DNA from: Algisphaera sp.
GTDB lineage: Bacteria; Planctomycetota; Phycisphaerae; Phycisphaerales; Phycisphaeraceae
DNA: 64,000 nucleotides
Direction of reading: 5' to 3'
Assembly (NCBI GenBank): GCA_036480015.1
Contig: JAZGFZ010000051.1
Span: forward strand, 2,319-66,318
The notes under the pieces are model-generated. The model searched no databases and was not told where the DNA came from. It worked only from the letters and a program-made list of their open reading frames with translations. The position numbers were made by a program, and so were the translations under genes. Below, piece after piece: positions 1 to 64,000 of this stretch (positions within the stretch are counted from its first letter, which is position 1; every line of letters begins with the position of its first letter).

Positions 1-132
1 AATGAGCTTAAAACTCAAGTTGACATGACCAAACTCGAAGACACGTTGATGAGCGAAGGCACCGCCAAGTTTGCCGACCCGCACAAAAAACTCATCGCAG
101 CCTTGGCTGAAAAACGCATTGCGTTGGCTTAG
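1..132 (+). CDS. C-terminal fragment of probable transaldolase (runs off window start)
   Basis: Frame 1 reads NELKTQVDMTKLEDTLMSEGTAKFADPHKKLIAALAEKRIALA*. The EGxxKFADP tail resembles transaldolase C-termini; only 43 aa are visible. Confidence 0.55.
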   Translation, partial: NELKTQVDMTKLEDTLMSEGTAKFADPHKKLIAALAEKRIALA

Positions 133-181
133 ACAGGGTCTCATAAACACAATAGGGATTACGGTTTTACTGTGATATTTA

Positions 182-217
182 AAAACCCCCGCAGCATCTT
201 TGTGCTGCGGGGGTTTT
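182..217. terminator. Bidirectional intrinsic terminator
   Basis: AAAACCCCCGCAGCA-6 nt-TGCTGCGGGGGTTTT, a 15-bp perfect stem between convergent genes. Confidence 0.85.
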
Positions 218-245
218 GTTTAATTGCGCGGTTCGAAGCGTTTAT

Positions 246-611
246 TTAGCTGCCTTGGGGTTGCGCCCCAGCGGCCGTTCGTTTTTCGAGGTCGGCCACT
301 ACTTGAGTCAGGTGCTGGGCCAGTTGCTTGGCGGTTTGAGGGTTGAGCACCACGCGGTGCGACACGTCAAAGCGGAAGGTGCCGACTTTTTTGCTTTCAT
401 CGCCTTCAACGGGCTGGTCGCCGGTGAAGTGATTGATGCCCAAGTCTAAAAACAATTCGTTGCTGCCTAGGCTGCTGCGAAAGGCATTGGCGTAAAGCGT
501 GTTGAGGTTCGCTTCATTGAATTGCACACGTACCTGACGTTTGGGGTCGGCGCCTTCGCTTTCGGTGGGGGTGGACGAGCTGTAAGATTGGTCGTGGGCA
601 GTGTCGGTCAT
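246..611 (-). CDS. DUF3467-like protein
   Basis: YANAFRSS...ELFLDLG...RVVLNPQTAKQL pattern. Confidence 0.7.
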   Translation of the reverse strand: MTDTAHDQSYSSSTPTESEGADPKRQVRVQFNEANLNTLYANAFRSSLGSNELFLDLGINHFTGDQPVEGDESKKVGTFRFDVSHRVVLNPQTAKQLAQHLTQVVADLEKRTAAGAQPQGS

Positions 612-695
612 AAGAAGGGGGCGTTTCGTAAAAAAGGGAAGAAAAGCAAGTACGGTTTGTGGGTGTCGGGTTTGGTGTTCAGGCTCGAATGTGAA

Positions 696-2078
696 TTAGG
701 GCGTCGGCGGGACTGTTGGGGCTGTCGAGACTGGTGCGCTATAACGCGAGCCTTTTAACAGTACCCGACGATTCACGGGTGGGCCACTGGGTAGTTTGGG
801 GCCAATCGTCATGGCTCCGCCAAACACAACCACATTGGCCAGCAGCAACCACAGGCGTGGCGATCCGTCGCGGGCAAAGTGAATGATGAGTGTCGAGAGC
901 AGGAGCATGATCAACATGATGGGGATTAGTCCGCGCCAAGCCAATTTCATGAGTTGATCAAAGCGGAAACGTGGCAAGGTCCATCGAATCCACATCATGG
1001 TAAACAGCAGCAAGAACACCTTAAAGGCAAAGACGCCAAATTTAAGGGCAACGATCAAGCCGCCGCTAAGCAAGCCGCCACTCGCCACGCCATCGGCATC
1101 CAAAGTGCCTGTGATTCGGGGCAGCATTTCGACAAAGGGCAGTAAGTCCCAGCCGCCTAAAAACATGACGCAAAAGAAGGCGCTGCCCGCGATCATGTGC
1201 ATGTATTCGGCCAAGAAAAACAGTGCCCATTTCATGCTGCTGTATTCGGTGTGAAATCCGCCGACCAATTCTTGCTCGGTTTCGGCCAAGTCAAACGGCG
1301 CTCGGTTGCATTCGGCCAAAATGCAGATGAAAAAGATCACGGCCAAAAACGGATGAATGAAAATGCCCCACACGCCCTCGTTGCCGCCGCCGGCCTGAAG
1401 GTTCACCATCAAGCCGGTGTCGGTGGTGCCTGAAAAAGTCAAAATCATGATGAGTACGCACAATCCCATGGGGATTTCATAGCTCACCATTTGGGCGGTG
1501 GCTCGTAGGCCCCCCAAAAACGAATATTTGTTGTTGCTGGCATAGGCGCCCAGAACAATGCCGTACACCGCCAGTGAGCTGACGGCCAAGATGTAAAGCA
1601 GGCCCACCTGAATCGGCAGCACCGTCACGCTAACTTTGCCTGCGGCCACCAATTGCTCGCCGCCTACGAATGGAATCCAATTCCATGCGGTGATGCCTGG
1701 AAATGCCCACAGGCCTCCCCATGGAATGACTGCCCAGCCAATGAGTGCTGGAATAACTGCCAATGCCGGTGCGGCAATGAACAGTGCTTTGTCCACCCGT
1801 GGCGGGGTGTAATCTTCTTTTAAAAACAACTTCAAGCCGTCGGCCAAGGCTTGGCCGAGTCCAAAGTGCTTGCGTCCTTCAAACCAGCCATCAATGCCCA
1901 GTTTTTTCCACAGGTCATTTAACCCAAACGACAGGTTGGTGCGGTTGGGCCCAATGCGGTCTTGGGTCCACGATGCCACCTTGCGTTCTAGGAAAATCAG
2001 GTACGCCGTGCCACCTAACATCGTATGCACGACCACAAGAATGACCACCACACTGACAAAGAACTGCGCGCTAAGCAT
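696..2078 (-). CDS. nuoH: NADH-quinone oxidoreductase subunit H
   Basis: ERKVASWTQDRIGPNR, QALADGLKLFLKED, NRAPFDLAE...ELVGGFHTEYS, PRFRFDQLMKLAW. Start reassigned to the ATG at 2078 (MLSAQFF). Confidence 0.93.
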   Translation of the reverse strand: MLSAQFFVSVVVILVVVHTMLGGTAYLIFLERKVASWTQDRIGPNRTNLSFGLNDLWKKLGIDGWFEGRKHFGLGQALADGLKLFLKEDYTPPRVDKALFIAAPALAVIPALIGWAVIPWGGLWAFPGITAWNWIPFVGGEQLVAAGKVSVTVLPIQVGLLYILAVSSLAVYGIVLGAYASNNKYSFLGGLRATAQMVSYEIPMGLCVLIMILTFSGTTDTGLMVNLQAGGGNEGVWGIFIHPFLAVIFFICILAECNRAPFDLAETEQELVGGFHTEYSSMKWALFFLAEYMHMIAGSAFFCVMFLGGWDLLPFVEMLPRITGTLDADGVASGGLLSGGLIVALKFGVFAFKVFLLLFTMMWIRWTLPRFRFDQLMKLAWRGLIPIMLIMLLLSTLIIHFARDGSPRLWLLLANVVVFGGAMTIGPKLPSGPPVNRRVLLKGSRYSAPVSTAPTVPPTP

Positions 2079-2180
2079 GAAAGACAGCCCAGATAGGGAT
2101 GAGAAGTGCCGCCAATGCAACACAGACGCCGATAGGATACCCGCTTCGCCCGGCCCATTCCCTGCTCGCTCTCGATTGAC

Positions 2181-4031
2181 TTGAACCCCACGCCCCACGA
2201 TCTTCACTCTGAGTCGACTTCCGAGTCTATTCCTGAGCCAACCTCAGAGCCAATCCCCAAGCAGTCCTCTGCCGCAGCGGCGTCACGCCCCGCAGGCGGC
2301 CCTTTCACCGGTCCGGATCGCCGAAAGCCTGGCTCTTCGAGTGCTGTTCGTCGGTCTTCGCGACGCTCCACCGACGAATCCATCAAAGAAACCATTGAGT
2401 CGGTCGTCATCGCCTTCATTCTCACCTTTATTTTCCGCGCCTTCGTCATGGAGGCCTTTGTGATTCCCACGGGTTCAATGGCGCCCACCCTTTTGGGGCA
2501 ACATGTTGAAGCCCGCTGCTCTCAGTGTGGCTACACATTCACCTTTGATGAATCGGGAACCGCTCGGCTTAGACGGGGAGCCACGGCGTCTTGCCCCATG
2601 TGTTTTTTTCACATCGACTCCCCTGCCGGCACCGCCACTCGCTCGGGTGATCGCTTGCTGGTTCAAAAATACCTGTACCACGTCACCGAACCACGCCGCT
2701 GGGATGTTGTGGTTTTTCGAAATCCCCAAGCGGTTAATCACGAAAATCAATCGCCTGGTCCTACCACCAATTACATCAAACGACTGGTGGGCTTGCCCAA
2801 TGAAGACCTCACGCTTTTTGAGGGCAACATTCACGTTCGTCCACATCGCAAAGAGTCTGATGCTCCCGGGCAGTGGCGTATCGCTCGCAAAACCGATCCT
2901 GCGGCCAACCCACGATGGGAAAAAATCCAGCGAGCCCTTTGGCAGCCGATTTACCACAGCAAATACCGCCCACTTGATGGCGGGATAGAACACCAAGGTG
3001 ATCGCCGCCATCGTTATACCGCTTGGCGCGACCCATGGATCCCCAGCGGCAGTCGATGGCGCGTCGCAGGCGACAAGCCCGGCCATCGTCTTCAAACCGA
3101 CGTGAAGTTGCCTGCAAGCCTCACTTTTGATTGGTCGCTTTATCGCGATTCAGGAGTTTATCACCCGTACAACACCACCATTAGCAATGGCGGTGTGGTG
3201 CGTGGGCAGGCGATCGAAGACATTCGCTTGGCCACCACACTGGATGCTCAAATGGCGGGCGTTTCGCTTGCCTTAACCACCTCGGCCCGGCTTGGTGTGG
3301 ATCCTCGCGCCCCGCTTGCATCCCTCACCGCCACACTGCGCGGCGATGGCCGCGTCGTACTCACGCAAGGCATTGCCGACGCTTCCAAAGATAGTCCTGC
3401 CCCAACCCTTCTGGCACAAGCCGAGGCTCCCGTCACCGGCCCGCATCGCGCGGTGCGCATGGAGCTCTGGTTTGTCGACGCCGAGGCGCTGGTTTTCATC
3501 GATGGTGATCTTGCCCTGCGTCATGCGTTTGACGACCTTACGCTCGATCAAATTAAACATCGCCCGCCTCCGCCAGCGCGGCCCACACTCAAGATCACCC
3601 TTGCAGGTGGCCCTGCAACCCTTCACGATATTCAGCTTGATCGCGATCTTTACCACACCAGTCAAATTCAAAGCAGTGGCGATCGCGCCCCGCTTGGCGC
3701 CCTGTACCGCGATTTTCGGGGCCAGTTGGTTGAAACCCCGCCGTTGAATCTCACGGCCGATCGTTTTTATGTTTTGGGGGACAACGGCCCCATCAGCAAC
3801 GACGCTCGCTTTTGGTCTTCGATTGAACCTTGGCTTGAATCTCGCGAGCATCCTCAAGGTCCAGATGTCGCAGAGCAAACCCAAGCGGGCATTCCCGATT
3901 ACGTCCATCACGTTCCGCGTTCTATGCTGGTGGGGCGAGCCTTTTTTGTGTACTGGCCCGCCCCCTATCCCTTTGCCCGCGACGGGCGGCAGGTCATTCC
4001 CAACTTTGGATCCATGCGATTCATTTACTAG
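2181..4031 (+). CDS. lepB: Signal peptidase I, large planctomycete type
   Basis: IPTGSMAPTL (catalytic Ser), NYIKRLVGLP (catalytic Lys), LGDNGPISNDARFW, GRAFFVYWP. Start uncertain. Confidence 0.88.
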   Translation: MNPTPHDLHSESTSESIPEPTSEPIPKQSSAAAASRPAGGPFTGPDRRKPGSSSAVRRSSRRSTDESIKETIESVVIAFILTFIFRAFVMEAFVIPTGSMAPTLLGQHVEARCSQCGYTFTFDESGTARLRRGATASCPMCFFHIDSPAGTATRSGDRLLVQKYLYHVTEPRRWDVVVFRNPQAVNHENQSPGPTTNYIKRLVGLPNEDLTLFEGNIHVRPHRKESDAPGQWRIARKTDPAANPRWEKIQRALWQPIYHSKYRPLDGGIEHQGDRRHRYTAWRDPWIPSGSRWRVAGDKPGHRLQTDVKLPASLTFDWSLYRDSGVYHPYNTTISNGGVVRGQAIEDIRLATTLDAQMAGVSLALTTSARLGVDPRAPLASLTATLRGDGRVVLTQGIADASKDSPAPTLLAQAEAPVTGPHRAVRMELWFVDAEALVFIDGDLALRHAFDDLTLDQIKHRPPPPARPTLKITLAGGPATLHDIQLDRDLYHTSQIQSSGDRAPLGALYRDFRGQLVETPPLNLTADRFYVLGDNGPISNDARFWSSIEPWLESREHPQGPDVAEQTQAGIPDYVHHVPRSMLVGRAFFVYWPAPYPFARDGRQVIPNFGSMRFIY

Positions 4032-4664
4032 GCGGGGCCGAGGTGACGTGGCGAAATTCAAAGGTATTTTTCTGCCACTGCTCATTTTGTAAGCAGTGGA
4101 TTTGAATGGGATTAAAACGCCCTCGCAAGACGCTTGATCGCGGTGTTTTCCACGCCGCAGAAAAACGTGCCCGAACCATTGGTTGTGGGGCTTTTTCGCG
4201 AAGGGCACTTCTTGCCGCCGCATTGTCAGGGGGAATACTCTTAGTGGCGTAAGCCGCTTTCATTAGGAAGGTTATGATAATAAAAGACGTAATTCTCCGG
4301 AATTAATCTCAAAACGAGCATCGCCTTTGATCTGGCTGCCGCTAACCGAAGGCATCGCTTTACGCAACTATTCACATCTTTCCCACATTTATATTTCAGC
4401 CCGCGTCGCTCACGCGATTGCCCGCGTTTGAGAGCCTCTAATTGATTGGGCCTCTTTGGGACTTGCCTTGCGTTTTCTTAACTTTCTTAGATTTTTTTAG
4501 GCGTTCTTAGGCGTTCTAGACGTTCTTGATAAGAGCAAGCAAGGGCTTGAAGTCAAAATCCTCTGCTGTGAAACAAGGGTTGTGAAAACCGACTCACGTG
4601 TTGACACGCCTTTCATTGTGCCCAAATAGAGCCAAACCGCCCCCCCCCGGTTATAGTGCCTGCC

Positions 4665-5276
4665 ATGAGTGAAACCCCCGCCAATGAAATGGTGATGCGC
4701 CACGTCATCGCCGCCCTAGTGACCAACGAACCCGGCGTTCTTGCCCATGTGGCAGGCATGTTCGCCGCCCGAGGATTCAACATTGATTCTTTGGTGGTGG
4801 GCCGCACCGAAAACCCTGAATTGTCGCGTATGACCATTGTGGTTGCAGGCGATAATGCCATTTTAGAACAGGTGCGCAAGCAGCTTCAAAAGCTTGTGCC
4901 CGTGGTCAAGGTGGTGGATTACCAAGATGCCGCCTATGTCGAACGTGACCTCATGCTTGTGCAGGTGTCCACCAAGGGCCCCGGCGGCGACGCCGACAAA
5001 CGTGAAGAAATCAGCTCGCTCACGCAGTTGTTCCGTGCTCGGGTGGTTGATGTTGCGGGCGATCAACTCATGATCGAAGTGGCGGGCAGCGAAGAAAAGC
5101 TTGAAGCCTTTTTACAACTCATCGAACCCTACGGGATCATTGAGTTGGCTCGCACCGGCGTCATCGCCATGCGTCGCGGCAACAACAGCAGCTTTCGTCG
5201 GGTGGCCATGGCTCGCATGACATCGGCTCAATCAAGTGGCGGTGGTGTGGATGCCGCGGATTTGCCGCCAGGGTGA
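4665..5276 (+). CDS. ilvN: Acetolactate synthase small (regulatory) subunit
   Basis: VTNEPGVLAHVAGMFAARGFNIDSLVVG ACT domain; ELARTGVIAM tail. Confidence 0.92.
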   Translation: MSETPANEMVMRHVIAALVTNEPGVLAHVAGMFAARGFNIDSLVVGRTENPELSRMTIVVAGDNAILEQVRKQLQKLVPVVKVVDYQDAAYVERDLMLVQVSTKGPGGDADKREEISSLTQLFRARVVDVAGDQLMIEVAGSEEKLEAFLQLIEPYGIIELARTGVIAMRRGNNSSFRRVAMARMTSAQSSGGGVDAADLPPG

Positions 5277-5280
5277 GTCT

Positions 5281-6984
5281 GTGCTGAAAGGAATACGCAT
5301 ATCGCTTGCCAACAAGTGCCAGCTCCTTTTTGGACTGGCCGTGTTGTTGGTCGTCATTGCCGCGCTCGCGGTGGTGGCGCTGCGTATGAAGGCGTTGGTT
5401 CACCGGGGCCCCGAGCGTCGGGCTCAAGACCTTGCCGACATGTGGCTTGCCGGGCAAATCACCTTTGGTGATCCCATTCGCTTGGTCGACCAAGATGATC
5501 CGCCCCCCGCAAAAACCGGTGTGGTTCTCTCGCTTATTCATGAAGATGAATTTCATTTTCACAGCAAAGAAAACCCCTTTCTTGCTCAGGCCATTGAGCA
5601 ATTTGAAGATGCGGCCAACGCGCATGAACGCTTTGACACCGCCCGCGATGCCAGTGGTCAAAACTATTTTCGGTATGCCCGGGCCATTCTTGCGTCTGAT
5701 CTCAATCGCCTCGAATCAACCTTTAACGCGGGGCTTACGCCTTCAGGTGTGGCCGACCCGCTTCGCCGCGTGCTTTACATTCAACTACGCGACCAAGAAG
5801 CCGCCCGCCAGCAAACCCTCAATCGAATCACCTTGGTGGGGGCAGGCCTTATTGCGGGTCTTTTGGCCATCGCTGTTTTCTATTACATCACCACGCGCAT
5901 TATTCTTTCGCCTGTGCGTGTGTTGCGCGGCTATGCCCAGCGTGTGAGTGAGGGTGATCTTTCGATTCGAAGTGACATCAATACGGGCGATGAATTTGAG
6001 CAACTCTCGGACATGTTCAACACCATGCTTGCCAATCTTAAAGAGCAGCAAGATGATCTGGCCAGTGCCAACCAAACCCTTGACCTCAAGCTCATGGATC
6101 TGGCCGAATCCAATGTGGCCTTGTTTGAAGCCAATGAGCTTAAGGGTGAGTTTTTAGCCAATGTGTCCCACGAGCTGCGCACGCCGCTGAATTCCATTAT
6201 TGGCTTTGCTGAAATTCTTCAAGAAGCACTTGCGGGCCAGCAAGGCCCCACACAAGGGTCTTCTCAAGAAAAGAGCCAGCGCTACACCGCCAATATTATT
6301 GTGAGTAGTCGGCGTTTGCTCGAACTTATTAACGACCTTTTGGACTTGGCCAAAATCGAAGCGGGCAAAGTGGAGCTTCGCATCGATCGCGTTTCCATCG
6401 CCGACACCGTCGAGGGCCTCATGACCCTCATTCGCCCCCAGGCCGAAAAGAAAAACATCGACTTGCGTGTCATCATGGGGCCTCGCGTGCCCATTGTTGA
6501 AACCGATCCGGGCAAACTTCAGCAAATCGTTTTTAACTTTCTTGCCAACGCCATCAAATTCACGCCCCCCCACGGCCGTGTCACCTTGCGTGCCGAACTT
6601 GCCCCCGCGCTTCATCCATTGCCTGAAAAGGGACCAAGCACTTTTCATGAAGAAGGCAATTCTCCTCAAGCCTCTGGCCCGCCCGCCCCGACGGCCAATC
6701 CCGTCGACCCCATTGCTCAGGGCCCTCGGCTACGCATTGCCGTCACCGACACCGGCCCGGGCATTGCCGAGGAAGACCAAGCCAAAATTTTCGACAAGTT
6801 CACCCAGCTTGATCGCGGCGTAACCAAAGCCCACGGCGGCACGGGCTTGGGGCTCACCATTGCACGCGACCTCACTCAAATGCTTGGCGGCACCCTCGAA
6901 GTCGATTCGTCTCCTGGCAGCGGCGCTACTTTTTCCATTTTGCTGCCCATCGAGAGCAAGTCGCCCCCGCAACCCTCACTCTAG
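5281..6984 (+). CDS. Membrane sensor histidine kinase (HAMP-HisKA-HATPase)
   Basis: Two TM segments, HAMP, FLANVSHELRTPLNSIIGF H-box, NFLANAIKFT, DTGPGI, GGTGLGL. Confidence 0.93.
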   Translation: MLKGIRISLANKCQLLFGLAVLLVVIAALAVVALRMKALVHRGPERRAQDLADMWLAGQITFGDPIRLVDQDDPPPAKTGVVLSLIHEDEFHFHSKENPFLAQAIEQFEDAANAHERFDTARDASGQNYFRYARAILASDLNRLESTFNAGLTPSGVADPLRRVLYIQLRDQEAARQQTLNRITLVGAGLIAGLLAIAVFYYITTRIILSPVRVLRGYAQRVSEGDLSIRSDINTGDEFEQLSDMFNTMLANLKEQQDDLASANQTLDLKLMDLAESNVALFEANELKGEFLANVSHELRTPLNSIIGFAEILQEALAGQQGPTQGSSQEKSQRYTANIIVSSRRLLELINDLLDLAKIEAGKVELRIDRVSIADTVEGLMTLIRPQAEKKNIDLRVIMGPRVPIVETDPGKLQQIVFNFLANAIKFTPPHGRVTLRAELAPALHPLPEKGPSTFHEEGNSPQASGPPAPTANPVDPIAQGPRLRIAVTDTGPGIAEEDQAKIFDKFTQLDRGVTKAHGGTGLGLTIARDLTQMLGGTLEVDSSPGSGATFSILLPIESKSPPQPSL

Positions 6985-7033
6985 TTAAACTCTGTAAACG
7001 CAAGTCCCCACAAGACCCCGTAAGGATCCCCCC

Positions 7034-7606
7034 ATGGGCATCGAAGCCGCATTTCCCGCCGAAGGCGTTCTCACCACCCAGCTGCAAAAGGTCATCAATT
7101 GGTCGCGCCGTAGCTCGGTGTGGCCCATGCCCTTTGCCACCGCTTGCTGCGGTATTGAACTCATGGCCACGGCCAGCAGCCGATTCGACCTGGCCCGATT
7201 TGGGGCCGAGGTCATGCGTTTTAGTCCGCGCCAAGCCGACCTCATGCTTGTCGCAGGCCGCGTAAGTGTAAAAATGCTGCCCGTTTTGCAACGTATCTAT
7301 CAGCAAATGTGCGAGCCCAAATGGGTTATTTCCATGGGGGCCTGCGCCAGCACCGGCGGCGTGTTTGACACTTACGCCACGGTTCAGGGCATCGACCAAT
7401 TCATTCCCGTCGATGTTTATGTTCCCGGTTGCCCCCCCCGACCTGAAACGCTCATCGAAGGCGTCATGGCCATTCAGCGCATCATCGACAACGATGGCAT
7501 TCCGCCCAATGGCCCCAACGGCTTGCGGCGGCCACTTAACATCGTGGTGGATCCCACCCACACCGTGCAGCCTCAGCCCACGCCCGTCACCGTGGGATTA
7601 AGTTAG
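7034..7606 (+). CDS. nuoB: NADH-quinone oxidoreductase subunit B
   Basis: [43 protein letters not shown]. Confidence 0.95.
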
Positions 7607-7644
7607 TGCACCGTCAAGCCTTAACTTTAGAGTTAAGGCTATTT

Positions 7645-7804
7645 GTAGCGTTCACCGTTTTTCGACCATCCTCTTTTTAAACCAACGCTTGTGCTAAAAA
7701 GATCAAGGTAAAACACGAAGGCGCATTTCCTCTGCGTTTCTTCGTGCCTTTGAGCCTTTGGGCCTTCGTGTTTGCCTTGGGATTTTAAACCTGTGAACGG
7801 TTAC
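7645..7804. repeat. Intergenic short-repeat cassette with 12-bp inverted repeat
   Basis: AAACACGAAGGC (7711-7722) / GCCTTCGTGTTT (7762-7773); ends in CCTGTGAACGGTTAC (7790-7804). Confidence 0.6.
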
Positions 7805-7889
7805 AGGCGTTGAGAAAAAAACGAGCAAACGGCGCGGTCTCAACGTGTTGCCTTAAATCAAACTGCGGTAAAGCACGCGTCATGATGCC

Positions 7890-9932
7890 ATGAGTCATCC
7901 TGCCCCCCATCAACACCACGGCCCGGCGTCTCACGCGCATTCTTCCCCTCACGATCACGCGTCCCACGACGCCACCGTGCTGGGCGTCAACATCGAGTTG
8001 TTCTTTGCCCTCGCCGCAGGCGGGTTACTCATTGCAGGCTGGGCTCTGGGCCACTTCGCCTTGGTCTCACACGGCATCACTGTCGCCTTGTTTGTGATGT
8101 CTGGCCTACTTGGCGGCTGGTTCGCCATGGGCGAAGTGATTCAGCAACTGCGCCAAGGCAAGCTGGACATTGACCTGCTCATGATCGTGGCCGCCTTGGG
8201 CGCCGCATCCTTGGGCAAATGGGCCGAAGGCGCCCTGTTGCTATTTCTGTTTAGCCTTGGTCATGCACTCGAACACCACGCCTTGGGCCGGGCCCGACGG
8301 GCCATTGAAGCGCTGGCCGAATTGGCCCCCACCAGCGCCCATGTTCGACGTGACGACGCCGTGATTGAAGTGCCCGTGGCCGAGCTGGCCGTGGGCGACG
8401 TGGTGGTGGTGCGCCCCAATGAACGTCTTGCCGCCGATGGCTACGTGGTGGCAGGCGAAAGCGCCGTGGATCAAGCCCCCGTCACCGGCGAAAGCATTCC
8501 CGTCGACAAACGGCCCGTGCCTGATCTCGCCCATGCCAATCAAGCGGTCACACTCGATCCGGCCCACCGCGTATTCACAGGCACGCTCAACGGCAACGGC
8601 GCCCTTGATGTTTATGTCACCCGTTTATCCAGCGAAAACACCTTGGCCAAAGTGGTGCAATTGGTGGCCCAAGCCGAAGATCAAAAATCCCCCACGCAAT
8701 TGTTCGCTGATCGCTTTCAACGTGTTTTCGTGCCCGCCGTGCTGGGCTTTGTGCTTTTTCTTTTGTTCGCCCCGTTGGTGCTCAACGAATCGTTTGGCGA
8801 AAGTTTCTATCGGGCCATGGCGGTCTTGGTGGCGTCAAGCCCTTGCGCGTTGGCCATTTCCACCCCCGCCGCAGTGCTCAGCGGCGTGGCCCGCGCGGGC
8901 CGAAGCGGTGTGCTCATTAAAGGAGGCGCTCCGCTAGAACACTTGGGCAATCTCACGGCCATCGCCTTTGACAAAACCGGGACACTCACACACGGTAATC
9001 CAAAACTCACCGACATACGCCCCGCCCACGGCGTGCAAGACACCGAACTTTTGCGCATCACCGCGGCGGTCGAAGCACTCAGCGAACACCCCCTTGCCCG
9101 GGCCGTGAATCGCGACGCCCGCAAACAACTGGGCGAAAACGTCGCAATACCCAGCGCCGAAAACCTCAAAAGTCTCACAGGTCAAGGTCTCACCGCCACC
9201 GTCGAAGGCAAACAAGTGCATGTGGGCAACGCCAATTTGTTTGGCGACAATCAAGGCGACACCCAATCTAAAACACAAGGCCCTTTTTTGCCCGACGCAT
9301 TGCGTCACGATATAGATCAACTTGAAGCTTCCGGTCGCACCACCATGATCGTGCGCCACGGTGAGCGCTACTTGGGCGTGCTGGGCCTGATGGACACCCC
9401 GCGTCAACAGGCCGCTCATGTCATTGAAAAACTTAAAAAACTAGGCATCACCCAAACCCTCATGCTCTCTGGCGACAACCCCCGCGCCGCCCAAGCCGTG
9501 GCCCAAGCTGTGGGCATCGACCAAGCGATGGGCAGCCTCATGCCCGAAGACAAAGTTGCCGCCATCGCTCAATTACGCGAGCAACACGCCCGCGTGGCCA
9601 TGGTGGGCGATGGCGTCAACGACGCCCCGGCCATGGCCCGCGCCACTGTGGGCATTGCCATGGGCGCCGCAGGGTCCGACGTAGCACTCGAAACCGCCGA
9701 CGTTGCCCTCATGGCCGACGACCTTGAAAAGCTCCCTTTTGCCGTGGGGCTTAGCCGCGCCTCCGCTCGCATCATTCGTCAAAACTTGTGGATCAGCTTG
9801 GGCATGATCGCCTTTCTCGTGCCCGCCACATTGCTGGGCTTGCCCATTGGCCCCGCCGTTGTTTTGCATGAAGGCTCTACTTTGGTGGTGGTGTTTAACG
9901 CCTTGCGACTGCTGGCCTACCCCGGTGATTAA
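7890..9932 (+). CDS. Heavy-metal P-type ATPase, P1B-4 subtype, His-rich N-terminus
   Basis: TGES, ASSPCAL (SPC), DKTGT, HP, GDGVNDAPA and HEGST, the motif set typical of P1B-4 (Co/Zn/Fe) pumps. Confidence 0.9.
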   Translation: MSHPAPHQHHGPASHAHSSPHDHASHDATVLGVNIELFFALAAGGLLIAGWALGHFALVSHGITVALFVMSGLLGGWFAMGEVIQQLRQGKLDIDLLMIVAALGAASLGKWAEGALLLFLFSLGHALEHHALGRARRAIEALAELAPTSAHVRRDDAVIEVPVAELAVGDVVVVRPNERLAADGYVVAGESAVDQAPVTGESIPVDKRPVPDLAHANQAVTLDPAHRVFTGTLNGNGALDVYVTRLSSENTLAKVVQLVAQAEDQKSPTQLFADRFQRVFVPAVLGFVLFLLFAPLVLNESFGESFYRAMAVLVASSPCALAISTPAAVLSGVARAGRSGVLIKGGAPLEHLGNLTAIAFDKTGTLTHGNPKLTDIRPAHGVQDTELLRITAAVEALSEHPLARAVNRDARKQLGENVAIPSAENLKSLTGQGLTATVEGKQVHVGNANLFGDNQGDTQSKTQGPFLPDALRHDIDQLEASGRTTMIVRHGERYLGVLGLMDTPRQQAAHVIEKLKKLGITQTLMLSGDNPRAAQAVAQAVGIDQAMGSLMPEDKVAAIAQLREQHARVAMVGDGVNDAPAMARATVGIAMGAAGSDVALETADVALMADDLEKLPFAVGLSRASARIIRQNLWISLGMIAFLVPATLLGLPIGPAVVLHEGSTLVVVFNALRLLAYPGD

Positions 9933-10024
9933 GTGCCTGAAGGCAGAAGGGGGATAGTAATTAGGGATTAGGGATTAGCAAGTAGCCGTTAGCAAGAGGC
10001 TGGCCCGCTTGGTTTCTGTTTTCT

Positions 10025-10102
10025 GTCATTCCCGCCTTCGCGTATAGATTGGAGTTCCCGCCTTCGCGTACTACGTTGAGTTCCCGCCTTCGCGGGAATG
10101 AC
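10025..10102. repeat. dRS3/REP-like element with 26-bp-period half-sites
   Basis: GTCATTCCC...GGGAATGAC enclosing TTCCCGCCTTCGCG at 10029, 10055 and 10081. Confidence 0.75.
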
Positions 10103-10386
10103 CACCAAAGGGACGTCGGCCATGGCGGGTAAAAAAGAGTGAACGGCTACGATTTTCCAGGCGACACACCCGTTCACTTGTGTCTTGCTAACTGCTATTT
10201 GCTATCCCCTATCTGCTTTGCCTTTCCACTTTGCCCCTTAATCCCTTTGCCCCTCAGCCCCTTCGTCCAAAAGCGTAAGACGTGAATTTTACTTCGATTG
10301 ACAGCGTCTTAACACGCGTGAACGGTTACCATTAACGCGCCTTCGCACACCCACAACACCCAGCCAGACCCCAAGGATTTTTATAC

Positions 10387-11280
10387 ATGGCCGATCAACC
10401 CCTGCGCGTCACCGTTTGGCACGAATACCGCCACGACAACCCCCAAAGCGAAAGCCCCAATGCCCAAAGCATGAAGCTGTACCCCGGGGGAATGCACGCC
10501 GAAATGAAATCCGCCATTGAGCAGCACCTTGGCAACACCTCGCGCGGTGTTCAAGTCACCACCTGCACGCTCGATCAAGACGAAAACCATGGTTTGTCCG
10601 ATGAGCTTTTGGCCAACACCGACGTCATGACCTGGTGGGGCCACATGGGCCACGACTTGGTGAAAGATGAATGGGCTCAAAAAGTAGCCCAGCGTGTACG
10701 TGAAGGCATGGGCTTGGTGGTGCTGCACTCGGGGCATTACTCCAAACCCTTCAAAATGCTCATGGGCACCAACTGCCACCTGCGCTGGCGCGAAGCTGCC
10801 GAAAAAGAACGCTTGTGGTGCATGACCCCCGGCCACCCCATCACCTCAGGACTCGAAAAAGACTACATCGAGCTAGAACACACCGAAATGTACGGCGAAC
10901 ACTTCGACATTCCCGACCCCGACGAATTGATCTTCGTCAGTTGGTTCGAAGGGGGCGAAGTCTTTCGAAGCGGCTGCGTGTGGCGACGCGGCGCAGGCAA
11001 AGTGTTTTACTTTCGCCCCGGCCACGAAACCTTCCCCATTTACTATCACCCAGACATTCGCCGTGTCTTGGCCAACGGCGTGCAATACGTCGCCCCCGCC
11101 CCCGGCGCAAACCAGCCCATCGTCGCCGACTGGAAAGACCCCCCACGCGAATACGGCCCCGAAACCCCCAACGGCGTCGTGCCCTATCGCCACGGTTCGC
11201 CCAACATCAAAAAGCCCATCTCGCCCATCGCCGCAGAACATCAAGTAGATGACTCTTTGCATGAAAAAGCGAATGACTAA
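10387..11280 (+). CDS. ThuA-like (trehalose utilization) protein
   Basis: DVMTWWGHMGH, GMGLVVLHSGHYSKPF, EMYGEHFDIP, FEGGEVFRSG, YFRPGHETFP. Confidence 0.88.
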   Translation: MADQPLRVTVWHEYRHDNPQSESPNAQSMKLYPGGMHAEMKSAIEQHLGNTSRGVQVTTCTLDQDENHGLSDELLANTDVMTWWGHMGHDLVKDEWAQKVAQRVREGMGLVVLHSGHYSKPFKMLMGTNCHLRWREAAEKERLWCMTPGHPITSGLEKDYIELEHTEMYGEHFDIPDPDELIFVSWFEGGEVFRSGCVWRRGAGKVFYFRPGHETFPIYYHPDIRRVLANGVQYVAPAPGANQPIVADWKDPPREYGPETPNGVVPYRHGSPNIKKPISPIAAEHQVDDSLHEKAND

Positions 11281-11360
11281 GCAGAAGTCTTGAATAACGC
11301 CCCTGTTTTCAGCAGGTTCTTGTCAAATTGACAGCCGTTGCATATCAAGGCAGGAAATGA

Positions 11361-11530
11361 ACCGCCAAGTGACCAAGGGCGCCAAGGAAGGCAAAGAATT
11401 GGACTTTTTCAGGCTTAGCTCCTGACACCTATCCTCTTTTTTTGATCTGTCTTTTTACCTTCCTTGGCTCCCTCACTTGCCCCCTTGGCGGTGAAATTCT
11501 TCTTGAAAATTGCGATCGGTGACAAAAGGG
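11361..11530. repeat. Inverted-arm CCAAG/CTTGG repeat cassette
   Basis: Left arm 11361-11395 (ACCGCCAAG...GCCAAGGAAGGCAAA), right arm 11458-11492, tail GCGATCGGTGACAAAAGGGG. Confidence 0.75.
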
Positions 11531-11586
11531 GCTATCGCGCCGTCCGCAGTGGGCGGGTTCGGGCAGGCGAACTCCACGCCCGCTCA

Positions 11587-12582
11587 TCAGGTCAACCCCA
11601 GTGGCCGCAATACGGGAACCGGGGCATAGGTTTGACGGACGGGCGCGCCTTCATGGCCGCGCAAACGCTGATCAACAATTTGTCGAACCCCTGCACCCAA
11701 GTCTTGCCACGGAATCGCAATGGTCGTCAACCCCAATTGTTCTGCCACCGGCGCATCATCAAATCCAACAATGGGGGGAATCCGCTGGCCTGCTTGGCGG
11801 CAATAGTCCACAAAACCTTGCGCCAGCCGGTCATTGGTCACAAAAACACCTTGCGGTTTTGTGTCGAGTACCCACTGCGACACCGCAAACGCGCTTTCAC
11901 TAAACCAACTTTCTGCATAGACCACCTTGGCCCGATGGCGCGCCACAAAACCTTCCACCCGATCGGCTGCGCGACGATCCGCCCGCGGCCCGGCCAAGAC
12001 CGTGAATGACGTGCCTTCAGGTGAAAACCGCTTGAGTAAATCTGCCGCCAACGCCCCGCCCGCCACATTGTCGGTCGAAACACTGTCGATTCGCTGGGTT
12101 GCAGTCCCCAAGCCGGGGTGATCATTTACCAGCACCATGCGTCGCCCCTGATCTGCCCACTGCGGCACCCATTTGGGCCGATCCCACACCACCAATAAAT
12201 GATTCGCAGGCGGCTTTGGGTTTTCATTGGTGAACACTTGAAAATCATCACATCCACCATTTTCCATCAAGGCGTGGGTTAACGTGCGGCGTAGCTTCAC
12301 CCCAAAGCTGTCTTTTCTTGCTGCACGCGGATGCAAAACCAACGACACGCCACGCAGTGCCTGCGCCTCGCCCGAAACATACGTCCCCGATTGTGCCCGC
12401 CGCTCAAGAAGCCCTTGCGTCACCAAATCGCGTAACAAGCGGTCTGCCGTTTGGTAGCTCACTTGATAACGCTCTGCCAAAGCCCGGTTGGATAAAAACC
12501 GCTCTCCAGGCTGGTACTGGCCGCTTTGAAGGTGCATCGCCAACACATCGTGAACTTGTTGGACGCGTGCGGTGTAGGCCAT
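11587..12582 (-). CDS. GntR-type HTH fused to LacI-like sugar-binding domain (AraR-like regulator)
   Basis: RFLSNRALAERYQVSYQTADRLLRDLVTQGLLERRAQSGTYV; C-terminal DNVAGG, TNDRLA, IVGFDD. Confidence 0.85.
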   Translation of the reverse strand: MAYTARVQQVHDVLAMHLQSGQYQPGERFLSNRALAERYQVSYQTADRLLRDLVTQGLLERRAQSGTYVSGEAQALRGVSLVLHPRAARKDSFGVKLRRTLTHALMENGGCDDFQVFTNENPKPPANHLLVVWDRPKWVPQWADQGRRMVLVNDHPGLGTATQRIDSVSTDNVAGGALAADLLKRFSPEGTSFTVLAGPRADRRAADRVEGFVARHRAKVVYAESWFSESAFAVSQWVLDTKPQGVFVTNDRLAQGFVDYCRQAGQRIPPIVGFDDAPVAEQLGLTTIAIPWQDLGAGVRQIVDQRLRGHEGAPVRQTYAPVPVLRPLGLT

Positions 12583-12590
12583 GTTGAAAT

Positions 12591-12627
12591 CATATCAGTT
12601 TATCTTCTAAAATCCAGTATTGATATG
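12591..12627. promoter_or_regulatory. Candidate operator in divergent promoter region
   Basis: CATATCA (12591-12597) / TGATATG (12621-12627) inverted pair in the 82-bp gap between regulator and SDR operon. Confidence 0.35.
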
Positions 12628-12664
12628 CTTTCGTGCTATTCTTTTATTCAACTGAAGGTAAAGC

Positions 12665-13477
12665 ATGAACGCAAACACACTCGATCAGCGCGTCATTGTC
12701 ATCGTCGGAGGAACCACAGGCTTGGGCCTTTCGGGTGCCTTGGCATGCGTGGCGCAAGGGGCCAAGGTCGTGGTCGTTGGCCGCAATGCCGAATCGGCCG
12801 ATGCCGCAGTGGCTCAAATGGGCAAGCAAAATGCTCAGGCCATCGTCGGCGATGCAACCGATTCACAAACGGCACCCCGCGCTATCGCCCAAGCCTTAGA
12901 AACCTTTGGCCGATTCGACGGTCTGTACCACGTTGCGGGCGGTAGTGGTCGGCGGTTTGGTGATGGCCCATTGCATGAACTCACCGACGAAGGCATTCAA
13001 AAAACCCTCGACCTCAACCTCATGTCGATGATGCGATCCAACCGTGCGGCGATTCAATCTTTTATGGAACGCAATGTGCCTGGTGTTGTTCTAAACATGG
13101 GAAGCGTCTTGGGTTTTTCACCGTCGCCCCAGTTTTTCGTCACTCACGCCTATGCCGCAGCCAAGTCGGCAGCCGTGGGTTTCACCAAAAGCTGCGCTGC
13201 TTATTACGCCGAACATGGCGTGCGATTTAACGTCATTGCCCCGGCACTTGTCGAAACACCAATGGCCCAGCGTGCCGCCGACGATGACATCATTCAACAA
13301 TTCATTCGCACCAAACAGCCGCTCGACGGCGGACGCATTGGACGCCCCGACGACCTTGATGCTGGCGCGGTCTTTCTTCTTTCGGATCAGTCGAAGTTTG
13401 TCACCGGTCAAACCCTCGTCATCGACGGTGGCTGGACGGTCAGCGAAGGCCAAATCCCCGAAGAAAGCCAGCGATGA
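12665..13477 (+). CDS. SDR family oxidoreductase
   Basis: GGTTGLG, YAAAK (YxxxK), NVIAPA, DGGW. Confidence 0.92.
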   Translation: MNANTLDQRVIVIVGGTTGLGLSGALACVAQGAKVVVVGRNAESADAAVAQMGKQNAQAIVGDATDSQTAPRAIAQALETFGRFDGLYHVAGGSGRRFGDGPLHELTDEGIQKTLDLNLMSMMRSNRAAIQSFMERNVPGVVLNMGSVLGFSPSPQFFVTHAYAAAKSAAVGFTKSCAAYYAEHGVRFNVIAPALVETPMAQRAADDDIIQQFIRTKQPLDGGRIGRPDDLDAGAVFLLSDQSKFVTGQTLVIDGGWTVSEGQIPEESQR

Positions 13478-14349
13478 ATAATTCAAAATCTCTAGGCATC
13501 GACATCGGCGGAACCAACATCAAGGCTGTACGCGTAGACGCATCGGGCAAGGTTCAAAAACGCCTCGACACGCCGACGCCAAGCGATAGGGATGTTCTTG
13601 TTGCCACGGTCCGCGACTTGGTTAAACAGCTTGAGGGACATAAAGGGCCGATCGGCGTGGCTTCGCCGGGCTTGGCCGCATCAGACAATCGAAGTATTCG
13701 CTGGATGCGCGGCCGTTTAGAAGCGGTTGAAGGCTTGGCGTGGCCCGAGGCGCTGGGGCAGCCCGCAGTGGTCCTTAATGATGTGCACGCCGCAACAATG
13801 GGCGAAGCGTGGGTTGGCGCCGCAACAGGCCTGCAGCACGTGGTCATGCTCACGCTTGGCACGGGCGTCGGTGGTGGTGCCATTTGCAATGGGCAACTTT
13901 TGCAAGGGGCTTTTGGGCGTGCAGGTCATTTGGGCCACATCACCCTTGACCTTGATGGCCCCGTGGACATCGTGAAAACCCCCGGCAGCCTTGAAGATTG
14001 GGTGGGCAACCACAACGTTCAAGCTCGCACCGGTTTCGAATCCACCGCCAAGCTTGTCGCCGCCGTGGCGCAAGGCAATGCTCAAGCCGCCAAACATTGG
14101 GATCGCACACTGCACGCATTGACCTGTGGAATCGTGTCGCTTATCAACGTATTTGACCCCCAGGCAATCGTCCTTGGCGGCGGAATTGCCAAAGCCGGCG
14201 AAGAAGCACTCTTCAAGCCTTTGCGTGAAAAGCTCGACCGCTATGAATGGCGCCCCCTTGACCAGCCCGTGCCCATTTTGCCCGCCGAAATGGGCGACCT
14301 TGCGGGCGCGGTGGGCGCTGCACGTTTTGCCATGATGCAACTGTTTTGA
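13474..14349 (+). CDS. ROK family sugar kinase
   Basis: GIDIGGTNIK, NDVHAA, TLGTGVGGG, GHLGH, IVLGGG. Confidence 0.9.
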   Translation: MNNSKSLGIDIGGTNIKAVRVDASGKVQKRLDTPTPSDRDVLVATVRDLVKQLEGHKGPIGVASPGLAASDNRSIRWMRGRLEAVEGLAWPEALGQPAVVLNDVHAATMGEAWVGAATGLQHVVMLTLGTGVGGGAICNGQLLQGAFGRAGHLGHITLDLDGPVDIVKTPGSLEDWVGNHNVQARTGFESTAKLVAAVAQGNAQAAKHWDRTLHALTCGIVSLINVFDPQAIVLGGGIAKAGEEALFKPLREKLDRYEWRPLDQPVPILPAEMGDLAGAVGAARFAMMQLF

Positions 14350-14416
14350 CCAAGTCTGCCCAACCAACCCAATCGCATCAACCCAAGCATTTAAACACAC
14401 CAACCGGAGACGCCCC

Positions 14417-15202
14417 TTGACCCCTGCCGAAATTTATCTCAAAAAATCACGTGGCATCGTTGATGCGGTTGAGGCCCAGTTGCCCGCCATTCGCACCGTT
14501 GCCGAGCGTTTTGCTCAAACCATTCTTGCCGATCGCATGGTGCATTTATTCGGCAGCGGTCATAGCCGAATCATGGTCGAAGAAATGTGGCCCCGTTACG
14601 GCAGCTTCCCAGGGTTCAACCCCATGGTCGAACTTTCGCTGAGTTTCCACCACGCCGTGGTGGGTAGCAATGGCCAGCGCCAAGCCATGTTTCTGGAAAA
14701 CGTACCCGGCTTTGCCGAGCGAATTTTACGTAACTATGACTTTGATAAAATTGACAGCGCGCTGGTGGTCAGCAGCAGCGGCTGCAACCTTGTGCCCATT
14801 GAAATAGCCGAGGGCTTTCAAAAACGTGGCATTTACGTTGCTGCATTGGTCAGCGCGGTCCATAGCGAGGCCAGCACAAGCAATCGCAGCGACGGTAAAA
14901 AGCTCACCGACTTCGCAGATGTTGTGCTGGACACCGGCGCCCCCGTGGGCGATGCCATGGTTCCCATCGAAGGACTCGAACAACCCGTCGCCCCTGGCAG
15001 CACCGTGGGCGGCTGTTTGGTGATCAATACCATTAAAGCCGAACTTGCCAAACGATTAGTCGATGCAGGGCAACCGCCCAAAGCATTGGCTTCGGGCGCC
15101 ATTCTTGGGTCCAAACGAGCGGCCGAGGTTTTTGAAGCGGCATACGACGAACATGCCCATCGCATGTCCAAACTTTTTGCAAACGTAGGAAAAACATCAT
15201 GA
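14417..15202 (+). CDS. SIS-domain sugar isomerase-like protein
   Basis: VHLFGSGHS, VVSSSG, DTGAPVGDA, PGST. TTG start. Confidence 0.82.
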   Translation: MTPAEIYLKKSRGIVDAVEAQLPAIRTVAERFAQTILADRMVHLFGSGHSRIMVEEMWPRYGSFPGFNPMVELSLSFHHAVVGSNGQRQAMFLENVPGFAERILRNYDFDKIDSALVVSSSGCNLVPIEIAEGFQKRGIYVAALVSAVHSEASTSNRSDGKKLTDFADVVLDTGAPVGDAMVPIEGLEQPVAPGSTVGGCLVINTIKAELAKRLVDAGQPPKALASGAILGSKRAAEVFEAAYDEHAHRMSKLFANVGKTS

Positions 15203-15972
15203 AATTCGGAGCCGTTCAACACGTTTTTACAAATGCCGATACCGACCTTGCCCGCTTTGAACGCGGCAAGGCCTTGGGCTTCTCAGGCATTGAGCCCGAC
15301 CTCACCGTCGAAGACTTGGCCGACCCCACTGAAGCACGACTCGCGTCGATTAAAGCCGCATGCGATGCAACGGGTTTAGAAATCCCTGCGCTGTCTTTGG
15401 GCGTGCACAGTGCAGAGGGCTTTCTTTTTGCCTCATGGCGAGGCGACCAACCCGTTCAAGAAATTCGCAAAACAATTCAGTGGTGCCATACGCTGGGTGC
15501 CAAAGCGGTTTTGGTTCCTTTCTTTTGTTACAACGAACCTCGCAATGCCGTGCAACGCGAACGTGTGGCAGACGTGCTGGCCCCCCTTTGTCGTGAAGCC
15601 GAGGCATTGGGCGTTGATGTGTGCTTTGAAGGCATGTTGACCGCCACCGAACTCAAAGAAATCGCGGCGAAAATTAACTCGCCCGCCTTTGGTGTTTATT
15701 TCGACATGGGCAATTCGGTTTATGCCGACTTGGACCCTGCTGCCGAAGCCAAATCATTGGGTTCCTTGGTGCGTCGGGTTCATATCAAAGACACCCAAGC
15801 CATGGCAGGCGACAGTGTCTTGGGCGAAGGTCGGGTGGATTTCCCCGCCGTGGCCGCAGCTCTAAGTGACATTGCTTATGAACCGTGGATGGTGTTTGAA
15901 GCATTTGGGAAATCAGACGAAGACCTTGTCCAAAGCATGGCCTTTGCGAAAAAATATTTTCCCATTGCCTAA
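15199..15972 (+). CDS. Sugar phosphate isomerase/epimerase (xylose-isomerase-like TIM barrel)
   Basis: Metal ligands in CFE, FDMGN, VHIKD, VFE. Confidence 0.82.
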   Translation: MKFGAVQHVFTNADTDLARFERGKALGFSGIEPDLTVEDLADPTEARLASIKAACDATGLEIPALSLGVHSAEGFLFASWRGDQPVQEIRKTIQWCHTLGAKAVLVPFFCYNEPRNAVQRERVADVLAPLCREAEALGVDVCFEGMLTATELKEIAAKINSPAFGVYFDMGNSVYADLDPAAEAKSLGSLVRRVHIKDTQAMAGDSVLGEGRVDFPAVAAALSDIAYEPWMVFEAFGKSDEDLVQSMAFAKKYFPIA

Positions 15973-16139
15973 GAACGATGCGTGAGAAGTCTGTCGTTGG
16001 CCCGAGCCCGATTCAAGCGGTTTGTTGAATCGGGCGAAGCCAGGCAAGGTTCTTTTATGCATGTTCTAAGCCCAGTCATGTTTGGTTCGTGGTCTAAAGC
16101 CATGAATCGAAGTCCACCTCTTATTTCTTCAAGGCTCCC

Positions 16140-17513
16140 ATGTTGGATATCTTCAAACACCATCAAGTCACCGTACTTGCCAACCTTGACGTGTTGGTCG
16201 TCGGGGCAGGAAGTGCCGGTTCCTGCGCCGCCATTGCCGCGGGCGAATCGGGTGTCTCGGTTGGCCTCGTCGAACGATACGGTTTTGCGGGCGGAACCAG
16301 CACGCAAATCCTCGACACGTTTTACGGGTTTTTCACCCCCGGCGACAAGCCACGCAAAGTTGTGGGTGGCATTCCCGACACCATCGTCGATGCACTCAAC
16401 CACACCGATGACATTTTCTTGCGACCCAACACCTACGGCGCAGGCACCGGCGTAACCTACAACCCCGAGCGGCTCAAACTTGTTTGGGACACACGGCTTC
16501 AAGCGGCAGGCGTGCAAACATTTCTTCACGCCACACTGGTCGATGTGGTGGTCGAAGCGTCGGGTATCACCGGCGTGATTATCTCCACCAAGTCGGGTTT
16601 CTTTCGCATTAACGCCAAGCGTTTTATTGATGCCAGTGGCGACGCAGACCTCTGTCACCTCGCCAGTATTCCCTATGAAAAAGCGGGAGATCTTGACCCT
16701 GCCCAAACGCTGACCACCACTTTTCGCATGAGTAACGTTGATCTTGCGCGATACGCCGAAGCCGGCGGCAAAACCATGTTGACCCAGCGCATGGAGCAAG
16801 CGTTCGACGATGGCACACACCCGCTCCCGCGTAAACATGGCAGTGCCCACAAAATGGTTCAAGATGGCTGCATCGCCACCGTTGCCGTGCGTATTGCCGG
16901 CATGGACGCAACTGATTTTCAGCAACTTGGCGAAGCCGAACGCGAAGGCCGGCGGCAATCGTTTATCTACGAAACTTTTTTACGCGACTGTGTACCCGGC
17001 TATGAACAAGCCAAAATTATTGAGCTTTCACACCACGTCGGCGTGCGCGAAACCCGGCGGGTCTACGGCAACCACCGTCTAACCCGCGAAGAATGTTTAA
17101 GTGCAACGCAATTCAACAGTGCCATTGCACTTTGTGGTGCCCCGATCGAAGACCATCGCCCCAACGCCGACGGAGAAGACGAAACCGCCTGGGCCTATGT
17201 CGAAAACGGCGGGGTTTACGGCGTTCCGTATGGCACCTTGGTTCCCAAAGACCGTGATGAAGTCTGGGTTGTCGGCCGGTGTTTCAGTGCCACCCACGAC
17301 GCCCACGCAAGCTGCCGAAGCATGGGGCAAACCATGAGCATGGGGCAAGCCGCAGGCTTTGCCGCAGCGCAATCGCTTCGTGGTGATCAAGGTGCCACAA
17401 ACCTCGACGCCAAAAAACTTCGCGACACGCTACACCGTCGTGGCACCGTCCTTGAGCTTCCCGGCGCTGCTGCCAACACCGACCTTTGGGCTGCCAACCG
17501 CCCCACCGCCTAA
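16140..17513 (+). CDS. FAD-dependent oxidoreductase
   Basis: VLVVGAGSAG, FIDASGDAD, VRETRRVYG, VVGRCFSA, MSMGQAAG. Confidence 0.85.
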   Translation: MLDIFKHHQVTVLANLDVLVVGAGSAGSCAAIAAGESGVSVGLVERYGFAGGTSTQILDTFYGFFTPGDKPRKVVGGIPDTIVDALNHTDDIFLRPNTYGAGTGVTYNPERLKLVWDTRLQAAGVQTFLHATLVDVVVEASGITGVIISTKSGFFRINAKRFIDASGDADLCHLASIPYEKAGDLDPAQTLTTTFRMSNVDLARYAEAGGKTMLTQRMEQAFDDGTHPLPRKHGSAHKMVQDGCIATVAVRIAGMDATDFQQLGEAEREGRRQSFIYETFLRDCVPGYEQAKIIELSHHVGVRETRRVYGNHRLTREECLSATQFNSAIALCGAPIEDHRPNADGEDETAWAYVENGGVYGVPYGTLVPKDRDEVWVVGRCFSATHDAHASCRSMGQTMSMGQAAGFAAAQSLRGDQGATNLDAKKLRDTLHRRGTVLELPGAAANTDLWAANRPTA

Positions 17514-17569
17514 TTTTTCAATCACCACGGATAAAACAAGCCCACCTTATTGGAGCAACTTAACCAACG

Positions 17570-18556
17570 ATGACTTTTGTGCGAACCATCCTGGGCGACG
17601 TGACAGCCAAAGAGCTGGGGGCATGCAATGCGCATGAGCATGTGGTCATCAGCGGGTCGTTTGTTGAGCAGCACTGGGCCGATTTTTTGCTTAATGACCC
17701 CCACGCCGCAGCGGTGGATCTTGACGCATTCAAACAAGCAGGCGGCGGATGGATCATCGACACGATGCCCACCGGTCCAGGCCGTGACGCGCAATTACTT
17801 GCCACTATTTCGCAGCAAAACGAGGTGGCGATCGTTTGCCCCACGGGTTTGCACTTGTCTCTGTATTACGCTGAAGATGATCCACTTCTAAGTATGGGAC
17901 GCGAAGCACTGGCCAAACGGTTCATCGAAGAAATCGCCATCGGTTTGGATGATGGCAACGGTGTTCTTACGCATCGCGCTGGCGTCATTAAAGTCGCGGG
18001 CAATCGCGACCGACTATCCGATCACCAACGACAAGCCTTTGCCGCAGCGGCCGATGCACATTGCGCCACAGGTTGCCCCATTATCACCCACACCGACCAA
18101 GGCACAGCGGGGCTTGAGCAAATTACATTGCTGCGTGACCACGGTGTCAACCTTGAGCACGTCGTTCTTTCACACTGCGATCGCCTGCCCGATGTTGCCT
18201 ATCACCGCGAGCTACTTCAAGCGGGCGTCACCCTTGAATACGACAACCACTTTCGTGATCTCGCCAAAACGGGCACCTGTCCCAGCGCCGAACTCATCGC
18301 AACGCTCGCGCCCGAATTTCCCAACCAAATGGTCGTGGGCATGGACCTTGCCCGGCGTTCTTACTGGCACGGCCACGGCGGCACACCCGGCCTTGCGTGG
18401 CTCTTAACCGACTTGCCCAAGCACCTTGCCAATGCAGGCGTCAAACCAGCACAGGTTCAACGCCTCTATCACGAAAACCCCGCACGGGTGTTTTCTTTTG
18501 CAAAAAACAACACAATTGGCGATGCCGTTCATTGCTGCGTCACAACCCCTTCCTGA
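17570..18556 (+). CDS. Phosphotriesterase-family amidohydrolase (possible sugar lactonase)
   Basis: VRTILG, NAHEHV, GVIKVA, ITHT, LSHCD, GMD. Confidence 0.85.
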   Translation: MTFVRTILGDVTAKELGACNAHEHVVISGSFVEQHWADFLLNDPHAAAVDLDAFKQAGGGWIIDTMPTGPGRDAQLLATISQQNEVAIVCPTGLHLSLYYAEDDPLLSMGREALAKRFIEEIAIGLDDGNGVLTHRAGVIKVAGNRDRLSDHQRQAFAAAADAHCATGCPIITHTDQGTAGLEQITLLRDHGVNLEHVVLSHCDRLPDVAYHRELLQAGVTLEYDNHFRDLAKTGTCPSAELIATLAPEFPNQMVVGMDLARRSYWHGHGGTPGLAWLLTDLPKHLANAGVKPAQVQRLYHENPARVFSFAKNNTIGDAVHCCVTTPS

Positions 18557-18586
18557 TTTTATCCCCCTCCCTTAAAGCTCACCCTC

Positions 18587-19636
18587 ATGAAACAATCCCC
18601 CCTTCGCACGTCGGTCATTGGCAGCTACCCTTTTCCCGGATGGTTGGAGTTTGGCGCAGCCAACCTCGATGCTTTTGGCCCCAAAGACATCGAGGAAATG
18701 CAGGAAGATGCCGTCGTCGCCGCAGTTCATGACCAAGTCGCGGCAGGCCTCGATGTCATCACCGATGGTGAGCAAACCCGGCTGGACTTCAACCTTTCGT
18801 TCTATGGGTTTCTTCAGGGCATCGATCTTGAATCCCACCCGCCCCGTCGTTTTGGCCCGCCTGCACACGACCAACGTGGCAAGCACGAAATCACCGGTGA
18901 TTTGCTTGCACCCAACGGCTTGGGCGCGGTCGAAGAGTTCGAGCGTTTGCAGCGCGTTGCTGCCACCATCGCCCCCAAATCCACCACCCTCAAAGCCTCG
19001 ATCCCCGGCCCGTTCACACTCTCGGGCCGACTTCTGCCCAACAAGCAATACGCTGATCGTTATGCGATCACCGAAGCACTTCTACCGCTCGTGCGTGATG
19101 AAATCGAACGGCTTGTCGCCGCAGGTTGCAAAGAAATTTGCGTCGATGAGCCGTCGATGAGCTGCTACGCCCACAAGTCTGACACCAAGCGTTTTGTCGA
19201 TTTGTTTAACCGCACCGTCGAGCCTGCTGTGGGCAAAACACGCGTGTGCATGCACATGTGCTTTGGCAATTACAAAGGCCGAAGCGTGGGTAAAAAACAA
19301 CCCGAGTTGATGTTCCCCGACTTCCTCGACATGCACGTCAACGAAATGCACCTCGAAATGGCAACACTCAATTTCAAAGACCTGCACCTCATCAAGCAAG
19401 TCACTGACAAAGGCATCGACGCCGCAGTCGGCATCATCGACGTAAAAAGCTACTACATCGAAACACCTGAAGATATTGCCGCCCGCATTAAAGCCTGCTT
19501 GGAATATGCCCCGGCCGACCAACTCGTGTTTGCCCCCGACTGCGGCTTGTCGCAAACCGCACGCTGGGCGACCAAGCAAAAACTCGCAAGCATGTGCGAA
19601 GGCGCTCGCATGGTTCGCAAGGAGCTGGGCCTGTGA
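18587..19636 (+). CDS. Cobalamin-independent methionine synthase II family (catalytic domain only)
   Basis: GSYP, GLDVITDGE, HMCFGN (HxC), HLEMA, APDCGL form the Zn site. No N-terminal folate-binding barrel. Confidence 0.88.
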   Translation: MKQSPLRTSVIGSYPFPGWLEFGAANLDAFGPKDIEEMQEDAVVAAVHDQVAAGLDVITDGEQTRLDFNLSFYGFLQGIDLESHPPRRFGPPAHDQRGKHEITGDLLAPNGLGAVEEFERLQRVAATIAPKSTTLKASIPGPFTLSGRLLPNKQYADRYAITEALLPLVRDEIERLVAAGCKEICVDEPSMSCYAHKSDTKRFVDLFNRTVEPAVGKTRVCMHMCFGNYKGRSVGKKQPELMFPDFLDMHVNEMHLEMATLNFKDLHLIKQVTDKGIDAAVGIIDVKSYYIETPEDIAARIKACLEYAPADQLVFAPDCGLSQTARWATKQKLASMCEGARMVRKELGL

Positions 19637-20493
19637 GTTTAATTGCCGCCCACCAAAAAGACGCCGATTTGCTGGCGGACATCAACCGTGCCGACCTCGG
19701 CCAAGGGTTTTGCTGTTGGTGGCTTGGACAAAGTGGTTTTCTCATCAAAACCGCTGCGGGCATGTTGCTGTTTGATCCATATCTTTCAGATTCGCTAACC
19801 ACCAAATATGCCAGCACCGACAAACCGCACACCCGCATGAGCCAGCGTGTGGTTGATCCTGCAACCCTCATTGGCCTCGACGTGATTACGTCGTCGCACA
19901 ACCACACCGACCACCTTGATGCGCAAACGCTCAGCCCGCTGTTGGCCGCCAACCCGCAAGCAAAGCTGGTTGTTCCCGAAGCAAACCGCGCGTTTGTGGC
20001 CGACCGTTTAGAAATGGACCCACGCCTTCCGCTGGGGCTTAACGACGGCCAATCCGTTATTGTCGGGCCCTTCACGCTCCACGGCATCGCTGCGGCGCAC
20101 AACACCGTCGCCCGTGACGACGCAGGCCAATGCAAGTTCATGGGCTATGTCGCCACGTTCGAGACGCCCGCTGGACCTGCCGCGATTTATCACAGCGGCG
20201 ACACGCTTTGGCACGATTCACTGGTGGAACAACTCTCGGCATTTGACCTGTCACTAGCACTTCTGCCTATTAACGGCAACCTACCCACACGCCGCGTGGC
20301 GGGCAATCTTTGGGGCCAAGAAGCCGCAATGCTCGCTAAAACCGTCGGCGCAAAATGCGTCGTGCCATGCCACTATGATTTGTTTACGTTTAACACCCAA
20401 ACGCCTGACGCTTTTGTCGCGGCGTGTCAAGAGCTCGAACAGCCTTATCGCGTACCGCGTGGCGGCGAACGGCTCGACTTTCCGCTTTCCTAA
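19633..20493 (+). CDS. MBL-fold metallohydrolase, UlaG-like
   Basis: WWLGQSGF, SSHNHTDHLD, YHSGDT, PCHYDLF. GTG start overlaps upstream TGA. Confidence 0.82.
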   Translation: MSLIAAHQKDADLLADINRADLGQGFCCWWLGQSGFLIKTAAGMLLFDPYLSDSLTTKYASTDKPHTRMSQRVVDPATLIGLDVITSSHNHTDHLDAQTLSPLLAANPQAKLVVPEANRAFVADRLEMDPRLPLGLNDGQSVIVGPFTLHGIAAAHNTVARDDAGQCKFMGYVATFETPAGPAAIYHSGDTLWHDSLVEQLSAFDLSLALLPINGNLPTRRVAGNLWGQEAAMLAKTVGAKCVVPCHYDLFTFNTQTPDAFVAACQELEQPYRVPRGGERLDFPLS

Positions 20494-20537
20494 AGAACGT
20501 CCCTTTTTTAATACACCTACCTGCAACGGAGCTTCCC

Positions 20538-33099: not shown

Positions 33100-34866
33100 A
33101 TGCAACAACATCACACGCAGCGATTCACCGCAGGCTCAGCAAGCCCATGGCTCTTCATTGCCGCCATTGCTTTTTTTGGGCTTCTGCTCGCAAGCCCTTG
33201 GGCCCAAGCCGCAGGCCCCGAGGGAAACAACCTGCCCCAAACGCCTCCGCCCGCCACCCCCACCGCGCCCGCCACACCCGACCCCCACGCAGGCCACAAC
33301 CACGCACCCGGCCAGCACCCTGCGCCCACACAATCGCTCACCCGCGCCCAACACCAAGCGTTTGCTCACGCCGTAGACGTTTCAGCCTTTCGCGAACTGG
33401 CCGTGTTTCACAATGGACGGGTCAAAATCCTTGACACCTTTGCCCGCGAACAACTGCGCCGCATTTACGGCAAAACCTCGTTTTACGACACGCAAGCCGA
33501 CACCCTCGATGGCCCCCTAAAAGACCGCAAATCGTTTAAATACCCCCGCGTTTTCACCCTGCTCGACTTGGCCTTTAACCCCAGTTATTACACCGACAAA
33601 CCCTTGCTTCATGCCGAAGTGCTTCCGCTGCGCCGCCGCCTGCTGGCCCACCTGCCACCCGCCGAACAAGAGCGCTGGCTCAAAATCGGCCGCATCACCC
33701 CCGCCATGTTTCTAAGCCCGCCCATGCAAGCGGTCTATCGTGGCAACCAAACCAGCCGCGAAGAAGCCAAGGGCCGCGACCAACTGTTCTTTGCCTTTAG
33801 CGCATGGCAAAACACCGCCAGCACCTTAAAACTCGTCGCCCCCAATCAACCCGCAGGCCAGTGGACCCACCCCAACACCGCCGAAACGCAACACACCCAC
33901 ATCGCCGACCTGTGGTCTCAACTGGCCACCGCATGGCGCGCGGGCGACGCCCCTGCGGCCAACACCCTGCTTGCCAAACTAAACCAACTCATTCCACAAG
34001 AAAACGCAGCGCAATACCCCACCCCTTTTCATCGCCGCCTTGAACGCGTCTACAACGCCACAGGCAAATTCACGCTTGGATATGTTTTTTACGCCATGGC
34101 CACCTTGGCATTGCTTTTGGCCATGGGCACAAAACGCCCATGGCTGCGCTACGCAGGCGTTGGCCTGTTGTTCTTGGGCTTGGGCCTTCACGCCGCAAGC
34201 TTTGCCGCCCGCACTATTTTGTCAGGCCGCTGGGCCATTCACAATCAATACGAATCCTTCATCGCCATTTCACTTTTTGCCGTGGTGGTGGGCGTGATCA
34301 TGCTCATCACCCAACGCATGCTCATTTTCGCCGCCGCCGCCGCCGCACTGGGCACCCTTTCCATGCTCGTGGCCAACCTCTGGGCCATTCCCAGCAATGA
34401 AGTGGGACAAGTCGCCGGCATTCTTGCCACCAGCCGCATTCTCTACGTTCACGTCAACATGGTCTTGGTCAGCTACAGCCTCATTGGCTTGGCCTTTTTC
34501 GTGAGCTTGGGCTACCTGTACAGCCACTACGTTTCGCCCCAAAGCCCCGGCCATAAAAAACGCCTCGCCGACCTCGACCAAGCCCAACTCACCCTCATGC
34601 AACTCGCCTTCTACCTGCTGGGCGTGGGCATTTTGCTGGGCGCCTACTGGGCCGACCACGCCTGGGGCCGCTGGTGGGCATGGGACCCCAAAGAAACCTG
34701 GGCCCTCATCACCTGGATCGTCTACCTCATCGCCATCCACACCCGCTTTGGCGTCCGCAACCGAGGCCTGGTCACCGCATGGCTCAGCGTCATCGGATTC
34801 ATCGTCATGCTCTGGACCTACTGGGGCGTCAACCTACTACTCAGCGGCCTGCATTCCTATGCCTAA
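33100..34866 (+). CDS. ccsA: Cytochrome c biogenesis protein CcsA/ResC with long N-terminal soluble region
   Basis: WADHAWGRWWAWDPKETWALITW (WWD domain), LYVHV, GLHSYA. Start reassigned to the ATG at 33100. Confidence 0.88.
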   Translation: MQQHHTQRFTAGSASPWLFIAAIAFFGLLLASPWAQAAGPEGNNLPQTPPPATPTAPATPDPHAGHNHAPGQHPAPTQSLTRAQHQAFAHAVDVSAFRELAVFHNGRVKILDTFAREQLRRIYGKTSFYDTQADTLDGPLKDRKSFKYPRVFTLLDLAFNPSYYTDKPLLHAEVLPLRRRLLAHLPPAEQERWLKIGRITPAMFLSPPMQAVYRGNQTSREEAKGRDQLFFAFSAWQNTASTLKLVAPNQPAGQWTHPNTAETQHTHIADLWSQLATAWRAGDAPAANTLLAKLNQLIPQENAAQYPTPFHRRLERVYNATGKFTLGYVFYAMATLALLLAMGTKRPWLRYAGVGLLFLGLGLHAASFAARTILSGRWAIHNQYESFIAISLFAVVVGVIMLITQRMLIFAAAAAALGTLSMLVANLWAIPSNEVGQVAGILATSRILYVHVNMVLVSYSLIGLAFFVSLGYLYSHYVSPQSPGHKKRLADLDQAQLTLMQLAFYLLGVGILLGAYWADHAWGRWWAWDPKETWALITWIVYLIAIHTRFGVRNRGLVTAWLSVIGFIVMLWTYWGVNLLLSGLHSYA

Positions 34867-34894
34867 AACCTCGCGTCGCTCGCCATTTTAAAAT

Positions 34895-35480
34895 CTCAAG
34901 ACAAACACGAAAGCTCGAAGGCGCAAAGACACGAAGAAAATTTAACCGCCAAGTTGCCAAGAATGCCAAGGAAGGCAAAGGAAGGCAAAGGAAGGCAAAG
35001 GAATCAAGGCCCAGTCACGCCAATCTCCAGCACCCCCTTTTTATCCAGTGGGATAGGCGTCCCGCCTGTCATCCGCCCGCAGGGCGGACACACATTCAAC
35101 TCCCGCGCCTCTTCATTTTCATTTGCATCTACTTGCGTTCATCCGCATCTAAAAACCATTTCTATAGCGGCCTGAACAAGACCGACCCACTCCGTTCCAC
35201 CATTCCCGCGAAGGCGGGAACTCAAATAAGTACGCGAAGGCGGGAACCCAGCTGCCCTTTGTTCAGAGATTCCCAATTTCTGAATAACCACGAAATACAC
35301 GAAATACACGAAAATCCTGCCTTGGTTTTCTTTCGTACGTTTCGTATGTTTCGTGGTAAAAAAATCGAGAACCATTTGACGTCAGGGAAGCCGTCATGCT
35401 TGTTTTTGTATGCCTATCAAAAAAAAGAGTTCCCCCGATCTATCTTTTTGTCTTCCTTGGCGTCTTGGCGTAAAACCCCT
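34895..35480. repeat. Mosaic of several short-repeat/REP families
   Basis: GAAGGCAAAG x3 (34971-35000), GTGGGATAGGCGTCCCGCCTGTC (35048-35070), CGCGAAGGCGGGAA x2 (35207, 35233), CACGAAATA arms (35288-35356). Confidence 0.75.
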
Positions 35481-35600
35481 TACCTGAAACTGCCTTTCTC
35501 CCTTCAGCGTAATCTGCGGACAAAACGTCCGGAATGGCCTGACTGTTTTGCCCCTCAATTCCACCACCCGCGAAACACTTTTATGTAGTGCGCACAGGGC

Positions 35601-36686
35601 CTAAAGCGCCGCCAACCGCTGGGCGCGGTCTTCGGCGATGAGCGCCGTCACCAGCGAGCCCAAGTCGCCGCCCATCACGTTTTGCAAATTAAAACTTTGC
35701 CCCAATCGATGATCCACCACTTGATTGTCTTTCCAGCGGTACGTGCGCGCCCGCTCGCTGCGTCCTCCTGTGCCAATCAACGAGCTTCGCTTTTCGGCCC
35801 GCTTGGCGTCTTCTTTAGCCTGCATGCGATCGTAAATGCGCGCTCGCATCAGCTGCATGGCTTTTTCGCGGTTTTGGTGCTGGCTTTTGCTTTCTTGCAT
35901 GCGCACTTCAATGCCGGTGGGCTTGTGAATCATGTGAACCGCAGTGGCCACCTTGTTCACGTTTTGCCCGCCGGGGCCCTGCGCGGTGGTCACATGAATT
36001 TCCAAATCTGCTTCTGAAATATTCACTTCCACCTCTTCGGGCTCGGGCAACACCGCCACGGTGGCCGTGCTGGTGTGCACACGCCCTTGTGTTTCGGTGG
36101 CAGGCACGCGTTTCACACAATGCACGCCACTTTCATAACCCAATCCTTGCCACACCCCTTCGCCCGACACCGTTGCCACGGCATGCCGCACCCCACCCGA
36201 ATCACCGGGCGACACATCCACCACCTCCAGTTTCCAACCTTTTGTTTTGGCAAATGATTGATACACCTCCAGCAACTCTCCAGCAAACAAGGCGGCTTCC
36301 GCTCCGCCGGTGCCCGCACGCACTTCAAGAATCACCGCTCCAATCGCCGCGTCATCGGCTGTTACCAGCTCGCCGCTAATGCCCTCCAAAAGCGAGGCCG
36401 ACTTTTCGGCAAGCTCTGGCCGCTCGGCCTTGGCCATTTCCACCAATTCGGCATCTTCTTGCGCCGCAATAATGTCGTCCGCCTCCCTCAACGCTTGGGC
36501 CAATCCACGGTACTCCCGATACTTCGCCACAATCCCTGCCAAGGCCGCCCGTTTCACACTCAATCGCCGCACCGCGGCATGATCGTTCATCACCGCAGGG
36601 GTCATCAGCTCTTCTTCCAGCGCATCAAACTGAAGTGCCAGCTCTTCTAGCTTCTCGATCAACCGCTCATTAAGATCATTGGCCAT
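35601..36686 (-). CDS. prfA: Peptide chain release factor 1
   Basis: RVPATE (PxT), GRVHTSTATVAV, GPGGQNVNK. Confidence 0.93.
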   Translation of the reverse strand: MANDLNERLIEKLEELALQFDALEEELMTPAVMNDHAAVRRLSVKRAALAGIVAKYREYRGLAQALREADDIIAAQEDAELVEMAKAERPELAEKSASLLEGISGELVTADDAAIGAVILEVRAGTGGAEAALFAGELLEVYQSFAKTKGWKLEVVDVSPGDSGGVRHAVATVSGEGVWQGLGYESGVHCVKRVPATETQGRVHTSTATVAVLPEPEEVEVNISEADLEIHVTTAQGPGGQNVNKVATAVHMIHKPTGIEVRMQESKSQHQNREKAMQLMRARIYDRMQAKEDAKRAEKRSSLIGTGGRSERARTYRWKDNQVVDHRLGQSFNLQNVMGGDLGSLVTALIAEDRAQRLAAL

Positions 36687-36707
36687 AACACATCACCGTA
36701 CCCTTTC

Positions 36708-36743
36708 AAAAAAAAGACCACGCGCAAAGCGTGGTCTTTTTTT
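36708..36743. terminator. Intrinsic terminator downstream of rpmE2
   Basis: AAAAAAAGACCACGC-5 nt-GCGTGGTCTTTTTTT. Confidence 0.8.
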
Positions 36744-36784
36744 AACTGTATCAGGCTGCAAGGTGGACAAAGCCCACCAAGAGA

Positions 36785-37045
36785 TTACTTCTTGCCGAAG
36801 TAATTGCCTGCGAATTTCTTTTGGAACTTCTCGACGCGACCCGCTGTGTCGACAAACTTTTGCTTGCCCGTGAAGAAGGGGTGACTGGCAGCCGAAATAT
36901 CGACCTTCACCAAGGTGTACTCTTTGCCATCTTCCCACGTGATCGTGTCTTTCGACTTGGCCGTCGAGTGGGTGATGAAGTTAAAGTCTGCCGACACGTC
37001 GCGGAAGACCACAGGGCGGTACTCGGGGTGGATATCAGGCTTCAT
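36785..37045 (-). CDS. rpmE2: 50S ribosomal protein L31 type B (Cys-free)
   Basis: MKPDIHPEY...[26 protein letters not shown]. Confidence 0.95.
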
Positions 37046-37312
37046 CTTGCGTCCAATTGCGTCTAGGGTGGGTTAACGAGGGATCGAGGCCGAAGAAAAA
37101 CCTCCGGCGAGCCGGGTAATCTAAGCCCTCACCCGCTAACCTGCAACCCACAGAACATTCCCCCCCTAGGCCGTTCTTAAGAAAAAGCATCAAAAACACC
37201 CTTTATAACCTTAAACCCTCCTTCTTTCCCCAAAACTTCCTCGCCGCAAAGCCAATAAAAGGTAGGCTTATCCCCTCCTTCCATCTTGCCCCCTTTCACC
37301 CCAATCTTTCCC

Positions 37313-38227
37313 ATGCCCACCTCTCCCTCCACCCTCACCCACCTCAAGCAACTTGAGGCCGAATCCATCCACATCATTCGCGAGGTCGCCGCCGAGTTCG
37401 ACAAGCCTGTGATGATGTATTCGGTGGGCAAAGACTCTGCGGTCATGCTGCACTTGGCCCTCAAAGCCTTTGCACCTGGCAAGCTGCCTTTTCCTTTGAT
37501 GCACGTGGACACCACGTTCAAATTCAAAGAGATGATCACCTTCCGCGACAAACACATCAAAGATTTGGGGCTGGATCTCATCGTCCACACCAACCAAGAA
37601 GGTGTCGATGCTGGCGTGGGCCCCTTCACCAGCGGCAGCAAGGTTCACACCGACATCATGAAAACCCAAGGTCTTCTTCAGGCCCTTAACAAATACAAAT
37701 TTGACGCCATGTTCGGCGGCGCCCGCCGCGATGAAGAAAAATCACGCGCCAAAGAACGCGTCTATTCCTTCCGCGATCAAAACCACCAGTGGGACCCTAA
37801 AAACCAGCGGCCCGAACTCTGGAACCTCTACAACGCCGAGGTCAACAAAGGCGAGTCCATTCGCGTGTTCCCCATCAGCAACTGGACCGAGCTAGATGTT
37901 TGGCAATACATCCACCTCGAAAACATCCCCATCGTTCCGCTTTATTACAGTGCCAAACGTCCTGTCGTCGAACGCGAAGGCCAACTCATCATGGTCGACG
38001 ATAATCGCCTTCCACTTAAAGAAGGCGAAACCCCCATGATGAAAAGCGTGCGCTTTCGCACCTTGGGTTGCTACCCACTCACCGGTGCAGTGGAATCTGA
38101 AGCCACCACCCTGCCTGAGATCATTCAAGAAATGCTTGTCGCCACCCGAAGCGAACGCGAAGGTCGCATCATCGACACCGACCAAGACGGCTCGATGGAG
38201 CAAAAGAAAAAGGAAGGGTATTTTTAA
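37313..38227 (+). CDS. cysD: Sulfate adenylyltransferase subunit 2
   Basis: [35 protein letters not shown]. Confidence 0.96.
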
Positions 38228-38229
38228 TT

Positions 38230-38264
38230 TAGGCATTAGGCACTAGGCAATAGGCACTAGGCAA
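38230..38264 (+). repeat. Heptamer tandem repeat, left arm (TAGGCAH x5)
   Basis: TAGGCAT TAGGCAC TAGGCAA TAGGCAC TAGGCAA. Confidence 0.85.
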
Positions 38265-38306
38265 GTAAGAAAGAACCAGAACCTCCTTTTTTTACTGGAA
38301 CTTCAC

Positions 38307-38687
38307 ATGGACGGCAAAGGATATCGCGGTCTACACGTTTGGGAACGGGCCATGGAAGCTGCTGAAGCAACCTACAAACTCACCGCCCAAATGCCTCGCG
38401 ATGAACAATACGGACTCATTTCGCAAATGCGCCGGTCTGCCGTTTCGATTGCCTCCAATATTGCCGAAGGCTACGGCCGCAAATCAACCGGCGATTACCT
38501 AAAACACCTCGCCTACGCTCGCGGATCCCTTGCCGAGCTCGAAACCCAAATCACCCTTGCTGTTCGAGTCGGCTGCATCGAACGTAAAGACGCCATGACC
38601 TCTTGGGACCTTTGCCAAGAAGTCGGAAAAATGCTCACTCGCCTCGTTCAATCCCTCGAAACATCACCCAAAAAACCAAAGCTCTAA
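38307..38687 (+). CDS. Four-helix-bundle protein (23S rRNA intervening-sequence protein family)
   Basis: YRGLHVW, EQYGLISQMRRSAVSIASNIAEG, ARGSLAELETQ. Confidence 0.9.
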   Translation: MDGKGYRGLHVWERAMEAAEATYKLTAQMPRDEQYGLISQMRRSAVSIASNIAEGYGRKSTGDYLKHLAYARGSLAELETQITLAVRVGCIERKDAMTSWDLCQEVGKMLTRLVQSLETSPKKPKL

Positions 38688-38704
38688 TTCCTCTTACCTC
38701 CCTC

Positions 38705-38732
38705 ATGCCTAGTGCCTCATGCCTAGCGCCTA
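38705..38732 (-). repeat. Heptamer tandem repeat, right arm (inverse of left arm, x4)
   Basis: ATGCCTA GTGCCTC ATGCCTA GCGCCTA. Confidence 0.85.
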
Positions 38733-38739
38733 AACCACC

Positions 38740-40671
38740 ATGTCACACCAATCTGAACTTATCACCACCGACATCAACGCCTACCTCAAACAGCATGAGA
38801 ACAAAGAGCTCTTGCGCTTTATCACCTGCGGCAGCGTTGACGACGGCAAGTCCACCCTCATTGGCCGTTTGCTTTACGACTCCAAAATGGTCTACGAAGA
38901 CCAACTGGCGGCCGTCAAAGATGCGTCAATCAAGCACGGCACCACCGGCACCGATTTTGACCCGGCCCTGCTCACCGATGGCCTTCGCGCCGAGCGAGAG
39001 CAAGGCATCACCATCGACGTGGCCTACCGCTACTTCAGCACCGCCAAGCGTAAGTTCATCATCGCCGACACCCCCGGCCACGAACAATACACCCGCAACA
39101 TGGCCACGGGCGCCAGCACGGCCGACTTGGCCATTTTGCTTATCGACGCTCGTCACGGTGTGCAAATCCAAACCCGTCGCCATGCGTTTATCGCTTCACT
39201 TCTGGGCATCAAGCACGTGGTTTGCGCCATTAACAAAATGGACCTTGTCGATTTTGCCGAATCCACCTTCGACGACATTCGCAAAGAATTCTCTGCCTTT
39301 GCCGCAAAGCTCGACCTGCCCGACATTGAATTTGTTCCCATGGCCGCCCTAAGCGGTGACAACGTGGTGAATCAAAGCGAAAACATGCCTTGGTACGACG
39401 GCGGCACCCTCATGCACATTCTTGAACATGTGCACATTGCCAGCGACCGCAACCTCATCGACCTTCGCTTTCCCGTTCAGTACGTCAACCGCCCCAACCT
39501 TGACTTTCGAGGCTTTGCAGGCACGCTGGCCAGTGGCACCGTGCGCCCCGGCGACGACATCATGGTGCTGCCTTCAGGCAAAACCAGTCGTGTTAAATCG
39601 GTGGTCACCTACGAAGGCGACCTCGATGCGGCACGGGCCCCCATGGCCCCCACCCTCACCCTTGAAACCGAAATTGATGTCAGCCGTGGCGACATGCTGG
39701 TTCACCCGGGCAACCGCCCCACCGTGGCCCAAGCCTTTGACGCCATGTTGGTGTGGATGGCCGAAACCCCACTGGCCTTGGGCAGCCCGGGCCGCTACCT
39801 CATCAAACACACCACCCGGCAAACCCCGGGTGTGATCACGGGGCTCACTTACCGCATGGATGTCAACACCCTGCACAAACAACCCGATGCCGACACGCTG
39901 AATCTCAATGAAATTGGCCGCGTCACCGTCGAAACCGCCCGCCCGCTGTGCTTTGATCCTTACAAACAAAACCGCCACACCGGCGCCTTTATCGTCATCG
40001 ATCGGCAAACCAACAACACCGTTGCCGCAGGCCTCATTCGTGCCAGCAGCGAAAGTGCCGGTCAAGTCGCCCGACGCAAACTTGCCGAATCCAAAGCCGC
40101 CGATGCCCAACAACACGAAAGCCTCATCACCCCCGACGAACGCACTGCACGCTTGGGCCACAAGCCCGCGACCCTCTGGCTCACCGGACTCACCGGAAGC
40201 GGAAAATCCCCCATCGCCCACGCGCTGGAACGCAGGCTCTTCGATGAAGGTCACACCGTGCTGGTTCTCGACGGCCGCAATGCCCGGCTGGGCCTCAGTG
40301 CCGACCTAAGCCACACCCAAGCCGACCGCGCCGAAAACCTACGCCGCGCCGCCGAAGTGGCCAAGCTGGCCAACCAAGCTGGACAAATTGTCATCTGCGC
40401 CTTCTTGTCGCCTTCGGCAAACGACCGCGCCGCCGCCAAAGCCATCGTTGGCGACGACCTGTTCATCGAAGTGTTTTGCGACGCCCCCGAAGACATCTGC
40501 AAAAAACGAGCCGTTGAGCAAGGCTCCAACATGGCCGCCTTCAGCGACATGGCCGCCCCTTACGAGGCGCCCACGTCGCCCCATCTCGCACTTGCCACCC
40601 ACCAACAATCCATCGAAGAATGCGTCAACGCCATTGAAGCCGTGTTGACCCACAAGGGAATGCTGGACTGA
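38740..40671 (+). CDS. cysNC: CysN-CysC fusion (ATP sulfurylase GTPase subunit + APS-kinase-like domain)
   Basis: [23 protein letters not shown]-terminal P-loop domain with altered motifs. Confidence 0.92.
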
Positions 40672-40735
40672 GAGCCGAGCCATGGCTTAAAAAGCAGCCT
40701 TGCCCCCCGCTCCGCCTGCTATAACTGCCCAAGCC

Positions 40736-41719
40736 ATGGCCGATATTCCACAATCTTCACCCCACGATAATCCACCGCCCCCAGGCGATGCCATCGGCCA
40801 TGCGCCGGTTCTCTTAGATGAAACACTGGCACTGCTTGCCCCCCAACCGGGTCAAACCCTGATGGATGTCACCTTGGGGCGTGGGGGCCACGCCGCCGCC
40901 ATCCTCCCGCGCATTGCCGGCGGGCGACTCATTGGCCTAGACACCGATCCTGCCAACGCCGACTTTGCCCGATCTCGACTGGAACCCATCGCGGCTGAAC
41001 ACGGTGTCGCTCTCGATGTCATCCACATCAATTTCGCAGGCGTCGCCCGGGTGTTGCAAGATTTAAGCCTCGCCGGTGTGGACGGCCTGCTGGCCGACTT
41101 GGGCTTCGCCTCCAATCAAATGGATGACCCCCAGCGCGGCTTTGCCTTTCGCTTTGACGGCCCACTGGACATGCGTCTCGACCCCACGCGAGGCCAGCCC
41201 GCATCACACTTGGTCAACACGCTCACCGAAACCGCCCTCGCCGATCTCATTTACACCTTGGGCGAAGACCGCGCCAGCCGACGCATTGCAAAAAAGATTA
41301 TCGAACGTCGGTCGATTTCGCCGATCCTTACAACAGATGATTTGGCGCGCACGGTGCGTGCCGCCCAGCCCCACTCGGCCCCAGGTCGCCGCGGGCCCTC
41401 TTCACGCGGTGGATCACACGGGATAGACCCCGCCACCCGCACGTTCATGGCTTTGCGTATTGCCGTAAACGGTGAACTCGACGCATTAGACACCCTGCTT
41501 GCCACGTTGCCAAAATTGCTGAACCCCAACGGCATCGCCGCAATGATCAGCTTTCATTCCCTTGAAGACCGCCGGGTCAAACAAGCCTTCCTTAAATTCC
41601 AACAAGACGATTGGGCCCAGCGCCTCACCCGCAAACCCATCACCGCCGCACCTGCCGAACTGGCCAACAACCCCCGCAGTCGATCCGCCAAATTAAGAGG
41701 CTTGCAAAAAAAGCCATAA
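40736..41719 (+). CDS. rsmH: 16S rRNA m4C1402 methyltransferase
   Basis: HAPVLLDE, DVTLGRGGH, DLGFASNQ, LDMRLD, ISFHSLEDR, NPRSRSAKLR. Confidence 0.95.
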   Translation: MADIPQSSPHDNPPPPGDAIGHAPVLLDETLALLAPQPGQTLMDVTLGRGGHAAAILPRIAGGRLIGLDTDPANADFARSRLEPIAAEHGVALDVIHINFAGVARVLQDLSLAGVDGLLADLGFASNQMDDPQRGFAFRFDGPLDMRLDPTRGQPASHLVNTLTETALADLIYTLGEDRASRRIAKKIIERRSISPILTTDDLARTVRAAQPHSAPGRRGPSSRGGSHGIDPATRTFMALRIAVNGELDALDTLLATLPKLLNPNGIAAMISFHSLEDRRVKQAFLKFQQDDWAQRLTRKPITAAPAELANNPRSRSAKLRGLQKKP

Positions 41720-41865
41720 CCCCCAAGCGGGGTGCTACCCTGCTTCGTATTCAACATTCGAACCCGCCAAGGATGGCGCGTTCTTCATTTTTTCGCTCTT
41801 GGTCGCACACCTTTAATTAACCACGCGACCAACCGCCACCTACCGCTCACGGACGAACCGGTTCC

Positions 41866-43377
41866 ATGGCCAAAGAAACCAAAGTCGGACTCCTCATTGG
41901 ACTTGCCTTAATCCTGCTCGTGGGGATTATCCTGTCAGATTTAGTCAAGGGCCCTCCGCCCGCCGTCGCCGTTGAAGAACAAGCCGAAGGCTTTGGAGCG
42001 CAAGCCCAAAACAACATCTACGCGCCGCCTGCGCCCCTCAAAGACCGTTCGTTTGATCGTCCCGGCGTGCTCTCTCGACCCGAGCCCTCAACGCCCAGCG
42101 CCTTTCAAACCCAACCTGCCTTTGGCCAAGACACCCCGGCATTTGAATTGCCCACCGCCCCCACCAACACTGCGGGCGAAGCCGACCGCGAGTTTGCCCC
42201 GCCGCCCCACCGGCGTCCCGACTTGCCCGAACCCGAAACCATGGAAGCCGCAGCCCCGCGTGTTGCCGAGTTACCCCAAGCATGGCGTGTGGATCGCACG
42301 GCAGCCGCCACCCCCACGACAACCACCAACGTCGCTTTTTCGCCAAACACCAGCCCCGCCCCCGACGAAACCCTTTCGGCCACCCCCGAAGACCGCTCGG
42401 TGTTTATTCCGCCGCCCGTTGCACCCACCGCCCCATCCGCCCATCACGGCTCCGATACGTTCCACCGTGTTGGCCCCCGCGACACCTTGGCCTCGGTGGC
42501 GCGCAAACATTATGGCAACGTTTCATTTGCCACAGGATTGGCCAAAGCCAACCCCGGCATGGTGGGATTTGGCGGCGTTCTACAACCCGGCGACCAACTC
42601 ACCCTCCCCAGCTTAAACAGCCCCCACTTCAGATCCAACACCCCCCTCATGGCAGACGCCGCACCAGCCGCGCCGTCCCACGACGACATCGCCCCCGAAC
42701 CCTTGCCCCGCCCACAACGTGCCGCAGGTGCCGACGCACTTAACAACACCATCAAAGTTGGAGCCGGCGACACCCTCAGCGGACTCGCCGCACGCCACTT
42801 GGGCAGCAGCCAACGGTGGGACGATCTACTCGACGCCAACCAAGACATTCTTAAACGTCCCGAAGCACTGCGTGAAGGCATGGTGCTTAAACTGCCTCAA
42901 ACGGCCGGCACGCCAGCCACCCCCAAACCAACTCAAGCCCGCCCCACCGCCGTGGCAAGCACCTCTTCACCTGCAGCGGGCAATAGCCATATCTACCGCG
43001 TGAAACCCGGCGACACCCTCTCAGGTATTGCCCGTAAAAAACTCGGCAACGCCCAGCGTTGGGACGACCTGCTTCAAGCCAACGCCGACCTACTCGACAG
43101 CCCCGAAGACCTGCGCGAAGGCATGAAGCTCACCCTTCCCAACGCCTCTGGCACGTCGGCGACAGCCCCCGCGACCACCACAACGCGACCCACCGTCATC
43201 GCCATGGCAAGCCCCACCGCCCGCACCTACACCGTTCGATCCGGCGACAACCTCACCCAAATCGCACGCCGCGAACTGGGAGACGGCCAACGGTGGGATG
43301 AAATTTTTGACGCCAATCGCGATCAAATGGACAGCCCCAGCGCCTTGCGCGAAGGCCAAACCCTACGCATGCCCTAG
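41866..43377 (+). CDS. Membrane-anchored protein with four LysM domains
   Basis: N-terminal TM, Pro-rich linker, HRVGPRDTL / KVGAGDTL / YRVKPGDTL / YTVRSGDNL repeats. Confidence 0.88.
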   Translation: MAKETKVGLLIGLALILLVGIILSDLVKGPPPAVAVEEQAEGFGAQAQNNIYAPPAPLKDRSFDRPGVLSRPEPSTPSAFQTQPAFGQDTPAFELPTAPTNTAGEADREFAPPPHRRPDLPEPETMEAAAPRVAELPQAWRVDRTAAATPTTTTNVAFSPNTSPAPDETLSATPEDRSVFIPPPVAPTAPSAHHGSDTFHRVGPRDTLASVARKHYGNVSFATGLAKANPGMVGFGGVLQPGDQLTLPSLNSPHFRSNTPLMADAAPAAPSHDDIAPEPLPRPQRAAGADALNNTIKVGAGDTLSGLAARHLGSSQRWDDLLDANQDILKRPEALREGMVLKLPQTAGTPATPKPTQARPTAVASTSSPAAGNSHIYRVKPGDTLSGIARKKLGNAQRWDDLLQANADLLDSPEDLREGMKLTLPNASGTSATAPATTTTRPTVIAMASPTARTYTVRSGDNLTQIARRELGDGQRWDEIFDANRDQMDSPSALREGQTLRMP

Positions 43378-43451
43378 CGCCCACGTCCAGCCCACGCTTG
43401 CCGCGCGGATCCCACCCCCAACGCCGTCCTGACTCCTCACCCCGCCCGCGC

Positions 43452-43709
43452 ATGTTTCCCCGCCTAATCGCCACCACCACCGCCATTGCCTTGGTTGCCG
43501 CCAGCCTGCTCGCCCTGCGACAGCACCGGCTTCAGCTACTGCACGCCATGGGCGAACTGCACGTGCAAATGGACACCGACCGCAAGCTCACTTGGGACAC
43601 ACAATCGGCCATTGCCGAAGGCACCCACCCCGCCGCACTGCGTGACGCGGTGATTCGCGTGGGCCTCAAGCTCAAACCCGCAGACGCCCCCACCCCCGCT
43701 GCGCCGTGA
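43452..43709 (+). CDS. FtsL-like small bitopic protein
   Basis: TM followed by coiled-coil-like segment; lies immediately before the PBP with a 4-bp overlap, the usual ftsL position. Confidence 0.55.
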   Translation: MFPRLIATTTAIALVAASLLALRQHRLQLLHAMGELHVQMDTDRKLTWDTQSAIAEGTHPAALRDAVIRVGLKLKPADAPTPAAP

Positions 43710-45562
43710 GTACCTCCAGCCCCACTGAGCAGTCCAAAGTCTCCCAACGCAAAGCGGCTCGACGCAGCCGAACCGTTGAACCGCCTTCTTCACCCGACAC
43801 CAACGCCCTCACCCGAGGCCGCGATCGCGCCTTGCGCGTGGGCCGCATCACCCTCTCCATCGTCACCCTTTTTCTGGTGCTCTTACTCGCACGCGTCTTT
43901 CAACTCCAACTCCAACCGCCCGAGGCCGTGGGGGCCATGGTCGACAACCAAATTAGCCTGCGCCGCCTCGAAGCGCGCCGCGGCGCCATCGTCGATCGCC
44001 GCCACCGCGCCTTGGCCACCACCCGCGTCGCCCACCTACTCTTTGCCGACCCACACATCGTCAAAGACCCCAACACCTTCTCCGAACGCATTGGCTACCC
44101 ACTGGGTTACGAACCCGCCGCCATCGAACAACTCATGGCCAAACGTCGCGGCAGCCGCTACGTCGTCATCGACCCACACATGAGTGAAGAACGCTGGGAG
44201 AAATACCAAAACCTCGATCCCCTGCGCGGCCTGTCCACCCACCCCGTGTTGGTGCGCGACTACCCTCAAAACCACGTCGCCGGTCAATTGGTGGGCTTTG
44301 TAGGCCGTGAAAACAAAGGCCTCGACGGACTCGAACGCGCCTTGGACAAACGACTCACCGCCGACCCGGGCCAGCACGCCTTTGTTTACAACCGCAGCCG
44401 AAAACGCCTGTGGCTCGCCAACAAAAACTACCGCCTACAAGCCGATGCCCCCCCCGTCCGACTCAGCATCGACCTCAACCTGCAAGCCATCGCCGAAGAA
44501 GAAGTCTCCGCCGCCGTCATCGAATTTGGCGCCAAATCTGGCCAAGCCGTACTCATGGATCCCACCACAGGCGAAATTTTAGCCTTGGCCAACTATCCTT
44601 TTTTTGACCCCAACGACTTTTCCAAACTCAAAAAAGACAAAGCCCTCGCCCAAGCCCAACGCAACCGCGCCGCCACCGATATTTTTGAACCCGGCTCCAT
44701 CTTCAAACCCTTGGTGTGGGCCGCCGCCGTCGAAGCTGGCTACGCCGACCCCACCGAAATGATCGACTGCACTGAAAAAGGCTACTGGAAGCCCGAACGC
44801 GGCCCAGGCTTGCGCGACGCCCACCCCCACGGCCTCATCACCTGGGCCGACGTACTCAAAGTGTCTTCCAACATTGGCATGGCCGTGGTCGCCGAACGCA
44901 TGGGCAAACAACTGGTTCACGATGTGGTCAAAAGCTATGGCTTTGGCTCCACCACCCAGTCAGGCCTGCCTGGCGAAGTGGCCGGCCTGCTGCGCCCCGC
45001 CGCCAAATGGAGTTTTGCCGATGTCACCCGCGTGCCCATGGGCCAAGGCGTGGCCGTCACCGGAGTACAAATCACCCGTGCTTTTTGCGCGATTGCCAAC
45101 GACGGCATTCTTGTCAACCCCACCATCGAAGCCCGCGACCCCCAGAACAAAACCGCCCAACGACTCAACATCACCGCACGCGTGCTCAGCCCCCGCGTGG
45201 CCCAAGCCACCCGCCACGTCTTAGGCTTGGTCATCACCGAAGGCACCGGCCGCAAAGCCAGAAGCGACCTCTATCAACTGTTTGGAAAAACCGGCACCGC
45301 CCAATTACCCGATTTTAAAAACGGCGGCTACCACCAAGACCGCTACGTCTCCTCCTTTGTCGCGGGCGCCCCACTCGAACACCCCAAACTCATTGTGGGC
45401 GTTTTTGTTCACGACCCCGACAAAAAAATCGGCCACTACGGCGGCACCGTCAGCGGCCCCGCCAGCAAACGCATCCTCGAACGATCCCTGCAATACCTTG
45501 GGGTGCCCTCTGACATTGTTTCAGAAGAAGAAGAAGAAGAAGCAACTGACGGCAGCAACTAA
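43706..45562 (+). CDS. ftsI: Class B penicillin-binding protein (FtsI/PBP3-like)
   Basis: RGAIVDR, FEPGSIFK (SxxK), VSSNIG (SxN), GKTGTAQ (KTG). Confidence 0.85.
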   Translation: MSTSSPTEQSKVSQRKAARRSRTVEPPSSPDTNALTRGRDRALRVGRITLSIVTLFLVLLLARVFQLQLQPPEAVGAMVDNQISLRRLEARRGAIVDRRHRALATTRVAHLLFADPHIVKDPNTFSERIGYPLGYEPAAIEQLMAKRRGSRYVVIDPHMSEERWEKYQNLDPLRGLSTHPVLVRDYPQNHVAGQLVGFVGRENKGLDGLERALDKRLTADPGQHAFVYNRSRKRLWLANKNYRLQADAPPVRLSIDLNLQAIAEEEVSAAVIEFGAKSGQAVLMDPTTGEILALANYPFFDPNDFSKLKKDKALAQAQRNRAATDIFEPGSIFKPLVWAAAVEAGYADPTEMIDCTEKGYWKPERGPGLRDAHPHGLITWADVLKVSSNIGMAVVAERMGKQLVHDVVKSYGFGSTTQSGLPGEVAGLLRPAAKWSFADVTRVPMGQGVAVTGVQITRAFCAIANDGILVNPTIEARDPQNKTAQRLNITARVLSPRVAQATRHVLGLVITEGTGRKARSDLYQLFGKTGTAQLPDFKNGGYHQDRYVSSFVAGAPLEHPKLIVGVFVHDPDKKIGHYGGTVSGPASKRILERSLQYLGVPSDIVSEEEEEEATDGSN

Positions 45563-45804
45563 AGAACAGCCCTGAAATAACATCCCTAATTCAGGCCCCC
45601 TCAAAGCCAGCGGTGTCATCTCCGGCCAACTCTCCACGTCAATCCCCGCGCAGGCGGGGATCCAGCTGTGCGAGCCTAAATTTCCGCCTACGCGTACAAA
45701 TCTGGGTTCCCGCCTACGCGGGAATGACGGAGGGCGGCGTCGGCCATGACGGGCAAAAAGGCGTGAACGGTGACAAAAAAGGGATGTTATTTCAGGACTG
45801 TTCC
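45563..45804. mobile_element. MITE-like element, 24-bp imperfect TIRs, TAA flanks
   Basis: AGAACAGCCCTGAAATAACATCCC / GGGATGTTATTTCAGGACTGTTCC (22/24); TAA at 45560-45562 and 45805-45807. Confidence 0.7.
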
Positions 45805-45862
45805 TAAATGCCTCCGCCTTGGCGTAACCATCCCAACACGCCCCCACCACCACAACTTATTC

Positions 45863-46600
45863 TCAATCGCCACGTCGAAAAACAGCAATGCCTCGCCTGC
45901 GACGAACTTCCCAAACGGCCGTCACCTCGATACCCAAATCTTGCGCAATGGCCGCATCCGTTTCACGCCCCAGACGAGCAATCACTTCAGGCGTCCAACG
46001 TTCGGCCAGAATGACACCCCGAAACGAAGGAATGCCTCGGCTGCGCCGTTCGGTACCCAACGTTCGGCGTGTCACCTGCAGCTTGGCGGCCAATTCACGA
46101 TCCGGCATCGTGCCCATCAATGCAATTTCGCGCGGCTTCCACACCCGACCACGCGCGCCACGGCCAGGGTTTGCAGCCGCGATACCAAGGGTCACACGCT
46201 TGTCATGTACCGTCGTGTTCGCAAGGCCCAGCTTCCCCGCAAGCTTCGCATCAGACACAACACCCAATTTTTTCAACTGAGCCGCCGTCCAACGATGAGA
46301 CACCGTCTTACCCGATAGGCCACACGCAATGCCCAGCTTTTCCCGACGCTTCACAACCGTATTGCGCGACACACCCCACTTGCGAGCCAATTCAGGATCA
46401 GGGATTTTGCCCAACTTGGCGTCACGCAATTTACTCCAACGCACACGCTTGACAGGAGCACTAAACGCCGCAATTCCAAGCTTTCGACGACGCGTTGAAA
46501 CATTCCACGCAACCACCCCCAATCGCTCCGCCACTTCACGATCCGAAGCCTTCCCCAACCGCCGATCCATCGCCACAGTCCATTTAATCGTTGTTCCCAT
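45863..46600 (-). CDS. Five-repeat HTH-like basic protein, paralog 1
   Basis: Five copies of W-x7-LG-x3-D-x2-LA-x2-LG-x6-V-x3-R-x2-LGI. Confidence 0.75.
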   Translation of the reverse strand: MGTTIKWTVAMDRRLGKASDREVAERLGVVAWNVSTRRRKLGIAAFSAPVKRVRWSKLRDAKLGKIPDPELARKWGVSRNTVVKRREKLGIACGLSGKTVSHRWTAAQLKKLGVVSDAKLAGKLGLANTTVHDKRVTLGIAAANPGRGARGRVWKPREIALMGTMPDRELAAKLQVTRRTLGTERRSRGIPSFRGVILAERWTPEVIARLGRETDAAIAQDLGIEVTAVWEVRRRRGIAVFRRGD

Positions 46601-46785
46601 CCATAAAGCGTACCTACTTTAAAGTGGATCAGCCCATTGCGCACCCCAAAAAAAGCCACTTGTAAACGGCCACCGCTTTGTCATCGCTTCATTTCAAGGC
46701 GACGCGTTCTGCTCGCTTGCGAACCCCAGTGCAGCATCAAGCCTAAATCCTCAGGCAAATTGCGACGGGACACGCCCCCCCTGTC

Positions 46786-47523
46786 TCAATTGCCGTATCC
46801 AAAAGCAGCAATGCCCCGATTGCGGCGAACCTCCCAAACCACCGTCATGTCGATCCCCAAATCAAGCGCAATGGCCGCGTCCGTCTCACGTCCCAGACGC
46901 GCGATCACTTTAGGCGTCCAACGTTTGGTCTGAATCGCACCACGAAACGAAGGAATGCCTCGGCTGCGCCGTTCGTTACCCAGCGTTCGGCGTGTCACCT
47001 TCAGCTTGGCTGCCAATTCACGATCCGGCATCGTGCCCAAAAGTGCAATTTCGCGAGCCTTCCACACCCGACCACGCCCCCCGCGATTGGGATTTGCAAC
47101 CGCAATGCCAAGCGTCACACGCTTGTCATGCACTGTGGTGTTCGCAAGGCCCAGCTTGCCAGCAAGCTTCACATCAGACACAACACCCAGCTTTTTTAAC
47201 TGCGCCGCCGTCCAGCGATAAGGTGGCGTTTTGCCCGACTCGCCACACGCAATACCCAGTTTTTCACGACGTCGACGCACCGCATTACGCGACACACCCC
47301 ACTTGCGAGCCAATTCAGGATCAGGGATTTTGCCCAACTTGGCGTCACGCAATTTGCTCCAACGCACACGCTTGGCAGGAGTACTAAACGCCGCAATTCC
47401 AAGCTTTCGACGACGCGTCGACACATTCCACACCGCCACCCCCAAACGTTCCCCCACTTCACGATCCGAAGCCTTCCCCAGCCGTCGATCCATCGCCGCA
47501 GTCCATTTAATCGTTGTTCCCAT
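46786..47523 (-). CDS. Five-repeat HTH-like basic protein, paralog 2
   Basis: Colinear close paralog of 45863-46600; start set at MGTTIKW. Confidence 0.75.
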   Translation of the reverse strand: MGTTIKWTAAMDRRLGKASDREVGERLGVAVWNVSTRRRKLGIAAFSTPAKRVRWSKLRDAKLGKIPDPELARKWGVSRNAVRRRREKLGIACGESGKTPPYRWTAAQLKKLGVVSDVKLAGKLGLANTTVHDKRVTLGIAVANPNRGGRGRVWKAREIALLGTMPDRELAAKLKVTRRTLGNERRSRGIPSFRGAIQTKRWTPKVIARLGRETDAAIALDLGIDMTVVWEVRRNRGIAAFGYGN

Positions 47524-47588
47524 CCACAAAGGGTACTCTTTTCTAGAACAACGCCTCATCCCTTCCTCTATACCCTAACAAAAAAACC

Positions 47589-48986
47589 ATGACCTTCTGG
47601 CCCCTGCTTCTCGAAATCGCCCTCATCGGAGGCTATGTTCTCGCAGGGCTGGGGCTCATCGACATGCTGCGTCATCGGCGCAGCCCAGGCAGCACCATGG
47701 CGTGGCTCATTGTGTTCATCGGCCTGCCTTACCTTGGAACGGGTGCCTACCTGTTTTTTGGCCGCCGAAAGTCATCCACCCTGCGCACACAGCGCATACG
47801 CCCTGCGCCATGCACCAATCACAACACCCATGACACCTCGCCAATTGGTTTTGCACGCGTCCTCACCCACTACGGCGCCAACTCACCCACCACACAAAAC
47901 CACGTGTCTTTGTGCCGCGACGGCCAACAAGGTCTCGCCACCCTGCTCGCACTCATCGACGGCGCCAAACACCGCCTCTGGCTCGAAACCTTTATCTTTG
48001 CCGACGACCCCACAGGCCAAACTGTTCGTGACCACCTTGCCGCCCGCGCCGCCGCAGGCGTCGACGTTCGGGTGCTCATCGACGGACTGGGTTCGTTCAA
48101 AACAAGCACCCTCTTTTTCACACCACTTATCGAAGCCGGCGGCCATCTGGCCACCTTCAAACCCGTACTCACTCTGCCGTTTCACCTCAAAACCAATCTA
48201 CGCAACCACCGCAAACTGGTGGTGGCCGACGGCGTGCACTCCTTCGCAGGCGGCATGAACATCACCCACGCAGACCTGTTCTCCGCAACCACCGCCAACA
48301 CATGGCAAGACGTATCACTGCACATCAAGGGGCCCGCCGCCGCAGACCTTGAAGCCACCTTCATTCGCGACTGGCAATACGCCACCGGCGACACTCTAAG
48401 CACCACACCCTGCGAAACCCACACGCCTGCTGCTTCGCCTGATGTCAGCAACCAAGTTGTGCAACTACTCACCACCGGCCCCGACACCGCCAACGATCCC
48501 CTTTACGCCGCCAGCCTCACCGCCATTCATCGCGCCACCGATCGCATTTGGCTTACCACCCCCTACTTTGTACCCAACGAAGCCCTCGCCGACGCACTCA
48601 CCTTCGCCGCCCACCGGGGCGTCGATGTACGCATCCTCATCCCACGCCGATCCAACCACCCGCTCACCGACTTCGCAGGCGCCGCATTGCTACGCGACAT
48701 CCACAAAGCTGGCGCCCGCGTGCTGCGTTACCGCCCCGGCATGATGCACGCCAAAACCATGCTCATCGACCACACCTTTGCCGCCGTGGGTTCAGCCAAC
48801 TTCGATTACCGAAGCTTGTTTTTAAACTACGAACTCATGCAGTTTTGTTACGACCCACTCACCCTCGACTCCCTCGCCGATTGGTTCACCCAACTGTCAC
48901 AACAATGCGACGACGACCTGCCCAATCCAAGCCTCATCCGCCAACTCGCCGAAGGCGTCGTCCGTGCCATCGCCCCCATGTTTTAG
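47589..48986 (+). CDS. cls: Cardiolipin synthase-like phospholipase D
   Basis: Two TMs, RNHRKLVVAD and MHAKTMLID HKD motifs, GSANFDYRS. Confidence 0.88.
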   Translation: MTFWPLLLEIALIGGYVLAGLGLIDMLRHRRSPGSTMAWLIVFIGLPYLGTGAYLFFGRRKSSTLRTQRIRPAPCTNHNTHDTSPIGFARVLTHYGANSPTTQNHVSLCRDGQQGLATLLALIDGAKHRLWLETFIFADDPTGQTVRDHLAARAAAGVDVRVLIDGLGSFKTSTLFFTPLIEAGGHLATFKPVLTLPFHLKTNLRNHRKLVVADGVHSFAGGMNITHADLFSATTANTWQDVSLHIKGPAAADLEATFIRDWQYATGDTLSTTPCETHTPAASPDVSNQVVQLLTTGPDTANDPLYAASLTAIHRATDRIWLTTPYFVPNEALADALTFAAHRGVDVRILIPRRSNHPLTDFAGAALLRDIHKAGARVLRYRPGMMHAKTMLIDHTFAAVGSANFDYRSLFLNYELMQFCYDPLTLDSLADWFTQLSQQCDDDLPNPSLIRQLAEGVVRAIAPMF

Positions 48987-49133
48987 GTTCCTCCGGGGGA
49001 AAAAGGCTCTTCCGGGTTTGTAGTGGGCACCCCCCATCCCCCCTATTTTCACAAAATGGTGTCAGGAGCCTTTTTTCAAGAGTTTTCCCTCGTTTTTTCT
49101 GGTTCCTACTCACAGGTGAGTTAGGTTCAGAAT

Positions 49134-50015
49134 ATGGCATCTCAAACGATTCTCCCTTTAAAACAACGCATCCCCCGCTTCAAACGCTCGGCCTTCACAC
49201 TTATCGATCTTTTGGTGGTCCTTTCAATCATTGCGTTGCTCGTGGGTATTTTGCTTCCGGCACTGGGCCGCGCTCGCGATGCAGCCAAGTCAACGGTTTG
49301 CTTAAGCCACTTACGAACCCTCGGGCAAGCCATGGGCATGTATCACGTCGACCATCGAATGACCTACCCACAACCTGGGCAAGAAAGCGGCTTTGGAACC
49401 AACGCCGCCGCCAAACGCTTGGCCGGAAAAATGCTTTGGTTCAACGCCCTTGATTATTACGTGCAACAATCCGCCAAAAACTACTCTTCAGGCCATGCCG
49501 ACCAACGCAATTTCAACGCTTTCAAACAAGATCCTGCATGGAGCAATCTTCCTTCAGCAGTGTCCACATCGTCGGGCATGGTGGTGCTTGATCCCGAAAA
49601 AATCCGAACCCTCAAAATGAACGAATACTTCGGCTATCTCAGTTCAGCCACCACACCTTCATCATTGAGTGGAAATCCCATCAAGTTCTTCCGCCTCACC
49701 GCCCTTGATTTGCCTTCAAAAACCGTTCTTTTTATCGATGGTCGCGGTCATGACACCCAGTCACTCACCACCGGCCATGTGGACTACGCCGCAACCACAG
49801 GAGGCGGCAGCGGACTTTTTTATGCCCGTGAAGCCTATGTCGCGCCGCGTCACCAAGGCGGCGCCAATGCCGCACATGCAGATGGCGCTGCCGCGTTTCA
49901 TCTCAATCCCGTCAAACAAGCCCCCAGCTCGGGATACCCCTGTTGGTACAACGACGACGATTCGAATCTTGATCGCCGCCCCGACTTGTTTTTCAACTTC
50001 GACCGCCGATCTTAA
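49134..50015 (+). CDS. Prepilin-type N-terminal cleavage protein with C-terminal H-X9-DG motif (planctomycete family)
   Basis: AFTLIDLLVVLSIIALLVGILLPALGRAR...CLSHLR; RHQGGANAAHADG. Confidence 0.85.
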   Translation: MASQTILPLKQRIPRFKRSAFTLIDLLVVLSIIALLVGILLPALGRARDAAKSTVCLSHLRTLGQAMGMYHVDHRMTYPQPGQESGFGTNAAAKRLAGKMLWFNALDYYVQQSAKNYSSGHADQRNFNAFKQDPAWSNLPSAVSTSSGMVVLDPEKIRTLKMNEYFGYLSSATTPSSLSGNPIKFFRLTALDLPSKTVLFIDGRGHDTQSLTTGHVDYAATTGGGSGLFYAREAYVAPRHQGGANAAHADGAAAFHLNPVKQAPSSGYPCWYNDDDSNLDRRPDLFFNFDRRS

Positions 50016-50021
50016 ACCGTT

Positions 50022-51584
50022 TCACACGCCATACAACGGCTTTAGTTTCAACTCCAAATGCCGCATAAGCGGCTCGCTGCTCAATGGCTTACCCGTCACT
50101 TTTTCGCAGAGCGCCGCGCTGCCATAGGTTTGCCCATAAGCATGAACATTCTCGCGCAACCAACCCAACAACGGCGCAAATTCACCCGCCGCAAACTGCG
50201 CGTTCACCGCATCGGTTCCCCCCAGCGTCTCACATGCTGCTTCAAATAGTTGCGCCGAATACAAATTGCCCATCGTGTACGTGGGAAAATAACCCAACGC
50301 CCCCATCGACCAATGAATATCCTGCAAGCAGCCCTGCGCATCATTGGGCACGGTCACCCCCAAGTCGCGTTGATACGCCTCATTCCAAGCACCCGGCAAG
50401 TCGGCCACCGCCAAGTCTCCGCTTAGCAACGCCCGTTCCAATTCAAAACGAACCATGATGTGCAGGTTGTAAGTGGCTTCATCGGCCTCCACCCGAATCA
50501 GCCCCGGCTCCACACGATTGGCAGCACCGTACACCGTTTCACAATCAAAACCCGCCACCGCCGAATCAAAATGCGCCTTTAATTTGGGGTGGGCCCATTG
50601 CCAAAATGCCGCACTACGTCCCACCTGATTTTCCCACAGTCGCGACTGACTTTCATGAATCGACAACCCCACCGCATACCCGCGTGGCGTGTTGGCATGT
50701 TCTGCCGGCAAACCTTGCTCATACATGCCGTGGCCCACCTCGTGCATGGTCGATCCCAACGCATCATTCACATTGTCGTCGGCAAAACGCGTGGTCAGCC
50801 GCACATCCCCCGGGCAAGCCCCCGAACAAAACGGATGCGACGACACGTCCAAACGCCCACACGAAAAATCAAAACCAATCGCCTTTGCCACCTCACGCAC
50901 AAAAGCCTCTTGTCCGTCACGCGGCAATTTCAACTGATGGAATGCGTCCGATGGTCCGCTCCCTGCTTTGCCCAAACGCCCCAGCAAGTCGACCAATTGT
51001 TTACGCAATGGAGCAAACACCCCCGCCACCTGCGCTGCGGTCATTCCCGACTCATACCCCTCAGCCAACGCGTCCCAGCGCTCACCATTTTCAGGCACAC
51101 CGTAAGCATCTGCCTCTTCACGACACAACTTCACAATTGTTTCAAACTTGGGCGCAAACATTGCAAAATCGCCCTTGCCCCCATTCGCGGCCCGGGCTTG
51201 AGCCCACGCGGCCTTGCCCGCACTGGTTGCTCGGCTCATCGCCATCACCAATGTGGCAGGCAACTTGGTCGATCGGTCATATCCATGCCGCCACCACCGC
51301 ACGTTCACCGCCGCAATCGATGTTGAGTCCGCCATCAATGCCGCGTCTTTTTCGCATGCGTTCAACCACGCCCCCACACGCGAATCAGTCGCTTGGGCAT
51401 GGGTCACCCCCGCCAATTCCGCCAACTGAGCACTGCGTTGCTCCAACCCGCCCTCGGGCATCATCACTTCTTGATCCCACCCCAACACCGACCCCGCCGA
51501 CCCCAACACCGCATTGGATCGCTGGTGCTCAAGCAAGCGGGTGTAATCAGGCAACGCAACAGCAGAGGGAGAAGGATTGGGCAT
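50022..51584 (-). CDS. M32 family metallocarboxypeptidase
   Basis: HPF, DVRLTT, HEVGH (HExxH), HESQ, IRVEAD, GCLQDIHW, GYFPTY. Confidence 0.93.
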   Translation of the reverse strand: MPNPSPSAVALPDYTRLLEHQRSNAVLGSAGSVLGWDQEVMMPEGGLEQRSAQLAELAGVTHAQATDSRVGAWLNACEKDAALMADSTSIAAVNVRWWRHGYDRSTKLPATLVMAMSRATSAGKAAWAQARAANGGKGDFAMFAPKFETIVKLCREEADAYGVPENGERWDALAEGYESGMTAAQVAGVFAPLRKQLVDLLGRLGKAGSGPSDAFHQLKLPRDGQEAFVREVAKAIGFDFSCGRLDVSSHPFCSGACPGDVRLTTRFADDNVNDALGSTMHEVGHGMYEQGLPAEHANTPRGYAVGLSIHESQSRLWENQVGRSAAFWQWAHPKLKAHFDSAVAGFDCETVYGAANRVEPGLIRVEADEATYNLHIMVRFELERALLSGDLAVADLPGAWNEAYQRDLGVTVPNDAQGCLQDIHWSMGALGYFPTYTMGNLYSAQLFEAACETLGGTDAVNAQFAAGEFAPLLGWLRENVHAYGQTYGSAALCEKVTGKPLSSEPLMRHLELKLKPLYGV

Positions 51585-51704
51585 GCCACAAATTGTAGAA
51601 AAACCTCACACACCTAGCCAGAGGCCAAACATCATCATCTTGCAGTCCAAGAAGACCATCAGCCGATAAAAAGGCCAACCGACCGCCATCCACCGTGGCC
51701 TTGC

Positions 51705-52067
51705 ATGATGAAACTCACCTCAGCCCCTACTTTCCGCACCCAACCCCGCCTCGCAGGCGAACGCCGCCGCCACCCGCGTACCGCCTTGGCCCGACCTGCC
51801 GCGGTGCGCCACCCCCATCGCAATCAAACCCTCCAAGCCAAAACCGTCGATCTTTCACCCGGCGGCTGCCGCCTGATCCTCGATGCCGCCCCCCTCATCG
51901 AGCCGGGCCAAATCCTCAAAATAGCCATCGCCACCCTCCCCGGCTCTGGCATCGTCCGCCCCCAAGATTTTGTTGAAGCCCGCGTCATTCGCCGCGTGCG
52001 CCGTGGCATTCGCCAGCAAATCGCCGTGTCCTACATCACCGTGCGTCCCCTCGCCGCCGCTAGCTAA
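51705..52067 (+). CDS. PilZ-domain protein
   Basis: ERRRHPR (RxxxR) and DLSPGG (DxSxxG). Confidence 0.78.
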   Translation: MMKLTSAPTFRTQPRLAGERRRHPRTALARPAAVRHPHRNQTLQAKTVDLSPGGCRLILDAAPLIEPGQILKIAIATLPGSGIVRPQDFVEARVIRRVRRGIRQQIAVSYITVRPLAAAS

Positions 52068-52198
52068 ACAAAACACGCCCTGCCCGCTTGCCTCCATTGC
52101 CTCAAACGCCCCCCGGCGTCCCTATCACGTACCCTTTGTTTTATTCCACCTCCCTTGCTTGTGCCTAGCAAGCTCATGCCTAGCGTCTAAACAACCCC

Positions 52199-53383
52199 AT
52201 GCCCTCCCTCCCGCACTTTTTCGATCACACCCCCGATTCACTCGCCGAACTTTTTGGCGAGTGGGATCTTCCTCGCTACCGCGCCAAACAAGTCTTCGAC
52301 TGGGTCTATGCCAAAGGCATTGCCGACCCCACGCTCATGACCAACCTCAGCCAGCGAGACCGCAATTTACTCGCCGAAAAAATGTGCTTCCTCACGGGAG
52401 AAGTCATTCGTCACCAACGCGCCACCGATGGCACCCAAAAACTGCTTGTCGATTGGTCACAATCCAAACACACCCCCGCTTCCAACGATCCCACCACCTC
52501 GCTACCGGTTTTACCCGCCGATCCAAAAAGTTGCGGCGACCGCGATCCTGAAAACCATACAACCCTCACCAACGAATCAGAATGGTACGCAGGCAACCGC
52601 ACTGAATGCGTCATGATCCCCAGCGATCAAGATCCTTCAGGACGTCCCCGCCGCACCGCCTGCATTTCCAGCCAAGTGGGTTGCCCGGTGGGCTGCAAAT
52701 TTTGCGCCTCCGGCTTGGGCGGGCTCGACGGCAATCTCACCACCGGACAAATCGTCCAGCAAGCTTGGCAACTGGCTCATCTTCCCAACGTTGGGCGGCT
52801 CAGCAACATCGTTTTCATGGGCATGGGCGAACCCATGGCCAACCTTAAAAATGTTTTGCCTGCCCTTCAAACCCTTGCCGCCGACTGGGGCTTGGGCCTA
52901 AGCGCCCGCAAAATCACCGTCAGCACCGTGGGCGTTCCAGCAGGCATTCGCAAACTTGCCCAACTCGACCTGCCTGTCACATTGGCCATCAGCCTGCATG
53001 CCCCCAACGATGAACTTCGCAAAGAAATCATCCCTTGGGCCAGCTTTGTCAGCATTCAAGATCTTCTCGACGCAGGCCGCGACTACTTCAACGCCACCGG
53101 CCGCGAAATCACCCTCGAATACATTTTACTTTCAGGCGTCAACGACCAACCGCAACACGCCCATGAACTTGCCGCGGTTGCACGCAAACTCCGCTGCAAC
53201 GTCAACCTCATTCGTTACAACGAAGTGACTGGCCTACCGTACAAACGCCCCGCCGATGCCGACGTACGCGGCTTTCGTGGTGTGCTCGACAACGCCGGCA
53301 TCAACGTACACATTCGCGCCAGCCGAGGCCGAGACATCGCCGCCGCTTGCGGCCAACTGCGACACGAAGCCGCAGGCAATTAA
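52199..53383 (+). CDS. rlmN: Dual-specificity RNA methyltransferase RlmN
   Basis: CISSQVGCPVGCKFC, MGMGEP, SLHAPND, AACGQL. Confidence 0.94.
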   Translation: MPSLPHFFDHTPDSLAELFGEWDLPRYRAKQVFDWVYAKGIADPTLMTNLSQRDRNLLAEKMCFLTGEVIRHQRATDGTQKLLVDWSQSKHTPASNDPTTSLPVLPADPKSCGDRDPENHTTLTNESEWYAGNRTECVMIPSDQDPSGRPRRTACISSQVGCPVGCKFCASGLGGLDGNLTTGQIVQQAWQLAHLPNVGRLSNIVFMGMGEPMANLKNVLPALQTLAADWGLGLSARKITVSTVGVPAGIRKLAQLDLPVTLAISLHAPNDELRKEIIPWASFVSIQDLLDAGRDYFNATGREITLEYILLSGVNDQPQHAHELAAVARKLRCNVNLIRYNEVTGLPYKRPADADVRGFRGVLDNAGINVHIRASRGRDIAAACGQLRHEAAGN

Positions 53384-53399
53384 CCGCCAAGCCACTTCA

Positions 53400-53429
53400 C
53401 AAAAAAACGCCCCCGTATCTCGGGGGCGT
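53400..53429 (-). terminator. Intrinsic terminator
   Basis: ACGCCCCCG-TATCT-CGGGGGCGT with A-run on the left (U-tract on the minus strand). Confidence 0.7.
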
Positions 53430-53458
53430 CAACAAACATCACTTGACTATTTTCACAC

Positions 53459-54346
53459 TCAGTCGTAACTGGTTTTAAGCATGTCGTCAGGGTGTGTGAT
53501 CACCGCCATGATTTTAAAGTCAGGGTTAAAATCCTCCCTGTTATTCATCAATGCGCGATAGCCCGCATCACTGGTTCGCGTACGACGAAGTCGCAAATGC
53601 TGAACCTCAGACACACCCAATCGCGACACGTCAATCGCCAAGCCACCTAGCATCTGGCCTGATTGATTCAGATAAAACGCAGGCACGGTGGGGAATGTCT
53701 CTTCAGGACTCACCGCAAGAGCAGGCCCCAACGCAGCGCCACTGGCATCCACCGCTTGCATGGTGATCCACGAGTTTCCACCCTGCTCGCCACGTTCGAA
53801 AAAGAGTAATTCTCCATGAACATCCGAAGCCAACGGATCGTCATCCCGAACCGGCCGACCAAATGAAATCACAAAACTAAACTGAGGCGACGCATAGGTG
53901 TCCATGTAATTGTTGATGTTCTGATTGGCCATCACCTGATGCAGCATCGGCTCAAACGCGGCCACATCTGCCTGGGTAATCGTGTCGCTTTCCACCCGGC
54001 TAGCCAAGCCACCAAGCTTCCAAAGCCCTGGCACCCCCACCGTGACATGCTCGCCGCCACGAACCCGAATATTTCGACCATCGCTTGCACCAACATTCAA
54101 ATCCGTCACACGCGTGGGACTGTAATACTCGCGATGTTCCGAACCGTCGGGGTAAACCACCGAGGTCAGAAACGCATCGCCTCCAAAATCACCTTGGGTC
54201 GCCGAGCCGCTCACGTTAAACACCGCTTCTTGACTGACAGGTATTTGATAGGCGTGCGGAAAATCCCCCCCCACGGCAACACCTACAAACAGCGTTGTGG
54301 CAAGGCCTGCAAACATCGATTTTTTTTGACCAAACACGCTCATCAT
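53459..54346 (-). CDS. Secreted protein, resembles XDP2-type surface-protein core
   Basis: Signal peptide; FFERG...NS...AVDASG...G and PDFK motifs recalled from that family, not searched. Confidence 0.45.
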   Translation of the reverse strand: MMSVFGQKKSMFAGLATTLFVGVAVGGDFPHAYQIPVSQEAVFNVSGSATQGDFGGDAFLTSVVYPDGSEHREYYSPTRVTDLNVGASDGRNIRVRGGEHVTVGVPGLWKLGGLASRVESDTITQADVAAFEPMLHQVMANQNINNYMDTYASPQFSFVISFGRPVRDDDPLASDVHGELLFFERGEQGGNSWITMQAVDASGAALGPALAVSPEETFPTVPAFYLNQSGQMLGGLAIDVSRLGVSEVQHLRLRRTRTSDAGYRALMNNREDFNPDFKIMAVITHPDDMLKTSYD

Positions 54347-54627
54347 AAAACTCCCTAAAAGAAATACCGATCAGAAATGACACGTGGCCTTCTCCCTCGA
54401 ATGCCACCCTTTGATTATGCCCCGCCAATAGGCCAAAGCCAACAAAGTCAACACGAAACACCTCATTTAGCGACATTCGTCCGATTTGTCCGGTTTTAAC
54501 GGCCAGCCAACCCCACCCAAAACACACTCAAACAACTCTGTAACGCCTCAAACTTGCTTTTTTAAGTCTCTCACGGCAACATCACAACGTCGCCCGCAAC
54601 GTCTCAAAAACCAAGCCCCCAAACCAC

Positions 54628-54658
54628 AAAAAAACCGCGAGCCCTTTCGGGCCCGCGG
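54628..54658 (-). terminator. Intrinsic terminator of rpsA
   Basis: CCGCG-A-GCCC-TTTC-GGGC-C-CGCGG with A7 on the left. Confidence 0.65.
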
Positions 54659-54704
54659 CGTCTTTCAATACAACTTATTCAAACCAAGGTCATTCAAACA
54701 ATGA

Positions 54705-56504
54705 TTATTCAGTCGGTGTTGACGGTGACGATGCGCCGCCTTCGCCAAAGGTGATCTTGTCGGTGCCCAAGTGGCCACCCTCGCCCAAGCCGCCCACGCC
54801 GCCGCCGGCTTGAGGGGCTGCGCGTTCGGTGCGTTCAGCAGCAGCATCTTGCTCGCTGGTCCACATGGCACGTTTGAGCGACAAGCCGATCTTGCGATCG
54901 TCCAAGTCGACACGCAAAATCTTGACTTCGATTTCTTGATCTTGCGTCACCACGTCGGTGGGGTTTTCCACCTTGTGGTCAGCCAGCTCACTGATGTGCA
55001 AGAGGCCTTCCAAGTCGTCTTCCAGCTCGACGAATACGCCGAAGTTGGTGATCTTGGTGACCTTGCCCATCACAATCATGCCAGGCTGGTAGTGCGTTGG
55101 AATAGCTTCGGCCCAAGGGTCTTCGCTCAATTGTTTGAGGCCCAATGCAACACGCTGTTTGTCGCGGTCCACTTCAAGCACCACACAACGCTGATCTTCG
55201 CCCTTTTTGAGCACTTCGTTGGGGTGCCCGATTTTCTTGGTCCACGACAAGTCGCTGACGTGCAGCAAGCCGTCGATGCCCGGTTCGATTTCCACAAACG
55301 CACCGTAGCTGGCCAAGTTTCGCACTTTGCCTTCGATGACGGTTCCGGGAGGGTATTTGTCCGCGACCAATTCCCAAGGATTCACCTCGGTTTGCTTCAT
55401 GCCCAAGCTAATTTCTTGCTTGTCTTTGTTGAAGTTCAAAATCACCACTTCGGCTTCTTCGCCAATCGACACCAGCTCGCTGGGGTGATTGATACGCTTG
55501 GTCCAGCTCATTTCGCTGATGTGCACCAAGCCTTCGACGCCTTCTTCCAACTTCACAAACGCACCATACGACATGATGTTGGTCACTTCGCCCTTGAGAC
55601 GGGTGTTTGGTGGGTACTTGCGTTCGATGTCTTCCCCTGGCGAAGCATCCTTCTGCTTCAATCCCAAGGCAATCTTTTCTTTTTCGTGGTCGATGTTCAA
55701 AATCTTGACTTCGAGCTTTTCCTCGATTTTCAATATGTCTGAAGGGTGATTCACCCGACCCCAGCTCATGTCAGTGATGTGCAGCAAGCCATCAAGGCCG
55801 CCCAAGTCAACAAACGCACCAAAGTCGGCGATGTTCTTGACGGTTCCTTCGACAATGTCACCCACCTTGATCTTCTCAAGCAAGCCCTTACGCAAGATCG
55901 TTCGACGATCTTCGATCAACTTACGACGTGAAATCACAATGTTGCGACGTTCAGTGTCGATTTTAAGAATTTGGCTTTCAATTGTTTGACCAATGTAAAT
56001 GCCAATATCTTGCGGACGGCGCACGTCCACTTGACTCGCAGGCAAAAACACCGGCACGCCGATGTCCACCAACAAACCACCTTTGATCTTTCGCATGACC
56101 TTGCCGTCGACAACGTCGCCTTCGCCTTTTTCGGTAATCAGTTTTTCCCAACCGCGAATGCGATCGGCCTTGCGTTTCGAAACCTGCACGGTGCCGTCAT
56201 CGCCGTCAACGTCTTCAAGCAGCACCTCCACGGTGTCGCCAATTTCAACATCTTTGGGGTCGTCAAACTCGTGCTTGTCGAGAATACCTTCACTTTTAAG
56301 TCCCACGTCGACCAAAAAGTCGTCGCCCGCATAGCCAATGATCTTGCCCTGCAAAACAGAGCCGCTGCTAAAGTCGCCGATCGCGTCAACAAGCAGGCCT
56401 TCCATGTCGCCGTCGGCAACCTCTTGGCCCAAAGCCTCGGCGACCATCGCCTCGGCTTCCGTGTCTTCGATACTGAGAGAGGAGATAAGGTTGTGATTAA
56501 CCAT
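54705..56504 (-). CDS. rpsA: 30S ribosomal protein S1
   Basis: Repeated S1 domains (FGAFVDLGGLDGLLHITDMSW etc.). Start reassigned to the ATG at 56504 (MVNHNL). Confidence 0.96.
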   Translation of the reverse strand: MVNHNLISSLSIEDTEAEAMVAEALGQEVADGDMEGLLVDAIGDFSSGSVLQGKIIGYAGDDFLVDVGLKSEGILDKHEFDDPKDVEIGDTVEVLLEDVDGDDGTVQVSKRKADRIRGWEKLITEKGEGDVVDGKVMRKIKGGLLVDIGVPVFLPASQVDVRRPQDIGIYIGQTIESQILKIDTERRNIVISRRKLIEDRRTILRKGLLEKIKVGDIVEGTVKNIADFGAFVDLGGLDGLLHITDMSWGRVNHPSDILKIEEKLEVKILNIDHEKEKIALGLKQKDASPGEDIERKYPPNTRLKGEVTNIMSYGAFVKLEEGVEGLVHISEMSWTKRINHPSELVSIGEEAEVVILNFNKDKQEISLGMKQTEVNPWELVADKYPPGTVIEGKVRNLASYGAFVEIEPGIDGLLHVSDLSWTKKIGHPNEVLKKGEDQRCVVLEVDRDKQRVALGLKQLSEDPWAEAIPTHYQPGMIVMGKVTKITNFGVFVELEDDLEGLLHISELADHKVENPTDVVTQDQEIEVKILRVDLDDRKIGLSLKRAMWTSEQDAAAERTERAAPQAGGGVGGLGEGGHLGTDKITFGEGGASSPSTPTE

Positions 56505-56763
56505 GCGATTCAATGTTCCTGAATGTGTTTGGGCCCGGTGGCCCTCGTAGTGAGATATACCTGGGCCTGCACGACAACGGCAGACAGAAAAACCAGGTCG
56601 CGACCCACGGGTAGGTCGCCTGAACAACAACGCATTTGCAGCCCCCGCGGGGCCACCCAACACGTCGAAAATCCGGTCGGTCATTGTAACAGCCTCGGTC
56701 AATCATCACCGATAAAACAAGCCGCCTCTTCCCCTTTGCATTCCACGGTTTAAACTTCACCTC

Positions 56764-59058
56764 ATGCCCGACGCCCCCCCCCCCGACGCGAACCCCGATC
56801 ACCTGCCTGCCTACCCTGCCCCCGCAGGGGGTTGGGGGGCCCTCAAAAGCACCTTCAAACACGTTGGAGCCCAATCTGGCAAGCTAAAAATCGCCCTCAC
56901 GCTCTTGAAAATCAATCAACCCAACGGCTTTGATTGCCCTGGCTGCGCTTGGCCCGAACCACCTGCCGACCAGCGATCCAGCTTTGAATTTTGCGAAAAC
57001 GGCGCCAAGGCCATTGCTTGGGAAGCCACCCGTGACCAAGTGGGCCCCGCCTTTTTCAAACGCTACCCCGTGGCCCACCTCCGTAAGCAAACCGATCATT
57101 GGCTTGAAAAACAAGGCCGCCTCACCCAGCCCATGCGTTACGACGCCGCCACCGACCACTACATTCCCGTGTCCTGGGACGACGCCTTTAACCTCATCGC
57201 CAAACATCTCAAACGCCTCGACCACCCCGACCGTGCGGCCTTTTACACCTCAGGCCGCACCAGCAACGAGGCTGCGTTTCTCTTTCAATTACTCGGTCGC
57301 AAATTTGGCACCAACAACTTTCCCGATTGCTCAAACATGTGCCACGAGTCATCGGGCGTGGCTTTAAATGAATCCATCGGCGTGGGCAAAGGCACCGTGA
57401 GCTTGGCCGATTTCGATGAAGCCGACTGCATTCTCGTCGTGGGACAAAACCCCGGCACCAACCACCCCCGCATGCTTGGCGAATTGCAAAAAGCCTCAAC
57501 CCGCGGCGCCCACGTGGTGTCTGTTAACCCGCTACGCGAGCGCGGCACCGAAAGTTTTTTACACCCTCAACACAAAATGGCCATGCTCGGCCGCCAAGCG
57601 TCATCCATTGGATCGCATTTTTTACAGCCCACGGTGGGTGGCGACGTGGCCGTGTTCAAGGGCCTCTGCAAAATCGTACTCGAAGCCGAAGACAAAGCCC
57701 CTGGCACGGTTCTCGACCACGCCTTTATCAACGAACACACCCATGGCTTCGAGTCTTTTGCCAACGACTTGCGCACCACCCCGTGGAAAGACATCACCGC
57801 GCAATCTGGCCTTACTCAAGCGCAGTTGAACGAAGTGGCCGACCTTTATCTTGCCTCCAATCGCGTCATCGCTTGCTGGGCCATGGGCCTCACACAACAA
57901 CGATACGGCGTGGCCGCCATTCAAATGGTGGTCAACCTGCTGCTCATGCGTGGCAATTTGGGCAAACCCGGGGCCGGAGCCTGCCCCGTACGTGGTCATT
58001 CCAATGTGCAGGGCGACCGCACCATGGGCATCTCCGAACACCCCCCCAAGTGGTCGCCCCAATTGGGCGAACATTTTAATTTCACCCCGCCCACCGAAAA
58101 AGGCCTCGATGTCGTCCGCGCAATCCAAGCCATGCGCGACGGCCAAGCCCATGTTTTCATCGCCATGGGCGGCAACTTTGCCGCCGCCACGCCCGACACC
58201 CATGCCACCTACGCAGCCATGGAAAACTGCGACCTCAACGTGCAAATTTCCACCAAGCTCAACCGCTCTCACACCGTTTTGGGCCAAGGCAAAGACGCAC
58301 TGATTCTCCCCTGCCTAGGCCGCACCGAGCGAGACCTCACCGATGCCGGAACCCAACAAGTCACCGTCGAAGACTCCATGTCCATGGTCCACGCTTCTAC
58401 CGGACGCAACACCCCCGCCTCGTTTCATCTCAAAAGTGAGCCCGCCATCGTGTGCGGCATCGCCCGCGCCCTTTTTGGCCCGCAAGACCCCACCGCATGG
58501 GAAGATTTCGCCCGCGATCACAACCACATTCGCGATGCCATTGCCCACATCATCCCGGGATTTGACAACTTCAACGAAAAAATCAAACACAAAAACGGCT
58601 TCTACTTGGGCAACACCGCCCGCGACCGTGTGTGGGTCAACGCAGGCCAAAAAGCCGCCTTTCAAACCCTCGACATTCCCGACCTCACCCTGCCTGCCGG
58701 TCAACTTAAGCTCATGACCCTGCGCAGCCACGATCAATACAACACCACCGTCTATGGCATGGATGACCGCTACCGTGGCATTCAAAACGCTCGAGACATC
58801 ATCTTCGCCAACGCCCAAGACCTCGCCGATCGCAATCTCAACGATGGCGATCATGTCACCGTCGCAAGCCACTACGACGATGGCGCTCAGCGCCAAGTCA
58901 AACGTTTTCGCCTCGTCGCCTACGACATTCCGCGTGGCTGCTGCGCCGGTTATTTCCCCGAACTCAACGCACTCATCAGCCTCACGTCCGTCGCCCTCAA
59001 ATCCAACACCCCTGTGTCAAAACTGGTGCCGGTCACACTCACCAAATCTGACGACTAA
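56764..59058 (+). CDS. FdhF/YdeP-family molybdopterin oxidoreductase
   Basis: GFDCPGCAWP, FCENGAKA, FYTSGRTSNE, PDCSNMCHESS, RGHSNVQGDR, TLRSHDQYNTT. Confidence 0.92.
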   Translation: MPDAPPPDANPDHLPAYPAPAGGWGALKSTFKHVGAQSGKLKIALTLLKINQPNGFDCPGCAWPEPPADQRSSFEFCENGAKAIAWEATRDQVGPAFFKRYPVAHLRKQTDHWLEKQGRLTQPMRYDAATDHYIPVSWDDAFNLIAKHLKRLDHPDRAAFYTSGRTSNEAAFLFQLLGRKFGTNNFPDCSNMCHESSGVALNESIGVGKGTVSLADFDEADCILVVGQNPGTNHPRMLGELQKASTRGAHVVSVNPLRERGTESFLHPQHKMAMLGRQASSIGSHFLQPTVGGDVAVFKGLCKIVLEAEDKAPGTVLDHAFINEHTHGFESFANDLRTTPWKDITAQSGLTQAQLNEVADLYLASNRVIACWAMGLTQQRYGVAAIQMVVNLLLMRGNLGKPGAGACPVRGHSNVQGDRTMGISEHPPKWSPQLGEHFNFTPPTEKGLDVVRAIQAMRDGQAHVFIAMGGNFAAATPDTHATYAAMENCDLNVQISTKLNRSHTVLGQGKDALILPCLGRTERDLTDAGTQQVTVEDSMSMVHASTGRNTPASFHLKSEPAIVCGIARALFGPQDPTAWEDFARDHNHIRDAIAHIIPGFDNFNEKIKHKNGFYLGNTARDRVWVNAGQKAAFQTLDIPDLTLPAGQLKLMTLRSHDQYNTTVYGMDDRYRGIQNARDIIFANAQDLADRNLNDGDHVTVASHYDDGAQRQVKRFRLVAYDIPRGCCAGYFPELNALISLTSVALKSNTPVSKLVPVTLTKSDD

Positions 59059-59066
59059 CCCTCCCC

Positions 59067-59888
59067 ATGCAAGCCCCCATCCACCGCTACCGCACAGGCG
59101 AAGGTCTCACGCAAGCCAACGACGAACTGGCCGTCGAAGAACCCCTCGAAATTCGCATCGCGGGCAAAGCCGTTTCGGTCACCATGCGCACCCCCGGCGA
59201 AGGTGACCACCGCGCCCTGCACGACACCGAACTCGCGGCAGGATTTCTACTCAGCGAAGGCATCATCGCGTCTGCAGCCGACCTAGACCGCATCGAACCT
59301 TGTGGTCGCACACAAGCCGACGTCAACGTGCTTAATGTTTTTCTCACCCCCGGCTGCACGTTCGATCCTCAATCACTGATCCGCCATGTCTTTGCCAGCT
59401 CAAGCTGTGGCTTGTGTGGCAAAGCCACCTTGGACGCCATTCACCAGCAATTCCCCCCCGTGTACGCCCAAGCCCCAGTCACCACCGACGTCCTGCTAGG
59501 CCTTACCCACACCCTGGCAAAACACCAAGCCACTTTCGATCGCACCGGCGGCCTTCACGCGGCGGGCCTTTTTGACCGCACCGGCAAACTGCTTGTCACC
59601 CGCGAAGACATCGGCCGCCACAACGCCGTGGACAAAGTCATCGGCCACGCACTGCAAGCAGGCTGGGCCACCGACGACCACATTCTTTGGGTCAGCGGCC
59701 GAGCGTCTTTTGAAATCATGCAAAAAGCCCTCGCCGCCCGCATCCCGCTCATCACCGCCGTCAGCGCCCCCTCCAGCCTTGCCGTCGAATTTGCCCACGA
59801 CAGCGGCCAAACCCTCATTGGTTTCTTACGCGAGGGCCGAATGAACATTTATGCTGGCGCCCAGCGCGTGACCACGCCTCAAAACTAA
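59067..59888 (+). CDS. fdhD: Formate dehydrogenase accessory sulfurtransferase
   Basis: EEPLEI, MRTPG, SSCGLCG, TGGLHAA, EDIGRHNAVDK. Confidence 0.93.
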   Translation: MQAPIHRYRTGEGLTQANDELAVEEPLEIRIAGKAVSVTMRTPGEGDHRALHDTELAAGFLLSEGIIASAADLDRIEPCGRTQADVNVLNVFLTPGCTFDPQSLIRHVFASSSCGLCGKATLDAIHQQFPPVYAQAPVTTDVLLGLTHTLAKHQATFDRTGGLHAAGLFDRTGKLLVTREDIGRHNAVDKVIGHALQAGWATDDHILWVSGRASFEIMQKALAARIPLITAVSAPSSLAVEFAHDSGQTLIGFLREGRMNIYAGAQRVTTPQN

Positions 59889-59927
59889 ATCCCCCACGTC
59901 ATCTCACGTCACCCACCGTGCCCCGCT

Positions 59928-60683
59928 CTAGCCCTTGCTTTTCACATACGTCACGGCATTTTCAAAATAGCGCAGCCCCACCGGTGTTTCCTCACATTCG
60001 GCATCACTCAACCGCGTCCACTGCGGATGGTTGGTGTAATGCAAGTGTCGCTCCGGATGCGGCATCAAACCAAACACCAACCCCGTGGGATCACACACCC
60101 CCGCAATATCACGCTGCGAACCATTGGGATTTTCGGCATAACGAATCGCCACTTGCCCTTGAGCCTCCAATGCGTCCAACACCTCATCGGACGCTTCAAA
60201 ACGCCCCTCGCCATGGGCCATGGGCAAATCGTGATCGCCCAAGCCTTGGGTCCAAATGCATTTCGACGTCGCTTCCACAACCATCGGCGTCCAGCGGTCA
60301 ATGAACCGCCCTGATTCATTGTGAGCAAGTGTTGCGGTCTGAGCCCCGGCATGAGGGTCAGGCAACAAGCCCAACTTCACCAGCACCTGAAAACCATTGC
60401 ACGGCCCAATCATCGGCACCCCACGGTCGATGGCCGCGAGCAAAGGCTCGTAAAGCTTGTGCTTCAGCCGATTCGCAAAAATACGCCCCGCCGCAATGTC
60501 GTCGCCATAGCTAAACCCCCCCGGAAAACCAATCACATTAAACGCTTTAAGTTGCGCGGGATCCGCAATCAGCTCATTCAAATGAAGCGTCGTCGTGGCC
60601 GCACCGGCCAATTCAAAAGCATGGGTCAATTCGCGGTCGCAATTGGTGCCCGCCGTACGAAGGATAAGACAGTGAGGGGTCAT
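59928..60683 (-). CDS. purQ: FGAM synthase glutaminase subunit
   Basis: GTNCDRE, PGGFSYGD, GPCNGFQVL, AHGEG, GLMPHPER. Confidence 0.93.
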   Translation of the reverse strand: MTPHCLILRTAGTNCDRELTHAFELAGAATTTLHLNELIADPAQLKAFNVIGFPGGFSYGDDIAAGRIFANRLKHKLYEPLLAAIDRGVPMIGPCNGFQVLVKLGLLPDPHAGAQTATLAHNESGRFIDRWTPMVVEATSKCIWTQGLGDHDLPMAHGEGRFEASDEVLDALEAQGQVAIRYAENPNGSQRDIAGVCDPTGLVFGLMPHPERHLHYTNHPQWTRLSDAECEETPVGLRYFENAVTYVKSKG

Positions 60684-60758
60684 GCAGAGGATTGTAAGCC
60701 AGCACCCCAACAGGCGTATGCCCCACACGCTCAAGGCAAGAAACGCACCCCAAACGCC

Positions 60759-61046
60759 TCAATGTTCTGGCGTTGGGGGCTTCCGTTTCGCGGTGCGGTA
60801 ATTCGCCCGCCGTCCAGCGTATTCTTCAGGATTCAGCGGCAAATCAGGCTGTTCCACACCATCCATCGCCTGTCGATGCAGCGTTTTGATAAACGGCACG
60901 CACCACCCACACCCTGTGCCGGCACTTAAGCATTCACTAATCAAGCTCGCCACCGGCGGCCGCTCGCGTTTGCAGTAATTCACAATTTTCCGCTGGCTCA
61001 CATGAAAGCACAGGCACACATTGTCGTCAGGATCCATAGCCGCCAT
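60759..61046 (-). CDS. BFD-like [2Fe-2S] protein
   Basis: VCLCFHV...AGTGCGWC. Confidence 0.85.
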   Translation of the reverse strand: MAAMDPDDNVCLCFHVSQRKIVNYCKRERPPVASLISECLSAGTGCGWCVPFIKTLHRQAMDGVEQPDLPLNPEEYAGRRANYRTAKRKPPTPEH

Positions 61047-61069
61047 CTTACCCCGCTAAACTCAGTGGC

Positions 61070-61669
61070 ATGCCCAGCGCCTACGACCACCTTTTAGATC
61101 ACCTGCAAACCCTGCCAGGCATCGGCAAACGCTCGGCTGAGCGCATCGCCTTTCATCTACTCAAGCAACCCGAAGAAAACGTCACCGGCTTGGCCCACGC
61201 CCTGCGGGCCTTTCGCGAAAACCTCAAAGTGTGCTCTGTCACCGGCCATGTGTCTGAATCAGACCCTTGCGCCATCGCGTGCGATCCCAAACGCGACCAC
61301 AGCACCATTCTCGTTGTCGAACAACCCACCGACGTCATCAGCATGGAACAAACCGGCGCCTTTCACGGCAGCTACCACGTGCTCATGGGCCGTGTCGCCC
61401 CACTCGAAGCCATCGGCCCAGGCGACCTCAACGTTCAAAAATTACTCGACCGCATCGACCGCAACACCCCACCCATCGTCGAAGTCATTCTCGGCACCAA
61501 CCCCACCCTCGAAGGCGATGGCACCGCCATGTATCTCGCCGAGCAACTCGCTCACCGCAACGTCAAAGTCACCCGTTTGGCCCGCGGCCTGCCCACGGGC
61601 TCAAACCTACAAACCGTCAGCAAAGCGGTGTTAAGCGACGCCGTTAAAGGACGCGTTCGCGATTTTTAA
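61070..61669 (+). CDS. recR: Recombination mediator RecR
   Basis: LPGIGKRSAERIAF, EVILGTNPTLEGDGTA, RLARGLP. Confidence 0.93.
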   Translation: MPSAYDHLLDHLQTLPGIGKRSAERIAFHLLKQPEENVTGLAHALRAFRENLKVCSVTGHVSESDPCAIACDPKRDHSTILVVEQPTDVISMEQTGAFHGSYHVLMGRVAPLEAIGPGDLNVQKLLDRIDRNTPPIVEVILGTNPTLEGDGTAMYLAEQLAHRNVKVTRLARGLPTGSNLQTVSKAVLSDAVKGRVRDF

Positions 61670-61752
61670 TTCAACAACAAAGCCACTCATCTTCGCGCGG
61701 TAAACTGTGTAACCCTTCAAGCCCCTCGCCATTCTTCTTGCAAGCAAACACC

Positions 61753-63291
61753 ATGCGTTTCGACACCGGACAACACATGCGAATGGGCCAGCAAATGAAG
61801 CTGGCGCCGCGGATGATCCAGTCGATGGAAATCCTCCAAATGCCCCAGCAGGCACTGGAAGAACGCATCGACCAAGAACTTTCCAGCAACCCCACGCTGG
61901 AACAAGTCGAAGCCAGCGACGATCAACGCAAAGTCCAAGAGCAACAAAACCAAGCCGATCGCGACGACCATGAAAGCGAACGCGAGATGGTCGTCGACGG
62001 CGACAACCACCAAGCCTCAGACGACTTCGAACGGCTCAGCAACTTTAGTGAGCAATACGGCGACGTATGGAACAGCAACACCGCCGAAGGCGGCGCCACC
62101 GATTTTCGACGCTCTGCCAACCGTGGCGATGGTGAGCGTGACACCAAAATGGACGCCCTTGCGAACACCGCAGCCCGCGGCGCATCGCTCTATGACCAAC
62201 TCATCAACCAATGGCATTTGGTCGAAATCGATGCCCCCACCTTGGCCTTGGGCGAATATCTCATTGGCCTCATTGACCAAGACGGCTACCTGCGTACCGA
62301 ACCGCAAAAGCTACTCGAACAAGCCCCCCCAGGCGTCACCGCCGACCAAATCGACCAATGCGTCGAACTACTCCAAGAAGCCCTCGAGCCCACCGGCCTG
62401 GCCGCCCGCGATTTTCGCGAATGCCTTCTGCTTCAAATCGACCGCAAGCTCTACTTCGACCCACCCGCCCCCCCGCTTGACGAAGGACTCAAGGTCGCCC
62501 GAACCTTGGTACAAGAACACCTCAATGACATCGAAGGCAACCGCTATCCCAAAATAGCCAAAGCCACCGACCTCGATATCAGCACCATTCAATCGGCCAT
62601 TCGCCAGCTGCACCAATTTCACCCCCATCCTGGCCGATTACTCGCCCGCGATGAAGTACACACCATCACCCCCGACGCGGTGATCGAATACAACGAAGAC
62701 ACCGACTGCTATGTCACCACACTCACCCATGGCCGCCTGCCTGCACTGCAAATCAGCGCCTATTACGAAGGCATGGCCGGCAACAAAACAACCGACAAAA
62801 AAACCAAAGACTTCATTGGCGTCAACCTGCGCAATGCCAAGTGGCTCATGGACGCCATACGCCAACGCCACGCCACCCTACTGCGTGTGATTGGCGTGGT
62901 CATCGAAGCCCAACGTGAATTCTTTGAACAAGGTGAAAGCGCCCTCAAACCCCTGCCCATGACACTGGTGGCCGACCAACTTGGCATTCACGTTGCCACT
63001 GTCAGCCGCGCTGTTAATGAAAAATACCTTCAAACCCCTCGCGGTATTTTCCCGCTAAGAATGTTTTTCAGCGGCGGCACCGAAACCGACGCAGGCGACG
63101 CCATGAGCTGGACCGCCGTGCAAGCCAAACTCAAAGACGTCATCGACGCCGAAAACAAAAAGAAGCCCTTCTCCGACGACGAACTTGTGGTCGAGCTCAA
63201 AAAACAAGGCATCGAAATCGCCCGCCGCACCGTCGCCAAATACCGCAAACAACTCAATCTTCCCCCGGCCCGCCAACGCCGCGAGTATTAA
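61753..63291 (+). CDS. rpoN: RNA polymerase sigma-54 factor
   Basis: Gln-rich region I, LADQLGIHVATVSRA HTH, ARRTVAKYR RpoN box. Confidence 0.95.
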   Translation: MRFDTGQHMRMGQQMKLAPRMIQSMEILQMPQQALEERIDQELSSNPTLEQVEASDDQRKVQEQQNQADRDDHESEREMVVDGDNHQASDDFERLSNFSEQYGDVWNSNTAEGGATDFRRSANRGDGERDTKMDALANTAARGASLYDQLINQWHLVEIDAPTLALGEYLIGLIDQDGYLRTEPQKLLEQAPPGVTADQIDQCVELLQEALEPTGLAARDFRECLLLQIDRKLYFDPPAPPLDEGLKVARTLVQEHLNDIEGNRYPKIAKATDLDISTIQSAIRQLHQFHPHPGRLLARDEVHTITPDAVIEYNEDTDCYVTTLTHGRLPALQISAYYEGMAGNKTTDKKTKDFIGVNLRNAKWLMDAIRQRHATLLRVIGVVIEAQREFFEQGESALKPLPMTLVADQLGIHVATVSRAVNEKYLQTPRGIFPLRMFFSGGTETDAGDAMSWTAVQAKLKDVIDAENKKKPFSDDELVVELKKQGIEIARRTVAKYRKQLNLPPARQRREY

Positions 63292-63301
63292 CAACCTTTA
63301 G

Positions 63302-63509
63302 AACGTGTATGAGAACCCTGCCCTCGTGCAGCGTCAAGCTTGAACTTTAGGGTACGCGTTGAGTTCGCTTGCGGATCCAGCTCACCGCGGGCGGAGCCCG
63401 CACCGTTTGCCCAAAAGGCAACCCTAGGATTAAGGCTTGACCGTGCACTGGCTTCGCCCGCCCAGCCGACCGGTAACGGACAGGCCGACGACAGACTCTC
63501 ATACATGTC
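63302..63509. mobile_element. MITE-like fold-back element with TTAG flanks
   Basis: AACGTGTATGAGA / TCTCATACATGTC (11/13), TTAG on both sides, long internal stem 63326-63353 / 63421-63448. Confidence 0.55.
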
Positions 63510-63556
63510 TTAGAGGCTGAGCGTACAGACACCACGTCTGCACACTCAGCCTCTAA
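63510..63556. repeat. Short hairpin element
   Basis: TTAGAGGCTGAG / CTCAGCCTCTAA, a perfect 12-bp stem between the converging rpoN and tRNA. Confidence 0.6.
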
Positions 63557-63587
63557 ACATCTACACGTACGTTGCCATCAAAAACAA

Positions 63588-63660
63588 TAGCCCGAGTGGG
63601 ACTCGAACCCACACTGGCACGATTTTAAGTCGTGTGCCTCTGCCATTGGGCTACCGGGCC
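63588..63660 (-). tRNA. tRNA-Leu(UAA), short variable loop, no encoded CCA
   Basis: GGCCCGG-TA-GCCCAATGGCAGAGGC-A-CACGA-CTTAAAA-TCGTG-CCAGT-GTGGG-TTCGAGT-CCCAC-TCGGGCT-A, 73 nt. Confidence 0.9.
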
Positions 63661-63773
63661 GGTTGCCAAACGCCAAGAGTTTAGCCGTTTTTGTTTACCC
63701 CATGTGTCCCAAGCTTCAAGCGCCGCGCCACCAACAACCACAAAGGCCGCAGCTTTGACACACATGCATTCCC

Positions 63774-64000
63774 TTAAACGTCGAATGTTTTAAGTTGCTT
63801 AACCAAGTCTTCGCATGCTGGCGCGTAGCGTTCACCAAACACCCGCACGTGCATCATCATGGTGTTTAACCAATACACGCGGCAACGCCGACTAAACCCC
63901 GCCTTTAAGGGGTGACGGGCACGGTAGGCATTAAAAAAATAGTCATCCGCCGTGCGAAACAACCGCAGATAAGCCAATTCATATTCAGGATCACAATAAG
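63774..64000 (-). CDS. C-terminal fragment of fructosamine-kinase-family protein
   Basis: YCDPEYELAYLRLF...FFNAYRARHPL..GF.RR..VYWLN...HV..FG..Y. Confidence 0.65.
   Translation of the reverse strand, partial: YCDPEYELAYLRLFRTADDYFFNAYRARHPLKAGFSRRCRVYWLNTMMMHVRVFGERYAPACEDLVKQLKTFDV

Follow-up and report, generated by a model that had tools for sequence, protein, structure and literature searches.

What do two adjacent genes do that encode small, very basic proteins built from one repeated unit, at the end of a cell-division gene cluster? The genes, here called A and B, lie in a 64-kb stretch of Algisphaera DNA that was analysed as a whole (the window). They are flanked by ftsI (43706-45562, forward strand) and by a cardiolipin-synthase-like PLD gene (47589-48986, forward strand). 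A preliminary description of the locus had proposed that the products are modular DNA readers made of HTH-like repeats.

A duplicated gene pair at a synteny break

Both open reading frames are present, and they encode two adjacent, very basic ~245-aa paralogs, as first described (Table 1). The proteins align without gaps at 86% amino acid identity (86.7% at the nucleotide level), and each has a pI of 11.7, with 54-55 Lys and Arg against 20-22 Asp and Glu residues and a net charge of about +33. Neither contains a hydrophobic stretch (the maximum Kyte-Doolittle 19-residue means are 0.65 and 1.04), and no enzyme match was obtained with Pfam, NCBIfam or PADLOC, which agrees with the earlier statement that enzyme domains, transmembrane segments and signals are missing. 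Pfam detects no domain other than HTH in A or B, NCBIfam and PADLOC contribute nothing, and PADLOC gives no anti-phage defence match for A.

The duplicated DNA extends from 2 nt beyond the stop codon to 13 nt 5' of the ATG. The copies are offset by 923 nt, and the repeat termed D2 pairs 46356-46613 with 47279-47536. The reading frame of B would also allow a start at 47559, 12 codons earlier. We favour the start at 47523, because DNA similarity to A stops 13 nt upstream of it. A search for a sigma-70-like promoter upstream of the genes found none. An ENA contig carries a predicted protein identical to A.

The closest relative found, whose FtsI is 80% identical, retains LysM protein-ftsL-ftsI in this order, and neither the arrays nor cls occur within 6 kb downstream at its ftsI locus. 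The repeat unit is likewise absent from the other genes of the 64-kb window and from 41 ftsI loci. Based on these absences, the pair is lineage-specific cargo at a synteny break. The proposal that the genes were inserted between ftsI and cls thus holds in that the closest relative lacks them, but cls is missing there as well. A MITE adjoins the 3' end of gene A and follows straight after the ftsI stop codon; its core has 20-35 times the read depth of its flanks in four metagenome runs. Repeat structure, inverted ends and metagenome depth together bear out the adjoining MITE of the preliminary description. Elsewhere in the window, a DUF1559 protein with a prepilin-like N-terminus is encoded 1.6 kb from the pair, in keeping with the planctomycete-like appearance of the stretch. 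The TRF arrays, which belong to the periodic repeats put forward in the preliminary description as possible binding sites, are short and heterogeneous.

Table 1. Features of the array gene pair and its surroundings (window positions)
Feature	Position	Strand	Description
Gene A	45863..46600	-	ORF; 245-aa protein, five HTH units, 11-13-residue linkers
Gene B (paralogue of A)	46786..47523	-	ORF; 245 aa; D2 repeat match to A
Unique spacer between A and B copies	46614..46783		170 bp
Terminator-like hairpin in spacer	46654-46671 plus T run	-	Just upstream of gene A
A unit 1 (residues 7-43)	46472..46582	-	Helices 9-14, 20-27, 31-41
A unit 2 (residues 55-91)	46328..46438	-	VSRNTVVKRREKLGIA resembles RpoN box VARRTVAKYREMLGIP
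A unit 3 (residues 104-140)	46181..46291	-	Motif, AlphaFold helices, unit HMM
A unit 4 (residues 154-190)	46031..46141	-	Motif, AlphaFold helices, unit HMM
A unit 5 (residues 202-238)	45887..45997	-	Motif, AlphaFold helices, unit HMM
B units 1-5, overall span	46810..47505	-	Motif, unit HMM; in register with A
B units 1-5, singly	47395-47505, 47251-47361, 47104-47214, 46954-47064, 46810-46920	-	
MITE	45564..45803		240 bp; 24-bp terminal inverted repeats; CTAAA on both flanks

Each unit is a three-helix HTH module

In both proteins the units begin at W7, W55, W104, W154 and W202, and all are 37 aa long and carry the common repeat motif. With a unit HMM built from the units of other proteins only (the window proteins were left out), all ten window units score 34.5-52.2 bits each, those of A 38-50 bits, against a best score of 7.2 bits among 400 shuffled copies. 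The division into five 37-aa cores joined by linkers of 11-13 aa is therefore sound. The variable segments given for the individual repeats were also correct, four of the five differing between the paralogs. Inside A and B, units are pairwise identical at 0.30-0.46 of their positions.

Against Pfam, A exceeds or reaches the cut-offs of HTH_AsnC-type (40.8 bits; cut-off 27), HTH_23 (31.8; 24.6), HTH_11 (25.0; 25) and Phage_CI_repr (23.7; 22), and B scores similarly. These are generic HTH matches, and neither Pfam nor NCBIfam has a model specific for the unit. AlphaFold2, run with the family alignment, predicts helix-helix-helix in all five units at a pLDDT of 81.6. The pTM is only 0.36, so A is best described as beads on a string. 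A single unit modelled alone also has three helices (7-13, 18-25 and 29-39). Thus, each unit is a three-helix HTH module, as the preliminary description supposed.

Structure comparisons are in line with this assignment. In Foldseek searches of the PDB, neither the whole model nor a 48-aa unit reached a significant E-value (unit E at least 0.7); nearly all of the top matches are nonetheless HTH DNA binders (Tc3 transposase, FapR, Fis, LuxR-type regulators, AsnC/Lrp, homeodomains and MarR). The BFVD library of viral structures returned 30 matches to the whole model at E<=1e-3. The top match is an unnamed protein of 333 aa, equal in length to a Vibrio phage GIY-YIG protein (see below); phage endonucleases, transposases, a 'D5 protein' (E=3.2e-6) and transcriptional regulators are among the rest.

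Searching the PDB with the whole protein by phmmer gave nothing useful. A profile of 49 units has as its best solved match the C-terminal RpoN-box domain of sigma-54 (2o8k; further structures are 2ahq and 5ui5), at a marginal E=0.0027. The alignment spans helix 2, the turn and helix 3 (..D.E.A......V.R.TV.K.R..LGIP), and unit 2 of A illustrates the likeness (Table 1). The RpoN-box helix of sigma-54 reads the -24 promoter element. Sigma-54 has a single RpoN-box copy, and the window proteins lack its core-binding and activator-responsive regions. Membership of the sigma-54 family was rejected on the grounds that only the HTH segment of ~32 aa aligns and that no Sigma54 Pfam domain is matched.

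Protein contacts, too, can be made by such three-helix units, examples being SANT domains and sigma region 4. The units might then bind protein or RNA, for example as a scaffold contacting RNA polymerase or in the manner of the winged helices of SelB. Weak matches to Sigma70_r4, sigma-70 ECF and GcrA would fit such a role, as would the RNA polymerase alpha-CTD of one relative (P0117) and the SelB-RNA structures among the weak Foldseek matches. GcrA itself was rejected as a family assignment (PF07750, E=0.53; 11.1 bits against a cut-off of 26.9). The best sequence match, however, is to a DNA-reading helix, that of the RpoN box, and the nuclease fusions described below indicate DNA. The strongly basic charge fits a nucleic acid ligand, although it does not separate DNA from RNA. 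We consider protein or RNA binding quite unlikely.

A very large family of unnamed arrays

We scanned 1.84 billion representatives of clusters formed at 50% identity exhaustively with HMMER and recovered 10,513 cluster representatives at E<=1e-3, of which 1,074 reach E<=1e-30. This overturned an initial view of a rare family, which came from a word-index search that yielded 11 relatives. By protein search, homologues of A have E-values as low as 1e-42. Members come from hosts such as Thermoanaerobaculia, a Candidatus Acidoferrum MAG and Pseudomonas guariconensis (a 19-unit protein); a locus search with a single protein found one Acidobacteriota locus. The public names are 'hypothetical protein' throughout, except for one automatic 'CsgD family' label, and in the literature on tandem, repeated or multi-HTH arrays we found no published description of the family.

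Among 159 sequences of the family, proteins contain 3-19 units (mostly 6-8), and most consist of the unit array and no other domain. Units start every 44-50 aa, with a mode of 48, and follow the consensus WTPEELALLGTMPDAELARRLGVSPSTVRRKRRRLGI. Conserved positions are W1, L9, G10, D14, A18, G22, V28, R32, L35, G36 and I37, with conservation of 98% for R32, 76% for W1 and 73% for Gly22 in the turn. The linkers usually start with PP, PA or PS and have a high content of Pro (18%) and Arg (13%); the median net charge of the family is +0.085 per residue. Across 1173 family units, variability is highest at positions 25, 26, 29 and 30, followed by 33 and 34. With their spacing of i, i+1, i+4, i+5, i+8 and i+9, these positions form a single face of helix 3.

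Mean unit identity is 36% within proteins and 35% between proteins. Since units of the same protein are no more alike than units of different proteins, the arrays are old and diverged rather than homogenised.

Arrays fused to homing-type nucleases

Among the matches listed, a minority of relatives carry extra domains. An HNH nuclease domain is fused to the array in P0108, and a GIY-YIG domain was detected in P0111 (24.1 bits, above the cut-off) and in P0011 (18.8 bits). P0142 carries four helicase-associated (HA) domains. A tblastn search of a phage collection matched Vibrio phage proteins alone, which bear the annotation GIY-YIG nuclease or homing endonuclease. In these, a GIY-YIG domain at the N-terminus precedes 3-5 copies of the window-type unit, and their genes adjoin fragments of a split terminase large-subunit gene, which is a classic homing-endonuclease setting. 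Because relatives join the array to GIY-YIG or HNH nucleases, site-specific DNA recognition can be argued for the array itself.

Modules of the homing endonucleases I-TevI and I-BmoI, HTHs among them, are held on flexible linkers and read a long asymmetric site (PMC1564403). A and B resemble these NUMOD-type binding regions of GIY-YIG and HNH homing endonucleases, and the window-type unit itself stands behind GIY-YIG in the Vibrio phages and together with HNH in P0108. In contrast, the window proteins have no nuclease domain, and their arrays consist of one unit type, whereas NUMOD modules are mixed. A and B were not assigned to NUMOD, as they match none of Pfam NUMOD1, NUMOD3 and NUMOD4 at E<=10 and lack a nuclease domain. 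Pfam NUMOD models also gave no match to the Vibrio phage GIY-YIG proteins at E<=1. Given these fusions and the missing NUMOD matches, the unit would therefore be a nuclease-associated DNA-binding module of a kind that has no separate catalogue entry.

The homologues share no conserved gene context, and their surroundings often look mobile- or defence-like. Examples are a primase next to an XRE regulator, AbiEii next to a kinase, and an island that holds integrase, HEPN, HNH and DnaB genes.

Comparison with other repeated DNA-binding proteins

Phage T5 D5 raises the question of whether A and B select sites at all. They could instead be architectural dsDNA binders of low or no specificity, nucleoid-associated and coating DNA cooperatively, as reported for D5. 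A matches phrog_323 ('transcriptional regulator, D5-like') at 5.9e-14, by two units and over profile positions 110-208 of 319 only, and D5 is the type member of that profile (1.2e-71 over its full length). The direct match between A and D5 is weak (E=0.0015-0.009; hhalign E=0.0015, probability 17%). D5 is probably a remote relative of the window family, judging by these profile comparisons. It resembles A and B in its size of ~250 aa and its several HTH-like units, and the T5 record annotates it as DNA-binding and required for replication and late transcription. Its units are longer and less regular, and by inspection of the sequence it is not markedly basic.

The appearance of a 'D5 protein' among the BFVD matches, the extreme pI and charge of A and B, and the fact that a target motif was not found also favour an architectural role. 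Against it speaks the fusion of the same array to homing-type nucleases, enzymes that have to select their sites. Moreover, the units are as diverged within proteins as between them and vary on the helix-3 face, a pattern expected from distinct sub-site specificities. On balance, non-specific coating seems unlikely, and we favour the reading in which the arrays recognise sites.

Tandem arrays of diverged ~30-50-aa modules that fold independently and each contribute a sub-site are the common logic of Myb R1R2R3, polydactyl C2H2 zinc fingers and the tail of TnsD, a protein with a multi-HTH tail (PMC10293859). The window units are like Myb repeats in size (~48 aa) and in their three-helix build, and differ from them in lacking the triple-Trp core; unlike zinc fingers, they have no Cys/His ligands. 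The window family also differs from all three in that as many as 19 units may follow one another without any further domain. The proposal that the repeats are Myb-like fails in the strict sense, and membership was rejected, as the only conserved Trp is that at position 1 and Myb_DNA-binding is absent from the Pfam matches at E<=10.

What A and B share with TALEs, the analogy drawn in the preliminary description, is the proposed modular reading of DNA by a repeat protein. In TALEs, near-identical repeats of 33-35 aa with two helices each build a solenoid, and one hypervariable di-residue per repeat reads one base. The TALE-like architecture was rejected, since the window units have three helices, are only 30-46% identical and have no single hypervariable di-residue, their variability being spread over a helix face. 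With units only ~35% identical, the window arrays stand nearer to those of zinc fingers, Myb or NUMOD than to TALEs.

Both paralogs are under purifying selection

By the Nei-Gojobori method, A and B differ by a dS of 0.36 and a dN of 0.084 (omega 0.23). Omega is 0.15 in the units, 0.57 in linkers and termini, and 0.21 in the variable segment (unit positions 23-30). Amino acid differences are enriched in linkers (17/60, compared with 18/185 elsewhere; p=0.001) and are not significantly enriched in the variable segment (9/40, p=0.14) or on the helix-3 face (6/30, p=0.08). The low omega and this distribution of differences show purifying selection on both copies. The preliminary description had the recognition helix diversifying between the paralogs. 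This is not supported, given the low omega in that segment and the concentration of differences in the linkers; the region-wise values reveal no positive selection on the variable segment. Some drift of helix-3 specificity is possible, with the changes V29R and K30R (unit 2), T30N (unit 4) and R34N (unit 5).

These values also bear on whether the genes are decaying remnants of homing endonucleases that lost their nuclease domain and have no present function. Such an origin is suggested by the GIY-YIG and HNH domains of relatives and by the position of the genes next to a MITE at a synteny break. In decaying genes, however, we would not look for two intact, full-length, gap-free copies or for a dN/dS of 0.23 at a dS of 0.36. 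The locus was also recovered in four independent sequencing runs (of DNA or of unknown type), largely at >=99% identity, and among the best 150 of the 10,513 members the nuclease-free arrays are the large majority. Decay is thus a very improbable explanation, far more so than architectural binding.

Proposed mode of action

The reading that we prefer, and hold to be rather likely, is that A and B are nuclease-free arrays of five HTH modules that would read a long DNA site and act by occupying it. Some relatives are homing nucleases in which the array does the DNA targeting, and for this reason A and B very likely bind long stretches of DNA. That they are modular DNA readers, in the sense of arrays of diverged HTH modules, is supported by the diverged repeats themselves, the nuclease-fused relatives and the variability of the helix-3 face; the TALE-like build that the preliminary description attached to this idea has to be dropped.

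We envisage five independently folded HTH units on short Pro/Arg-rich linkers, the protein lying along dsDNA. Helix 3 of each unit (unit positions 24-34) would enter the major groove and contact DNA through the invariant Arg32 and the variable residues 25, 26, 29, 30, 33 and 34, and the basic linkers could follow the backbone or the minor groove. The basic charge, the nuclease fusions and the RpoN-box likeness indirectly favour contact through helix 3. In this arrangement the five modules may jointly recognise a single composite site, long and asymmetric, that spans some tens of base pairs. The correspondence of one unit to one sub-site is our inference from the array pattern.

As the same type of array targets GIY-YIG and HNH homing nucleases, the stand-alone form most likely acts by DNA occupancy. 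It could be a repressor or other regulator, or a site-occluding or architectural factor drawn from the accessory (mobile-element) gene pool. The accessory nature follows from the non-conserved contexts of the homologues and from the absence of the genes at the ftsI locus of the closest relative. A and B are probably DNA-binding regulators of accessory origin.

A bolder version, which we regard as speculative and rather improbable, is that bacteria and phages have in these arrays an equivalent of polydactyl zinc fingers, the 48-aa units reading sub-sites via positions 25, 26, 29, 30, 33 and 34. If this were true, a recognition code could be learned from the nuclease-fused members with inferable homing sites, and arrays of 3-19 units would be able to define sites of any length. 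Stand-alone proteins such as A and B would then be natural programmable site-occluders that, for example, protect or regulate loci or repeat elements.

DNA readers with several HTH units are already known from Myb, the TnsD tail, the binding domains of homing endonucleases and T5 D5. What is new is a very large unnamed family in which one compact HTH unit recurs 3-19 times, as a rule without further domains. If its units read sub-sites independently, the family would provide a new natural scaffold for long-site recognition and a route to explaining how some GIY-YIG and HNH homing nucleases choose their targets, with the nuclease-fused members offering built-in protein-target pairs from which recognition rules may be derived.

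Genomic context and repeats of the window

The MITE between ftsI and the first of the two HTH-array genes carries 24-bp terminal inverted repeats; its insertion point coincides exactly with the stop codon of ftsI, and it is flanked on both sides by a 5-bp direct duplication, CTAAA (45559-45563 and 45804-45808). In four metagenome runs, depth over the MITE core (45636-45803) is 20-35x that of the flanks, and thus the MITE is a high-copy element. A 14-nt motif, TTCCCGCCTNCGCG, recurs every 26 bp in three stretches of the window (9 matches versus 0.8 expected). Similarity between the 10.1-kb and 45.7-kb copies extends beyond the motif (GGGAATGAC...GTCGGCCATGNCGGG.AAAAA..GTGAACGG), and the MITE core is therefore a member of a dispersed repeat family. 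Translation of the dispersed repeat yields the well-known spurious ORFs of the "WIPACAGI / PAYAGMT" type.

Several short tandem arrays also occur in the window, with units of 7-14 bp present in 2.5-5 copies (e.g., AAGGAAGGCA x3.6 and TAGGCAC x4.9). Their units show no kinship with one another, and we saw no link between these arrays in the window and the HTH-array proteins.

The cell-division cluster includes a gene for a Pro/Ala/Thr-rich protein in which three LysM domains are accompanied by a Phage_tail_X-like match; this gene is directly followed by an ftsL-like gene and ftsI. The plus strand is strongly C-rich across the window (1-64000). GC skew, about -0.05 at the left end, has fallen to about -0.25 by 40 kb and keeps that level thereafter, whichever way the genes point; the usual replication skew is much smaller.

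Table. Coordinates of repeats, neighbouring genes and relatives of the HTH-array proteins
Feature	Location	Description
MITE	window 45564-45803	240 bp
TTCCCGCCTNCGCG periodic copies	window 10029-10094	
TTCCCGCCTNCGCG periodic copies	window 35207-35246 (-)	
TTCCCGCCTNCGCG periodic copies	window 45681-45724	
Short tandem arrays	window 4497-4527, 30699-30733, 32841-32874, 34968-35003, 38230-38264	
LysM protein	window 41866-43377	503 aa
Vibrio phage GIY-YIG proteins	L007:2225-3368; L008:2225-5487	
Pseudomonas guariconensis array protein	L009:8001-10805	934 aa, 19 consecutive HTH units
T5 D5 DNA-binding protein	L052:17311-18078	255 aa

Relatives in phages and Pseudomonas

Phage T5 D5, a remote relative and the type member of phrog_323 (transcriptional regulator, D5-like), is composed of about four HTH-like units (e.g., SPWTPEQEAELVDFL...); its Pfam matches are Sigma70_r4_2, HTH_23 and, weakly, Myb. 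The island around the 19-unit Pseudomonas guariconensis protein includes integrase, HEPN, HNH_2, PLD-like, DnaB-like and shufflon-type genes. The GIY-YIG proteins of Vibrio phages carry 3-5 HTH units of the type seen in the array proteins and adjoin a gene for the terminase large subunit whose annotation is split into several fragments, a setting that looks like insertion of a homing endonuclease into the terminase.
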